A stretch of 64,000 nucleotides of DNA, taken from assembly GCA_030390025.1 (NCBI GenBank), contig CM059432.1:12586001-12650000 (forward strand). Direction: 5' to 3'. The DNA is from Squalus acanthias (lineage: Eukaryota). The notes below the pieces were generated by a model. That model was not told the origin of the DNA. It searched no databases and saw only the letters and a program-made list of their open reading frames with translations. Below are positions 1 through 64,000 of the stretch, piece after piece (positions within the stretch are counted from its first letter, which is position 1; each line of letters starts with the position of its first letter). Both the position numbers and the translations under genes were made by a program.

Positions 1-360
1 ATGTCGCTGATCATTTCTGACTCATTTGATAACTTTTGGTGAAATATTAGTGAAACATGTATTGGAAGGATCAGCACTGTAACAGATTTAAAGTTTGCTA
101 ACATGTTCTTGTGAAACATTACAGCCTTTCAAGCTGATCCTGCTTATTGGTGCTTCTTCATTGCTCAAGAATTCCCAAGTGTGGTGACGTTGCCCTTTTA
201 AGAATTACACTAATACATTTATGAGCAATAACCCTCTATACAGAAAACATTAATGATCGTTTTGTGTTTTTACTGCTTGAACCATTCTACTTACTTCTCT
301 GCTTTGAAGTTATAACTGAATGAAATTTGGAAATTGAACCAAGCTATTGTGGAATTATGA

Positions 361-790
361 GAAAGGACAGACTTGAGTTTATATAGCACCTAGCCGCATC
401 ACGTTTTTCGGATACCTCTCAGAGTGCTTTGAATGCAATGAATTACTTTTGAAATGCAGCGATCAGCATCACGCAGGCAAACAGAGCAGCCAATTTGACA
501 ACAGCAAAATTCCACTAGCAACAATGAGTTGAAAGTCCAGTTAATTTGTTTTTCAGTGGTTGGTTGAGGGAGGAATGTTTGCCAGGCACCAGGAGAACTC
601 GCTGCTCTTTCTTGAATACTATCTGGTTTAAAATTTCACCTGAAGTACAGCACCTCCAGCAGTGTAGCACTCCCTCACTACTGCACTGAATTGTCAGTGT
701 AAATGCTGTGCTCAAGACATGGAGCAGGACTTGAGCCCATAACCTTCTGACTCAGAAGCAAGAGACCTACAACTAAGCCAAGTTGACACA
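361..790 (-). mobile_element. Degenerate tRNA-derived SINE (SacSINE1/DeuSINE-like)
   Basis: Diverged reverse-complement match to the cleaner copies at 32935-33398 and 47791-48274. Confidence 0.75.
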
Positions 791-915
791 GGTCATTCTG
801 GATTGGAAATTCTAGATCTTGCAAATCTGGCAAACGTTCAGCTTAATTTTAAATGTGTGCTATGGAAACCAGACCGGTATGCACAGAGTGATAGCATCTA
901 GGATTCATGTCACAA

Positions 916-1682
916 TGCCCTGAAATTGGACTTCGATGGTTGCCGCGGGGGTAAGGATCCCCCGCGATATCGCACTCCACGCCTGCCTTTATGGTTTTGG
1001 CCCACACGAACTTCAGTTCCTGGGCCTCTCCCTGGTGCCGGCGCGCAGTGTGTGCGTGTCCCAGAGGCGCAGTTAGTTCGATGCGACCTCTGGGATCACG
1101 TGGGCCAGTTAGAGCCAATGGCAGCACACCATCTTTCATTCATAGTTTTGACAGGAAGAGCTGTCAAAGCTATGAATACAACTTGCCCCCAAAAGAACAG
1201 CTAAACCTCAATTAAATTTTTTTAAAAACCCATCACATTAATAAAATAACTATAGTTAAATAAATTAACCACTTTAAACAAAAATTTAAATTTTTGAAAA
1301 AATTTAAATTCTTTTTAAAAGTTATAAAAATAAACTTACCTTTCTTTAAAGTCTCTAAAAAAGATAAACCTGTTGAAAAAATTTAAAATAATACTTAATT
1401 AACTACTTACCTTGTTAAAAGGGGGTCTTACGCCTCCTTTCTTCATGTGTAAAATCTTCAACACTTACCCTCGCGTTCAAACCTGAAAAAAAAACTAAGT
1501 GTGCTGCATGCGCACAGCCTGTAGTGCGCACGCGGTTCACTTAGGAACCGCCCCCTTCGCAATATCGGAAGTGCCGGTTTCCCGCGCATGCGCAGTGCAT
1601 GCAGGAAACCGGCACTTCGGGACCGAATATGGGTGAGTACACAGTGCGTACTCTCCCGTATTCGGACGAATTTCTGGGCCAT
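916..1682 (-). mobile_element. Non-autonomous PIF/Harbinger-like MITE
   Basis: Imperfect TIRs (atgccctgaaatt / aatttctgggccat), AT-rich core and internal hairpins at 1138-1177 and about 1566-1620; same layout as 54224-54979 in reverse. Confidence 0.65.
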
Positions 1683-2342
1683 GTGTGTGGCACCGACATA
1701 GACATAAGCTGGTGGTACTGCAGTCTCTGGACCAGCAAGTTGAGGGCTTGAGCTGGACTGAGAGACTTCAACTTGTGTGCAGTGCTGGAGGCCCAGTACT
1801 GCATTAGTGACTGCTACATCATGGGATAATATTATTTAAATGAGATATTGTCCACTATTAATATCTCATTTGAATAGTGGACTGTATTATTTGCAAAACA
1901 GCGCAGCAGTTTTATTACCCACAGGCTCTACAAAATTTCTATACATGTTCCCATGAGCAAAGTGTCTTACTTCATTTGGCAACTCTGAATAAACATCTTA
2001 ATATTAATCGCATTTTAAAGTTACTATTTATGTGAAATATAGTGCACTATGAGAAGTAAATGTTTGCATAAACTGGTTTACAGTACAATGAACAAATATT
2101 TATTGAGAAAAAAGCACTATTGAGGATTCGAAGCTTTAATATTTCTCCAAAACCATTCATGTTTCATGTGTGGTTTTCAGTGCACTGACCATTTTAATTT
2201 GATATAAAAACACCTCCAAAACCACACCGGCACAAAATAGCAACCTCAGAGCACACTTCTGGTTGATAAACAATGAAATGTTATGTTGAAGTCCAATGTC
2301 CTATATCTAGAACATTTTTGTAAGTTTTGAATGACTCGGATC

Positions 2343-2670
2343 TAGGGGAACGGTAGCGTAGTGGTAATGTCACTGGGCTAGTCAATCCAGAGGCCTGGAC
2401 TAATAATCCAGAGATGTGAATTCAAATCCCACCATGGCAGCTGAATTAAATTCAGTTAATTAAATAAATCTGGAATGAAAAGTTAGTATCAGTAATGGTA
2501 ACCATGAAACTATCGGATTGTCGTAAAAACCCATCTGGTTCACTAATGTCCTTTAGGGAAGGAAATCGTCCTTACCTGGTCTGGCCTATATGTGACTCCA
2601 GACCCATTGCAATGTGGTTGACTCTTAACTGCCCTCTGAAATGGCCCAGCAAGACACTCAGTTGTAACAA
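2343..2670 (+). mobile_element. tRNA-derived SINE head forming the 5' end of the adjacent LINE
   Basis: Pol III A box tagcgtagtgg at 2354-2364 and degenerate B box aattcaaatcc at 2419-2429, then a central SINE domain (ccatctggttcactaatgtcctttagggaagg) that I recall as Meta-domain-like; no tail before the LINE ORF. Confidence 0.7.
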
Positions 2671-2775
2671 ACCGCTACGAAAGAAAATAATAAGAATGAA
2701 ACCTGACGGACCACCTGGCATCGACCTTGGCACCGGCTACGGACATGACAACGGCACACCCAGCCCAGTCAACCC

Positions 2776-5700
2776 TGCAAAGTCCTCCTCACCAACATCT
2801 GGGGACTTGTGCCAAAATTGGGAGAGCTGTCCCACAGACTAGTCAAACAACAGCCTGACATAGTCATACTCACAGAATCACACCTTTCAGCCAATGTCTC
2901 AAACTCCTCCATCACCATCCCTGAGTACGTCCTGTCCCACCGGCAGGACAGACCCACCAGGGGTGGCGGCACAGTGGTATACAGTCGAGAAGGAGTGGCC
3001 CTGGGAATCCTCAACATTGACTCTGGACCTAATGAAGTCTCATGGCTTCAGGTCAAGCATGGGCAAGGAAACCTCCTGCTGATTACCACCTACCGCCCTC
3101 CCTCAGTTGATGAATCAGTACTCTGCCATTTTGAACACCACTTGGAAGAAGCACTGAGAGTAGCAAGGGCACAGAATGTACTCTGGGTGGGGGACTTCAA
3201 TGTCCATCACCAAGAGCGGCTCGGTAGCACCACTACTGGCCGAGTTCTGAAAGACATAACTGCCAGTCTGGGCCTGCGACAGGTGGTGAGTGAACCAACA
3301 CGAGGGAAAAACCTACTTGACCTCGTCCTCACCAATCTACCTGTCGCAGATGCATCTGTCCATGAGAGTATTGGTAGCAGTGACCACCGTACAGTCATTG
3401 TGGCACTACCACCGTGCTAAATGGGATAGATTCAGAACAGATCTAGCAGCTCAAAACTGGGCATCCATGAGGCGCTGTGGGCCATCAGCAGCAGCAGAAT
3501 TGTATTCCACCACAATCTGTAAACTCATGGCCCGGCATATCCCTCACTCTACCTTTACCATCAAGCCAAGTGACCAACCCTGGTTCAATAACGAGTGTAG
3601 AAGAGCATGCCAGGAGCAGCACCAGGCATACCAAAAAATGAGGTGCCAACCTGGGGAAACTGCAACACAGGACTACATGCATGCTAAAAAGCGGAAGCAG
3701 CATGCTATAGACAGGGCTAAGCGATCCCACAATCAATGGATCAGATCAAAGCTCTGCAGTCCTGCCACATCCAGTCGTGAATGTGGTGGACCATTAAACA
3801 ACTAATGGGAGGAGGAGACTCCATGAATATCCCCATCCTCAATGATGGTGGAGCCCAACATATGAGTGCAAAAGACAAGGCTGAAGCGTTTGCAAACATC
3901 TTCAGCCAAAAGTGCCGAGTGGATGATCCATGTCAGCCTCCTACTGAGGTCCCCATCATCACAGAAGCCAGTCTTCAGCCAATTCGATTCACTCCACGTG
4001 ATATCAAGAAACGGTTCAGCGCACTGGATACAGCAAAGGCTATGGGCCCTGACAACATCCCGGCTATCGTGCTGAAGATTTGTGCTCCAGAACTAGCCGC
4101 GCCTCTAGCCAAGCTGTTCCAGTACAGCTACAACACAATGTGGAAAACTGTCCAGGTATGTCCTGTCCACAAAAAGCAGGACAAATCCAATCTGGCCAAT
4201 TACCGCCCCATCAGTCTACTCTCAATCATCAGCAAAGTGATGGAAGGTGTCGTCAACAGTGCTATCAAGCGGCACTTACTCGCCAATAACCTGCTCACTG
4301 ATGCCCAGTTTGGGTTCCGCCAAGACCACTCTGCTCCCGACCTCATTACAGAATCACAGAATCCCCACAGTGCAGATAGAGGCCATTTCGGCCCATCGAG
4401 CCTGCACCGACACATATCCTACCCTATCCCCATAACCCCACGTATTTAATCCCCCCTAACACTAAGGGTCAATTTTATCATAGCCAAATCAACCTAACCC
4501 GCACATCTTTGGACTGTGGGAGGAAACCGGAGCCCCCGGAGGAAACCCACGCAGACACGGGAAGAATGTGCAAACTCCACACAGACAGTCACCCTAGGCC
4601 AAATTTGAATCCGGGTCCCTGGCGCTGTGAGGCAACAGTGCTAACCACTATGCCACTGTGCTGCCCTAACCTTGGTCCAAACATGGACAAAGGAGCTGAA
4701 TTCCAGAGGTGAGTGGAGAGTGACTGCCCTTGACATCAAAACAGCATTTGACCGAGTGTGGCATGAAGGAGCCCTAGTAAAACTGAAGTCAATGGGAATC
4801 GGGGGGAAAACTATCCACTGGCTGGAGTCATACCTAGCAAAAAGGAAGATGGTTGTGCTGATTGAAGGTCAATCATCACAGCCACAGGACATCGCTGTAG
4901 GAGTTCCTCAGGGCAGTGTCCTAGGCCCAACCATCTTCAGCTGCTTCATCAATGACCTTCTCTCCAACATAAGGTCAGAAATGGGGATGTTCCCTGATGA
5001 CTGCACAGTATTCAGTGCCATTCACAACTCCTCAGATAATGAAGCAGTCCATGCCACATGCAACAAGACCTGGATGACGTTCAGGCTTGGGCTGATAAGT
5101 GGCAGGTAACATTCGCGCCACAGAAGTGCCAGGCAATGACTATCTCCTACAAGTGAGAGTCTAACCACCGCCCCTTGACATTCAATGGCATTACCATCGC
5201 TGAATCCCCCACCATCAACATCCTGGGGGTCACCATTGACCAGAAACTTAACTGGACCAGCCACATAAATACTGTGGCAACAAGAGCAGGTCAGAGGCTA
5301 GGTATTCTGCGGCGAGTGTCTCACCTCCTGACTCCCCAAAGCCTTTCTACCATCTACAAGGCACAAGTAAGGAGTGTGATGGAATACTCTCTACTTGCCT
5401 GGATGAGTGCAGCTCCAACAACACTCAAGAAGCTCGACACCATCCAGGACAAAGCAGCCCACTTGATTGGCACCCCATCTACCACCTTAAACATTCACTC
5501 CCTCCACCACCGGCGTACCGTGGCTGCAGTGTGTACCATCTATAAGATGCACCGCAGCAACTCGCCAAGGCTTCTTCGGCAGCACCTCCTAAACCCGCAA
5601 TCTCTACCACCAAGAAGGACAAGGGCAGCAGGCGCATGGAAACACCACCACCTCCAAGTCTCCAAGTCACACACCATCCTGACTTAGAAGTATATCGCCA

Positions 5701-5826
5701 ATCCTTCATCGTCGCTGGGTCAAAATCCTGGAACCCCCCTTCCTAACAGCACTGTGGGAGTACCTTCACCACACAGACTGCAGCGGTTCAAGAAGGCGGC
5801 TCACCACCACCTTCTCAAGGGCAATT
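2776..5826 (+). pseudogene. Frameshifted LINE ORF2 (AP endonuclease + reverse transcriptase)
   Basis: APE motifs DIVILTES, YRPP, GDFN, LDLVL, SDH (2809-3420). RT motifs KAMGPDNIP, YRPISLLS, QFGFR, LDIKTAFD, GVPQGSVLGP, FPDD, split over ORFs starting at 3290, 3781, 4672 and 5175. Confidence 0.92.
4346..4667 (-). mobile_element. HE1/V-SINE-like tRNA-derived SINE inserted in the LINE RT region
   Basis: Reverse complement of the head and central domain seen at 16536 and 59105; the LINE frame APDLIT...LVQTW resumes after it. Confidence 0.85.
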
Positions 5827-6244
5827 AGGGATGGGCAATAAATGCTGGCGTTGCCAGCGACGCCCACATCCCATAAACGAATAAAAAAGAATCATTCTTA
5901 ATGGAGTTATGGCTCTTTAAAACTTACCATTCATGACATGATTTTAGAATTAAATGACATTGTGCTGTCAATGGTGAAGGTTTTATTGACCTCAATGCCA
6001 AATATCACACCTCATTTAAATACACTAAGAATCATCTTACAACATGACATGACATGCAATACATGCCCGGGATTCTGCGTAATGCTTAATTGTTCAGTAA
6101 GGATGTTTTGGAACTAATAGAAGACTGGTTTATTTGTAACAAAATACCTTAATTTATGACTATGTATTGTTAAGGTGATGAATGACCCTGTTAACAGAAG
6201 AAAAATGACCAATTTAAACATAAAGACAGTGCAGACTAAGCAGT

Positions 6245-6665
6245 GATGAGGATAGGCTGGGGTTGTTCTCTTTGGAACAGAGGAGGCTGAGGGGAGACCT
6301 AATTGAGGTGTATAAAATTATGAGGGGCCTAGATAGAGTGGATAGGAAGGACCTATTTCCCTTAGCAGAGGGGTCGATACCCAGGGGGCATAGATTTAAA
6401 GTAATTGGTAGGAGGATTAGAGGGTATTTGAGGAGAATTTTTTTCACCCAGAGGGTGGTGGGGGTCTGGAACTCACTGCCTGAAAGGGTGGTAGAGGCAG
6501 AGACCCTCGTTACATTTAAAAAGTACTTGGATATGCACTTGAAGTGCCGTGACCTACAAGGATACGGACCAAGAGCTGGAAAGTGGGATTAGGCTGGATA
6601 GCTCTTTGTCGGCCAGCACGGACAAGATGCCTCCTTCAGTGCTGTAAATTTCTATGATTCAATGA
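6245..6665 (+). mobile_element. CR1 LINE 3' fragment
   Basis: FSLEQRRLRGDLIEVYKI...TRGH-like...WNSLP and a ctatgatt-type tail; same family as 60557-63697. Confidence 0.9.
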
Positions 6666-6832
6666 TTTTAAAAGACCAACCTTTGGACAGTTTAGAGAGC
6701 AAATTTAAATATTTTCTTTGCAATAGGGTTGCATAATGTTCAGGAGCTTTTAACTAGAGTTGCGAAGTTACAATTCTCTGCTCCCACCATCCCACATTGC
6801 ACAATGGGTGGCCCATTTGAAATGCTATTGTA

Positions 6833-7175
6833 CATAGAATCTTAGAATCATAGAATAGTACAGCACAGAAGAAGGCCATTCGGCCCATCGAATCTGTGCC
6901 AGCTCTTTCGAAGAGCAACCCAGTTAGTCCCACTCCCTATTCTTTCCCCATATCCCTGAAATTATCCCTGTATTTATCCAATTCTCTTTTGAAAGTTACT
7001 ATTGAATCTGTATCCATCATCCTATCAGGCAGTGCAGTCCAAATCCTAACCATTTGTTGCGTAAAAAAGTGTTTCCTCATGTCGCCTCTGGTTCTTTTGC
7101 CAATCACCTTAAATCTGTGCCCTCTCGTTATTGATGTTTCAGCCACTGGAAACAGATTCTCTTTATTCACTCTAT
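6833..7175 (-). mobile_element. CR1 LINE 3' fragment
   Basis: ORF 6937-7170 reads TRGHRFKV...FFTQ; tail catagaatc repeats. Confidence 0.85.
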
Positions 7176-8280
7176 CTTTTGTTTTATTCGTTTATGGGAT
7201 GTGGACGTCGCTGGCAAGAACTTAAGAACATAAGAAGTAAGAGCAGGAGTCGGCCATACGGCCCCTCGAGCCTGCTCCGCCATTCAATAAGACATGGTTG
7301 ATCATCAACCTCAACTCCACTTTCCCGCCTGATCTCCATATCCCTTGATTCCCCTAGAGTCCAAAAATCTATCTGTCTCAGCCTTGAATATACTCAAAGA
7401 CTCAGCATTCGCAGCAAGGCCAACATTTATTGCCCATCCCTAATTGCCCTTGAGAAGGTGGTGGTGAGCCGCCTTCTTGATTTTGATCCAAGATTTTGAC
7501 CCAGCGACGATGAAGGATCGGCGATATACTTCAAAGTCAGGATGGTGTGTGACTTGGAGGGGAACTTGGAGGTGGTGGTGTTCCCATGTGCCTGCTGCTC
7601 TTGTCCTTCTAGGTGAAAGAGGTCGCGGGTTTGGGAAGTGCTGCTGAAGAAGCCTTGGCGAGTTGCTGCAGTGCATCTTGTAGATGGTACACACTGCAGC
7701 CACGGTACGCCGGTGGTGGAGGGAGTGAATGTTTAAGGTGGTGGATGTGGTGCCAATCAAGCAGGCTGCTTTGACCTGGATGGTGTCGAGCTTCTTGAGT
7801 GTTGTTGGAGCTGCACTCATCCAGGCAAGTGGAGAGTATTCCATCACGCGCCTTACTTGTGCCTTGTAGATGGTAGAAAGGCTTTGGGGAGTCAGGAGAT
7901 GAGACACTCACCGCAGAATACCTAGCCTCTGACCTGCTCTTGTTGCCACAGTATTTATGTGGCTGGTCCAGTTAAGTTTCTGGTTAAAGGTGACCCCCCA
8001 GGATGTTGATGGTGGGGGATTCAGCGATAGTAATGCCATTGAATGTCAAGGGGTAGTGGTTAGACTCTCACCTGTTGGAGATAGTCATTGCCTGGCACTT
8101 CTGTGGCGTGAATGTTACCTGCCACTTATCAGCCCAAGCCTGAATGTTGTCCAGGTCTTGTTGCATGCGGGCATGGACTGCTTCATTATCTGAGGAGTTG
8201 TGAATGGCACTGAACACTGTGCGGTCATTAGCGAACATCCCCATTTCTGACCTTACGTTGGGGGGAAGGTCATTGATGAA
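7176..8280 (-). mobile_element. 3' fragment of the 2343-5890 LINE family with a nested CR1 tail (about 7219-7412)
   Basis: ORFs 7440-7907 and 8068-8292 match 4950-5826; gcaag is repeated on both sides of the nested CR1 tail. Confidence 0.9.
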
Positions 8281-8289
8281 TATCTGAAA

Positions 8290-9270
8290 CATGCATAATG
8301 CTATTTGGAGGAAGAGGAGGAGGAGGAGGGAGAACCTTTGGATTCTAGGGAAGTGTGTGTGGCATCATCGCAGGAGCAGAGCATCTACCCACTTTGCCCT
8401 GCCAAATGAAAATACTGGCCACAAGAAAAATTACTTGGACTTGACAGAGGAGCAATAGCTTGGAGGCTCCAATTCACAAGGGAGGTAGTTACAGGCATGT
8501 GCAATATGCTGCTGGAGGACCTGTAGCCCAACTGACAGCCAACTTGAAATTTCTTGCCATGGTCTTTTTCAGGGGGTCAGTGGAGACATTAGTAACATCA
8601 GTCAGGCTGCACAAAACAGGTGACTGATGCACTGTCTGCTGGGCCAAGCAAGGAAATCACTTTCCCCAAGGGCAACAGGGAACAACAGGATAGTGTTATA
8701 TGTTTTTTTTTTCTAATGGCATGATTCATCAAGCAATGTCATTTATGGCGCCCTATTGCCCAATGTGATCCTGCACACAGGAATTGCCCATATATCAAGC
8801 AAACATTTTTTTTAATTAAGCGTCCAGTTTGTGTCCAACACTCTGCACCAGATACTGCATGTAAATGACTTATACCCTGGGTGCATCCATCATGCATTCA
8901 TTTTATGACAGTCCACCGTGCCACCATTATTAGCAGATACTCAGCAAGTCGAAGGTTTGGAGACCAAGGATACCCCTGGGCTTTGGCTTATCATCCCTCT
9001 GCAGAATATCTGCACGTTCACCAGATCCATCATTGAGCAGATAATAGGCATGATGAAACAGCACTTCTGATGTCTTGAGAGATCAGGGGCATCAAGTTTC
9101 CCAGATGGAATTTTCTCAGTTCAAGAGGCATGGACATGGAGCAGCAGGACCAAGAGCCATCTGAAGAATAGTTAGAGGATACTGCTAAGAAGCCTGAGGG
9201 ACTAGAGAAGACAGCAGCGCAAGCAATGTTGGAAGCGACAAAAACCTTGATGCAGGACACTTTCTCCTAA
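8290..9270 (+). pseudogene. Highly degenerate Harbinger DDE transposase (HARBI1-like)
   Basis: Manual translation across frameshifts gives YLDLTEEQ..RLQFTREVVTGMCNMLLEDL, FQGVSGDISNISQAA, QVTDAL, ILHVN..YPG, HAFIL.QSTVPPL, GDQGYP, ending TLMQDTFS* at 9270. Confidence 0.75.
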
Positions 9271-10654
9271 TGTACCCATACCCATGTTATCAATCCTCCT
9301 TCCCCGTCTTTGGAACATAGGAACAGGAGGAGGCCATTCAGCCCCTCGAGACTGTTCCGCCATTCAATGAGATCATGGCTGATCTGTTTCTTAACTCCAT
9401 CCACCTCCCTTGGCTCCATATCCTTTAATACCCTTGGCTAGCAAAGATCTACCGATCACTGATTTAAAATTATTAATTGAGCGAGCATCTACTGTTTTTG
9501 TGGGAGATAATTCCACACTTCTACCACCCTTTGCATGAAGAAATGTTTCCTAACTTATCTCCTGAATGGCCTGGCTCTGATTTTAAGGTTATGTCCCCTT
9601 GTCCTAGACTCCCCCACCAGCGGAAAAAGGTTTCTCTCTATCTACCCTATCAATTCCTTTCAAAATCCTAAAAACCTCAATCAAATCACCCCTTAACCTT
9701 CTATATTCCAAGGAATACAAGCCTAGTTTATGTAATCTCTCCTCATAATCTAACCCTTGGAGCCCTGGTAACATTCTGGTGAATCTGCGCTGCACTCCAT
9801 CCAAGGCCAATATATCCTTTCTAAGATGCGGTGCCCAGAACTGTACACAGTGCTCCAGATGTGGGCTAACCAGGGCTTTGTATAGCTGTAGCAAAACTTC
9901 CTCCCCTTTATATTCTCGCCCTCTATTTATAAAGGCTAACATTCCATTAGCCTTTTTGATTATTTCTTGTACCTGACTATTACATTTTAGTGATCTCTGT
10001 ACATAGACTCCTAAATCTCTTTGTATCTCCACTGTTCCTCACTTTTCACCATTTAAATCATATTTGGATCTATCCTTTTTTGGTCCAAAATGGATAACCT
10101 CACACTGAGCTGCATTGAAATACATCTGCCAGAGTTTCGCCCACTCACTTAATCTATCAATGTCTCTTTATAATTTTATGCTCCCATCTACACTATTTAC
10201 CAAACCACCAATCTTTGTGTTATCGGCAAACCTGGTTATATGGCTCTCTATTGTGTTATGTAAGTCATTAATAAATATAGTGAATAGTTGAGTCCCAGCA
10301 CAGATCCTTGTGGGACACCACTAGTCACTTCCTTCCCATTCGACTACATATCAATTATCCCTACTATCTGTCTTCTACAACCTAACCAATCTCCAAACCA
10401 GGTCAATAATTTGCCTTCAATTCCACGAGATTTAAGTTTAGCTAACAGTCTCTTATGTAGAACTTTATCATATGCCTTCTGGAAGTCCATATAAACTACA
10501 TCCATAGATATTCCCATGTCTACTACTTGAGTTACTTCCTCAAGAAATTCAATTAGGTTTCTTTGACATGACCTACCCTTTACAAATCCATTTTGGCTCT
10601 CTCTAATCAGCTCAAATTTCTCTAAGTGCTCAGTCACTCTGTCCTTATTATAGA

Positions 10655-11042
10655 TTGGCACCCCATCTACCACCTTAAACATACACTCCCTCCACCACCG
10701 GCGTACCGTAGCTGCAGTGTGTACCATCTACAAGATGCACTGCAGCAACTCGCCAAGGCTTCTTCGACAGCACCTCCCAAACCCGCCACCTCTTCCACCT
10801 AGAAGGACAAGGGCAGCAGGCACATGGGAACACCACCACCTCCGAGTTCCCCTCCAAGTCACACACACTGGGTCAAAATCCTGGAACTCCCTCCCTAACA
10901 GCACTGTGGGAGTACCTTCACCACACGTACTGCAGCGGTTCAAGAAGACGGCTCACCACCACCTTCTCAAGGGCAATTAGCGATGGGCAATAAATGCTGG
11001 CCTTGCCAGCGACGCCCACATCCCATAAACGAATAAAATAAA
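10655..11042 (+). mobile_element. 3' fragment of the 2343-5890 LINE family nested in CR1
   Basis: Matches 5465-5890; agatt is present on both flanks. Confidence 0.9.
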
Positions 11043-11689
11043 AGATTCCAGTAACTTCCCCACAACAGATGTTAGACTAACAGGCCTATAATTTCCTGGT
11101 TTCTCTCCAACACCTTTGTTAAATAATGGAGTTTTACATTTGCAATTTTCCAATCTAAAGGGACAGTTCCTGAATCGAGAGAGCTTTGGAAGATTATGGC
11201 TAAAACATCTGCAATTTCTGAGCCTACTTCCTTTAAAACCCTGGGATGGAAACCATCAGGTCCTGGGGATTTGTCAGTCTTTAGTGCCATTCATTTTCCT
11301 AATACTGTTTTTGTGCTTATGTTAACTTTAGTAAGTTCCAGTCCTCGATTCATTATTAATTTCCTTGGAATGTCAGGTATATTATCCTCTTCTTCCACTG
11401 TGAAGACTGACATAAAGGACTGGGTTTTACCAACCTCAGCGGGTCCCGACCCCGCTGCCGGCTCCATCCCGCTGTCCAAAATGATTTCCCCTGATTGGGC
11501 TTGTTAAGCCCGCCCAGCGCGTTTCCCGGCCAATTGAAGGAAACGGGTGTGTTGAGGAATAGAAGCATATGCTGGCAGGGTTAGATGAAGATGGGTGGAA
11601 CGAGGTTCGTGTGGAGCATAAACATCCGCATAGACCAGTTGGGCCGAATGACCTGTTTTTGTGCTGTACGTTTTATGTCATTTGGACAT

Positions 11690-11915
11690 GGGGGGCATCA
11701 CAGCTGAGCCCCATTTTGCCCTCTTTTGGATTCTATACACTCGCACTGTTCAGCAGGGGTCACAGGGTAGCGGCCGTGGCTGGGAACCTTGGCTATCTCT
11801 TTCCCTCCAAAGCTCAAAGACATCCAGACCAATTGTAGAGCTCCAATTCCCAACCCCGCACAGACACGGGATGGAGCCTGGGATCTTGCTGATCTGCATG
11901 GCTCAGTCGCACTCT
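11690..11915 (-). mobile_element. Old degenerate SINE-like fragment
   Basis: Resembles a tRNA-type shark SINE recalled from memory; the reverse strand has a B-box-like segment near 11870-11885. Confidence 0.4.
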
Positions 11916-12234
11916 GGGAGCGGGTTCCTTTGAGATTTATCATGCTGTGTGAATGCCTCAGCTGATTTGTAATGTGCAGACAGCCATCCAACATGAGGTA
12001 AATGGTGGTGAATGTTGGGTTGACTCTTCACTCAATGTAGAGGAGGGTTATTACTTTTTGACACTGAATTATACCAAAGTTATCGTACTTATTGTAGGAC
12101 CGCGGGGAATAATCCAGCACATGTTATGCTTGAATAGATGGCTGTAAGTGGAAGCTGGAGGCTCGGAGGTCTTGCTTTAGTTGTCCCGCCTCCAGCTTTA
12201 AGCTTTCCAAACCATTTGATGTATTTTTTAAAAT

Positions 12235-12510
12235 TATTTATTCATTCACGAGATGTGGGCGTCACTGGCAAGGCCAGCATTTATTGCCCATCCCTAATTG
12301 CCTTTGAGAAGGTGGTGGTGAGCCTCCTTCTTGAACCGCTGCAGTCCGTGTGGTGAAGGTGCTCCCACAGTGCTGTTAGGGAAGGAGTTCCAGGATTTTG
12401 ACCCAGCGACGGTGAAGGATCGGCGATATACTTCCAAGTCAGGATGGTGTGTGACATGGAGGGGAACTTGGAGGTGGTGGTGTTCCCATGCGCCTGCTGC
12501 CCTTGTCCTT
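12235..12510 (-). mobile_element. 3' fragment of the 2343-5890 LINE family
   Basis: Reverse complement of about 5615-5885. Confidence 0.9.
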
Positions 12511-13834
12511 AGAGTTCAAAGGTGTACAGTCTTATCACCCTGTTGATTTCATTCGTTTAATTTCGACTACTGGCTAATTCAAATATTTTTCGGACAAACG
12601 CGGCTTTGAATTATCGGAAGTAGATGCTTGTGGGGGGGGGGCGGGTGCTATTGAGGTAGCACAGCGCTGATAACATGATCCCACGCAGGCTAGTGCAAAT
12701 TGTAACGATACAGTGTGAACATTTGCAGACGTTCCTTTACTTCACAAGGTGTCAGATTTTAATTGCAGGCTGTGCATGTGAATTAGAGACGTTCCCTTAA
12801 TCAGCATCTTGACAGTGTATCAATTAGACAACTGGAGTTGAGGCAGACTTCCCAACCGTATCCCTGAAAAACTTTAATAAAGTAAGTTTGGGTCCAATTC
12901 GCAGTTTCCCCCTGTCCAGAAAATCATTTCATTAATTAGCCCCAGTCAAAAGAAAAATTGCAGATCCCTGTGAAATTTCATCGCCTAATAATGGAAATTG
13001 CTGAAACTGTTTAATATTTATGAAATATTATCTTGTTCTGAAGTGAGCATTTCAATACGAGTCATGGTATTTAAGTGGATTAAAATGAGGCCAAAATAAA
13101 ATTTAATAAAGAGTAGGAGCACTGAGGTTTGAAGATTCTGACAGCGCGTTGCAGGAATAGTCAGACACCTCTTCAAACCTATCTGGCATGTTGGGGAATA
13201 TTACGAGGCATGTGGAATGTGAAAACTCACAGCAGTTGAGAGCTGACTCCAAATCGTGAAGTCTGTAGCTGACCGGTGGCCGACTTTTCCAGTTTTAATC
13301 TCTGTTAAGAGCACACATTCTACCATTAATACTTGGGCTAGAGTAAAATGCTGTCTTTACGTGAAGGACGGGTTTGGATAGGCTAGACGGGAAAAGGCTG
13401 TTCCCACTAGTTGATGGTACAAGGACTAGGGGACACAGATTTAAGGTTTTGGGCAAGAGATACAGGGGGGGCGTGAGGACAAACTTTTTTACACAGCGAG
13501 TGGTGAGGAGCTGGAACTCGCTGCCGACTGGAGTGGTGGAAGCAGAGACACTCAGGGCTGTATTTTGTCAGTGTGGGCGGGCTGGGGCGTGTCAGGTGGA
13601 AATCTTGTCAGGACCCCGACTCCTAAGTGATGTGTTGAAAAAGTGGGATTTTCCCCTAATTGGGCAATTGATTTCCTGCGTGTGGGAACCACTGGCCCAC
13701 AGAGTCTTTTCATACAGAAAGTCGCCTCCGATGACGTCATCATTGCTGTTGGATTTAAGGCCTGCAAGCAGCCTTGATTCTTCTGGAGACTGGAAACGCT
13801 TTGGACATTGTATGAAGGACTTCATTTACCGACC

Positions 13835-15799
13835 GTGTCCACCAGCAAGCAAAAGTGTGCACCTCGCTTTGATGAGCCCTCCCTCCAAGCTCTGGTGCAG
13901 GGAGCAAGATCTAATAAAGAGGTGCTCTTCCCTTCTTCAGGGAGAAAAAAGCCACCACAACAGACTAAAGCTGTGTGGCTGCAAGTGGCCCAGGAGGTCA
14001 ATGCCATCTCTATGTGCCGCAGAACCTGGCTGCAGTGCAGGAAGAGGTTTCATGACCTTCTCTGCACAGGAAAAGTGAGTATGACTTTCCCATCACCCTC
14101 AATCTGATCCCCATCGCCTCTCCTCACCAGCACTCAGCTTTGCCAACCTCTTCCTCCACATCCCACTTGACACTGACATCCCTGCACCCTTACCCATTCC
14201 CTCTCTCTCCATGGTCACATTCACTTAACTATTCGACCATGCAGCCCTCACACTCCCTATCACTGTGACGCAATGACGACAACTTACAACACACAGGGAG
14301 GGCCCTTTGTCTCCTTCTAAGCATTTATGCTATGGATTCTCTACACTCACTCCTTCATTCTCACTCAAACTCCACTTGTGTCCCTCATTGCAGGAAAAGA
14401 GAGCCCACAATAAGAGGGAAAGAGCAAGGACAGGAGGAGGGCCACCCTCAGTAGCCCAGCTCACCACCTCAGAGGAGGCGGCCCTGGAAATTGCTGGGAT
14501 CGAGGAGGATTCCCAAGTGGGGGACGGACAGGCGGGCGCATCACAGCAAGCTGGTGACAGAATAGTTTGGCATCTCTCTCATTGACATTGCATGAGTGAC
14601 TGATAATGATTCTGATGCTCTAACAGATTGACTTATGATCATCTGCACAATTCAATGTGCATGCAACCTTTACCTCACATCTCTGACTCTTTCCTTTACT
14701 CCCCCACAGGACCATTGAGAGCCCCCGTCCCCACTGTCCAGGAGGAACAGCCTGAGCCTCGAGACACCTCAGAGGAAGCTGCAACCTCTGAGGGCGCAGC
14801 ATCAGCAGAATTAAACGCACCCTGCACCAGCGCAGGCACTCACACGTCGGTGGGACCTTCAGGACATAGAGTAGAGTTGTCACAAGTGAGCATCAGCAGA
14901 TGGTGGAGACAGGGACAGAAGTGAAGAGTCCTCGTCACAGTGAAGAGGACGCTCCCAGCTCGGCTCCGCTGCATGTCGACCCTGTGCCTCCGGGTCCATC
15001 CAGAAGGAGAGTGGTGCTGGAACTCCAGGAACAGGTGCCGGAGTCTCTGGCAGGTTTTGTCTCCAGGGTCGCTGCGAGTGTGGAGCGAATGGAAGAGTCC
15101 ATCGCTAACATGAGCAGAGCCTTTGTGGAGGCGTTGGCGCATGAACGCATCACCACAGAAAGGATGGCAACCTCCTTGGAAAGGATGGCTACCTCCATGG
15201 TAAGGCTGGCTACCGTAGAGGAGAGGATGGCTACGGTAGAGGAGAGGATGGCTACGTCCATGGAGGATCTTAGTCGCCAGGGTATGGAAAACATGGTAAT
15301 TGTTCAGAATAGACTGACATCTCTTGAGGAGCGATGGTCAGCTATTGAGCAAACAAACCTGACCTTCATGCAAGTCCTCTGGAGTAGGACTTCCAGTGCA
15401 GAAACGGGTCCTCATGGCCCCCCTGAAGTGCAGCAAGGTGCTGTCCATCCACTTGCTAGCTCTGAAGTGGGGCTGACCCATGAGAGGGATGTTGGTGGCA
15501 TACAACAAGGAAGTGGGGGCTCCTCTCCAAGCACTCACACGACCATGCCACTGCAGTGCCCTCGGTCAGAGCCCCACCAGAGTCCCCACCCAACTGAGAT
15601 CGGCGTCTCAACCCCTGCACAGCCGCAGGAGCAGCAGACTGTTGCCGAGCCCTCACAGGTTTGCAACCCCAGAGGACGGCCGCCAAAGGTGTCGAGACAG
15701 GAGCAGCAAGAAAGTGAGCAAGAGGCCTCCACATCTGCTGAAGCCACAGGGGAAGCACCACGTAGGAGCACGCATAAGAGGAAGATAATGCACAAGTAG
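13835..15799 (+). CDS. Harbinger Myb/SANT-like DNA-binding protein, 3 exons (about 13835-14074, 14394-14553, 14710-15799); one apparent frameshift near 14885, start codon uncertain
   Basis: Exon 1 APRFDEPSLQALV...VLFP...W..VAQEVNA....RTWLQCRKRFHDL; donor aaaa|gtgagt, acceptor ttgcag|; exon 2 EKRAHNKRERARTGGGPP; phase-1 intron ctg|gtgaca...cccacag| is phase-compatible; exon 3 has a coiled-coil repeat and basic end APRRSTHKRK. Confidence 0.8.
15158..15262 (+). repeat. 5 x 21-bp coding tandem repeat (heptads ERMATSL, ERMATSM, VRLATVE, ERMATVE, ERMATSM)
   Basis: Seen directly in ORF 14900-15799. Confidence 0.9.
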
Positions 15800-16057
15800 T
15801 TACAAGGGTAGTCACTTGGGTGTAATGTTGTGTTTAATTTTGAAAAGCCATCAGTTGCTTATTGGCATAAAAAATTCTGATGGCAAACTGTTAGAGTTGT
15901 GGCATGTGTTATTTCGCTAATGGGACTTCCACATTGAGGGCTTAGGGCGACTTGCAATTGTCAGTATGGTGGTCAGAGTGATAGGTATCTGCAGGTTCTT
16001 GGCCATTGTTGATGGTCTGATAAGAAGGTGCGAGGCAAAAATGTTTGATTGTGCAGG

Positions 16058-16283
16058 CTAAGCAAATCTGGCCAAGATGAGTGCGTCCCTTGCATCCCGG
16101 GCAGCAATGTGGTCGCACGCTGGCGCCTTCTGGCCTGTGCAGCTTCAGGGGTGTGAGCAGCAGCTTGGCGCTCCTGTTGTTGCTGCTGCTGTTGGTGGTG
16201 CTGTTGTTCAGGGTTCTGCTGCTGCATGGCTGGTCTTCATCCGAATCTGATGTCCAGGAGGAAAGGAAATAAATGGTTCCCAT
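16058..16283 (-). pseudogene. Harbinger transposase remnant: N-terminus fused out of frame to the extreme C-terminus
   Basis: MGTIYFLSSWTSDSDED, a Q-rich tract and AAQARRRQRA are followed immediately by HIAARDARDALILARFA* in another frame; no DDE core. Confidence 0.7.
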
Positions 16284-16535
16284 GCTTCTGGTATATGCCT
16301 CAGTTGAGGAAGCGCTCAGTTAAGGTGGCGAGAGGGGTGTCCCAGGAGGTCACACTGGAGATGGGTGTCAGGCTCCAAACTTCCACAACAATGGGTATGC
16401 CTGCTAAAAGTTCCCCCAGACCTGAGACAACAAAGTTCTGCCATCTGCAAATGAAGATTGCTGAAAACTCCTTTTTAATGGTGGAGCTGCAGCTGTTAGT
16501 AAGCAGTCCACTTGTGAGGCCATCAGGTTTCACAG

Positions 16536-16960
16536 CTACACGGTGGCATAGTGGTTAGCACTGGTGTCTCACAGCGCCAGGGACCCGGATTCGAATCTGA
16601 CCTCGGGTGACTGTCTGTGTGGAGTTTGCACATTCTCCCCGTGTCTGCGTGGGTTTCCTCCGGGTGCTCCGGTTTCCTCCCACAGTCCAAAAATGTGCGG
16701 GTTAGGTTGATTTGGCTATGATAAATTGACCCTTAGTGTTAGGGGGGGATTAAATATGTGGGTTTATGGGGATAGGATGGGATATGTTAGGGGGAATTAA
16801 ATACGTGGGGTTACGGGGGTAGGGTGGGATATGTGTACTGTGGGGATTAAAGCAGGGACAGGGTACTGGATTTGGATGATCAGCCATGATCGTATTGAAT
16901 GGTGGAGCAGGCTCGACGGGCCGAATGGCCTACTCCTGCTCCTAGATTCTATGTTTCTAT
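16536..16960 (+). mobile_element. HE1/V-SINE-like SINE with CR1-derived tail
   Basis: A box tggcatagtgg, B box gattcgaatc, domain gtgtggagtttgcacattctccccgtgtctgcgtgggtttcctcc, tail ctatgttt repeats. Confidence 0.9.
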
Positions 16961-17659
16961 GTTTCACTGGCGTGTTCCAGAGGAGACGTACAGGACATGG
17001 GAAAAGTGGTAAAATCAGAAAGGCCTCTCAAAATGGGATTATAGAGGCAATTAACTGGTTGTTAAGGGCCTTAAGGGCCTATCCCGCCTCTTGGAGGCGG
17101 GATGGAAACGGGGTCAGAAAACACCCCGTGGGTGACCTTGTAAAATGTAAAGGTGAGCTCAAAATACTTCTTAATGGGCTGTTAACAAGATCATAATGAC
17201 CTGAATTGCCTCCCCCACTGCTGCGTGTCGGGTCTGTTCACCCTGACAGACCCAACATCTTGGGAAAATTGCTCGGAGGTGGGATGGAGGCGGGATCGGG
17301 CCCGCCCGCCATTTTTTGCGATTTTACCACCTCACACACCTCCAATCCCGCCTCCTCGGTCCTGGCAAAATTGAGCCCTTAATGTTTTCAAGGGGAGACT
17401 GGATAGGCACTTGAGGGAAATAAACTTGCAGGGCTGCGGGGATAGAGCGGGGGAATGGGACTGACTGGATTGCTCCACAGAGAGCCGGCACGGACTCGAT
17501 GGGCCGAATGGCCTCCTTCTGTGCCGTTATGACTCTCTCTCTCTATAACGTCATTTGATGATGCATCATCACCCGGTTTCCTTAAAGGGACCTTGCGCAA
17601 ATTTAGTTTGACAGTTGTGCTGTCAGTGTTCTACAGCATTGAGGTGCTGCAAACACTGA

Positions 17660-17901
17660 CAAGCACGGCACAGAGGTGCACGGCTGCACCCAGGCTCTCC
17701 CATGACTCCCTCCATATGCTTATGGAGGGAGTCAGAGCACGCAGGGAGGTTCTCTTCCCTTCCAATGGGCAGAAGAGACCTCCCCAGGAGATCAACGCAG
17801 CCTGGTTGCACATTGCACAGGAGGACACAAGCAGGGATGTCGTCAGGAGGACCAGGCTGCAGTGGCGCAAACCTTTCAATGATCTCAGTAGATCACAAAA
17901 C
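17660..17901 (+). pseudogene. Degenerate Myb/SANT exon 1 of Harbinger copy B
   Basis: AAPRLSHDSLHMLMEGVRARREVLFP...W.HIAQE...RRTRLQWRKPFNDL aligns with exon 1 of copy A; downstream exons are absent. Confidence 0.8.
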
Positions 17902-18401
17902 GTTACTGCAAAGCCACACTCAACCTCATCCTGCTGTGCCACTCATCACATCCCCATCACTCTGCCTCCCCTACCCTACTCCTGCACATCCTTACTCACA
18001 CCAACTTACCTTGCACCTCCACCCATCCCTCTCTATCTCCATTATCACTTCCCCATCTCACTAGCCACCCCTCACACTCACCCTCATCCTAGTCCAATCA
18101 GACCAACTAACAATACACAAGGGTAGGCACTTGGGTGTTTTATGCAATGTTCAAGTAAAGTTTCTGTTAATATGGTGTCAAACATTGAAACCTTTATATT
18201 CAGCACTTTGCCTTCTTGGACAGATTTGTGTGCACCTTTGGAAGTGGCTTAGTGAGTTGCAGTGAATGGTGAGACATAACGGTACCCCCGCAATGGTGAT
18301 GAGTGTGAAAGGCATGGCTTGGGCATTGTAGGGATTCTTTATGGTGTTGGTGTGGGATGGTGCCAACCTGGCGCATCATGTGACAGCCAAGGTGTACAGC
18401 A

Positions 18402-18620
18402 TCAAGTGAAGTAAATCTGGCCATGGTGAGGCCATCCCTGGCCTCCCGGGCAGCAATGTGGCCGAGTGCTGATGCCCTGTGTCCTGTGCAGCATCAGTTG
18501 ATTGCGGAGAAGGTTGGTGCTGTTGTTAGTGTTGCTGGTGTGCCTGGTGCTGCTGGTGTTGGGGCTGATCGTGGTGGGATTCTGAGGACCAAGGTGAGAT
18601 AGTTTCAAGGGCACCGATGC
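18402..18620 (-). pseudogene. Transposase remnant of Harbinger copy B
   Basis: GALETISPWSSE, a Q/H-rich tract and AAQDTGHQHS are joined to HIAAREARDGLTMARF at the same junction as in copy A. Confidence 0.7.
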
Positions 18621-19527
18621 TGATGTAATAGATGGCAAGTGAACTTGAGATGACAGAAGTGATCTGTCAGTGGTGAGAGAGGTTGTTCCAATGAGGTGAC
18701 ATTGGATAGAGAGTTTACTCCAAACACTTGCAACCAGCCCACAGCTCAATCTGTCTTCAAAATGAAGTAAGCAACAGCTTCTGACCTTGAAAAGTGAACA
18801 GCTGTGAGATGGGAGCTTTTATTGCACATTTCAAGCGGTCAAGTAATGAGATGATTCCATGCTCATACAACTCCCGACCTCCTTACCTGACGTGATCCCC
18901 GAGCAGCGTGGACCCCGTGGGTGACCTTGTAAAATGTAAAGGTGAGCTCAAAATACTTCTTAATGGGCTGTTAACAAGATCATAATGACCTGAATTGTCT
19001 CCCCCGCTGCTGCGTGTCGGGTCTGTTCACCCTGACAGACCTAACATCTGGGAAAGGTGCGTAGCGGCGGGTTGACAACGGGGTCCCGACCCGCTGTCAA
19101 AATAAATATTTTCCCACCCGACCCACCACCGAACGTGGCCGCTGAACCCCCAGAAAATTCCTCCCAAAGTAATTATTCAACAAGTCTGCTATTTCCTTAT
19201 TTTCATTTGCAATATTACCCCCATCTGTTTTTAAAGGGCTCACATTAACATTGACTACCCTTTTTCTCTTAATATATTTGTAAAAACTTTTTGTGTTAAT
19301 ATTGATATCCTTTATACGTCTTCTGCAATAAATCATACTAGTTGCAGTGCCACCCTACTTACCTGCCAGGCAGACGATATTTCTTTACTATATGTCATTC
19401 TCCAACCACACAAATAAAACTCATGCATACATTGCAACTCCTGTACCTGCATGTTCTATTTATAAAAATGTGAATTGTTCCTGATTTGGTGCGTGTTCCC
19501 ACAGTGCTTACCCTGTGTGTGTTGTGC

Positions 19528-20334
19528 TCAACTACCAAATTTAGTACTTCTTCTTGGTGCAATATTTGTGGCCAGAGCCTGTGAGGTGGCTGGTAGCTGA
19601 GTGTCCATGAGGAACCTCTGAGACCAAGGTGGCTCTTGATCTCTGTGAGTAGGGCCTAATTCTGGCAACTGCTGTTCTGCTGGTGTGGGGCCAGCCCTGC
19701 ACTGTCTACTATTTGGTTCCTGAGAAGCTATTGGGGCAGCTATTGGTGGCAGAATGGATTGGGCGTGTTGTTACCGGGAGAGGTAACAGCACCTTCCATT
19801 GCCAGGCATGGCTGCCCTTGCTCGGGACCTTCATGTCACATTGACCACTGGCTTATGGGTGAGCAGGCCTTTGTTGCATGAATGACATTGCTTGAGCTCC
19901 TATCAATCAATAGCTCTCTCATTTTGGCCAAGATGATCAGCTAAGCCATCCAAGGAGGAGGCTGGAGGCCTGTATAGCAGCAGCCAGAGCATTCATGAGA
20001 GGTGCGAAACCTGGCAGGATGGCCTCCGTCAAGAGGGGATACTTTCCAAGATGTAATTGGAGCTACCACTTGCACCAAGATTGGCTGCATACTTATTATG
20101 CTAACATGAGAACTCCACACATGCCGGTTGTGGAATCCTTCACACTAGCCCTGATATGTTGAAAGCACTAGGCACGTCCCAAATGACTTCAAGAATCTCT
20201 TGTTCCAAAAATATCCTTCTTTATAAAAGCTGGACCCTGCAAATCAGAATCCCTGCCCTTCTTAGCTGGGGATGAGTGGGAGATGACCCTACAGCCAGGT
20301 GACTCCTAGTCCTCCCGTGCCACTGCTCTGATTC
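19528..20334 (-). pseudogene. Degenerate last exon of a Harbinger Myb/SANT gene, partner of the 8290-9270 transposase
   Basis: Ends PATSQALATNIAPRRSTKFGS* (copy A: STSAEATGEAPRRSTHKRK), followed by acagggtaagcact (copy A: acaagggtagtcact); acceptor-like tgtttacag at about 20335. Confidence 0.6.
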
Positions 20335-20705
20335 CTGTAAACAGTCAATGAAAGTGATAGGAAGCCTGAGGAACTCTGCTCGAGTCTTTGAAGCTGCAGT
20401 TAACAGTCAAGGGCAAGCCCAAAACCTGATTTGGAAGACGACTGTACTAGTGCAAAAGCCTAAACTGTTCTGTAATAGCAAATATGAACAGTTACTGTGG
20501 ATGGGTGAATAAAACTCTTTCACAAAAACAGAGAACTTCACCTGTATGTATAACCCTGTGTCTACATCCAAAAACTGCAACTACACGTAACTGTATGAAT
20601 CCACGGTATGAAATATCCTCAATAAAATAGTTAAAAAGCATGAAATATTAATTGCTCAAAAGTAAATATCTCAGGAAACATGTCATTCTGAAAATTAAGA
20701 CAATA

Positions 20706-22054
20706 GGTCCAGGGGTTTCCGTTATGTTGCGCTAGTATTCCCAGAGCAATTTGCACTAAAATCAGCCAACCCCACAACAACAACAACTTGTATTTATATA
20801 GCGCCTTTAACGTAGTAAAATGTCCCAAGGCGCTTCACAGTAGTGTTATAAGACAAAAAATTCGACACCGAGCCACATAAGGAGATATTAGGGCAGGTGA
20901 CCAAAAGCTTGGTCAAAGAGGTAGGTTTTAAGGAGCGTCTTAAAGGAGGAAAATAGAGGTGGAGAGGTGGAGAGGTTTAGGCAGGGAATGCCAGAGCTTA
21001 GGGCCCAGGCAACTGAAGGCACGGCCATCAATGGTTGAGCGATTATAATCAGGGATGCTCAAGAGGGCAGAATTAGAGGAGCACAGATATCTCGGGGGGG
21101 TTGTGGGGCTGGAGGAGATTACAGAGATAGGGAGGGGCGAGGCCATGGAGGGATTTGAAAACAAAGATGAGAATTTTGAAATCGAGGCGTTGCTTAACCG
21201 GGAGCCAATGTAGGTCAGCGAGCACAGGAGTGATGGGCGAACGGGACTTGGTGCAAGTTAGGACACGGGCAGCCGAGTTTTGGATGACCTCAAGTTTACG
21301 TAGGGTAGAACGTGGGAGGCCAGCCAGGAGTGCGATGGAATAGTCAAGTCTAGAGGTAACAAAGGCATGGATGAGGGTTTCAGCAGCGGATGAGCTGAGG
21401 CAAGGGCGGAGACGGGCGATGTTACGGAGGTGGAAGTAGGCGGTCTTAGTTATGCCGCGCAAAAGATCGAGGAACATCAAGCGCAAAATACGTTCAGCAC
21501 AAATCGAGTTTCCGCCATCTTTTGCGCGAGTTTAAAAAACATTGTGCTGGAAGCAGGCCCCGCCCACATGCCCCCAGAGCGAATTAATCACCACGGTGAC
21601 GTCCGCTAATTACGTCCGTTTGTGGGCCTCCGAAGAGGCTCTTAAAATTAAGCTTTGTTTTTAGGCGCAAGAGCACTAATAGGCACCTTTTAAATGTTCT
21701 TTAATGTACTCAGAAACAGACTACTGTACACCAATATAACTAGGAAATGGTTCTGTATCGTTTAATATTTAAAATGGGGTTACTCACAGGTGGTGGACGA
21801 GACACTCTGATTAAAAAAGCTTATTTTTTTGTGATAAACCCATTTTCGGCTGTGTGAATCAAGGTTACCACTCTTAAATATATCAAAGAATATTTTTTTT
21901 AATAAAAAAATTCAGTCTAAAACGCAGCTCGATTGCGCTGGAAGATTTTACGCTGGAAGATGGAGTTTGAACTTGAGCAAAGAATTTCACTTTGCAAAAC
22001 TAGCGCAATTTGCGCCCGGATGGCCGATTATGCCTAAAGCGTAAACCCTTGGCC
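20706..22054. mobile_element. MITE-like DNA element interrupted by an L2 fragment
   Basis: Imperfect TIRs ggtccaggggtttccg / cgtaaacccttggcc, CpG-rich subtermini and AT-rich core. Confidence 0.5.
20774..21460 (-). mobile_element. L2 LINE 3' fragment
   Basis: AYFHLRNIARLRP...LIHAFVTSRLDY...ITPVLADLHWLPVKQRLDFKIL; (gtt)n tail on the minus strand. Confidence 0.92.
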
Positions 22055-22984
22055 TGCGTGTCGTGAACTTCTGTTGAAAAATTTCTTTTTTTTACACATT
22101 GGTTTCGGGCTATCGCTCAGAGTTTCATGTCTTCTCCTTTGCAGAAGAATAATCCCACTAATTAGAGTGTCAGTGGCCCGGGAATTGCTAAATAAACCTT
22201 TCACATAAGCCGCCCTTCACAATGGCTGTCAGGATTTTCTCTTGAACCAGAAAAATGATATCAGCAGTGTTTAGTTTCAGACCATTGAATAAACGAGGTT
22301 TCATTCACAATTTTTTTTTACATCTTTTCCAGATGGCCGGGCAATGCAATCAAAAAATGTCAAAGGCGGAACTGAGCTGGTTGCTGCAGCATTGTTCAGA
22401 GTAAAAATAGTTTGGAAAAGAAAGGAGCCAGACATACTTGCGATGTGTAAGTCTGGCAAGTATACGGTGATCCGAAGACTACAGTATTTTTATAAGTATA
22501 ATTAGTGCCTGTTTTTTATTAAAACAATATGCAGCTGTCTCAATGCTCTTCAGACCCCTTGAGTATCTGAGAATGTTATGCAAAGTTTGGTAATATCACG
22601 GACAATATGCACACAAAGTGTTAATTACACATTCATTTTGGCCTGATTTATGCATTCATTGGCGTGGGATTTAAAAAAAAAACTTATTTGACTTTATTTG
22701 TGTCAAAGTATTCACGATGGAAAGGTGCTGAAAAAAACACAATAAAAACATAACTTATTAGTTTTGCTTCTAAAGCAATTATTAAAAAATATTTTAATGA
22801 TATTTTTTACTAATTACATAATTCTGCATAAGAACAACAAATCTTGAAGGTTCATCACCAATATTTGTTTTATTACACATAAAAAAAATTCAATAAAATG
22901 TTGAACTTTGAACGATTGAATTGTTTCTGTCCATGCCTGGTTCATTGAAGAAACTGTCTTTACATATGTAGCAAGAGTGACTAT

Positions 22985-23675
22985 GTTACATAAAGTAAGT
23001 TACAAGAATTACATAGAATATACAGCACAGAAATAGGCCATTCGGCCCAACTGGTCTATGCTGGTGTTTCTGCTCCAGATGAGCCTCCTCCCACCCTACT
23101 TCATTAACCCTACCTATATATCCTTCTAAGTTAAGAACATAAGAACATAAGAAATAGGAGCAGGAGTAGGCCATTTGGCCCCTCGAGCCTGCTTCGTCAT
23201 TCAATAAGATCATAAGTGAGAAGTCGCACAACACCAGGTTATAGTCCAACAGTTTTATTTGAAATCACAAGCTTTCGGAGCTGCCGCCCCTTCGTCAGGT
23301 GAAGTGAAGGAATACGAATCGGCAAAGCATATATAGACAGAGAACTCTCACATTTGTCCACCCCAGTCCAACACCGGCATCTCCACAATAAGATCATGGC
23401 TGATCTTCTATCTCATTTCCACTTTCTTGCACTATCCCCATATCACTTGATTCCCTTAATATTCAAAAATCTATCGATCTCTGTCTTGAATATACTCAAC
23501 GACTGAGCCTCCACAGCCCTCTGGGGTAGAGAATTCCAAAGATTCACCACCCTCTGAGTGAAGAAATTTCTCCTCATTTCAGTCCTAAATGGCCGACCCC
23601 TTATTCTGAGACTGTGACCCCCCTGGTTCTAGACTCCCTGCATCTACCCTGTCAAACCCTGTAACAATTTTGTAT
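22985..23675 (-). mobile_element. Two adjacent CR1 3' fragments, the second interrupted by a Penelope-type insert
   Basis: Tails ttacatagaa and (aacataag)n; reverse of TRGHSLRIRG...FFTQRVVNLWNSLP. Confidence 0.85.
23214..23385. mobile_element. Penelope-type short fold-back insertion with one arm mostly deleted; hammerhead motif on the minus strand at 23265-23304
   Basis: TSD caataagatcat at 23202-23213 and 23386-23397; same arm and tail as 52349-52585. Confidence 0.8.
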
Positions 23676-23926
23676 TTTGTTGGAAGTGAAGTGCTTTAGG
23701 ATGTCCTGAGAAAGTGATCAGTTGCTAATAAATGCATGTTCCTACTTTTTTTTAATTGCAATTTAATCACTGTTCCCTTGAAGCTACAGTGCAAAATGCA
23801 GGAGAATGAATGATTTGCACTTTAGAATAGTTTTGATTATAGCAAAAGGATCATTGTTCTGCTATGATTATTTTTTTATTCTAGACTGGGTCATTACTGA
23901 TAGAAATGACTTTTATAGGAATCAGT

Positions 23927-24059
23927 GGGGGTCATTTTGCCTTTGGGCAATAGAGTAAAACAGGTGATACCGGATCAGCTGTCCGTTATACATCTCTTCC
24001 CATTCTCATTCCATTGAATTCACTGTTTTACACTATCCACCAATGTCAAAGTGAACCCC
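23927..24059. mobile_element. Short degenerate MITE
   Basis: Inverted ends ggggtcattttg / caaagtgaacccc; related sequence at 54130-54220. Confidence 0.5.
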
Positions 24060-24536
24060 ACTGTCCTGCTATAAATGGCTTTTATTTTATAATAGGAATC
24101 CACTGTTCTAACATGAATAACTTTTATTCTGGAAAAGGGATTGTTCTGATACCAGATCAGTGACACAAAGCACTCTACTGTAATCAGCAACTGTTACAAA
24201 GATGAGTCTTATTGCCATTTCGTGGGATCAACCAACAGGCTGTCAATAAGTGGGACAAGGTGTAAGTTGAACAAAGCTTGTTGATCATAGACAATACTTT
24301 CTATAATCCTCTTTTTTTAAATCTGGTTTTATCTAGTATGCCTGTTATATTTAAAAATGACCTGCTTTGTTATTCACAGGTCTTAAAATGCTTCCTAGTT
24401 GCATGAAATACTGTCATTACCCGCCATGAAACTGAATGGAAAATAGTTTCAGTGGACATGTACTTGAGCTGTTTAATAAGTAAGCAAAGTGTTGCAAGGA
24501 ATGGTTGTTCGAAACTCACTTTTATTTTATAAATAT

Positions 24537-24680
24537 GAGAACATAAGAACCTAAGAAATAAGAGCAGGAGTAGGCCATTTGGCCCTTCGAGCCTGCTCTG
24601 CCATTCAATAAGATCATGGCTGATCTTCTACCTCATCGCCACCATCCTGCACTATCCTCATATCCCTTGATTCCCTTAAT
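24537..24680 (-). mobile_element. CR1 3' tail fragment
   Basis: aacataagaa repeats followed by ggagtaggccatttggcccttcgagcctgct, as in other CR1 tails. Confidence 0.8.
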
Positions 24681-25495
24681 ATAATATGTGCGCACGATAC
24701 AGTATGTTGGCTAACATCATCACTGAAGCTAACTAACCTTTCCTGACACAAAATTGTGTTTTTTTTAATGTCATTTGACCTCATAACCACTGAGTTCTTA
24801 GAAGTCTTTTGATGATGCAATGTTTTATTGTTAAGAACACACTTTGAACTAATCGCTTCTGGTCGCCTGAGGTCAAACATCAGCACATGACCTTTCATTT
24901 ACTAGGCAGGAATGTGGGGGGGTCATCGCTGTTCGTGAACTAATGCATATTTGCTCAGTGGAATGCAGTGCCATGAATACCGACAAGTAAATAATGTTCG
25001 TGATATGGTAGCCTTTAGAATTATTTGACAGAACATTAGCCAGTAACAATGCTCGACCTATTCGGGAATTGAATTTTATTGGTGCGACAGAAGGCATAAC
25101 GAATATCTCTCCATCCATCCATTTTATATTCTCCTTTGAAATTGCAAAAACATTTTAGTTTTGCACTTACTGTGGAACGTGGCAGTTATTGCTGTGCAGT
25201 TAGTTTTTCGGAGCTATGCACACGTCAACCTGGAAAATAGCACAACCTGACAACAGCTTATAAAAAGCTGACAAACCTTATAAAAGTAGACAGCTCAAAA
25301 GCAGCGTACGGCGTGCAATTAAAAGGTGCAGTGGGGCACGGGTTTGTCACTGCTTAAAGAAGCAGGTGAATCCACCAGTGCATCATTTGTATAGCAGACA
25401 ACTGTGGCAAAAACTACTGAGATTTCTGTGGAGGAATTATAAGCTATTGTGAATATGTGCTCTGTTGTTATATCTAAATGTCGAATTGTTTATAA

Positions 25496-25938
25496 GGGGG
25501 CTAAATTTGGTTGATTTGCGCCTCCCGTTAGCGGAAATTCAGCGGGAGGTTTGCGGCGGTCATCGCCGTGCGCAGCGCCCCACTCGCGCCCCGGCTGTAA
25601 TATTGGGTGGCGCCCCCCGGCTTATTGCCGGACGCTATGTCCGCCGGGGTCAGGGGGGCCTACCTGCGGCCGGGGCGGCGCTAGTTAAAGGGGAGGTGGC
25701 GGGCGGCCGTTTTTGTTGCTGGCCGCCTGCCAGCACCTGCCCCCCGTTGCTGTCCCCGGCCCCCGTGAAGCCCCGCGGGGTGCTGGCTGCTCTCCGCGAT
25801 ATTGGATCACAGCTTCCAGTAGCGCCCCTCCTCCCTCTCAGGGCACTACCTGGGAAAATCGGCCGCGACGGTGCTAACTTTTTCGGGGTGCTAAAATTAG
25901 CGCCCCGGCAAAAGGGGGCGCCACCCAATTTTTACCCC
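25496..25938. mobile_element. GC-rich PIF/Harbinger MITE
   Basis: TAA TSD at 25493-25495 and 25939-25941; TIRs ggggctaaatttgg / ccaatttttacccc. Confidence 0.85.
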
Positions 25939-25969
25939 TAAACGATTTATGCTGTTGTCAAGTGACATA

Positions 25970-26190
25970 GCGGTACTCTTCTCCCCCTCTCCCAGTTCAT
26001 GCGGGCATTCTTCCTTATACTCCTCAAACCTAGTTCATGTGGTACTCTTCTCCACTCTCCCCTCCATTCAAGTTAGTACTCCTTGCCTACCTCAGTCCAT
26101 GCTGACACTCTTCTCCTTCTCTCCCAAGTTCATGCTGACAGGCACCTCCCTCCGCCACTATCTTCCCTCTTCCCAGTTCACCCTCACTGC
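25970..26190. repeat. Degenerate pyrimidine-rich minisatellite (units of about 30-37 bp)
   Basis: Recurring actcttctcc...cccagttcatgc units. Confidence 0.55.
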
Positions 26191-26774
26191 TGTTCCCAGC
26201 CCCTATCCAACGCTGCTGCTGCCACAGGGAGTGGAAGTCTTGTACAGGCCGTGAACAAGAATTCCTTACAGAATCATACAGCACAGAAAGAGGCCATTCG
26301 GCCCATCGTGCCTGTGCCAGCTCTTTGAAAGAGCTGGCCGATTAGTCCCACTCCCCCCTGCTCTTTCCCCATAGCCCTGCAAATTTCTCCTTTTCAAGTC
26401 TATATCCTCGTCTTGCAAACTATTGCGAAAACTGCCACCCAAAGCATGTGCAAAAAAAAGGTCCATTCGCGGAGACAGCTTCAAGCGAAAGTGATGCTGA
26501 AGACTGCTGCTGGGAATGACACTGATTCTATCTGGAAATGTGGACAAGCAGACACAAGCCTAGATTTTCTTCATCCCCCTCAAACATAGTTCATGCCATT
26601 TTAATGCCAGCAGTAACCAATTTAAAATTAAAATAATGGCGATTGGAAAATCTAGACCACTGCCTTCAAAACACTGAAACACAGACGGTTAGCGAATATG
26701 CAGATACTCATTACATTAATGACACAAAACTCTTACTTGATAACCTCTATAGCTTTTGCATTAATGTCAATAGG

Positions 26775-27183
26775 TATATAGGGCCCTGGTGAGACCACAC
26801 CTGGAGTATTGTGTACAGTTTTGGTCTCCTTACCCAAGGAAGGATATACTTGCCATAGAGGGAGTGCAACGTAGGTTCACCAGACTGCTTCCTGGGATGG
26901 GGGGATTGTCCTATGAGGACAGATTGAGTAGACTAGGCCTATATTCTCTAGAGTTTAGAAGAATGAGAGGTGCTCTCATTGAAACATACCAAATTCTTAC
27001 AGGGCTTGACAGGGTAGATGCAGGGAGGATGTTTCCCCTGGCTGGGCAGTCTAGAACCAGGGGTCACAGTCTCAGAATAAGGGGTCGGCCATTTAGGACT
27101 GAGATGAGGAGAAATTTCTTCACTCAGAGGGTGGTGAATCTTTGGAATTCTCTACCCCAGAGGGCTGTGGAGGCTCAGTCATT
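26775..27183 (+). mobile_element. CR1 LINE fragment truncated at a Harbinger MITE
   Basis: RPHLEYCVQFWSP...WNSLPQRAVEAQS. Confidence 0.9.
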
Positions 27184-28022
27184 GGGCTGGATTTTCATTG
27201 ACCCGTGGAGGCGGGTTTGGAGGCGTGTGGGGTGTTAAAGTTGCAGATTCGGGGGTCCCGAACCCATCCCGCTCCCAACCCACCTCCATGCCAGTTTCAC
27301 AGGAGGCGGGTACCCGACCTGTGCTGGGACCCGCCTCCCCGAGGCGGGAAGGGAATTAGTGACAATTAACTGCCTATTAACGGGTAGTTAACAGGCAGTT
27401 TTTTGCCTAATCCCTATTTTAAAAGCTGAAATGTGGGCTTCCCGACAGGTCCCAATCACGCCAAGTTAGCGAGGCGGACCATGGGTCTGCAGGGGTTGGA
27501 GGGGTCGATATGTCCGGTGGGCAGGTGAGTGATGGGTGCATGTGTGCAGAGGTAAGTGTGTAAGGTAAGTGTAAAGTGTGGGAAAAAGTTTTACTTACCT
27601 TAACTTCCTCCTGCAGGTGTCAGCCCTTCAGGTCTCGGGAGTCAGAAATCTCACCGGCACAGAAAGCACAATGGCCGTGGTGCTGTCAAAAACTGCAGCC
27701 TTCTGTTTTCTGTGCTGGAATGATTTCTAACTTAGCCTGAGAGGAAGGACTCAAGTTAGAAGACAGATTGTCAGTGTTTGACAGCTTCAAGGAGCTGTCA
27801 AACACTGATATTTCATCTGTCAAAAGCTCTTGACAGATGAAATATCAATCTGTGACGTCACCTGTTGCCAGGTGGCCCTTGATTGGCCTGCTGAGCCCGC
27901 TGGGCGGGCTTAACAAGGTCAATCAAGTGAAAATGCAGTGGGTTGGCCACAAGTCGATGGAGGCAGGACTACAACCCAAAAAGTGGGAGTCCCGTCCCGT
28001 CCCCAGTATCAAAATCCAGCCC
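27184..28022. mobile_element. Non-autonomous Harbinger/MITE
   Basis: TIRs gggctggattttca / tcaaaatccagccc; flanks ATT and GTT; internal hairpins at 27771-27846. Confidence 0.85.
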
Positions 28023-28185
28023 GTTAACTCTGTTTCTCTTCTCCACAGATGCAGCCTGACCTGCCAAGTGTTTCCAGCATTTCCTGTTTTTATTACTCCA
28101 TGTATATTTATTTAAATAGATATACACACCACGATGAGTTTATGTAATATATGTGTGCTGTGTAGATTTGTGGTTTGTACTCAAT

Positions 28186-28882
28186 GGGCTGGATTTTCAT
28201 TGACCCGAAGAGGTGGGTTTGGAGGCGTGTGGGGGGTTAAAATTGCGAAAACTGGCGGGCGGGCACAAGCCCGCCTCCATCCCGCCTCCACGCAATTTTC
28301 ATTAAATCGTGTCTGCTGGTCCCGACTCCGTCCCGCTTCTAAGAGGCGGGATAGGCTGTTAAGGCCCTTAACAAGCACTAAATTGCCTCTATAATGCCAT
28401 TTTGAAAGGCCTTTGTGATTTTAACCCTTTTTCTACGTGAAGCACGCCTGTTCTGAACCACGAATGTGAAACCTGGTGGGAGCACGGCTGGCTGGCTGGC
28501 ATATCTGGGAGCGGTGGTGGTGGATGGGTGGATGGATGACATATCTGGGAGTGGTGGTGGATGGGAGACATATCTGGGAGTGGTGGTGCAAAAATATCTG
28601 GGAGCAGACTTAGGGCTGCTGCTGCTCATTTTGCATCCAGGTCCTCTCACAGCAAAGGCCAGGCAGTCTTTGCAGACCTTCAATGCAGCAGCAATGATGA
28701 CATCATCAGAGGTGACTTTCAGACTGAAAACACTAATTGGTTCATGGGTTCCCACATGCTGGAACTCAATTGCCCAATTAGGTGAAAATCGCATCAATCT
28801 CCCACATCCAATTGCAGTCGGGTGGATAACACGAAAAGTGGATGACACGACCCCAACCCGCGCCAGTATCAAAATCCAGCCC
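28186..28882 (-). mobile_element. Non-autonomous Harbinger related to the ends of copy A, with an internal atatctgggag(t/c)ggtggtg tandem repeat (about 28500-28605)
   Basis: TIR gggctggatttt at both ends, AAT TSD; both subtermini align with 13555-13780 and 16990-17378 in reverse. Confidence 0.88.
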
Positions 28883-29259
28883 AATGTATTATACAAGCTG
28901 CTTCTGCAACTGTATTGCGACTTTTAACATTGCATGATAAGTCAACCAGACAGCAAACCACCGACTGGGACAGAAAGGACAATGCGAATGTCAACGGCAT
29001 CGTAAACCTCATGAGGCAAAATGCGTTGCATAAAATATTCCTGCATTCCCCATGAGTAATAACAGGACTTGTCAGTAGGAATTCTTAACTCAACAACAAC
29101 AGCAACTCGCATTTATAATGCGTGTTTAACATAGTAAAACGTCCCAAGGCACTTCACATGATGGATTATCAAGCTGAAACAGCGACAGGGTGCGATCAAT
29201 CAGGAGAGGAATGGTTTGCCACCGCTCCTTTCCTCAGACTGATTTTAACCCACAAAATA

Positions 29260-30153
29260 GGGGTGAAAATTGGTCGGGGCAGGTTGCTCGGGCCCAGAAT
29301 CGGCACTGCGTAAGCGGAAAACCCAGGCGGGCCTGAATTTGGGCCTCAGGCTTCAGTTCAAGCTGCCGGTGCCTGCCGCGCCTCCACCGGTAGCTCAAAA
29401 ACGAATTTCGGATGAGACGTTAAACCGAGGCCCCATCTGCCCTCTCGGGTGGACGTATAAGATTCCCCACGGCACTGTTTTGAAGGAGAGCAGGGAAGTT
29501 TTCCCCGGTGTCCTGGCCAATATTTATCCCTCAGCCAACATCACTAAAAAAAAAACAGATTATCTGATCATTATCACATTGCTGTTTGTGGGAGCTTGCT
29601 GTGCGCAAATTGGCTGCCGCGTTTCCTACATTACAACAGTGACTACAATTCAAAAGTTCTTCATCGGTTGTAAAGCGCTTTGGGACGTCCTAAAGTCATG
29701 GAAGGCGCTACATGAATGCAAGTTCTTTCTTCTTTCTTTCTTTCTTTCTGTGACTCGCCGTTCCTCAGTTAGTGCTAGAAAGGGGGGAGAGGACAGCGAG
29801 AGGTGGGGAGGCGATCACAGCCAGCAGCAGCTTCCCCTGGCTACATATGAATTTAAAATTAAATTAAATTCATTTACCTTTTCGGTGGGGATTGATGCCT
29901 GCTTCGCTCAGGACAGCCCAATTGACCATGAGTGGTTCTAAAACAGGCGCTAGCCTCCTCATTAGCATATGCAAGGGGCCTAATGCTTGTTTTAGGTGGC
30001 CCACCCAGATGCCTGAACAATGGGCTGACCCAATTTCAGGTCGGATGCCTTTCAGTTGACCTTAGAGCGCTAGATGTTGGTCCCCGAAATTGGTCCTTGT
30101 TGTGCCCGTTTTACACCCTTAAAACAAGCACAGTGAGGTCCAATTTCTACCCC
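29260..30153. mobile_element. Harbinger MITE with a nested 5'-truncated SacSINE1/DeuSINE-like SINE (about 29405-29750, +)
   Basis: TIRs ggggtgaaaattgg / ccaatttctacccc, ATA TSD; the SINE matches 33075-33398. Confidence 0.85.
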
Positions 30154-30494
30154 ATAATCTCTTATACATCATTTGCAGAGAAAATAAATTCAAATTAATC
30201 TCGTTTCATCAACCTCTCCCACCTCAGTGAAGGGGGGGAAAAAACACTTGAAAATGTTACGCTTCAAGCTATTCCAGATACATTTTCTCATGCCTTACCC
30301 AAATGCAGGCTCCTGCAGGTAAGCCTGAACTGTGACGTGAAGTGACCATTTCTACAATTTCAAAGGTTCACCTTTTTTTCAACTGACGCGTCCAAATTTC
30401 GCCAGTGCTCTTAATTGCCGGAGGAAGAAGCCCAGAACTTGAAAAACAGACTGAATAATTCACAAAGCCACACTGCTTCACTCAATTAAACTGT

Positions 30495-30850
30495 CAAATG
30501 AATGCAGCCACTGTTGTCTTGTATGCAGATGTGGCAGCCAACATGGGCACAGCAAGATCCCACATACAGCAATGCCCAATCAATCTGTTTTGGTGATGTG
30601 GGTGAGAGTTGACTGTTGGCCAGGATACCAGCAGAACTCCCACCTCTCCTTTGAAAAAGTATCTTTTCCATCCACCTGAAATGACAGATGCAGCCTTGGT
30701 TTAAAGTCGCACTTAAAAGATGGCACCTCCAATAATGCAGCACTGCAAGAAGTGTCAGCCTAGATTATGTACTCAAGTCCTGGAGTGGGGCTTGAACCCA
30801 CAACCTTCTGATTCACAGGCAAGTGTGCGACCACTGAGACAAGTTGACGT
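30495..30850 (-). mobile_element. Degenerate SacSINE1/DeuSINE-like SINE
   Basis: Reverse match to 32935-33300. Confidence 0.75.
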
Positions 30851-32429
30851 CAGATCAAAACCAAAAATCTTTTCTCTAAAACTATCTAACCACAAATTCC
30901 TGCCATACCAATTGTCCTCCATTCTGCTCTGCTGTATAGCCTCATCCTCAAAGCTCACACTAAGAAAATACATAGGCCTATACTTTCTTTTGTTATCTCA
31001 CCCCCAACCTGGGTGGGACAATGACAGAAACAACAGTGAAAATTGAGTGTCGAGGCCTACCGCCAACTCTCCACACCAAATTTAATTTAGTTCCCGCTGC
31101 TCTCGCCAGGACCTCTGTCGGATGTTCCTTCACTGCCTGCCACATAAAAATGGCAGCAAAGAGGCAGGGCCCAAGGTCCAGGCCCATTTCCCCCTCCCAT
31201 CTGCCCCTCTTACCGCTGCTCCCCGGGACCGCAAGTGAAGCCTAGCAGTAGTTCCTGAGATAATGGCAGGAAGACCCCAAAGGCTCCTGATGGAGGAAGA
31301 GGGCCTATCTGCATTCTCTCATCTCTCCCTGTTTTGACCCGATCCCTTGCCTGTTGAGGACCTCAGTCATAGCCGATGGCCGGCTGCAACGTGGCTTAGC
31401 TTCTCGGGATCGCTGGTGGGGTCCAATGGACCGTGTGCTATTTCAGCACAAGCACGATGGGCCGAATGGCCTCCTTCAATGCTGTATGATTCTATGATTT
31501 TCTTATTCTTCCTATTATTTAATTTTTCCAGGGAGGTGAATCTCCAAGAAGAATTTCTAAGAAGAAAGTACTCTGTGAAATTTCTGCCCCAAGGTAATTT
31601 AACATTACAGTGTACATACACCAAATTGGTGGCACTTTCATTGTCCCAGTAGGATTAGAACCATGAATTTCTGTTGACTATTTCATTAATTTGTTGAGCA
31701 TCTGGTCAGTGTGAAGCTGTTGTCATTTTGGCAAATCTGGGACTAGGATGCATCTGGAGGCCATTAGATTGCAAGTGAGAACATGTTATAGTGACATTTC
31801 AGAAAATCAATTGTGTCGCAATGAGGTTAGTTCTGGAGTACGGCATGCAGTTTTGGTCATCTCACTTCAAGAAGAGATATATAGATACATTAGAAAAGGT
31901 TCAGAGAAGAATGACCAGCGTGATTCATGGAATTATGCTGCATAAAAAGGTTAAAGCGACTACACTTATTTACGCTGGAGAAAGGGGAAAGTATTAGCAG
32001 AAGAACCCAAAAATCTGTAGATTGTCCAACTTGACATGACAATAACAACTTGTAATTATCCAGTGCCAAATGTAGAAAAACATCTCAAAGTGGTGCGATG
32101 CACCTGCTGGTGACCTCCGCAAAGTATGCAGTGTCAGGGAAGGTCAACCAATTAACATAATCCGGCAAAGCACTGCTGCCGCTAGGGCTGCATCTCAGGC
32201 ACCCGCCAGACATCAGTTAAATATCCACCCAATTTCCTGGCACGTGCACAGGAATAACACTGACTCCCAAAACTGCCTGAATAAAATTGGTGTCCAGTGT
32301 TGCTTTCGGCTTGGTTGCATACGGAAGTGCATTAATAAAGGTCCGTAAGAATACTGAGGATGATTTTCCAACTTTTATTTCTTCCTTTTTCTTTGTCCGC
32401 ACTTAATTTGTCAGGAATCTTTGTGCCAA

Positions 32430-32870
32430 GTATTTTTTGGAATGTCCACAATGTTGTAATAATTGGCTGCCCCTGGAGAATTCCTATATTTGGAGAAAGA
32501 AGAGGAGCAATGGAAGGATGCCAGGCAGATCAGACTGCACCCAGCTGGTGGTACACTTACATTCACTTTTGCAGCCAAAGGCACGCCTAATCTGGATTTG
32601 GCCGAGAAGCTCTGTCTGCATCTTTCTCCAAATCACCCAGAAGGTAGTGAAAGGGCTGATCATATCCTGCAAGGGCACCTCCACCTCCAGCTGGTATGCA
32701 CCATAGGGCTGGCAGTGCCAGTGGCAATAACAGTCAGCTGTTCCCTCAGGTTCTCTGCCTCTACCTCATGTTTCAAAGCTTTGCCATGGGAAGGATGCCC
32801 TGCAATGGCAACCAGGGCCTCCCTCCTCCCTATTAGCTCAAGCAGCATGATCTCCACTTTGCCAGCCATT
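32430..32870 (-). pseudogene. Possible very old Harbinger transposase 5' remnant
   Basis: Weak peptide resemblance only (RLGVPLAAKVNVS versus the ALPVAVKVT motif). Confidence 0.25.
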
Positions 32871-32934
32871 AAATAGGAGGGTCAAGTCTTGCACTGGTCT
32901 ATCCCTTGACTAAAAACTCAGTGTCCTAATTCCA

Positions 32935-33398
32935 CATGGATCAGTTGGTGGCACCCTCGCCTCTGACGCAGCAGGTTGTGTGTTCAAGTTCCACACCAGA
33001 GACTTGAGCACACAATACAGGCTGACACTCCAGTGCAGTACTGAGGAAGTGCTGCACTATCGGAGGTGCCGTCTTTTGGATGAGACGATAAACCGAGGCC
33101 GCATCTGCTCCCTCAGGTGGATGTAAAAGATCCCATGGCACTATATCGAAGAAGAGCAGGGGAGTTCTCCCCAATGTGCTGGCCAATATTTATCCCTCAA
33201 CCACATCACTAAAAAACAGACTACCTAGTCATGATTACATTGCTGTTTGTGGGAGCTTGCTGTGCACAAATTGGCTTCCGCGTTTTCTACATTACAACAG
33301 TGACTACACTTCAAAAGTACTTCATTGGCTGTAAAGCACTTTGAGACATCCTGTTGTCATGAAAGGCACTATATAAATGCAAGTCTTTCTTTCTTCTT
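32935..33398 (+). mobile_element. Full-length SacSINE1/DeuSINE-like SINE
   Basis: tRNA-like head, central domain ggaggtgccgtcttttggatgagacgataaaccgaggcc, L2-like tail ggcactatataaatgcaagtctttct. Confidence 0.85.
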
Positions 33399-33976
33399 TT
33401 AGTTGAGGGGTCAAGAACAAAAGGCTGTGGAATTCACTTTCAGCTTTAAGGCAAAAAGATTCCAGATTCGATTGGATAGGTCGATGAAGGAAAAGGAGTT
33501 GAAGAGATGTGGGAATAGGGTGGGTAAATGTGATTAGAGCTATTTGATCGCATAGAGGGTAAACGCTGACACAGACTGGTTGAGCCGAATGGCCTATTGC
33601 CATGGTATAATTTTCTATGTATATGTAATATCTAGGGACTTCTCCTCATATGGACTCAAAGGCAGTATGTTAGGTGACTTCTCGTCTGTCTGCAGGTACT
33701 GGCACCAGTTGTGTGCACCGTTCTCCTGCAAGCAGATCGAAGGGGAGCTTATGCTGGATTAAGGGTGAAGGGATAATTACTAGTCCTAGCCCCTTTAGGG
33801 CTACCCCAGATCAGGCGTATTCCCCAGATGTTCACTTTCAACTAAAGTTTGAGGTAGCAGAATCTTAAAGATGCTTAATTGGGTCTAAAGGTCTGGACCA
33901 TCTCTCCCTAAAGGAAAGGAACAACCTGAAGATGTTACCGTCCTCCAGATAGCACTTTTAATAAGTTTAGCTAGAC

Positions 33977-35083
33977 TGTAATGTTCCAGATATTATGAGG
34001 GTCCTGAAAGCTCCCCCAGAATTCTGCAACTCCTCACCAATTAGTGTACAGAGATTGAGTTTGCGAGTTTGATACAGAAGTATTATGTGAGATAATTCTA
34101 AAAATATATAGATTTATTAAAGAACCGACATGTAATTACAGTTGGTGAGTCAATCGCAACATTAACAGTTCCAAAAACAGAAAGCTTACAATTCTATTAT
34201 CAGAGATCCTTATTCTCAAATCTTAACTTCGCTACAGTTTTACAGTTCTTAAAGTTTATTCAGGATATCCACCAAAATCAAATACAGTACCTTGATCCCC
34301 GAGATACAAAGAGTTGTAGACTTACAGAGCCTGCCTCTGAAGCCGAGAATCGCTTTGCCCCTTTACAGCGAGACTATTATCCCATTTGAAAGTTCAATAT
34401 TTATACCCTTTTTCAGTGGTATTTACTTTGAAGTTTTCTGCTGATGTAAGCTAATTATCTCTAGTCATTTTTCTGCTGACTCCTGCAATTCTTATAGTCA
34501 GATCAGCTGGCAGCATTAAGAATCGTGTCGCTACCCTAGGTGTCCGAAGCTTACCATAAAAAACGGTGTAACAGCAGGTGCATTTCATTTGATGTCATTT
34601 TTACTAAGGCCTTCTGTTTGTGCTCTTGAAATTAGAACACCTTAACTAGGGTGATCTATGCAATTCTCAGTCACTTCAGCTGGTTGCAATACAGAATGAT
34701 GTCTCCTGTGTAGGTGTCTTAAGCTTAACACAAAAACGGTGTGACGGCAGGTGTTTCTATTTGATGTCATTTTTACGAAGGCATATGTTTCTTAATTTTA
34801 TGTGCCTGTTTACGAAGTGTAACTTAGAACACCTTAACCAGGATGCACCATTGTCTTCTTTCCAAAGATTCAGACCGTCAAGAGCCTCCAACCTTCTGTT
34901 TCAATAAGGTTATTGATTCAGTGTCAACAACTATCTTATCTCTATTGCCAGAATACTACTACAGCTTTAGATTGTTGAGGCTTCCAGATTTCCAAACCCA
35001 GTTTGTCATGTTTTAATAAGGCCAGAATTCTTTCATAGAATGGTGTATTTTTCTGAATAGGTTATATGACTTATTCCTTCACA
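33977..35083 (-). mobile_element. Probable solo LTR
   Basis: Minus strand starts TGTGAA and ends TTACA; TATA-like gtataaat at about 34400; AATAAA at about 34115; tandem duplication in the putative U3. No clean TSD seen. Confidence 0.5.
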
Positions 35084-35847
35084 AGGGATCTGAGAGAGGC
35101 TGTGTGCCACCCAAATGCTCAGGGAAACAGCTATCTTAAGAACATGCAGTGTGCTGGCAGCAGGCTTGGTGTTTGTTGCTTGCTACAATTAATGGGCCAC
35201 AGGGCAAATGCTTTGTCTTGGCTACAATGCATATTTCCCTTCTTAAGACCTGGGCATGCCTTGGCATTTTGAAAGGACTTGAAAGTTTGCCAGCGTGCTG
35301 GTCATTCAGAATTAAACGCAACGTGAGGATAATCTCTTTGGGAGGTTCAAATCCCTGAGCTTTGCAGCTGAGAAAGGACAAGTAGGACACTGCTCCTCCA
35401 CTTGGTCCATCTCCCTTTGTATTCACCCTCCCTTAAATTATCTTACGTAAATCTCTCAGAAGTACTCGTGGTGGTGATTACAACAGGTGGAATGACCAGC
35501 ACAAGCTTCTTGGGTGACCTTGAAGAAGCTGCACCTACTTCTGGTGACATTCTAGAGAAGCAGAACAAGAAATGTTAGAATATTGCTCGTACAACACTGC
35601 GTCAAGGAGTGCTTAGATGGCAATGGTCTGCCTGTGCATGCTGCTGGCTTGCCTGTGTGATAGTGAGTGAGTAAGGAGTGAGGGACACAACTGCGAAAAC
35701 ATGGTAGTAGCCCTCAGCTGGCAGGAGGCCTCTGACTTCATTTTGCCCCATTCCCTCTGGGTTAATTGTTTTCAGGGTGGCCTCTTCGTTGATATTAGTG
35801 GTGTAAGATTAGTGGACTTTCCTTTGGAGCGGGTGCATTCCCTTCTG

Positions 35848-37168
35848 TTGTGGTACATTTTGGACCAAAAAAGGATAGATCAGAGTATTTTTTAAATGGT
35901 GAAAAGCTAGGAACAGTGGAGGTCCAAAGAGATTTAGGTGTCCATGTACACAGATCACTAAAATGTAGTGGTCAGGTACAAACAATAATCAAAAAGGCTA
36001 ATGGAATGTTAACCTTTATAACTAGAGGGCTAGAATATAAAGGGGAGGAAGTTTTACTACAGCTATACAAAGCCCTGGTTAGACCACATCTGGAGTACTG
36101 TGTACAGTTCTGGGCACCGCACCTTAGAAAGGATATACTGGCCTTGAAAGGAGTGCAGTCCAGATTCACTAGAATGTTACCAGGGCTCCAAGTGTTATGA
36201 GGAGAGATTACATAAACTAGGCTTGTATTCACTGGAATATAGAAGGTTAAGGGGTGATCTGATTGAGGTTTTTTTTAGGATTTTGAAAGGAATTGACAGG
36301 GTAGATAGAGAGAAACTTTTTCCGCTGGTGGGGGATTCAAGGACAAAGGGGACATCACCTTAAAATCAGAGCCAGGCCATTCAGGAGAGAAGTTGGGAAA
36401 CACTACTTCAGGCAAAGGGTGGTAGAAGTGCGGAACTCTCTCCCATAAACAGCAGTAGATGTTAGCTCAGTTGATAATTTTAAATCTGAGATCGGTAGAT
36501 TTTTGCTAGCCAAGGGTATTAAAGGATATGGAGCTGAGGAAGGAGGTTCTTGCCATGGAAGGAGTTCAGCGAAGATTCACCAGGCTGATACCTGGGATGG
36601 CAGGAATGACATATGAGGAGAGATTTGGTCGATTGGGCTTATACTCGCTGGAGTTTAGAAGAATGAGAGGGGATCTCATTGAAACTTATAAAATTCTGAA
36701 AGGACTGGACAGACTAGATGCAGGAAGGATGTTCCCGATGGTCGGGGAGTCCAGAACCAGGGGTCACAGTCTAAGGATAAGGGGTAAGCCATTTAGGACA
36801 GAAATGAGGAGGAATTTCGTCACCCAGAGAGTGGTGAACCTGTGGAATTCTCTACCACAGAAGGCAGTAGAGGCCAATTCATTAAATATATTCAAGAAGG
36901 AGTTGCATATATTTCTTAAGGCTAAAGGGATCAAGGGATATGGGGAGAAAGCAGGGACAGGGTACTGAGTTTGGATGATCAGCCATGATCGCATCGAATG
37001 GTGGAGCAGGCTCGAGGGGCCGAATAGCCTACTCCTGCTCCTATCTTCTATGTTTCTATGTTTCTATGTAAGGGAGGTGGATGGAGTTAGGATACCATCA
37101 GTTATGATCTCATTGAATGGCGGAACAGGCTAGAGGCACTGAATGGCCTCCTCCTGTTCCTATGTTCA
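35848..37168 (+). mobile_element. CR1 3' fragment with a second CR1 3' fragment nested at about 36533-37069
   Basis: ORFs 35850-36200 and 36528-36968; two separate tails (ctatgttt repeats at about 37050 and cctatgttc at about 37160). Confidence 0.9.
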
Positions 37169-37509
37169 TAAGAGTTGAAAAGTGTTAATTTTAAAGAGTA
37201 TATACAGTGACATGCCTAATGTGTATGAGTCAACAGCAACGTATCATGCAGTATTGCAACAGTGTTTGGTATAAAGGCCTTTTCAAGAAGTGAGTGTGAC
37301 AGTGGTAAGTTGCAGTTTGAAGGATTGCTCTGCTGTTGTATGGTCATGTATGGCAAGCACTGACAGAGCTGTTAGATTGCTTGCTTTAACACAGGGCAGC
37401 AGTACAGATTTAAAGTTGGGAGCAAACAGTTTGTGGAATATATACTTGTCCCAGCTATTTGGTTTAGATCCCATTTAGGTTGTCTTATTTTACCTTCACA
37501 GTCTAAAGC

Positions 37510-37830
37510 CTTCTTCCTCACCTCCCAAACCCGTGACCTCTACCACCTAGAAGGACAAGGGCAGCAGGCGCATGGGAACACCCACCATCTCCAAGTTCCC
37601 CTCCAAGTCACACGCCATCCTGACTTGGAAGTATATTGGCCGTTCCTTCGTCGTCGCTGGGTCAAAATCCTGGAACTCCCTCCCTAACAGCACTGTGGGA
37701 GTACCTTCACCACACCGACTGCAGCGGTTCAAGAAGGCGGCTCACCACCACCTTCTCAAGGGCAACTAGGGATGGGCAATAAATGCTGGCCTTGCCAGCG
37801 ACACCCACATCCCAGGAACGAATAAAAAAA
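37510..37830 (+). mobile_element. 3' fragment of the 2343-5890 LINE family
   Basis: Matches about 5580-5890. Confidence 0.9.
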
Positions 37831-39237
37831 ATTGTAACCAAGTTTTGTGGGTACAGGAGACTGCATTAAACTTTGTGCCAAATTCTTTCCAGTCATTGCA
37901 CACAAGTACCGATGAGTAAGGGTATCCTGGTATTCCAAACAAGGCAAGTAAGTAAGGAAGTAAGAATTCTGGATCAATTCCACTCTAAAAGGCTGCTGCA
38001 GACCTTTACGGCTCTGCAGCAGCACTCCCAAATTTGGGCCGCATGCATTCCTTTTCCGCATTGCGGGCAGGAGCTTGTCGTGAATTTTTAAACTGGAGGC
38101 AAACCAGAAGTTCACTTGAAAACAGGCATTTCTTATTAGTCCAGCGGAAACCCCACCATGCTCAGTTTCTGCCTTTTAACGGCATAATTGGACTTTGTAC
38201 GCTCTGATTGAATCGCATGGTTATGTCACTGAAGTTGGCACCGCAAACAAATCATAAGACCTTGACATCAGATTTTTTTTTTTTTAAAAACAAGCTGTTT
38301 AATACGGTCCCTTACAAAAACAATTCTTGTAATATTTTGAATTGTCTGTAATGCTTTAAATTTCACTAAGGGGAAAGACGCCATGAATTCAGCCTCCCAA
38401 GAGGGAACAGCTGATTATTTGGAAGTGTGAGGACACTACTGGCCTTGTCAGAACTTTTTAAGCAAACTTAACTCATCATCAAATGTCCTTCATGTGATGA
38501 TTGAATTGTGGCTGGGCACGGCACCCAACAATGGGGAAAATGCAGGGCCGGTGGGGAGTTTCTTACCGTTCAGTCTTGTATAAAATATTTAATGTAAGTG
38601 GGTATCTCTGTTCTGATGTTTCTGTGGGTAACCTTTTCCTGCTTCCTCTTCCCCCCCGCCAACTCCCCCTTCCCCCCCACCCCCCGTCCCCACCGCCACC
38701 GTCCCGCCATCCACCCCCCACCCCACCCTGCTCCCAGTCTACTCAACAAGATTGTTTGGCAATCTACGTCCTGTGCGACAATGTTAGGCATTTTACAATT
38801 TGGACACTGTGGTATGCTCAACATAACTACCACATTACACGTGGCTACAATTATAATTGAGGAATCCAATTAGTCAAGTTTCAAGATAATTACTTTTTTA
38901 AAACTGTGACTTGATATTTCATAACTGTTAAAATCCGTGTTAATGAGAATTAGCGAAAGAAAATTTGATTGTTAAAGACTGTTAAGGCCATGCCAAAGTC
39001 CCATCATATCTATCATGTGCGAGATTGCACAGAGAGAGGGAATATTAAAAAAAAACTGAGTTCTAAGCCCACATTCAGAGCTGGCTTTGACTGTATGAAG
39101 GAAGGACAGGTTTTAAAAGTATCAGCACAGCTAGTACTTATCTACGTGTATAAAAATATTGCCTCTAGCCTGCATTTTGCCTGTAACACTTCACACATTA
39201 CACATTGGGTGTCACACTTCAGACATTAAATATTGCA

Positions 39238-40911
39238 GGGGCTAAATTGGATGGCCCCCGAAAATGGGCGCGGGAATCGCGATGCACGATTTATAAGTAT
39301 TTAAGCAGCATTTTACCAGGTTCTAACGATTTTTCCATGTTTTTTACGAGGCTCCCAGCGCTCGGGGATCACGTCAGGTAAGTGCGTCGAGTTCTCAATG
39401 ACTCTCCATTGCTGTGAATAGTTGACAGCTGCAAAAGTGGTATAAAAGCTACCATTTCACAGCTGTTGAATTTCCAATCTTAGAAGCTGGAGCCTTCAGG
39501 ATTTGGAATACACTTTTCAGCTTTATGGAGGTTTGAAGTGTTTGGAGCAAACTCTCTGGCCAGTGTCACCTTCTTGGAGCAACCTCTCTCACCATTGACA
39601 GATCGCTTCAGTCATCTCAACTTCAGCTGCCATCTATTTCATCAGCATCGGTGCCCTTGAAAAAATCTCACCTTGGTCCTCAGAATCCCACCACGATCAG
39701 CCCCAACACCAATGTTACCAGGCACACCAGCAGCACCAGGCACACCAGCAGCACCAACAACAACACCAACCTTCTCTGCAATCACCTGATGCTGCACAGG
39801 ACACAGGGCATCAGCACCCGAGCACATTGCTGCCCGGGAGGCCAGGGATGGCCCCACCATGGCCACATTTACTTCACTTGACGCTGTACACCCTGGCTGT
39901 CACATGATGTGCCAGGTTGGCACCACCCCACCTCAACACCATAAAGCATCCCTACAATGTCCAAGCCATTCCTTTCACACTCATCACCATTGGGGGTGGG
40001 GGGTGAGTACTGTTATGTCTCACCATTTACTGCAACTCACTAAGCCAGTTCCAAAGGTGCACACAAATCTGTCCAAGAAGGCAAAGTGTTGAAAATAAAG
40101 ATTTCAATGTTTGACACCACATTAACAGAAACTTTACATGAACATTGGCTAAAACACACAAGTGCCTACCCTTGTATGTTGTTAGTTGGTATGATTGGAC
40201 TGGGATGAGGGTGAGTGTGAGTGGTGGCTAGTGAGATGGGGAAGTGATAATGTAGATAGAGAGAGATGGGTGGAGGTGCAAGGTAAATTGGTGTGTGTAA
40301 GGATGTGTAGGAGTAGGGTAGGGAAGGCAGAGTGATGGGGATATGATGAGTGGCACAGCAGGATGGGGTTGAGTGTGGCTTTGCAGTAATGTTTCGTGAT
40401 CTACTGAGATCATTGAAAGGTTTGCGCCACTGCAGCCTGGTCCTCCTGACCACATCCCTGCTTGTGCCCTCCTGTGCAATGTGCAACCCGGCTGCGTTGG
40501 TCTCCTGGGGAGGTCTCTTCCGCCCACTGGAATGGAAGAGAACCTCCCTGCGCACTGTGACTCTCTCCATAAGCATATGGAGGGAGTCATGGGAGAGCCT
40601 GGGTGCAGCCGTACACCTCTGTGCAGTGCTTGTCAGTGTTTGCAGCACCTCAATGCTAAAGAACACTGACAGCACAACTGTCACAATGATTGTGGACATG
40701 GCCCCTTTAAGGAAACTGGCTGATGACGCGTCATCAAATAACGTCATCAGACCCGCTTCCTATTAATTGGCCGGGAACCTCGCAGGGCGGGCTTAGCAAG
40801 GCCCATCATCGGAATATCTTGTTGGAGGCCGGGATCGAGACAGATGCGGGGTCCCCACACGCCACGGACGTCGCCCGCCCCGGACCCGCCGAGGTTGGAA
40901 AAATCCAGCCC
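39238..40911 (-). mobile_element. Non-autonomous Harbinger (copy C), inverted relative of copy B
   Basis: Myb exon 1 remnant (-) at about 40390-40630, transposase remnant (+) at about 39645-39880, TIR aaaatccagccc at 40911; the left end is of a different type (ggggctaaattgg). Confidence 0.85.
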
Positions 40912-41313
40912 TGGGTGTCATCCTTCAGACATTAAACACGGGTGTCATCCTTCAGACATTAAACATGGGTGTCACCCTTCAGACATTAAACATGGGTGTC
41001 ATCCTTCAGACATTAAACATGGGTGTCACCCTTCAGACATTAAACATGGGTGTCATCCTTCAGACATTAAACATGGGTGTCATCCTTCAGACATTAAACA
41101 TGGGTGTCACACTTCAGACATTAAACATGGGTGTCATCCTTCAGACATTAAACATGGGTGTCACACTTCAGACATTAAACATGGGTGTCATCCTTCAGAC
41201 ATTAAACATGGGTGTCATCCTTCAGACATTAAACATGGGTGTCACACTTCAGACATTAAACATGGGTGTCACTCTTTAAACTTTAAACGTTGGGTGTCAC
41301 ACTTCAGACATTG
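40912..41313. repeat. 27-bp minisatellite tgggtgtca(tc/cc/ca)cttcagacattaaaca; 13 near-perfect plus 2 degenerate units
   Basis: Seen directly; further units at 39185-39232. Confidence 0.97.
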
Positions 41314-42029
41314 AGTGTCACCCTTTAGCGACACAGCTCTGTACATGAAAATTTATATATCATACTGGTACCTGATTGGTTCAAAAGTCATATTTCTAAA
41401 ACAGCAATAAATCACAACTGGCTAATTAGAGGGCATACCAATCAAAACCGGGTACAAAATCTAGCACTGAAGAACAACTAAGGACATAAGAGAACCAACA
41501 GTCAACAATGAGCAGTCATGAAAAACTATCAATGAAAAAGGAAGAGCATGGAGATCGCACTTCTTTTCTCACTAAGACTTAATACTGAAAATTAACTTCA
41601 TAAAGTATTAAAAATACAAAGTTCACAAGAAAAAGATTAAACCTATACGGTTGCATTTTGTCTGTTTTATATGTCGCTAATAACATTTTGCTTTGGAGGC
41701 CTGTCCCTCTCGTGGAAGCATTGGGTTTGAGTTCATGGGGATTCTGTGACGTGTCATTCTATCAGGCGAATGAAGGGGCTTAGCCATCTACAACTCCCAA
41801 GAGGCACCAGTATGACTCACTGCAAGATTGCCCACTATCACTCTGCAAGTCAATTGTGCACTACTACTCCCAGATTGCAATTAAGGCTGCCTGCATTCTA
41901 AGCCTATTCAGCAGCATCACTTTTTGGACTGGGTGTGGTGCATAACATCTGTTAACGATTTACAGCAAGAGTGTTCATTTACAGAGTGTACCACAACTTG
42001 CTGTGTGTATGCACTGGCCCTTCACTTTT

Positions 42030-42782
42030 TAAAATTCATTCAGGAGATGTGGGCGTCGCTGGCAAGGCCAGCATTTATTGCCCATCCCTAATTGCCCTCG
42101 AGAAGGTGGTGGTGAGCCGCCATCTTGAACCGCTGCAGTCCGTGTGGTGAAGGTACTCCCACAGTGCTGTTAGGGAGGGAGTTCCAGGATTTTGACCCAG
42201 TGACAATGAAGGAACGGTGATATATTTCCAGGACAGGATGGTGTGTGACTTGGAGGGGAACTTGGAGGTGGTGGTGTTCCCATGTGCCTGCTGCCCTTGG
42301 CCTTCTAGGTGGTAAAGGTCACAGGTTTGGGAGGTGCTGTCAAAGAGGCCTTGGTGCATCTTGTAGATGGTACACACTGTAGCCACGGTGCACCGGTGGT
42401 GGAGGGAGTGAATGTTTAAGGTGGTGGATGGGGTGCCAATCAAGCGGGCTGCTTTGTCCTGGATGGTGTCGAGCTGCTTGAGTGTTGTTGGAGCTACACT
42501 CATCCAGGCAAGTGGAGAGTATTCCATCACAGTCCTGATTTGTGCCTTGTAAATGGTGGAAAGGCTTTGGGGAGTCAGGAGGTGAGACACTCGCCGCAGA
42601 ATACCTAGGCTCTGACCTGCTCTTGTTGCCACAGTATTTATGTGGCTGGTCCAGTTAAGTTTCTGGTCAATGATGACCCCCCAGGATGTTGATGGTGGGG
42701 GATTCGATGATGGTAATGCCGTTGAATGTCGAGGGGAGGTGGCTAGACTCTCTTGTTGGAGATAGTCTTTGCCTGGCACTTC
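42030..42782 (-). mobile_element. 3' fragment of the 2343-5890 LINE family
   Basis: ORF 42075-42779: GVIIDQKLNWTSHI...IYKAQIRTVMEY. Confidence 0.9.
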
Positions 42783-43231
42783 TTATCTAGCAATGGAAAA
42801 TGCCTGAGGACTGACACTGTCCAGGTAACTCTGAATTGGTTTTAATTTTGGTGATAAATGCACAGTATGAACTTTATCTGAGGTAACTTTGTCAGGAAAA
42901 ATGATGTCAGTAACTATACATAAGGATTATAAAATCATAGAACTTTACAAAATAGAAGTAAGCCATTCAATCCATTGCATCTTTCTGAAAGAGCTATCAA
43001 CTTAGTCTCACTCCCATGTCCTTTCCACAATACCCTTTTAAGTTTCTTTTTTTCAACTATTTATCCACTTCCCTTATGTAACTAAAGCTAGGGTACAAAG
43101 GATGGAAAGTACATCATATGACGTATGTTCATGTGCATGGCATTTGTGGACAGGCATATTGTGCAAACACTCCCGAATGCACCACAACTTCTGATAGGTG
43201 GAAAGAGCAGAACCGCCTCCCTCTGCATCTG

Positions 43232-44005
43232 CAGAATGAGAGGTGATCTTATTGAAACATATAAGATTCTGAGGGGGGTTGACAGGGTGGATGCTGAGAG
43301 GATGTTTCCCCTAGTGGAGGTATCTAGAACTAGGGGGCATAGTTTCAGACACCCTCAAGGACACCCTCAAGGACACCCTCAAAGCCTCCTTGAAAAAGTG
43401 TAACATCCCCACCGACACCTGGGAATCCCTGGCCCAAGACCGCATAAAGTGGAGGGGAAGCATCCAGGAAGGCGCCGAACACCTCAAGTCTCTTCGCCGG
43501 GAGCAAGCAGAAGCCAAGCGCAAGCAGCGCAAGGAGCGCACGTCAACCCAAGCACCCCACCCACCCGCCCCTTCAACCACCGTCTGCCCCACCTGTGACA
43601 GAGACAGTAGGTCCCGCATTGGACTCATCAGTCACCTGCGAACTCATTTTTAATGTGGAAGCAAGTCATCCTCGGTTCCGAGGGACTGCCTAAGAAGAAG
43701 AAGGATAGTTTCAGAATAAGGGGTCGCCCATTTAAGACAGAGAAAGAGGAGGAATTTCTTCTCTCAGAGGGTCGTGAACCTTTGGAATTCTCTATCCCAG
43801 AGAGCTGTGGAGGCGGAGTCATTGAATATATTCAAGGCAGAGATTGACAGATATTTGAACTACTAAGGGAGTCAAGGGGTATGGGGAGAGAGCGGGAAAG
43901 TGGAGTTGAGGCCAAGATTGGATCAGCCATGATCTTATTGAATGGCGGAGCAGGCTCGAGGGGCCGATTGGCCTACTCCTGCTCCTGTTTCTTATGTTCT
44001 TATGT
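43232..44005 (+). mobile_element. CR1 3' fragment interrupted by an RTE tail
   Basis: RMRGDLIETYKI...TRGHSF|RIRGRPFKTE; (cttatgtt)n tail. Confidence 0.88.
43350..43704 (+). mobile_element. 5'-truncated RTE LINE
   Basis: Nearly identical to 46360-46688; 11-bp TSD atagtttcaga at 43339-43349 and 43705-43715; (aag)n tail. Confidence 0.92.
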
Positions 44006-44149
44006 ACTGCCACCGCCTAATGAGTTTACGATCATTTTTATACTGATTTGGAAAGGAAACCTTGTTCAGCTAGTTAAATGTTGTAGTTAAACTTCCAAAC
44101 TTCCTAATATGGCAGTTAGAAAAAATGGCATTTTCAATTTTGACATATT

Positions 44150-44510
44150 GCATAGAATTTGCAGCGCAGAAACAGACCATTCGGCCCATCTGGTCTGTGC
44201 CGATGTTTATGCTCCACACGAGCCTCCTCCCACCCTACTTCATCTCACCCTATCAGCATAACCTTCTACCCCTTTCTCCCTCATGTACTGATCCAGCTTC
44301 GGCTTAAATGCATCGATACTATTTGCCTCAACTACTCCTTGTGGTAGCGAGTTCCACATTCTAACCGCTCTCTGGGTAAAGAAGTTTTTCCTGAATTCCC
44401 TATTGGATTTATTAGTGACTATCTTAAATTTGTGTCCTCTAGTTTTGGGCTCCCCCACAAGTGGAAACATCTTCCCTTCCTCTACCCCATCAAATCCCTT
44501 CATAAGTTTA
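44150..44510 (-). mobile_element. CR1 3' fragment
   Basis: MKGFDGV...TRGHKFKI...WNSLPQGVVEA. Confidence 0.85.
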
Positions 44511-44517
44511 AGGACAA

Positions 44518-46940
44518 GGGCCCGTATTTTCCGATGCCTACAGGTGTGTACGAGCTGTGTACACACCCGTAGGGACATCGGAAATACCAGTTTCAGGCAT
44601 GCCAAGCGCAGGCCTGCTTTTACCAGCATAAGAGCTGAAAAAAGTTTTTTTTTAAAATTTCGCTCATTTATAATTTAAGAATACTTTTATTAAAAGGTAA
44701 GTTTATCTTTAGCCCTGTAAAAAACTTTAATTATTTTTTTCAAAAAATTAAATGTTTGTTTAAAATATTTAATTTATTGTAATTTCAAGCCATTTTAAAA
44801 ATGTGATCTTTTAAAAAAAAATGTATTTAAAGTTTTACTATGTTTTTGGGGTGATCTCCATTCATATATTTGATCTCCATTCATATATTCACAACCCCAG
44901 CCCGGCATGAGGTTGAAAAGGCCATCCGACAACTGAGGAACAACAAGGCCTCAGGAGCAGATGGTATCCCCGCCGAGGCACTAAAGCATGGCGGAGAAGC
45001 ACTACTGGTGCGAATTCATGAACTCATTTCTCTTATCTGGAAGGAGGAGAGCATGCCAGGGGATCTCAGAGACGCTGTAATTGTGACCATCTTCAAGAAA
45101 GGTGACAAGTCCGATTGCAGTAATTACAGAGGAGTTTCCCTGCTGTCTGCCACAGGGAAAGTCATCGCAAGAATCCTCCTCAATCGCCTTCTCCCAGTGG
45201 CCGAAGAGCTCCTCCCAGAGTCGCAATGCGGATTCCGCCCACTAAGGGGCACAATGGACATGATCTTCACCGCACGTCAATTACAAGAGAAATGCAGGGA
45301 ACAGCACCAACCACTGTGCATGGCCTTCTTTGATCTCACAAAGGCCTTCGACACCATCAACCGTGAGGGATTATGGAGTGTCCTCCTCAAATTCGGCTGC
45401 CCTCAAAAGTTTGTCACCATCCTCCGCCTGCTTCACGACGACATGCAAGCCGTGATCCTGTCCAACGTTTCCACCACAGACCCAATTCACGTACGAACCG
45501 GGTTCAAGCAAGGCTGTGTCATCGCACCAACGCTCTTATTTATCTTCCTTGCTGCAATGCTCCATCTCACCCTCAGTAAGCTCCCCGCTGGAGTGGAGCT
45601 AATTTACAGAACAAACGGGAAACTGTTCAACCTCCGTCGCCTCCAGTCCAGATCCAAGGTCGTCCCATCCTCTGTCGTCGAATTACAGTATGCAGATGAC
45701 GCTTGCGTCTGCGCTCACTCGAAGGTCGAACTCCAAACCATCGTCAACACCTTCACCGAAGCGTACGAGAGCATGGGCCTTACACTAAACGTCCGTAAGA
45801 CAAAGGTCCTCTACCAACCTGCCCCTGCCACACAGTACTGCTCCCCGATTATCAAAATCCACGACAAGGCCTTGGACAATGTGGACCACTTTCCATACCT
45901 CGGAAGCCTACTGTCAACAAGGGCAGACGTCGACGACAAAGTCGAACACCGCCTTCAGTGTGCCAGTGCAGCCTTCGGTCACCTGAGGAAGAGAGTGTTT
46001 GAAGACCAGGACCTCAAACCCGGCACTAAGCTCATGGTCTACAGAGCAGCAGTGATACCCACCCTGCTGTATGCCTCAGAGACATAGACCATGTACAGCA
46101 GGCACCTCAAAGCACTGGAGAGGTACCACCAACGCTGCCTCCGCAAGATCCTGCAAATCCATTGGCAGGATAGGCGCGCCAACGTCAGTGTTCTTGCTCA
46201 GGCCAACATCCCCAGCATCGAAGCTTTGACCACATTCGATCAGCTCCGATGGACAGGTCACATTGTCCGCATGCCTGATACGAGACTCCCAAAACAAGCG
46301 CTCTACTCGGAGCTCTGACACGGCAAGAGAGCCCCAGGTGGGCAGAGGAAATGCTTCAAGGACACCCTCAAAGCCTCCTTGAAAAAGTGTAACATCCCCA
46401 CCGACACCTGGGAATCCCTGGCCCAAGACCGCACAAAGTGGAGGAGAAGCATCCGGGAAGGCGCCGAACACCTCGAGTCTCTTCGCCGGGAGCAAGCGGA
46501 AGCCAAGCGCAGGCAGCGCAAGGAGCGCATGTCAACCCAAGCACCCCACCCACCCGCCCCTTCAACCACCGTCTGCCCCACCTGTGACAGAGACTGTAGG
46601 TCCCGCATTGGACTCATCAGTCACCTGAGAACTCATTTTTAATGTGGAAGCAAGTCATCCTCGGTTCCGAGGGACTGCCTCAGAAGACTTGACAGGTCTA
46701 TCTGTCAAGTGTATGAAGGGAGATTCCAATCTCCTATTGGCTCCCCATGGCCCACGTGATCCCAGGGACGCTTGCGAACTGCCTGCGCCTCTGGGCTATG
46801 TGGGCCTCTGCGCATTTTGAGTTTGGAGAGGCCCAGGAGCGGAAGTGTACGCACCTCGGGAGCCCTCAGGTAAGAGCGTAGATTTTTTTCCGATAGGAGG
46901 CATCCGCACGCAGGAAGCCACCGATCGGAAATGACAGGCC
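44518..46940 (+). mobile_element. Harbinger-like MITE (family of 54224-54979) carrying an RTE insertion
   Basis: TIRs gggcccgtattttccga / tcggaaatgacaggcc; shares ggcctgcttttaccagcataagagct and aaggtaagtttat with the 54224 element. Confidence 0.75.
44890..46688 (+). mobile_element. RTE-clade LINE, 5'-truncated; RT ORF with premature stops
   Basis: KASGADGIPAE, NYRGVSLL, ESQCGFR, FFDLTKAFD, GFKQGCVIAP, LQYADD, FPYLGS, C-terminal CPTC...HLRTH. Confidence 0.95.
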
Positions 46941-47707
46941 ATTATATTTTGTATGTGCCGCTGTTGGGTTCATAACTAACTCGACTAAATAGAAAACTGT
47001 AGCAATAATAAGTTACATTCATAAGAGGTTGGGGGAAGGATGCATTCTGCTGCTGTTTGTTGATATAAATGATGTTATCTGCCACCACTGGCACACTCCT
47101 GGAGTCCATGAGAAAGATAATCTCACACACAATGGAAAGGTTATTCTGTTCCAAATGGGAAATTATGAAAAGATGAGAGAGAAACAGGAGAAATGCAGGC
47201 AAAGGGGACAATGATTAAAAACTGATGAAATGATTAAATTATCATTTTATGATCATAGTTAGTTGTACTGTGTGGATTTTGTTGGCCAAAGTCAGTAAAA
47301 AGTCATATCTTATAACATGCTCTTCTAAAGCAATCCAACCGTTCAAAAAACAGATGTAATTTTTTTATGAACCAGAAGAAGAGTAAAATGTTTAAAATAT
47401 ACTGTAAAACGGGCAGCGTTCAACTTTCTTGGCTGTATTTCTTTAGAATATATATGCTGTGAGTGTTATGCTTAACAAAGTATACATTTTAATTGAGTTC
47501 TGAGGCAAGGGAAGAATGAGTCTTTAATTATAAAACATTACGAACACTACATTCCCAGTAATTAAGTCAGTTTGGATTGATTGCCTGAGCATTAACAGTA
47601 CAGCTCAGCCTGCAATTTATTATCACGGTTAGATCCTGTGCTAGTGTAACACAAGCTGAATTAACAACATTTCTTAAAAAATTACTATAAAAGCTGTTAT
47701 CGGAGCC

Positions 47708-48362
47708 CCAATGTTCCCGCTAAGCTGCGCGGCTGTGCCATCATCTGCAAGGACCCGCGCATCCCACTCACTGGCTTTTACATTGCAGGTAAAAAGAAAA
47801 AAAGAAAGACTTGCATTTATATAGCGCCTTTCATAACCACCGGACATCTCAAAGCGCTTTGTAGCCAATGAAGTACTTTTTGAAGTGTAGTCACTGTTGT
47901 AATGTGGGAAACGCGGCAGTCAATTTGCGCATAGCAAGCTCCCACAAATAGCAAAGTGATAATGACCAGATAATCTGTTTTTTTTTGTTATGTTGGTTGA
48001 GGGATAAATATTGGCCAGGACACCGGGGTTAATTCCCCTGCTCTTCTTCAAAATAGTGCCATGGGATCTTTTACGTCCACCTGAGAAAGCAGACGGGGCC
48101 TCGGTTTAATGTCTCATCCAAAAGACGGCACCTCCAACAGTGCGGCATTCCCTCAGCACTGCACTGGGAGTGTCAGCCTAGCTTTATGTGCTCAGGTCCC
48201 TGGAGTGGGACTATGAACCCACAACCTTCCTGACTTGGAGGCGAGTGTGCTATCAACTGAGCCACAGCTGACACAGGTACCGCGCATGCGCAAAGATTTG
48301 AATGGGCCGCGCATTGGGGGAAGCAGGCCGTGCAGGAGGCAGTGCGGCTTACGGGGGACACC
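47708..48362. mobile_element. Possible hAT-like MITE interrupted by a SINE
   Basis: Loosely inverted ends caatgttcccgctaagctgcgc / gtgcggcttacgggggacacc. Confidence 0.35.
47791..48274 (-). mobile_element. Full-length SacSINE1/DeuSINE-like SINE
   Basis: Reverse complement of the 32935-33398 family; caggta on both flanks. Confidence 0.88.
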
Positions 48363-48704
48363 CCCAAACATTTCACATTTATATATCCAAATATGGATAA
48401 TTGTTGTTTTATTATTACAACTTTTTTTTTCCACTTTGTGACTTTTTTTTGTGCTTCTCCAAGCTAGGGATGTTAGTGCTGGAGAATGGAACACTTTCCA
48501 CTTCTCCAGAATCATCATCAGCCACTGGTAGGGCAGGTAAAACATGGTTAAAAACAGAGGTGCTCTGTTCCCAGTCTTAGAAGAGCACTCCCTCCTTTCA
48601 CTCCATCAGTGACGGCTAGGAATTGAACACAGAGGTAAAAGGTTAGCATCTAACTTACTGCATCACTTAATCCCTCAGTATTACGGTGTTTTTAATCTGA
48701 ATAA

Positions 48705-49170
48705 TTACATAGAATTTACAGCACAGAAACAGGCCATTCAGCCCTGGTCTGTGCCGGTGTTTATGCTCCATGTGAACCTCCTCCCACCCTACTTAATCTA
48801 ACCCTATCAGCATAACCTTCTATTCCTTTCTTCCTCATTTACCCATCTAGCTGCCCCTTAAATGCATCTATACTATATATGCCTCAACTCGCCATGTGGT
48901 AGCAAGTTCCACATTCTAACCACCCTCTGGGTAACAAAGTTTCTCCTGAATTCCTTATTGGATTTATTAGAACATAAGAACATAAGAAATAGGAGCAGGA
49001 GTAGGCCATTCAGCCCCTCGAGCCTGCTCCGCCATTCAATGAGATCATGGCTGATCTTCTGCCTCAACTCCACTTTCCTGCACTATCCCCATTAGTGACT
49101 ATCTTATATTTAGTGACTATCTTATATTTAGTGACGATCTTATATTATATCCGACAAGTGGAAACATCTT
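48705..49170 (-). mobile_element. CR1 3' fragments (nested tails) with a 3 x 18-bp tandem ttagtgactatcttatat at about 49092-49146
   Basis: CR1 tail motifs; the tandem is seen directly. Confidence 0.8.
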
Positions 49171-49890
49171 CAGATACAAATTTTCCAGCACTTTATCATG
49201 CAGCTTTATTAAATGAGCAGAATGTGCCTTTGACAAATGTAGACGTATTATGAACTCATCAGAGAAACCCCACGGCTGTCCTGTTGGTGCTGTAATATGG
49301 ACGCGCTTCATGATGCGACAAAAGTGCTCGTTTTAATTAGTTGTTTTTTTAAACTTCCGAAACGTATGACTATTTTATGTCCATTCTAGCAGCACAGCTG
49401 TGTTATAAAGTGCTATCCTTAATCAGTACTAAGCTGGACACTTTTTTTTTCTGCAGCAAATACCATTCTGTCAAGGGTAAGCTTCTACTCAGCCTGCATA
49501 ATTTTGACAACACACTCAAATTTCCTGCACATGTCAAACACTAAACAGATGTGTGCTCTTTAATACTGCTCCAGAGCATGCTGAAGTGCAACCAGTCGAG
49601 GGAACGGGCCATTCCAGGCTAACACATGCCAACATTTTTCAGGCGTGCTGTAGACCATGAATTTCACACATTGTAGCAAAGGGCTGAAGAATTGCTTCAT
49701 ACTGTAATAATAGGGCGAACGGTTAATTACCACCCTGATTCTGGTTTTAAAGATTTTTTTTCCTACACTGTGGCGACAGTTTGAATGATTGCAGCATTTA
49801 TTACTATAACAGGGCGAACTGTTCTTTCTGTCTCCAACAAGTATGCGTATTTTTCACGTGCTATGAAGTTTGAATAATTATTTTATACTA

Positions 49891-50276
49891 CAGGAAACTC
49901 TTTATTAACCGGCACCGACGGGACCGGCGTGGTGCCGGTTTATCGAAAGTACCGGATAACGGAGAGTTATATCTACCGAGGCTATTTTTAACAAAGAAAA
50001 ATAAATAAATCAAGAAATGTGCAGTATACAGTATTTGGGTACTTTTGAAAACTACCCCTACTGACTAAATCGGCGTTCGCGGACTCGGACTCGGACTCGG
50101 GATCGGCAACATTGCCGGTTATTTGAGAGGAGTTTTCGGAGTACTCGCCGTTCGCGGAGACTCGACTGCGACTCGGCAACATTGCCGGTTATTTGAGAGG
50201 AGTTTTCGGAGGATGATTTTTGCCGGTTAAGCGAGAATTCCGGATATTTGGGTGCCGGGTAAACAAAAGTTTCCTG
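49891..50276. mobile_element. Tc1/mariner (Tigger/pogo-like) MITE
   Basis: TA TSD; TIR caggaaactctttattaaccggcacc versus the other end read inward caggaaacttttgtttacccggcacc; internal direct repeat of about 39 bp (starting near 50103 and 50173). Confidence 0.8.
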
Positions 50277-50867
50277 TATAATAAGAAGGAATCATTTAAT
50301 GTCTGACTGTATTAATGGTTTGAATAACTATTTAATAACAGTTTAAAGTTACGTATGACATCAATTGGGTAGATGATTAACATCAGGTTGTTGAAACTCA
50401 TTAAAATCTCATTTTATAGAATCCCCTCCCAGTGCGAAGGAATATATCATGTTTATATTGTGGGGCAGATGTCATTGAAACAATTGAGCATGTGCATGTG
50501 CAAGCTTAGGCAGTTGTGGTTCACGATTCACAACTGTAATAATAGGGTGAATGGTTAATTAACACCCTGATTCTGGGTTAAAGATTTTTTCTGGCTCTTT
50601 GACCTTCCCCAGTTGTCTGGTAAGGTCCATACACGTCAGTGAGCACAAGCTGGTAATAGTGGTCTACACAGGAAGGTTGAACGCTGGATCGAATAAGACT
50701 AAACATTCAAACCAAGGCTGTTTTAAGTAACATTAATCATCAGTATCAAATGAATAATTCTGAAGACCGTAATCTGAAGGACATCTATTGTTGCGCAAGC
50801 ATGAGGTTAGTGAACAATCCACGGCCTGACAGAGTCCAAGGTGCGAGAGGAATCTTCAGTAAAGGCC

Positions 50868-51215
50868 TGTTGGCTCCCAGTCCACCAACGCTTCCATTTA
50901 AAAATTATTTCCCTCGTGTTCAAATCCCTCCATGGCCTCGCCCCTCCCTATCCCTGTAACCTCCTCCAGCTGCTACAACCCTCCGAGAACTCTGCGTTCC
51001 TCCAACCCTGGCCTCTTTAACATCTTTCACTTCCTTCACCCCACCGTTGGCTGCCGTGCCTTCAGGCATCTAGGACCTAAGCTCTGGAATTCCCTCTCCA
51101 AACCTCTTCGCCTCTCCGCCTCTTAAGACGCTACTTTTAAACCTACCTGTTTCACCAAGCATTTGGTCATTTGTCATAATGTCTCCGTCTTTGGCTCGGT
51201 ATCGATTATTGTTCT
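50868..51215 (+). mobile_element. Degenerate L2 LINE 3' fragment
   Basis: Matches the reverse complement of 20860-21215 (FKSLHGLAPP..., GPKLWNSL). Confidence 0.8.
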
Positions 51216-52348
51216 TGATAGTTAGTTCACGTTGGCCAAACTAATTTCTAACCTCAGGGAGTGGGTTAGTACATCTTTAGTACCTGTATATCAAAGGTGA
51301 CATACATTGGTATCTAATGCCATTTAAACAACTGCAGATTATAAAGCAGAACGGGATTGTCTAAACAATCACCTAGAAAAATGTCTAGATCTATCAAAGA
51401 GAAGGGATGAATCAATTTTTCAAGAATAAAGTCATCCCACATGCTATGATCCTCTTTCCTCCTGGCAGGACCATTATTACTCGGTTCTGCCTATAAGAAA
51501 ACCTTTATAGTCGCAGGTATTCTAAAGAGTGCCCACCCTTGTGATATACTTTCTCATGTGCGTGCCTTGTCTTTACGAGTTCACACTGCTGGAGGCTCAA
51601 CAGCTGGTGCCTTTCATCTGGATTAGTTATGTTCAATAAGTGTGTGTCAGTCATTCCTTGCTGCAGCTTTTTACTATCATCAGGTTCCACAAATCACAGA
51701 GTCAGGTGCAGACTTCCAACAGCGATGCTGCTTATTCATCTTTCTTGACTTGAATGAAGCTTCTGCTGAGAAGCAGCGTACCAAATTCAGAGCCCTTTCT
51801 TTCAACCACAGCCTTTGGTCAAACTACGTCCCCGATTTTAACTCGGGGCGAGAGCCGGGTGGGCCGGGGGCAGCAAACTGTCCGGGCCTCGGCGGCGTGA
51901 GGCCCGGTAGATTTTAACTCCCGGGCCTCACGAGCACAGCCTCAGCGAGCCTCCCGCCTGAAAGTGGTGGGAAAGGGCGACTGGACGGCGGGTGGGCGCG
52001 CAATGTTGGGCAGAAGGAACCTGCCACCGTTCAACAAAGGAAAGGCCCCTGGCGCTCGGGTAAGTCACGGGGGGTGGGGGGGGGTGGTGCTCGGGAGGGC
52101 CTTCTGATAGGGGGAGGGAGGGAAGCCCGGGGTGGGGAAGGCCTAAAAGTTCCTTGTGGGACTTGGAGGAGCGCTTCTGTTCCGCCTGGCCCCACAAGGA
52201 ACAATCTAAAATGACTCACCTTTGTGGGCCTCTTTCCACCAGGTTGGCCTGGCAGGAAAGCCACAAATGGCTTCCCCCGTGCAGGCCTCTGGTTAAAATA
52301 GCAGTCGGACTCCAGTGACGTCATCAGAGTCTGACCTTCATATTTATA

Positions 52349-52585
52349 AATGTGAGAAGTCGCACAACACCAGGTTATAGTCCAACAGCTTTATTTGAAA
52401 TCACAAGCTTTCGGAGCGCTGCTCCTTCGTCAGGTGAAGTGAAGAGATGCATATAGGCTTCACCTGACGAAGGAGCAGCAGCTCCGAAAGCTTGTGATTT
52501 CAAATAAAGCTGTTGGACTATAACCTGGTGTTGTGCGACTTCTCACATTTGTCCACCCCAGTCCAACACCGGCATCTCCACATCA
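52349..52585 (+). mobile_element. Penelope-type fold-back insertion (inverted arms of about 92 bp plus tail)
   Basis: Arms at 52348-52439 and 52458-52550; tail gtccaccccagtccaacaccggcatctccacatca; TSD ttcatatttata at 52337-52348 and 52586-52597. Confidence 0.88.
52459..52497 (+). ncRNA. Minimal type I hammerhead ribozyme motif
   Basis: UCAC-CUGACGA-A-GGAGC(AGCA)GCUCC-GAAA-GCUU-GUGA: core boxes, stem I UCAC/GUGA, stem II and a palindromic AGCU stem III. Confidence 0.7.
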
Positions 52586-54223
52586 TTCATATTTATAGAA
52601 GGATCCCGGTGGTTTCTGGTGAGTGTCCTTCCCGCCTGCTCAGAACAGCCGGTTAAAATTGGAACCAGCGGGAAGAGAGTGGGATCTCGTCAACCAAGTC
52701 CCATGGGCAATTTTACATGCCCGCCCGCCCGCCCACACGGTTTCCGTTGGGCACGCGGGGTTAAAATCGCACCTTAGACCAGCTCCCAGAGAAATCATTT
52801 TACCTGATCTAATTTTAGCTCCTAGTGACCAGAACTGAATACATGTTGTGGTTTTGGGTGGAAGGGTTTTATTTCATGAATTTTAACTTTTTGCCCTTCA
52901 TTGACCAAATTAATATTTTTCAAAAGAACCTGATTAGAAAGTGATGCATCAGTCAGGCTGTCTGTTCACTCGAACAGGATGTGGCACTGCACGTCGGTTA
53001 GAATTACTTCCCTTGGGCAGTGTAAGCTTGGTGGTTAGGGGCACATGCCTTTGATAATCAGCTTCAGTATCTCTTTCATGTCAATAATGAGAAGATACGA
53101 CATCATCAAAGAGAGACTAATTCAGTGAAGAAACTGTTAAAGGGCCTACATAGGGAAGGGTGATGAGAGAGGGCTGGGGAACTGAAGAAGTGAGGATTAG
53201 AAACAGTTAGCACTTCAGGGCAGGGAAGGGAATAAAGTGAAAAAGTGCATTATTGCAACAATCTGAAGCTACAGCAGCTGTCAAGAGTACCCTTCCTCTT
53301 GGCATGTGTCGTTTGATGATTAGAACTAAGGGCGATTGCCAAGAACTTGCTCTGATTGCCTGGTTGGCCAGAGGCAGGGTTTAAGCTTTGAACTGAAAAG
53401 ATCAAATTTCATTCCACATCTCACTGCTTTTTTTTCCCCAACTTGGGACTTTTAATCTAGTCATCTGCCAGTAGCTACTTTCATAGTAATTACAAACATA
53501 TAATAGCTATAAAATCAGTACTCACTAATAACTTTATGGCTCGGCCCAGACAGCAAAATTTAAAGTCATTCAAGATGATGAGAATTGGCTGCACCTGCAC
53601 ACACTTTCAAATGCTAAAAGTTGCTTGGATATTTTATGATCCAGCCCTGAAGCTGGGTTTAATACTTACCATTAAGAAGCCATTTGTTGCTGCATCTTTG
53701 TCATAACCCAAATTGAGAGGCACATTTCTCTCACTTTGGAGACAGACAAAGCGCAAAAGTGTATTTCAAACCCGTGACCAGCTGGTAACTGAGGTTGTAA
53801 ATATCTTTGGCGGGGGGCGGTTGTACATCTTACTCACTTACTTCCTTAGGTGAGACTTTAGGAGGGAAAGCAATGAAAAATCTTGGAAGTGTCAAAACAA
53901 CGTAAATACTTTGCACACAGTAAATCCTCCTCTGCCAGTAATCTGGCAGCTCTGTTTGTCGAAACAAAAAAAATTAAATGACGTGTGTTTAAGAAAAAAT
54001 TCAGTGTTCTTTTTAGAACTCTCAAAGTAAACACTGAGAAAATTAACAAATTAACAGCTGTCCTGGCACGTTATCCTGACAAGCTTGTGAGTGTTACTGG
54101 AAAATCCATGTAATAAGAGGCGAGTTGCTGGGCGTAATTTTGACTTTGCCCGATAGAATAAAACGGCCGATATCGAAACAACCGTCCGTTAAACATCTCT
54201 CCCGATTTTCAGTTTCATTAAAT

Positions 54224-54979
54224 GGGCCGTATTTTGCGACCTCTACGGGTGCGTACGAGGTGCGCACGCGCCCGTAGGGGCCGCGCAAGTGCCGGCTTTA
54301 GGCATGCGAAGCGCCATGCACTGAAACCTGGCACTTGCGATCTTGACAGATCCTCCGCATCCCCGGGGAAAGGGCCTCCGCGGGTGGAGAGTTGCGCTAT
54401 TTGCCCAACTTCCGCCCGCTGAAAGGCCGTGGAATTCTTACACCTGGTAAAAGCTGGCATAAGGCCTGCTTTTACCAGCATAAGAGCTTTAAAAAATAGA
54501 AAAATTAAATTTTATCACTCATTTATACATTAAAAACCCTGTCCAATAAGGTAAGTTTATTTTTAGCCCCGTTAAAACATATAAAAAACATTTTCAAAAA
54601 ATTTAATTATTGTTTAAAATATTTAATTAAATGCCATTTTAATTAATTTTATATATGTACTTTAAAAACATTTTATTTCACGTGTTCGTGTATTTTTTAA
54701 GTCATCTTCATTCATACTTTTGACAATTCCGTACGTACAGAACTGTCAAAAGTATGAAGGGGGATTCCCTTCTTTCATTGGTTGGGCCGGCCCACGTGAT
54801 CCCAGGGGTGCTCGCGAACCGCCTGCGTCCCTGGGATATGTGGGCCTCTACGCATTTCAACCAGCAGAGGCCCAGGATCGCAGGCCTCCGTATCTCCCGG
54901 ACCACCAGGTAAATGCGTCGAAAATTTGATGATGGGAGGCCTCCGCCCGCAGGAAGCCTCCGATCGCAAATTCAGGCCC
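54224..54979 (+). mobile_element. Harbinger-like MITE
   Basis: TIRs gggccgtattttgcga / tcgcaaattcaggccc; AT-rich core; hairpin at 54711-54758. Confidence 0.8.
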
Positions 54980-56226
54980 ATTGACTTCATCTGAGAGTCT
55001 TCGAGCCGGATTAAATATCAGAAACTGCCATAAATCACCCTGTTGTATATAAAACAGCCTGCTATGTAATTAAATTAGTTTTATGCAGCATGGAATACTT
55101 TACAAAGACTCCTCTTCTGTCTATACCCATTGTAAGTGTTCATGAAAAATTAGTTACACGCTGATCCTAATTTACGATTTTGGAAGCGCATTACAGGATT
55201 TGGAGAAATGATCAACATAACTTGTTGACTGTGTCTGCCCAAAAGGCATTGAACTTCGGCTCAATGGAATTCCTTATTTCACAGTGTGACTGACTGAAGG
55301 CTCCTTGGCCAGATTCAGACGGGTTCACTGTTTCCGAGCTGGGAATAAAAGACGGAGAAAAAGAGTCACTAAAAATGAAAGAACCGCATGTTTTTTTCTT
55401 CAAAAGTAATGAAGGGGGAACTAAATAGCAGGAATGCGTGCTTTTCAAACACGAGAAAGCGGTTTCTTTAGTGGCAATCGAAAAATAAGAATCATGTTAC
55501 ATAAAAAAAACTAGAGGCCATGACTGTCACCCAACAGGGAATGCAGGAGGAGCTTCTTGATCCCGAGAGTGGTTAGAATATGGAACTTGCTACCACAGGG
55601 AGCAGTTGAGGCGAATAGCATTTAGAATCATAGAAATTTACAGCACGGAAGGAGGCCATTTTGGCCCATCTTGTCCGCGCCGGCTGACAAAGAGCTATCC
55701 AGCCTTATCCCACTTTCCAGCTCTTGGTCCGTAGCCCTGTAGGTTACGGCACTTCAAGTGCACATCCAAGGACTTTTTAAATGTGATGAGGGTTTCTGCC
55801 TCTACCACCCTTTCAGGCAGTGAGTTCCAGACCCCCACAACCCTCTGGGTGAGGAAATTTCCCCTCAAATCCCCTCTAAACCTCCGACCAATTACTTTAA
55901 ATCTGTGCCCCCTGGTCTTTGACCCCTCTGCTAAGGGAAATAGGTCCTTCCAATCCACTTTATCGAGGCCCCTCATAATTTTATACACCTCAATAAGGTC
56001 TCCCCTCAGCCTCCTCTGTTCCAAAGAAAACAAACCTATCCAATCTTTCCTCGTAGCCAAAATTCTCCAGTCCAGGCAACATCCTCGTAAATCTCCTCTG
56101 TACCCTCTCTAGTGCAATCACATCTTTCCTGTAATGTGGTGACCAGAACTGCACGCAATACTCTAGCTGAGGCCTAACTAGTGTTTTATATGGTTCAAGC
56201 ATAACCTCCCTGTTCTTATATTCTAT

Positions 56227-56455
56227 TGAGAGGTCGCACAACACCAGGTTATAGTCCAACAGTTTTATTTGAAATCACAAGCTTTCGGAGCCATCGATCG
56301 CCCCTTCCTCAGGTGAAGTACTTCACCTGAGGAAGGGGCGATCGATAGCTCCGAAAGCTTGTGATTTCAAATAAAACTGTTGGACTATAACCTGGTGTTG
56401 TGCGACCTCTCAATTTTGTCCACCCCAGTCCAACACCGGCATCTCCGCATCATGA
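56227..56455 (+). mobile_element. Penelope-type fold-back insertion, near-perfect palindrome of about 190 bp
   Basis: Centre gaagtacttc at 56315-56324; TSD cttatattctat at 56215-56226 and 56456-56467. Confidence 0.88.
56322..56364 (+). ncRNA. Minimal type I hammerhead ribozyme motif
   Basis: UCAC-CUGAGGA-A-GGGGC(GAUCGAUA)GCUCC-GAAA-GCUU-GUGA. Confidence 0.7.
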
Positions 56456-57519
56456 CTTATATTCTATGCCTCGGCTAATAAAGGCAAGTATTCCGTATGC
56501 CTTCTTAATCACCTTATCTACTTGGCCTGCTACCTTCAGGGATCAGTGGACCTGCACTCCAAGGTCCCTTTGTTCCTCTACACTTCTCAGTGTCTGACCA
56601 TTTAATGTGTATGCCCTTGTCTTGTTAGCCTTCCCCAAATGCATTACCTCACACTTCTCCAGATTGAATTCCATTTGCCACTGTTCTGCCCACCTGACTA
56701 GTTCATTGATATCTTCCTGCAGTCTACAGCTTTCTTCTTCATTATCAACCACACAGCCGATTTTAGTATCATCTGCAAACTTCTTAATCATACCCCCTAC
56801 ATTCCAGTCTAAATCATTGATATATACCACAAAAAGCAAGGGACCTAGTAATGAGCCCTGCGGAACCCCACTGGAAACAGCCTTCCAGTCACAAAAACAC
56901 CCATCAACCATTACCCTTTGCTTCCTGCCTCTGAACCAATTTTGGATCCATGATTGGCTCAAGGAAAGCTAGATAAACACATGAGGGAGAAAGGAATAGA
57001 AGCTTCTGCTGATAGGGTTAGATGAAGAGGGGTTGGAGGAGGCTTGGGTGGAGCATAAACACTGGCATGGACCAGTGGGCGAATGGCCTGTTTCTGTGCT
57101 GTAAGTTCTACTGTAATCCGATGCACCTGCAATAATGATTCTTATAACACTTATCAAGCAGCTAACAAGCCACTTAACCACTGGAAAGTTCAACGATCCA
57201 GCTCTGAAGTGAGCAATTGTTGGAAAAAACATCTAAATGCCAACTGTGAAAAAAAATGGGTGAGCACAGTAATAATATTTGATGAGGAAGGACAGCATAC
57301 ATAGAAACCAGAAAGTGTGGCAATATGTTACTGGCAGGGTCAGCACTGTCTCAGAGAATCTGCCAGGAGGTCAAAAAGAAGACGTTTGATCTTAAAGAAG
57401 AGCACAGAGAAGCCATGAATACTACTGTAAATCAAGAGCTCAGGACTTATTGATATAGTTGTTGTTAAATGATATATGCAAGAAAATGCTGTGCCGACAC
57501 AGAGAAATGTTAGCATGGA

Positions 57520-58572
57520 TGTAGCAAGTAAGGTATTATGACTGAAAATAACCAGGGTTATGCAAATTGCATTATGCGTGCCATGATGGGAGAGAGAATA
57601 TGGGCGAAATTTTCTGAGCTCCCAAACCATTGGATGGCTTATTGGAAAATCGCAGATGCATTTGTAAGATTTCCAAAATTTGCAGATCCCCAAAAATATA
57701 TCGAAAGGGGAAAAAAAAGGACTTTGGAACTTTAAAGGAAACATGTCTGGACATGTACGGCACGTGCCTGGTCTGGGAATTCAAAGCCCAGCAAACATTA
57801 ACATTTGGACAATAGGCCCTGGGGAAAGGCCGCCCCACCCAAAACACAGAGCCCATAGGAATGCTAGGCCCAGCAAGGTACCCAAAGCAGGAGAACAATG
57901 CAAGCTTCCATGGAACAACAGCGCAACAGGATGTAAGCCATTTGATTTGGTTTAGCATAGTTGAAAGCCCATCAAAATTTAACAAGACAATGAACAGGCC
58001 TCACCTGAAAACTCACTGCATTACGAAACCAGTTTTTCGTGAGGAGTTTTGTGGGGGGAGGTGGGGGGGGAGCGAAAAAGAACTATATCTGCAGCAGGAC
58101 CCAAGAGCTCTCTCTCTTTTGACTCGCCAACTACGCTGTAACAAGGCTCTCTCTCAGCTCTGCCCAGAAGCCACATGGTAAAGGAAGACATTCGATGACC
58201 AGAATCACCATCGACTTACCTGGCTGGATTTCGTACTGTTAATACCCCTGTTTGGTGAGCATTATCCCTGATCTCCTGAAACCGAAACCTAGCTAGAAGT
58301 GGGATTTTTGGGAGGGATAAAGTTTTTTTTTTCTTGTATACTGTCATTTTTCCTCGCCTGTAACCATGTGTTCCCCAAACCTGTTTAAGTGTGAAGTGTG
58401 TTTAAGTTTGTTACCTTTATAATTTTAATAAAAGTTACAGTTCTTTTCATCGGAACCTGTTGTCTACTGCATCTTTATTCATAACCCCTAAATAAGTCCA
58501 AGTTTTGAACCTGGGGCGTGGGAGCGATTCGAACCGCTCACTGAGTCAGGGGAAAGGCTGACTCCTACCACA
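57520..58572 (+). mobile_element. Possible solo LTR
   Basis: TGTAG...CCACA ends, TATA-like at about 58084, AATAAA at about 58427; TSD not confirmed. Confidence 0.4.
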
Positions 58573-58744
58573 ACCACTCCCTACACATTGCCCATAGGGC
58601 AGAGTCTCGATAGCTTTGTTCGTGTTCTCTTTCCCATCATGGCATGAACTGAAACATTGTAGCCAGGGTTGTCTGCTTTGGCGGAATAGGTAACACTTAG
58701 GGTAAAATAAGTGACACTTGAGTTTCTCCAGATACAACAGACCA

Positions 58745-59860
58745 ACTAGACCTGATAGAGGTCTTTAAGATTATGGAAGTGTTAGAGTAGACGTAGGGAA
58801 GATGTTTCCACTTGTGGGGGGTGGGGGAGACCAGAACTAGGGGTCATAAATGTAAGATAGTCACTAATAAACCCAATAGGAAGCTTCTTTACCCCAGAGA
58901 GTGGTTAGAATGTGGAACTCGCTACCTCAAGGAGTAGTTGAGGCGAATAGTATAGATGCCTTTAAGGGGAAACTAGATAAATACATGAGGTAGAAAGGAA
59001 TAGAAGGATATGTTCATAGGGTGAGATGAAGTAGGGTGGAAGGAGGCTCATGTGGAGCATAAACACCGTCACAGACCAGTTAAATGCAATTACATAGAAT
59101 TTACAGTGGTTAGCACTGGTGCCTCACAGCGCCAGAGACCCGGGTTCGAATCTGACCTCGGGTGACTGTCTGTGTGGAGTTTGCACATTCTCCCCGTGTC
59201 TGCGTGGGTTTCCTCCGGGTGCTCCGGTTTCCTCCCACAGTCCAAAAATGTGTGGGTTAGGTTGATTTGGCTATGATAAATTGACCCTTAGTGTTAGGGG
59301 GGATTAAATATGTGGGGTTATGGGGATAGGATGGGATATGTTAGGGGGAATTAAATACGTGGGGTTACGGGGGTAGGGTGGGATATGTGTACTGTGGGGA
59401 TTAAAGCAGGGACAGGGTACTGGATTTGGATGATCAGCCATGATCGTATTGAATGGCGGAGCAGGCTCGACGGGCCGAATGGCCTACTCCTGCTCCTAGA
59501 TTCTATGTTTCTATGTTTACAGCACAGAAATAGGCCATTCGGCCTAATTGGGGCATTTATCCTTCTATTCCTTTCTCCCTCATGTATTTATGTAGCTTCC
59601 CCTTAAATGCATCTATGCTATTTGCCTCAACTACTCCTTGCTGTGGTTACACATTCTTAACACTCTTTAGGTAAGGAAGTTTCTCTTGAATTCCCTATTG
59701 GATTTATAGGTAACTATCTTATTTTTATGGCTTCTAATTTGGTCTTCCTCACAAGTGGAAACATCTTCTTTACCTCGACCCTTCATAATCTTAAAGACCT
59801 CTTTTAGGTCATCCCTCAGCCTTCGCTTTTTGAGAGAAAAGAGCCCCAGCCTGTACAGTC
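58745..59860. mobile_element. Two CR1 3' fragments tail-to-tail (+ 58745-59080; - 59088-59860), the second interrupted by a SINE
   Basis: DLIEVFKIM...TRTRGHK and reverse-complement counterparts. Confidence 0.75.
59105..59517 (+). mobile_element. HE1/V-SINE-like SINE
   Basis: Nearly identical to 16551-16964. Confidence 0.9.
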
Positions 59861-60455
59861 TTCAGTCCTGTCCTAAAGGAGAACAGCTTTTATAAAAAAA
59901 AAACGGTATAATGTTAGTCAATCTCTAATGAGCCTTATTTCTGCCTATATTTTAACAAAACGAAAATTGAGTGACAAGTCAGTAATTCTCCCCACTGCCC
60001 AGATCGACCTAGTCCACATCTTCAACAGTATTTACTTACCACTAGCTTTAGAAGCAGGGAATTTATCGTACCTGGTAGTAGACAGGTAAAAATTGATCAG
60101 CCATTGTCTGGTATTCCTAGTTTGGGTTACTGCCCGGAGCAAACCCTAGGTCCTCATTCATACTCTTTGTTATTTCATCAATACTATTAGCTCTTTTGTT
60201 TACATTCTAAAACTAAAAGGTAAATAGCATGACACTGAGACCTAAATCTTGAATATTTCCATTGTGTGAGATCCACTATACTACAGTAACTTGACCAGAC
60301 GGCAAATGTATCTTCACTTTACATAAACGGTGCTTCCAGAAGCTGCTAGACATTGTGCAAAGTATTTCAGTGGTTTATGAGCAAGGCTTGGGGGTCACCC
60401 CATGTAAATAGAGCCTGGATGCAGAATAATTGATGTACGGGCTTAGAGATATATA

Positions 60456-63400
60456 GGGCTGGATTTTCTCAGCCCCGAGGAGGCGGGCATGGAGGCGGGA
60501 CTGCCGGTAAAGTAGCAGAAAGTGGGGGCGGATGGCAAACCCGCCCCCATTCCTGAGGAATTGGAACCGTTTCTGGGTGAGGTGGGACCTCTAAAAGCCA
60601 GACGGGTTGCACCTCAATGGGAACGGGACCAATATCCTCACGGGAGGGTTTGCTAGTGCTGTTGGGGAGGGTTTAAACTAGCTTGGCAGGGGGATGGGAA
60701 CCTAAGTATAGAGTCAATAGGGAGGGAAGAAAAAGTGGAATTGGAAAACTAAAACGTAGAAAGTAAATTGGAAGGACAGAGGAATCAAGGGCTAGATAGT
60801 AGTCAACAAGGAGGTTTGCCTGTACTAAATGGTATATACTTCAATGCAAGGAGTATAGCGAACAAGGCAGATGAGCTGAGGGCACAGGTAGATACTTGGG
60901 ACTATGATATTATAGCTATTACAGAGACGTGGTTGAAAGAGGGGCAGGTATGGCAGCTCAACATTCCTGGTTACAGGATTTTCAGACGGGATAGAGAGGG
61001 AGGTAAAAAGGGAGGGGGGGTCGCGGTATTGATTAAAGAAACTATTACAGCTGTGAGGAGGGATGATATGTTGGAGGGATCATCAAACGAGGCCATATGG
61101 GTTGAATTGAAAAACAAAAAAGGAGCGATCACACTGCTGGGAGTGTACTACAGACCCCCAAACAGGGAGAGGGAGATAGAAGAACAAATATGTAGACAAA
61201 TTTCAGAGAAGTGCAAAAACTATAGGGCAGTAATAGTAGGGGATTTCAACTACCCCAATATTAACTGGGATAAAATGAGTGTGAAGGGTATAGAGGGTGC
61301 GGAATTCCTAAAATGCATCCAGGAGAACTTTTTTAGTCAGTATGTAGCAATCCCAACCAGGGAGGGGGCTGTTTTGGACTTAGTTTTAGGGAATGAAGCT
61401 GGGCAGGTGGAAGGCGTATCAGTAGGGGAGCATTTTGGTGCTAGTGGCCATAATTCTGTTAGATTTAAGGTAGTTATGGAAAAGGATAGACCAGGAATAA
61501 AAATTCTAAATTGGGGAAAAGCAAATTTTGCTAAGCTCAGAGGGGATTTAGCCATAGTGGACTGGAACCAGCTACTTGAAGGTAAATCAGTGTCAGAGCA
61601 GTGGGAGGCATTCAAGGAGGAGATCCGAAGGGTTCAGACCAAATATGTGCCCTTAAAGAAAAAAGGTGGGACTAACAAATCTAGAGCCCCCTGGATGTCT
61701 AGGGACAAACAGGGTAGAATAAAGAAAAAAAGGGAGGCGTATGACAGATACCGAGTGCTAAATACTCCAGAATCTTTAGAGGGGTACAGAAAGTGCAGGG
61801 GTGCAATTAAAAAGGATATTAGGAAAGCAAAGAGAGAGCATGAAAAATTCTTGGCAGGTAAAATCAATGAAAACCCAAAGATGTTTTATAAATATATTAA
61901 GAGTAAGAGAATAACTAAATAAAGGGTAGGGCCGATTAGAGATCATGAGGGTAATGTGTGTGTGGAGGTGGGAGACGTCGGTAGGGTTCTTAATGAATAC
62001 TTTGCGTCTGTTTTCACAAAGGAGAGGGGTGAAGCAGACATTGCTATCGGGGGGGAGGAGTGCGAAATATTAGATGAAATAAACATAGTGAGGGAGGAAG
62101 TATTAAGGGGTTTAGCAGCTTTAAAAGTGGATAAATCCCCAGGCCTGGATGAAATGTATCCCAGGCTGCTAAGCGAAGCAAAAGAGGAAATAGCAGAGGC
62201 ACTGACCATCATTTTTCAATCCTCTCTGGCTTCAGGTGTGGTGCTGGAGGACTGCTAATGTGGTGCCCTTGTTTAAAAAGGGAGAAAAGGATAGACCGAG
62301 TAATTACAGGCCAGTCAGCCTAACCTCGGTGGTGGGAAAATTATTGGAAAGAATTCTGAAGGACAGGATAAATCTTCATTTAGAAAGACACGGATTAATC
62401 AAGGATAGTCAGCACGGATTTGTTAAGGGAAGGTCGTGTCTGACAAACTTGATTGAATTTTTTGAGGAGGTAACAAGGAGGGTAGATGAGGGTAGTGCAT
62501 TTGATGTAGTTTATATGGACTTCAGCAAGGCTTTTGACAAGGTTCCACATGGCAGACTGGTCACGAAGTTAAAAGCCCATGGGATCCAGGGCAAAGTGTC
62601 AAGTTGGATTCAAAACTGGCTCGGAGACAGGAAGCAGAGGGTAATGGTTGATGGGTGTTTTTGTGACTGGAAGGCTGTTTCCAGTGGGGTTCCGCAGGGC
62701 ACAGTACTAGGTCCCTTGCTTTTTGTGGTATATATCAATGATCTAGACTTGAATATAGGGGGTATGATTAATAAGTTTGCAGATGATACTAAAATCGGCT
62801 GTGTGGTTGATACTGAAGAAGGAAGCTGTAGACTGCAGGAAGATATCAATAAATTGGTCAGGTGGGCAGAACAGTGGCAAATGGAATTCAATCTGGAGAA
62901 GTGTGAGATAATACATTTGGGGAGGGCTAACAAGGAAAGGGAATACACATTAAATGGTAGGACACTGAGTAGTGTAGAGGAACAAAGGGACCTTGGAGTG
63001 CATGTCCACAGATCCCTGAAGGTAGCAGGCCAAGTAGATAAGGTGGTTAAGAAGGCATACAGAATGCTTGCCTTTATTAGCCGTGGCATAGAATACAAGA
63101 GCAGGGGGGTTATGCTTCAACTGTATAAAACACTAGTTAGGCCTCAGCTAGAGTACTGCGTGCAGTTCTGGTCACCACATTACAGGAAAGATGTGATTGC
63201 ACTTGAGAGGGTACAGAGGAGCTTTACAAGGATGTTGCCGGGAGTAGAGATTCTTAGCTATGAGGAAAGACTGGATAGGCTGGGTCTGTTTTCCTTGGAA
63301 CAGAGAAAGCTGAGGGGAGACCTTATTGAGGTGTATAAAATTATGAGGGGCGTAGATAAAGTGGATAGAAAGGACCTATTTCCCTTAGCAGAGGGGTCAA

Positions 63401-63920
63401 AAATTTGATTTAAAGTAATTAGTGCAAGGTTTAGAGGGGATTTGAAGGGAAATTTCTTCACCCAGAGGGTGGTGGGGGTCTGGAACTCACTGCCTGAAAG
63501 GGTGGTAGAGGCAGGAACCCTAACCACATTTAAAAAGTACTTGGATGTGCACTTGGGATGCTCTAACCTGCAGGGCTACGGACCAAGAGCTGGGAAGTGG
63601 GATTAGGCTGGATAGCTCTTTGTTGGCCGGCGCGGACACAATGGGCCGAAATGGCCTCCTTCCGTGCTGTAACTTTCTATGATTCTATATATGATTCTGT
63701 CAAACGCTGATATTTCTTCTTTCAAGAAGTCTTGACCGATAGCACGTCAGACGTTGATGTGCTCTGTCAGTGACTTCCCCCCTAATTGGCCTGCTGAGCC
63801 CGCAGGGCGGGCTTAACAAGGTCAATCAGGGGAAAATCCCTCTGGTTGGCCAGAAGTTGATGGAGGCGGGACATTGACCCGACAAGCAGCAGTCCCGCCT
63901 CCATTGAGAAAATCCAGCCC
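60456..63920. mobile_element. Harbinger MITE interrupted by a 3.1-kb CR1
   Basis: Perfect 16-bp TIR gggctggattttctca; ATA TSD at 60453-60455 and 63921-63923. Confidence 0.9.
60557..63697 (+). mobile_element. CR1 LINE: end of ORF1 (SGNH esterase-like) and nearly complete ORF2 with a few disablements
   Basis: ORF1 end DGLHLNGNGTNILTGGFASAVGEGLN* at about 60680; APE NARSI, ITETW, YRPP, GDFN; RT NYRPVSLTS, QHGF, DFSKAFD, GVPQG, FADD; ctatgatt tail. Confidence 0.96.
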
Positions 63921-64000
63921 ATAGTGTGAGGATCAAAACAGTCTCAATGCAACAAAGTGGCTAAACTTTGCCAAAGGCTGGTAACAATTACTGTATTTGG

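Follow-up and report, generated by a model that had tools for sequence, protein, structure and literature searches.

Three DDE-less Harbinger derivatives

The 64,000-nt stretch of the Squalus acanthias genome analysed here (the window) carries three elements, A, B and C, that are PIF/Harbinger derivatives (Table 1). Each combines a transposase remnant with a Myb/SANT gene or exon while the DDE core is absent, just as a sequence-only reading of the same DNA had proposed. No DDE core was found in any of them by tblastn, with a decayed DDE gene at ~8300-9270 serving as the positive control, and all three thereby lack the intact DDE transposase gene of an autonomous Harbinger. The decayed gene itself was rejected as a parent of A, B or C, as it has no DNA match to them. 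The terminal inverted repeats of A match at 11/14 positions and its flanks, TCA and TTA, represent a TWA-type 3-bp duplication with one change; the end repeats of C match at 8/14 positions, without a clear duplication. PF13873 scores reach 42.8 bits in A and 23.8 in B, both above the cut-off, and 16.3 in C, which is below it.

Table 1. Positions of the elements and their parts in the window (Q, glutamine-rich).
Feature	Position	Strand	Remark
Element A, complete DDE-less Harbinger insertion	13555..17378	+	within continuous CR1-like LINE piece
A Myb exon 1	13835..14074	+	PF13873; first codon GTG, family majority ATG
A Myb intron 1	14075-14393	+	phase 0, GT-AG
A Myb exon 2	14394..14553	+	between GT-AG introns
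A Myb intron 2	14554-14709	+	phase 1, GT-AG
A Myb exon 3	14710..15799	+	frameshift at 14879/14880
A transposase end, probably last ~24 codons, and stop	16058..16132	-	match to P0002
A presumed transposase start, 19 codons and Q-rich tract	16133..16283	-	out of frame with tail
Insert in A, presumably a SINE-like short interspersed repeat	16539..16964	.	98% identity to 59105-59518
145-bp tract, A right end	17123..17267	+	97% identity to B 18912-19055; not in MITE D
Element B, second family	17545..19165	+	left end missing; right end unlike that of C
B Myb exon 1 remnant	17686..17901	+	splice donor lost; exons 2-3 absent
B transposase remnant	18407..18618	-	start codon ATC; stop inside Q tract
MITE D, non-coding relative of A ends	28187..28882	-	identity 72-83%
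Element C, family of B	39239..40911	-	1216/1358 aligned bases identical to B
C transposase remnant	39647..39876	+	alignment with A and B
C Myb exon 1 remnant	40391..40606	-	splice donor lost
Tail 17-mer, exact matches	16095-16111, 18444-18460, 39823-39839	-, -, +

A and B differ at ~35% of positions, which agrees with the earlier statement that the elements are otherwise clearly diverged. Elements of the A type form a high-copy family: 106,475 contig pieces belong to it in run X1 (contig counts do not give copy number), 30/30 bins are covered in 4/4 runs, and some contigs bridge the join between the two transposase pieces; on this contig evidence, A represents a multi-copy family with a Myb gene and without DDE. 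A further DDE-less relative, 82% like A, has tail and start linked within 140 letters (run X17 record 21). Among the 24 listed of 3462 rows, none shows a loose end at the join of A, so that A has no evident close full-length parent.

A profile search gave three matches, of which P0001 and P0003 were rejected as relatives, being repetitive proteins unrelated to transposases. P0002, a protein of the sawshark Pristiophorus japonicus, has a DDE_Tnp_4 domain (PF13359, E 5e-16), an assignment confirmed by Atlas search, and its last residues match the remnant tail. As a query it led to three further proteins from sharks or rays, which are longer and have starts unlike A or B. In protein word searches neither Myb exon 1 (18 candidates) nor the tail alignment (357 candidates) gave a match, and a pattern scan of viral contigs gave 0 loci; two pattern loci on metagenome contigs stood outside any transposase context and were taken as chance.

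State of the Myb/SANT gene

The three-exon Myb/SANT gene described earlier for A is indeed present (PF13873, E 5e-11). Its GT-AG introns, 319 and 156 nt long, are phase-compatible, and both of its open parts are stop-free. The single apparent frameshift that had been noted is real, but the start codon has been lost as well: the ATG at 13835 is carried by nearly all contig depth and missing in A. Judging from the loose ends of 158 contigs in run X1, the frameshift would be a private 19-bp deletion at 14880, and the A-family majority sequence is open at both lesions. In B and C most of the gene is gone, as had also been recognized, through loss of the splice donor and of exons 2-3. Among the 15 listed of 163 joints, in two runs that are only guessed to be RNA, none skipping an A Myb intron was seen, a result that does not bear on expression.

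In A, B and C alike the Myb gene is dead; the proposal that the lineage had maintained it is not supported, and the terminal comparisons look neutral. The private changes of A comprise 3 synonymous and 17 non-synonymous ones, that is, a synonymous share of 3/20 against 0.24 expected if neutral, where the 20 sites are the coding ones within the best-supported 40 of 1114 rows. Between B and C, 72 codons of exon 1 hold 2/8/2 differences at codon positions 1/2/3, with 1 synonymous and 10 non-synonymous codon changes. On a terminal branch neutrality is expected whatever the model. The deeper comparison of A with B over 72 codons of exon 1 (28/20/43 differences at positions 1/2/3) is one of constrained divergence, which autonomous parents would predict equally.

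The join in the transposase remnant

The tail 17-mer occurs exactly three times in the 64-kb window against 0.14 expected, and 0/100 shuffles gave three. The alignment of A, B and C is gapless from ~20 codons upstream of a shared 10-mer through the transposase stop, in remnants of 210-230 bp with an ungapped join, so the observation that the Q-rich part is joined directly to the transposase end holds for all three. The frames of start and tail are mismatched across the join in A, B and C alike. Between two identical blocks at the join, 22 nt hold 9 differences between A and B (hand count), and many contigs (76 of run X1, 40 of run X8) carry an extra base at A 16224-16227.

The tail, reported as the last ~17 codons, is a true transposase C-terminus, but by comparison with one protein, P0002, the retained piece is probably ~24 codons long. 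This would likely place the break where the shared 10-mer ends on its 3′ side (A ~16132-16134), and the 50-mer quoted as the junction would then be mostly native C-terminal sequence. The ATG, frame and codon pattern of the Q-rich part suggest that it is the N-terminus of the transposase, as stated earlier; a full-length protein whose start matches it was not found.

One nuclease loss or separate losses

The sequence-only reading placed a single nuclease loss before the split of A and B. The first 19 codons, aligned ungapped from the start, differ between A and B by 9/1/14 at codon positions 1/2/3 (Fisher P 1.5e-5; permutation P 2.5e-5), a pattern that a stub drifting neutrally after a single loss should not give and which argues for separate losses. 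The Q tract, with a codon pattern of 8/2/9 of 20, was left out, as CAN repeats can imitate such a signal. Non-coding DNA nearby is 65-77% identical between A and B, and the last 51 nt hold 8 differences between A and B (P 0.002-0.015 against 30-35% divergence) and 10 between A and C (P 0.013-0.07). In the last 17 residues, B agrees with P0002 at 15/17, A with P0002 at 12/17 and A with B at 12/17; at the five residues that differ between A and B, P0002 sides with B at four and with A at one. Simulated neutral drift of 15-18% per site gave two or fewer changes with P 0.03-0.08 and one or fewer with P 0.008-0.02. The codon signal of the tail (4/25, 3/21 and 8/24 at sites where B = C) lies in the transposase frame, which in all three copies is not that of the start. 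A start that diverged under coding constraint and a B tail that resembles a DDE-bearing protein more than it does A together suggest separate losses from already diverged parents; the neutral stubs and common descent that had been anticipated for junction-bearing copies appear to be contradicted, if indirectly, by the same two results.

We therefore lean, by somewhat better than even chances, towards A and B/C being two DDE-less, non-autonomous Harbinger families in which the nuclease was likely lost separately from diverged full-length parents. Internal deletions would have struck the transposase gene at almost the same position, once per family; what they retain is both element ends, the Myb gene and short transposase stubs. 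The common register would most likely stem from a putative short stretch of homology shared by the last codons and the end of the Q-rich start, of the kind involved in gap-repair deletions. Harbinger transposition requires two proteins, so the deleted copies would be mobilised in trans, with other copies supplying the transposase and the Myb protein that cut and paste them; because the Myb product would likewise act in trans, the Myb gene of a deleted copy would ride along unselected.

Several results count against separate losses. A gapless and equally out-of-frame join in A, B and C, the strongest point of the sequence-only reading, would require a putative hotspot if the deletions were independent, and the 82% relative with linked tail and start, as well as the lack of loose ends at the join among the listed rows, point the same way. 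The comparison with P0002 extends over 17 residues of a single protein, predicted automatically in a different species, and its model is partly chimeric, including part of a B-like Q tract in antisense. At a drift of 10% the simulated result is not significant (P 0.11-0.29), nor is the codon bias of the tail alone (Fisher P 0.27). All of these join observations, with the constrained Myb exon 1 and the A-family majority open at both A lesions, would fit the original proposal of one ancient loss, after which a Myb-only satellite lineage with a selected Myb and a borrowed transposase split into A and B/C. We consider this unlikely, given the coding-type divergence of the start, the grouping of the B tail with P0002, and a Myb gene that is dead in 3/3 copies and whose constraint between A and B would be expected equally from autonomous parents.

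Shared register and coding-type divergence would be reconciled if one deletion had later been copied into other autonomous families via template switching or gene conversion. Exchange between these elements does look real, judging from the 145-bp tract shared at 97% by A and B and from the differing right ends of B and C, but the divergence of the 22 nt at the join is at background level, so that a recent shared tract is not seen there, and we regard this course of events as improbable too. Less probable still is one loss after which selection kept the short frame that runs from the transposase ATG to the end of the Q tract, its product being a mini-protein that might, for instance, modulate transposition by binding Myb. 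In its favour are the first 19 codons with their strong codon signal, the extra base at 16224-16227, which would put the Q tract into the frame of the ATG, and a Q tract that is open for 84 codons further; against it, the ATG is lost in B and C, the B tract contains a stop, the codon pattern past the join fits the transposase frame instead, and the match of B to P0002 is left unexplained. With similarly little confidence, one may imagine an old nuclease-free shark lineage, born once, in which Myb and the Q-rich mini-protein were both selected until the families stood 35% apart, as a two-gene satellite regulating or recruiting the nuclease of a helper. A single origin or a selected mini-protein, if true, would carry greater weight, because a selected trans-acting gene in a non-autonomous DNA transposon needs cis preference or a regulatory role.

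Returning to separate losses, A, B and C are most likely ordinary defective elements, and DNA-binding-only Harbingers have already been published (sea krait 2021; C. inopinata 2026 preprint). Paper searches turned up nothing on Myb-only Harbingers of sharks, and the available part of a newt paper does not describe a Myb-only form (PMC5741667). According to the available portions of the sources, autonomous Harbingers hold Myb/SANT and transposase genes, short terminal repeats and a 3-bp TWA-type duplication (PMC9179366; Harbinger3_DR as cited there). The shark elements share with them the Myb/SANT gene, the ends and a tail homologous to the shark HARBI1-like DDE_Tnp_4 protein P0002, but are not autonomous, having no DDE domain. 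Harbinger-Snek of sea kraits includes solo-ORF, Myb-like-only variants, ascribed to large deletions and thought to be non-autonomous, with 452 intact copies in L. colubrina (PMC8437027). This is likewise a multi-copy vertebrate Harbinger with Myb and without DDE; unlike that single young family, as its accessible text presents it, the shark has two families ~35% apart with a common deletion register, and the copies seen in the window are decayed. In Caenorhabditis inopinata, Harbinger-1M_cIno is an expanded MADF-only family that has lost its DDE, and mobilisation in trans was proposed and called undemonstrated by its authors (bioRxiv 10.64898/2026.05.26.728016). Here too the DNA-binding module was retained, the DDE is gone and the family expanded, but in the nematode a new insertion was caught and 14/19 MADF loci are intact, whereas A, B and C are known from sequence alone with Myb broken in 3/3; the part of the preprint at hand reports no junction common across families, such as A and B/C have. 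Repeated internal deletions are also known from the Ozma MITE families, derived from a mariner through microhomologies of 6-8 bp (PMC3814204). As there, several non-autonomous families would each come from their own internal deletion of a DNA transposon, but Ozma is a Tc1/mariner whose breakpoints, in the portion of that paper available, differ per family and whose homologies are demonstrated, whereas the shark breakpoints coincide and the homology is putative. On this reading, sharks are added to the hosts of DNA-binding-only Harbinger derivatives, with a hint of a deletion hotspot common to diverged families that bears on the annotation and dating of very abundant repeats.

Structure of elements A, B and C

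Three Harbinger derivatives, A, B and C, retain a transposase remnant in which a Q-rich, presumed transposase start meets the C-terminal tail of the protein, with no DDE core in between. The feature is real and its kind is already known: DNA-binding-only Harbinger variants are described from sea kraits (available text of PMC8437027), and an active and expanded family from C. inopinata (available text of bioRxiv 10.64898/2026.05.26.728016). Our literature search found no paper on such elements in sharks.

Features of the three Harbinger derivatives (window positions)
Feature	Position	Strand	Length	Remarks
Element A	13555-17378	+		Harbinger derivative with both ends
Myb/SANT gene of A		+		Three exons; PF13873, 42.8 bits
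Transposase remnant of A	16058-16283	-	226 nt	
Element B	17545-19165			Second family, with C
Transposase remnant of B			212 nt	
Element C	39239-40911			Second family, with B
Transposase remnant of C			230 nt	

The terminal ends of A match at 11 of 14 bases, and the element is flanked by TCA and TTA within a CR1-like piece that is otherwise unbroken. In CR1-like 3′ pieces, A (at 13555) and another Harbinger-type end (~27185) have inserted at roughly matching sites. A short repeat inside A (16539-16964) is 98% identical to 59105-59518 and thus belongs to a young family. B and C agree at 1216 of 1358 aligned bases, and their Myb gene is reduced to exon 1, with the splice donor gone; A is 61-62% identical to them across Myb exon 1 plus intron 1 and 64-65% across the remnant. 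Element C lies in or next to an array of 27-bp tandem repeats, whose units flank it at 39202-39233 and 40912-41312. DDE cores of four cartilaginous-fish transposases, used as queries, found no match in A, B or C and did match the positive control, a heavily decayed Harbinger transposase gene with a DDE core at ~8300-9270 (+). This gene, with LINE pieces on either side, was rejected as a member of the A/B/C families and represents a separate one.

The junction and the transposase tail

A gapless three-way alignment over the join bears out the common junction proposed by the sequence-only reading. A 17-mer in the tail occurs three times in the window against 0.14 expected, and the Q-rich frame is out of register with the tail frame in A, B and C alike, by the same offset. 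A profile search with the tail reached the extreme end of P0002, a DDE_Tnp_4 protein of the sawshark Pristiophorus japonicus (E 8.6e-5); the other two of the three matches were unrelated proteins and were set aside. The seven residues preceding the conserved block also resemble P0002, requiring 6, 7 and 8 base changes in A, B and C (P 0.003, 0.011 and 0.04 against random window DNA), whereas the next seven upstream show no such likeness (P above 0.9). A tail of ~24 codons is therefore probable, with the break near the end of a 10-mer shared at the join. Against this length speaks one loose end in run X17 (two contigs) that, read by hand, has a stop in the tail frame within that stretch. On the Myb-sense strand, the 10-mer region consists of pyrimidines followed by CAG (A 16125-16142; B 18472-18491, +), a likeness to a splice acceptor that may be due to chance.

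Contigs of four public runs were aligned to 13555-16535 (106,475 pieces in run X1), covering 30 of 30 bins in each run. At 16150 and 16152, letters unlike copy A account for ~99% of the depth. The contigs that carry them reach 64 letters in from the contig ends, which shows that the join is spanned. In a relative ~82% like A (X17 record 21), tail and start are joined inside 140 letters, and no loose end at the join appears in the 24 rows listed of 3462. Copies with the junction are therefore common, and those 24 rows give no sign of a close full-length parent for A. Many contigs carry one extra base at 16224-16227, which would align the transposase ATG frame with the Q tract and yield an open frame of ~105 codons in the A family.

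Constraint on the Myb gene

That the lineage maintained its Myb gene is not supported. The three-exon gene stands in A, where its two GT-AG introns measure 319 nt (phase 0) and 156 nt (phase 1), and exon 1 diverged between A and B under constraint (28/20/43 differences by codon position in 72 codons), as is equally expected from autonomous parents. Between B and C the same exon shows no constraint (2/8/2; 10 codons changed non-synonymously, one synonymously). Copy A lacks the ATG at 13835 that ~98% of contig depth carries, and is frameshifted at 14880, where a 19-bp deletion is inferred (158 contigs, X1). Of the 20 coding changes private to this copy, drawn from the best-supported 40 of 1114 rows, 3 are synonymous, against a fraction of 0.24 expected under neutrality, and 17 non-synonymous. 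The A-family majority sequence is open at both lesions, which fits amplification of a founder whose Myb gene was intact and is uninformative on later selection. A trans-acting protein gives little advantage to its own gene copy. Splicing was absent from the contig rows listed, which is evidence neither for nor against.

Loss of the nuclease

What is in hand for A is both ends, a Myb gene, no DDE core and many related copies. Harbinger transposition requires both proteins, the Myb-like one binding the ends and the transposase (available text of PMC9179366). Copies of the A/B/C type would be mobilised by proteins from other copies, the DDE-less form would arise by internal deletion in gap repair, and short homology may set the register of the join.

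Had the nuclease been lost once before the A/B split, the stubs should have drifted evenly over codon positions since. The first 19 codons, gapless from the start, instead differ between A and B at 9, 1 and 14 sites of codon positions 1, 2 and 3 (Fisher P 1.5e-5; permutation P 2.5e-5). The last 51 nt are better conserved than non-coding DNA (8 differences A-B, 10 A-C), with a codon bias that leans to the transposase frame and alone is not significant (P 0.27). Over the last 17 residues B matches P0002 at 15, A matches P0002 at 12 and A matches B at 12, P0002 being a single predicted, partly chimeric model whose residues 67-87 match the B Q tract antisense at 73%. Neutral drift simulated across half the A-B distance gave so few changes at P 0.008-0.08 (15-18%) or P 0.11-0.29 (10%). 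The start pattern, the better-kept tail and the nearness of B's tail to P0002 speak against the single loss, and a Myb satellite of single origin is quite unlikely. The better fit is divergence between parents whose transposase was still functional, with the deletion occurring at least two times or being copied across.

We lean, somewhat better than evenly, towards repeated deletion of the DDE core in separate families. Transfer of one junction between families is unlikely and yet a viable rival, since exchange between neighbouring elements looks real: a 145-bp tract (A 17123-17267, B 18912-19055) is 97% identical, and the right ends of B (18905-19165) and C (39239-39360) differ, with interiors ~90% alike, which suggests end swapping between Harbinger families. 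The tract, missing from C and from MITE D (28187-28882, -), a relative of A's ends, shows no obvious target duplication and, close to its 3′ end, contains a short inverted repeat; it may be a small mobile piece or have arisen by local conversion not long ago. A mini-protein reading of the remnant is very doubtful. Residues 67-87 of P0002 fall mid DDE domain of the sawshark gene model, and this antisense Q-tract translation points to a B-like element probably inverted in that locus.

Follow-up and report, generated by a model that had tools for sequence, protein, structure and literature searches.

Three short fold-back insertions with minimal hammerhead motifs as probable end pieces of Penelope-like retrotransposons

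The window analysed here, a stretch of DNA of 64 kb, contains three short fold-back inserts with hammerhead motifs. They raise the question whether such inserts are end pieces of a known retrotransposon class or members of a ribozyme-bearing family of their own, and how their inverted arms arose. A preliminary description had placed them at 23214-23385 (A, 172 bp), 52349-52585 (B, 237 bp) and 56227-56455 (C, 229 bp), with an arm and a tail common to all three. These positions and the shared parts were confirmed, and the 64-kb window yielded no further copy, arm or tail. Each insert is flanked by its own exact 12-bp direct repeat, at 23202..23213 and 23386..23397 for A, at 52337..52348 and 52586..52597 for B and at 56215..56226 and 56456..56467 for C. 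The repeats are AT-rich, as had been stated, with a G+C content of 3/12 (A), 1/12 (B) and 2/12 (C); in the 64-kb window 15.5% of all 12-mers have three or fewer G+C. Empty paralogous sites are present inside the window for A and C. The word that flanks A occurs once at each of four or more paralogous host sites, identically at 24606-24617 and 43929-43940 and with one mismatch at 49037-49048 and 9365-9376, and that of C occurs once, with one mismatch, at 63088-63099 in a paralogue of about 91% identity. Because the word is single at these sites, the 12-bp repeats of A and C are true target-site duplications. By eye, most insert junctions have 1-2 bases common to target and element.

All three inserts had been thought to interrupt other transposons. 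This was shown for A, which lies in a host repeat with many copies in the window, and for C, which lies in an RT-coding LINE. The flanks of B have no paralogue in the window, and its right flank is repeated elsewhere. In the organisms coded B and D, single contigs align with the far flank of insert B up to 52586-52587 and continue with 97 and 151 letters that do not match the tail. This suggests empty orthologous sites, which we infer from the right flank because the left flank lay outside the alignment query.

The order of parts is alike in A, B and C: duplication, inverted tail-less arm, direct arm, tail, duplication. An inverted 5' copy head to head with a direct copy, as in EN+ Penelope insertions, was thus found in 3/3 inserts, and the tail is present at one end only (32 nt in A; 36 nt in B, 52550..52585, plus strand; 43 nt in C, 56413..56455, plus strand). 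Insert A is not a shorter version of B and C but has the reverse layout. A long inverted arm (23214..23345, minus strand, right limit within about 4 nt), which is a tail-less piece of the pseudo-LTR (pLTR) with about 40 nt upstream of the ribozyme, is joined to about 40 nt of direct sequence (23346..23385, plus strand). The latter consists of about 8 nt of arm and the 32-nt tail and is 100% identical to 52541-52580. In B the inverted arm (52349..52457, minus strand) extends about 16 nt further upstream than the direct arm (52458..52549, plus strand), which begins one base past the initiator-like position. C is a palindrome without spacer, in which the inverted arm (56227..56319, minus strand) and the direct arm (56320..56412, plus strand) are joined at the initiator-like A and are complementary at 92 of 93 positions. 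Its tail ends just past an ATG at 56452-54, the likely start codon of the parent open reading frame (ORF). The left arms start at positions equal to 52545-52549, and the right ends lie at 52580-52588. Since the left arms of A and B hold upstream sequence that is missing from their right arms, and the tail is present in right arms only, neither of the two arms simply copies its partner. B and C are similar in size, with pivots within one base of each other.

The CUGANGA and GAAA boxes that had been described for the arm were found together with U16.1-H17 in 5/5 arms. A descriptor search of both strands of the 64 kb matched the five arms and nothing else; the Rfam hammerhead check gave no match at the gathering score. 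In the direct arm of B the motif occupies 52460..52497 (plus strand), with stem I at 52460-63/52494-97, the core at 52464-70, the extra A at 52471, stem II at 52472-76/52481-85, GAAA at 52486-89 and the palindromic AGCU of stem III at 52489-92. The cut after GCUU is the standard reading, as had been proposed, and is predicted at 52493/52494. The second motif of B lies at 52401-52437 (minus strand), those of C at 56275-56316 (minus strand) and 56323-56364 (plus strand), and that of A at 23265..23302 (minus strand, predicted cut 23269/23268). Motifs on opposite strands of the two complete copies B and C, the extra A after the CUGANGA box and the palindromic stem III all proved to be present, and a G10.1-C11.1 pair was found in addition. 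Stem II was compared in seven sequences, by inspection without a statistic and with a search pattern that fixed only the two outer pairs. It varies with its pairing kept, as had been claimed, the third pair being A-U in B and the metagenome contig L002, G-U in A and C, and C-G in the metagenome contig L003. The listing of loop II had to be corrected in that the arms of B differ, with AGCA in the right and AGC in the left arm. PMC4209133 reports minimal type I hammerheads with an extra base and a palindromic stem III in the pLTRs of Penelope elements, with low, dimer-dependent activity and with motifs that lie 100-700 bp from each other on opposite strands. The opposite-strand pairs, the extra A and the palindromic stem III are therefore already known features.

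Minimal hammerheads of this kind had been described as acting as dimers, and the motif as encoded on both strands of B and C. In the full read-through RNA the pairing probability of stem II was predicted to be 0.0 in B and C, on both strands, and 0.02 in A. The sense motif always lies 3' of its own complement in the read-through RNA of B or C, with one sense motif per transcript. On both strands of B and C the ribozyme is thus predicted to be buried in the hairpin, and two-strand coding therefore provides no dimer. The hammerhead is predicted to be unable to fold in the read-through RNA of B and C; if the RNA is taken to begin at the pivot, stems I and II are predicted to form with probabilities of 0.46-0.93. 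Monomer ribozyme folds were not more stable than shuffled sequences (z -0.33 to -0.97), and a dimer with intermolecular AGCU pairing reached -20.9 versus a cofold minimum of -31.5 kcal/mol, computed for stems II with stems I left out. None of the boundaries of A, B and C lies at the predicted cleavage site. For the lizard ribozyme, PMC11167929 reports that activity is protein-dependent and that the ribozyme is dispensable for insertion in vitro.

A parent that encodes GIY-YIG and RT domains had been expected. No Penelope ORF was found in the window (best tblastn E 0.51), and no parent copy of the exact insert family was recovered from the collections searched. A link was obtained indirectly, by a gapped ribozyme pattern search of metagenome sequences that yielded three contigs (L001, L002 and L003). 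L003 carries the end of a GIY-YIG ORF (PF01541, 23.4 bits, cut-off 22.6), and 281 nt past the stop codon a ribozyme of the same type as in the arms. Its core identity is circular, because the search pattern fixes the ribozyme core; beyond the pattern it matches the arm at 20 of 21 bases (0/5000 shuffles). L002 has a similar ORF end without a Pfam match at E 0.1, and its match to the arm past the ribozyme is at chance level (3244/5000 shuffles). L001 overlaps L002 and carries an inverted RT fragment, the arrangement of L001/L002 being rearranged. For the L003 protein seven longer relatives were found, two of which are named shark proteins; the best has an RT and is 59% identical. A CX2-5CxxC linker before GIY-YIG and a CCHH motif are present in L003, L002 and the shark proteins P0001 and P0007. 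This linker is given for Neptune and Nematis in PMC8557442, and the parent of the inserts may, by these related ORFs, belong to a Neptune/Nematis-type clade; by the same hits its organism would be a shark. Exact 23-base patterns had no match in the viral, metagenome and prokaryote collections, and 14 and 29 pattern matches from protein-based locus searches yielded no confirmed locus. A looser viral pattern gave five loci without clear similarity (best E 0.86), which were treated as chance.

The element family was further analyzed in contigs of four runs from three coded organisms, which were aligned to 52442-52850, a segment that covers the direct half of B and the adjoining flank. The runs gave 10,756, 1,745, 4,800 and 25,017 aligned records, nearly all on 52458-52586, and the summed depth, which is not a copy number, was about five orders above that of the far flank. 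In at least three related organisms the family is very abundant. Loose ends clustered at 52545-52555 and 52582-52587 and were followed by unrelated AT-rich sequence, among the 24 of 672 rows listed. The two end clusters, seen in four runs, match the arm ends in the window, and the 35-40 nt or so between them correspond to the 'tail' of Penelope elements. The commonest letters past the tail are ATG and then ACT or GCT, likely the start of the ORF. Among the 40 of 79 rows listed, substitutions inside the element were found in nine rows at 8 positions, none of them within the ribozyme or a predicted helix (P about 0.002 overall and about 0.02 past the ribozyme). None of these 8 listed variable positions falls in the ribozyme, yet N7 varies, and the tail and the downstream helices are equally free of variants among the same 40 of 79 rows. 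Opposite-strand joints with other centres also occur among the contigs. Two further joints begin at 52458, but this position is the edge of the aligned homology.

By their anatomy, the clustering of boundaries at two sites and the contig with a related GIY-YIG ORF, the inserts are very probably end pieces of Penelope elements, as one half of the preliminary description had it. The other half, a fixed non-autonomous family that bears the ribozyme, was not supported, with three centres in three copies and further different joints among the contigs. The inserts are mostly ordinary, because the pattern of an inverted copy plus tail has already been described for the Penelope-like class. Most likely they are well-preserved cases of this known kind, pLTR-only Penelope insertions with an inverted arm, a tail and a minimal hammerhead.

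Our main reading, to which we give a probability of roughly 0.6, is that A, B and C are independent pLTR-only insertions of an abundant Penelope-like retrotransposon, made when both strands of the target were cut 12 nt apart and the RNA was copied from both ends. The GIY-YIG domain would nick AT-rich DNA on both strands, 12 nt apart. The bottom-strand end would then prime at an outer start site, the end of the tail, and the top-strand end at an inner start site 32-43 nt upstream. Two short cDNAs joined head to head at their 3' ends would give the observed order of duplication, inverted tail-less arm, direct arm, tail and duplication. Arms that end at the initiator-like A might have been copied by run-off up to the 5' end of the RNA, longer arms might derive from the downstream pLTR copy, on the same transcript or on a sister one, and the hammerhead would be a passenger from the parent. 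For a Penelope-like protein, PMC11167929 reports that it cuts and extends both strands, that copying begins at two internal sites which bound the tail, that targets are AT-rich and that a dimer is predicted. Priming from both cut ends, which we favour by a small measure, agrees with arms of which either one contains sequence missing from its partner.

That the arms end by run-off at the transcription start is a tentative part of this reading. The TATA/initiator spacing and the stem-loop at the inner boundary are hints only. An initiator-like motif, TTCACT, supplies the A at which both arms of C begin, and the right arm of B begins one base later, which concerns three of six arms in two insertions. 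The long arm of A has a TATA-like box of putative function (23328..23335, minus strand) 30 nt before the initiator-like A at 23305, and in L003 the spacing is 29-31. A TATA box and a TCACT initiator are reported for the pLTR of rotifer Penelope elements (PMC3846280). Against run-off we count L002, which does not have this spacing (TATA-like box at -25, initiator at -13), and the Penelope promoter of D. virilis, which according to PMC2377424 together with PMC4209133 is internal and TATA-less, with a start well upstream of the ribozyme.

A stem-loop is predicted around the inner boundary, in B at 52511..52568 (plus strand) with a 9-bp helix of 52511-19 with 52560-68. Helices of 9-10 bp were found in B and C and in two distant relatives, L003 and, interrupted by a bulge, L002, at a spacing of 44-46 nt. 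When the duplex was not anchored, 4 (B), 3 (C), 5 (L003) and 72 (L002) of 300 shuffles were as good; when it was anchored, a post hoc test, 0-1 of 3000 were. Covariation in the downstream helix of four sequences was not significant, with 94% of 35 cells paired and a score reached by 218 of 500 shuffles, and the alignment held no two-sided change. A U-A to G-C change in L002 was seen by eye, out of register in the alignment. RNAalifold chose an alternative, equally stable helix, predicted in B as 9 bp of 52525-33 with 52564-72. A pseudoknot of both helices was set aside by reasoning, because five 3' bases belong to both of them and a linker of 5 nt would be left to bridge the two. The stem-loop may correspond to that of PAc, the Poseidon element of Anolis carolinensis. 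In its full form the run-off proposal is doubtful. It would have the smallest Penelope fold-backs arise not by random truncation but as full-length run-off products that cover the initial 90-130 nt of the element's RNA, with a TATA-initiator start 7 nt before the hammerhead core, two internal start sites fixed by a conserved stem-loop, and a dimeric enzyme that copies from both cut ends to the cap and links the products head to head. If run-off were true, head-to-head palindromes, long unexplained, would need no antisense template. The open-access papers searched gave no account of twin priming, of hairpin families, of a pivot at the start site or of a pseudoknot in pLTRs, and none for sharks; subscription papers and the supplementary figures of PMC11167929 may bear on this.

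An origin from the same Penelope elements by a single priming event is rather unlikely. Here the first cDNA would fold back, or change template, and be copied onward, and the arms would become unequal through template switching or a later deletion at the centre. Such single priming explains the subfamily variants shared by the two arms of one copy, which differ by one indel in B and one base in C, and the spacer-less centre of C equally well as two-end priming does, and PMC3846280 reads junction palindromes as self-priming. Shared variants are, however, also expected if both cDNAs come from one tandem transcript. The left-arm sequence that the right arms of A and B lack needs a later deletion under plain self-copying, and the left ends gather at a second fixed position, which is what two start sites would predict. 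The indel between the arms of B, both states of which are common in the family, is a weak hint of two templates, but short-repeat slippage could also explain it. Unequal arms as such could also result from later deletion at the palindrome centre.

We regard as improbable a fixed non-autonomous hairpin family, retrozyme- or SINE-like, that is transcribed, self-cleaved and re-inserted. The great abundance of the family, the similar size and pivots of B and C, and the recurrence of some joined forms, seen in an opposite-strand joint with a depth of 135 versus about 20 for the far flank, would suit it. The three copies, however, have three different centres, three tail ends and three stem II variants, and because the centres differ the inserts are not one fixed family. 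Boundaries away from the predicted cleavage site and ribozyme helices with a predicted pairing probability of 0.0 in full B and C also argue against it, as does the lack of the head-to-tail units of non-LTR retrozymes. A miniature inverted-repeat DNA transposon with a chance hammerhead-like motif, suggested by long inverted arms and a 12-bp duplication in 3/3 copies, is highly improbable. The inverted repeat does not reach both ends of the insert, because a tail of 32-43 nt is present on one side only, and the ends vary by several bases. A is almost without an inverted repeat, and a repeat that lies downstream of a Penelope-type ORF is homologous to the arm.

Under the preferred reading of pLTR-only Penelope insertions, the inserts can be compared with known systems. 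Non-LTR retrozymes (bioRxiv 10.64898/2026.07.22.740005) are likewise non-coding, pLTR-derived, equipped with a type I hammerhead and reported in a cartilaginous fish. They are built of head-to-tail tandem units, whereas the three inserts are single head-to-head units without head-to-tail units that each carry a ribozyme, and give no transcript with two sense motifs. PAc (PMC11167929) shares two boundaries that enclose the tail, AT-rich targets, a stem-loop at the inner start site and a ribozyme that is not at the insertion boundary. The PAc ORF begins at stem II, with the start sites at least 111 nt inside it. In the inserts, by contrast, the start codon is likely located at the end of the tail, and the related ORFs have a Neptune/Nematis-type linker; the Poseidon-type ATG at the start of stem II was found in 0/5 arms. 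With the minimal hammerheads of Penelope-like elements (PMC4209133), the inserts have in common the type I core, the extra base between 9 and 10.1, the G10.1-C11.1 pair, a 4-bp helix I, the palindromic 15.2-16.2, a variable helix II and nearby opposite-strand motifs. Helix II is 5 bp here versus 7-8 bp in the Schistosoma families, and no shark example was found in the available text of that paper.

With the canonical EN+ Penelope unit (PMC3846280, PMC8557442) the inserts share a 5' inverted copy that lacks the tail, a one-sided tail, 30-40 bp long in that unit, a short duplication and a palindromic junction, as well as a pLTR that contains a TATA-like box and a TCACT initiator-like motif, and a likely ORF start inside the pLTR/tail. 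Compared with rotifer Penelope elements (PMC3846280), only the pLTR region is present here (172-237 bp), the duplication is 12 bp in 3/3 copies versus 8-10 bp, and the tails are 32, 36 and 43 nt versus 31 bp. The published accounts compared here leave open how Penelope elements make their inverted repeats. Should arm ends prove to peak at a transcription start, and a conserved stem-loop to mark the start sites, such tiny copies would allow this to be tested by counting. Taken together, this locus contributes three clean cases of an insertion signature that is already known, and the family they come from is very abundant in three or more related organisms.

A polyadenylation-like AATAAA word was observed at 52503-52508 in insert B, one of the three fold-back inserts of probable Penelope origin, about 10 nt 3' of the predicted cleavage site of its hammerhead motif. 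The word occupies the equivalent place in all five ribozyme-bearing arms of the window and likewise lies 3' of the ribozyme in the metagenome contig L002, whereas contig L003 has no such word. In other copies, represented by the loose-end consensus of the contigs of four runs, a T at position 7 of the ribozyme core (equivalent to 52464-52497) would create an ATG inside the core that, judged by eye, opens a frame of nine codons with its stop at the predicted cut. This variant was found in none of the five window arms.

L002 and a further contig, L001, have 677 bp in common at 99.6% identity and represent a rearranged Penelope-type locus, in which an RT fragment points the opposite way to both the ribozyme and the endonuclease end.

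The right flank of insert B (52590-52730) is middle-repetitive in three organisms, its copies being about 15-20% diverged from one another; a second copy was not found within the 64-kb window. The empty site matching insert C is located within a long, fairly intact LINE (60753-63408) with endonuclease-like and RT frames.

Elsewhere in the window, an open frame of 309 aa was detected at 14870-15799, and a tandem repeat with many copies of a unit of about 24 bp (40797-41279) is crossed by open frames encoding repeated peptides. A repeat of 1.2 kb is present in two copies of opposite orientation with about 90% identity (17545-18749 and 39516-40747); it includes an ORF fragment with presumed similarity to the Harbinger Myb/SANT protein.
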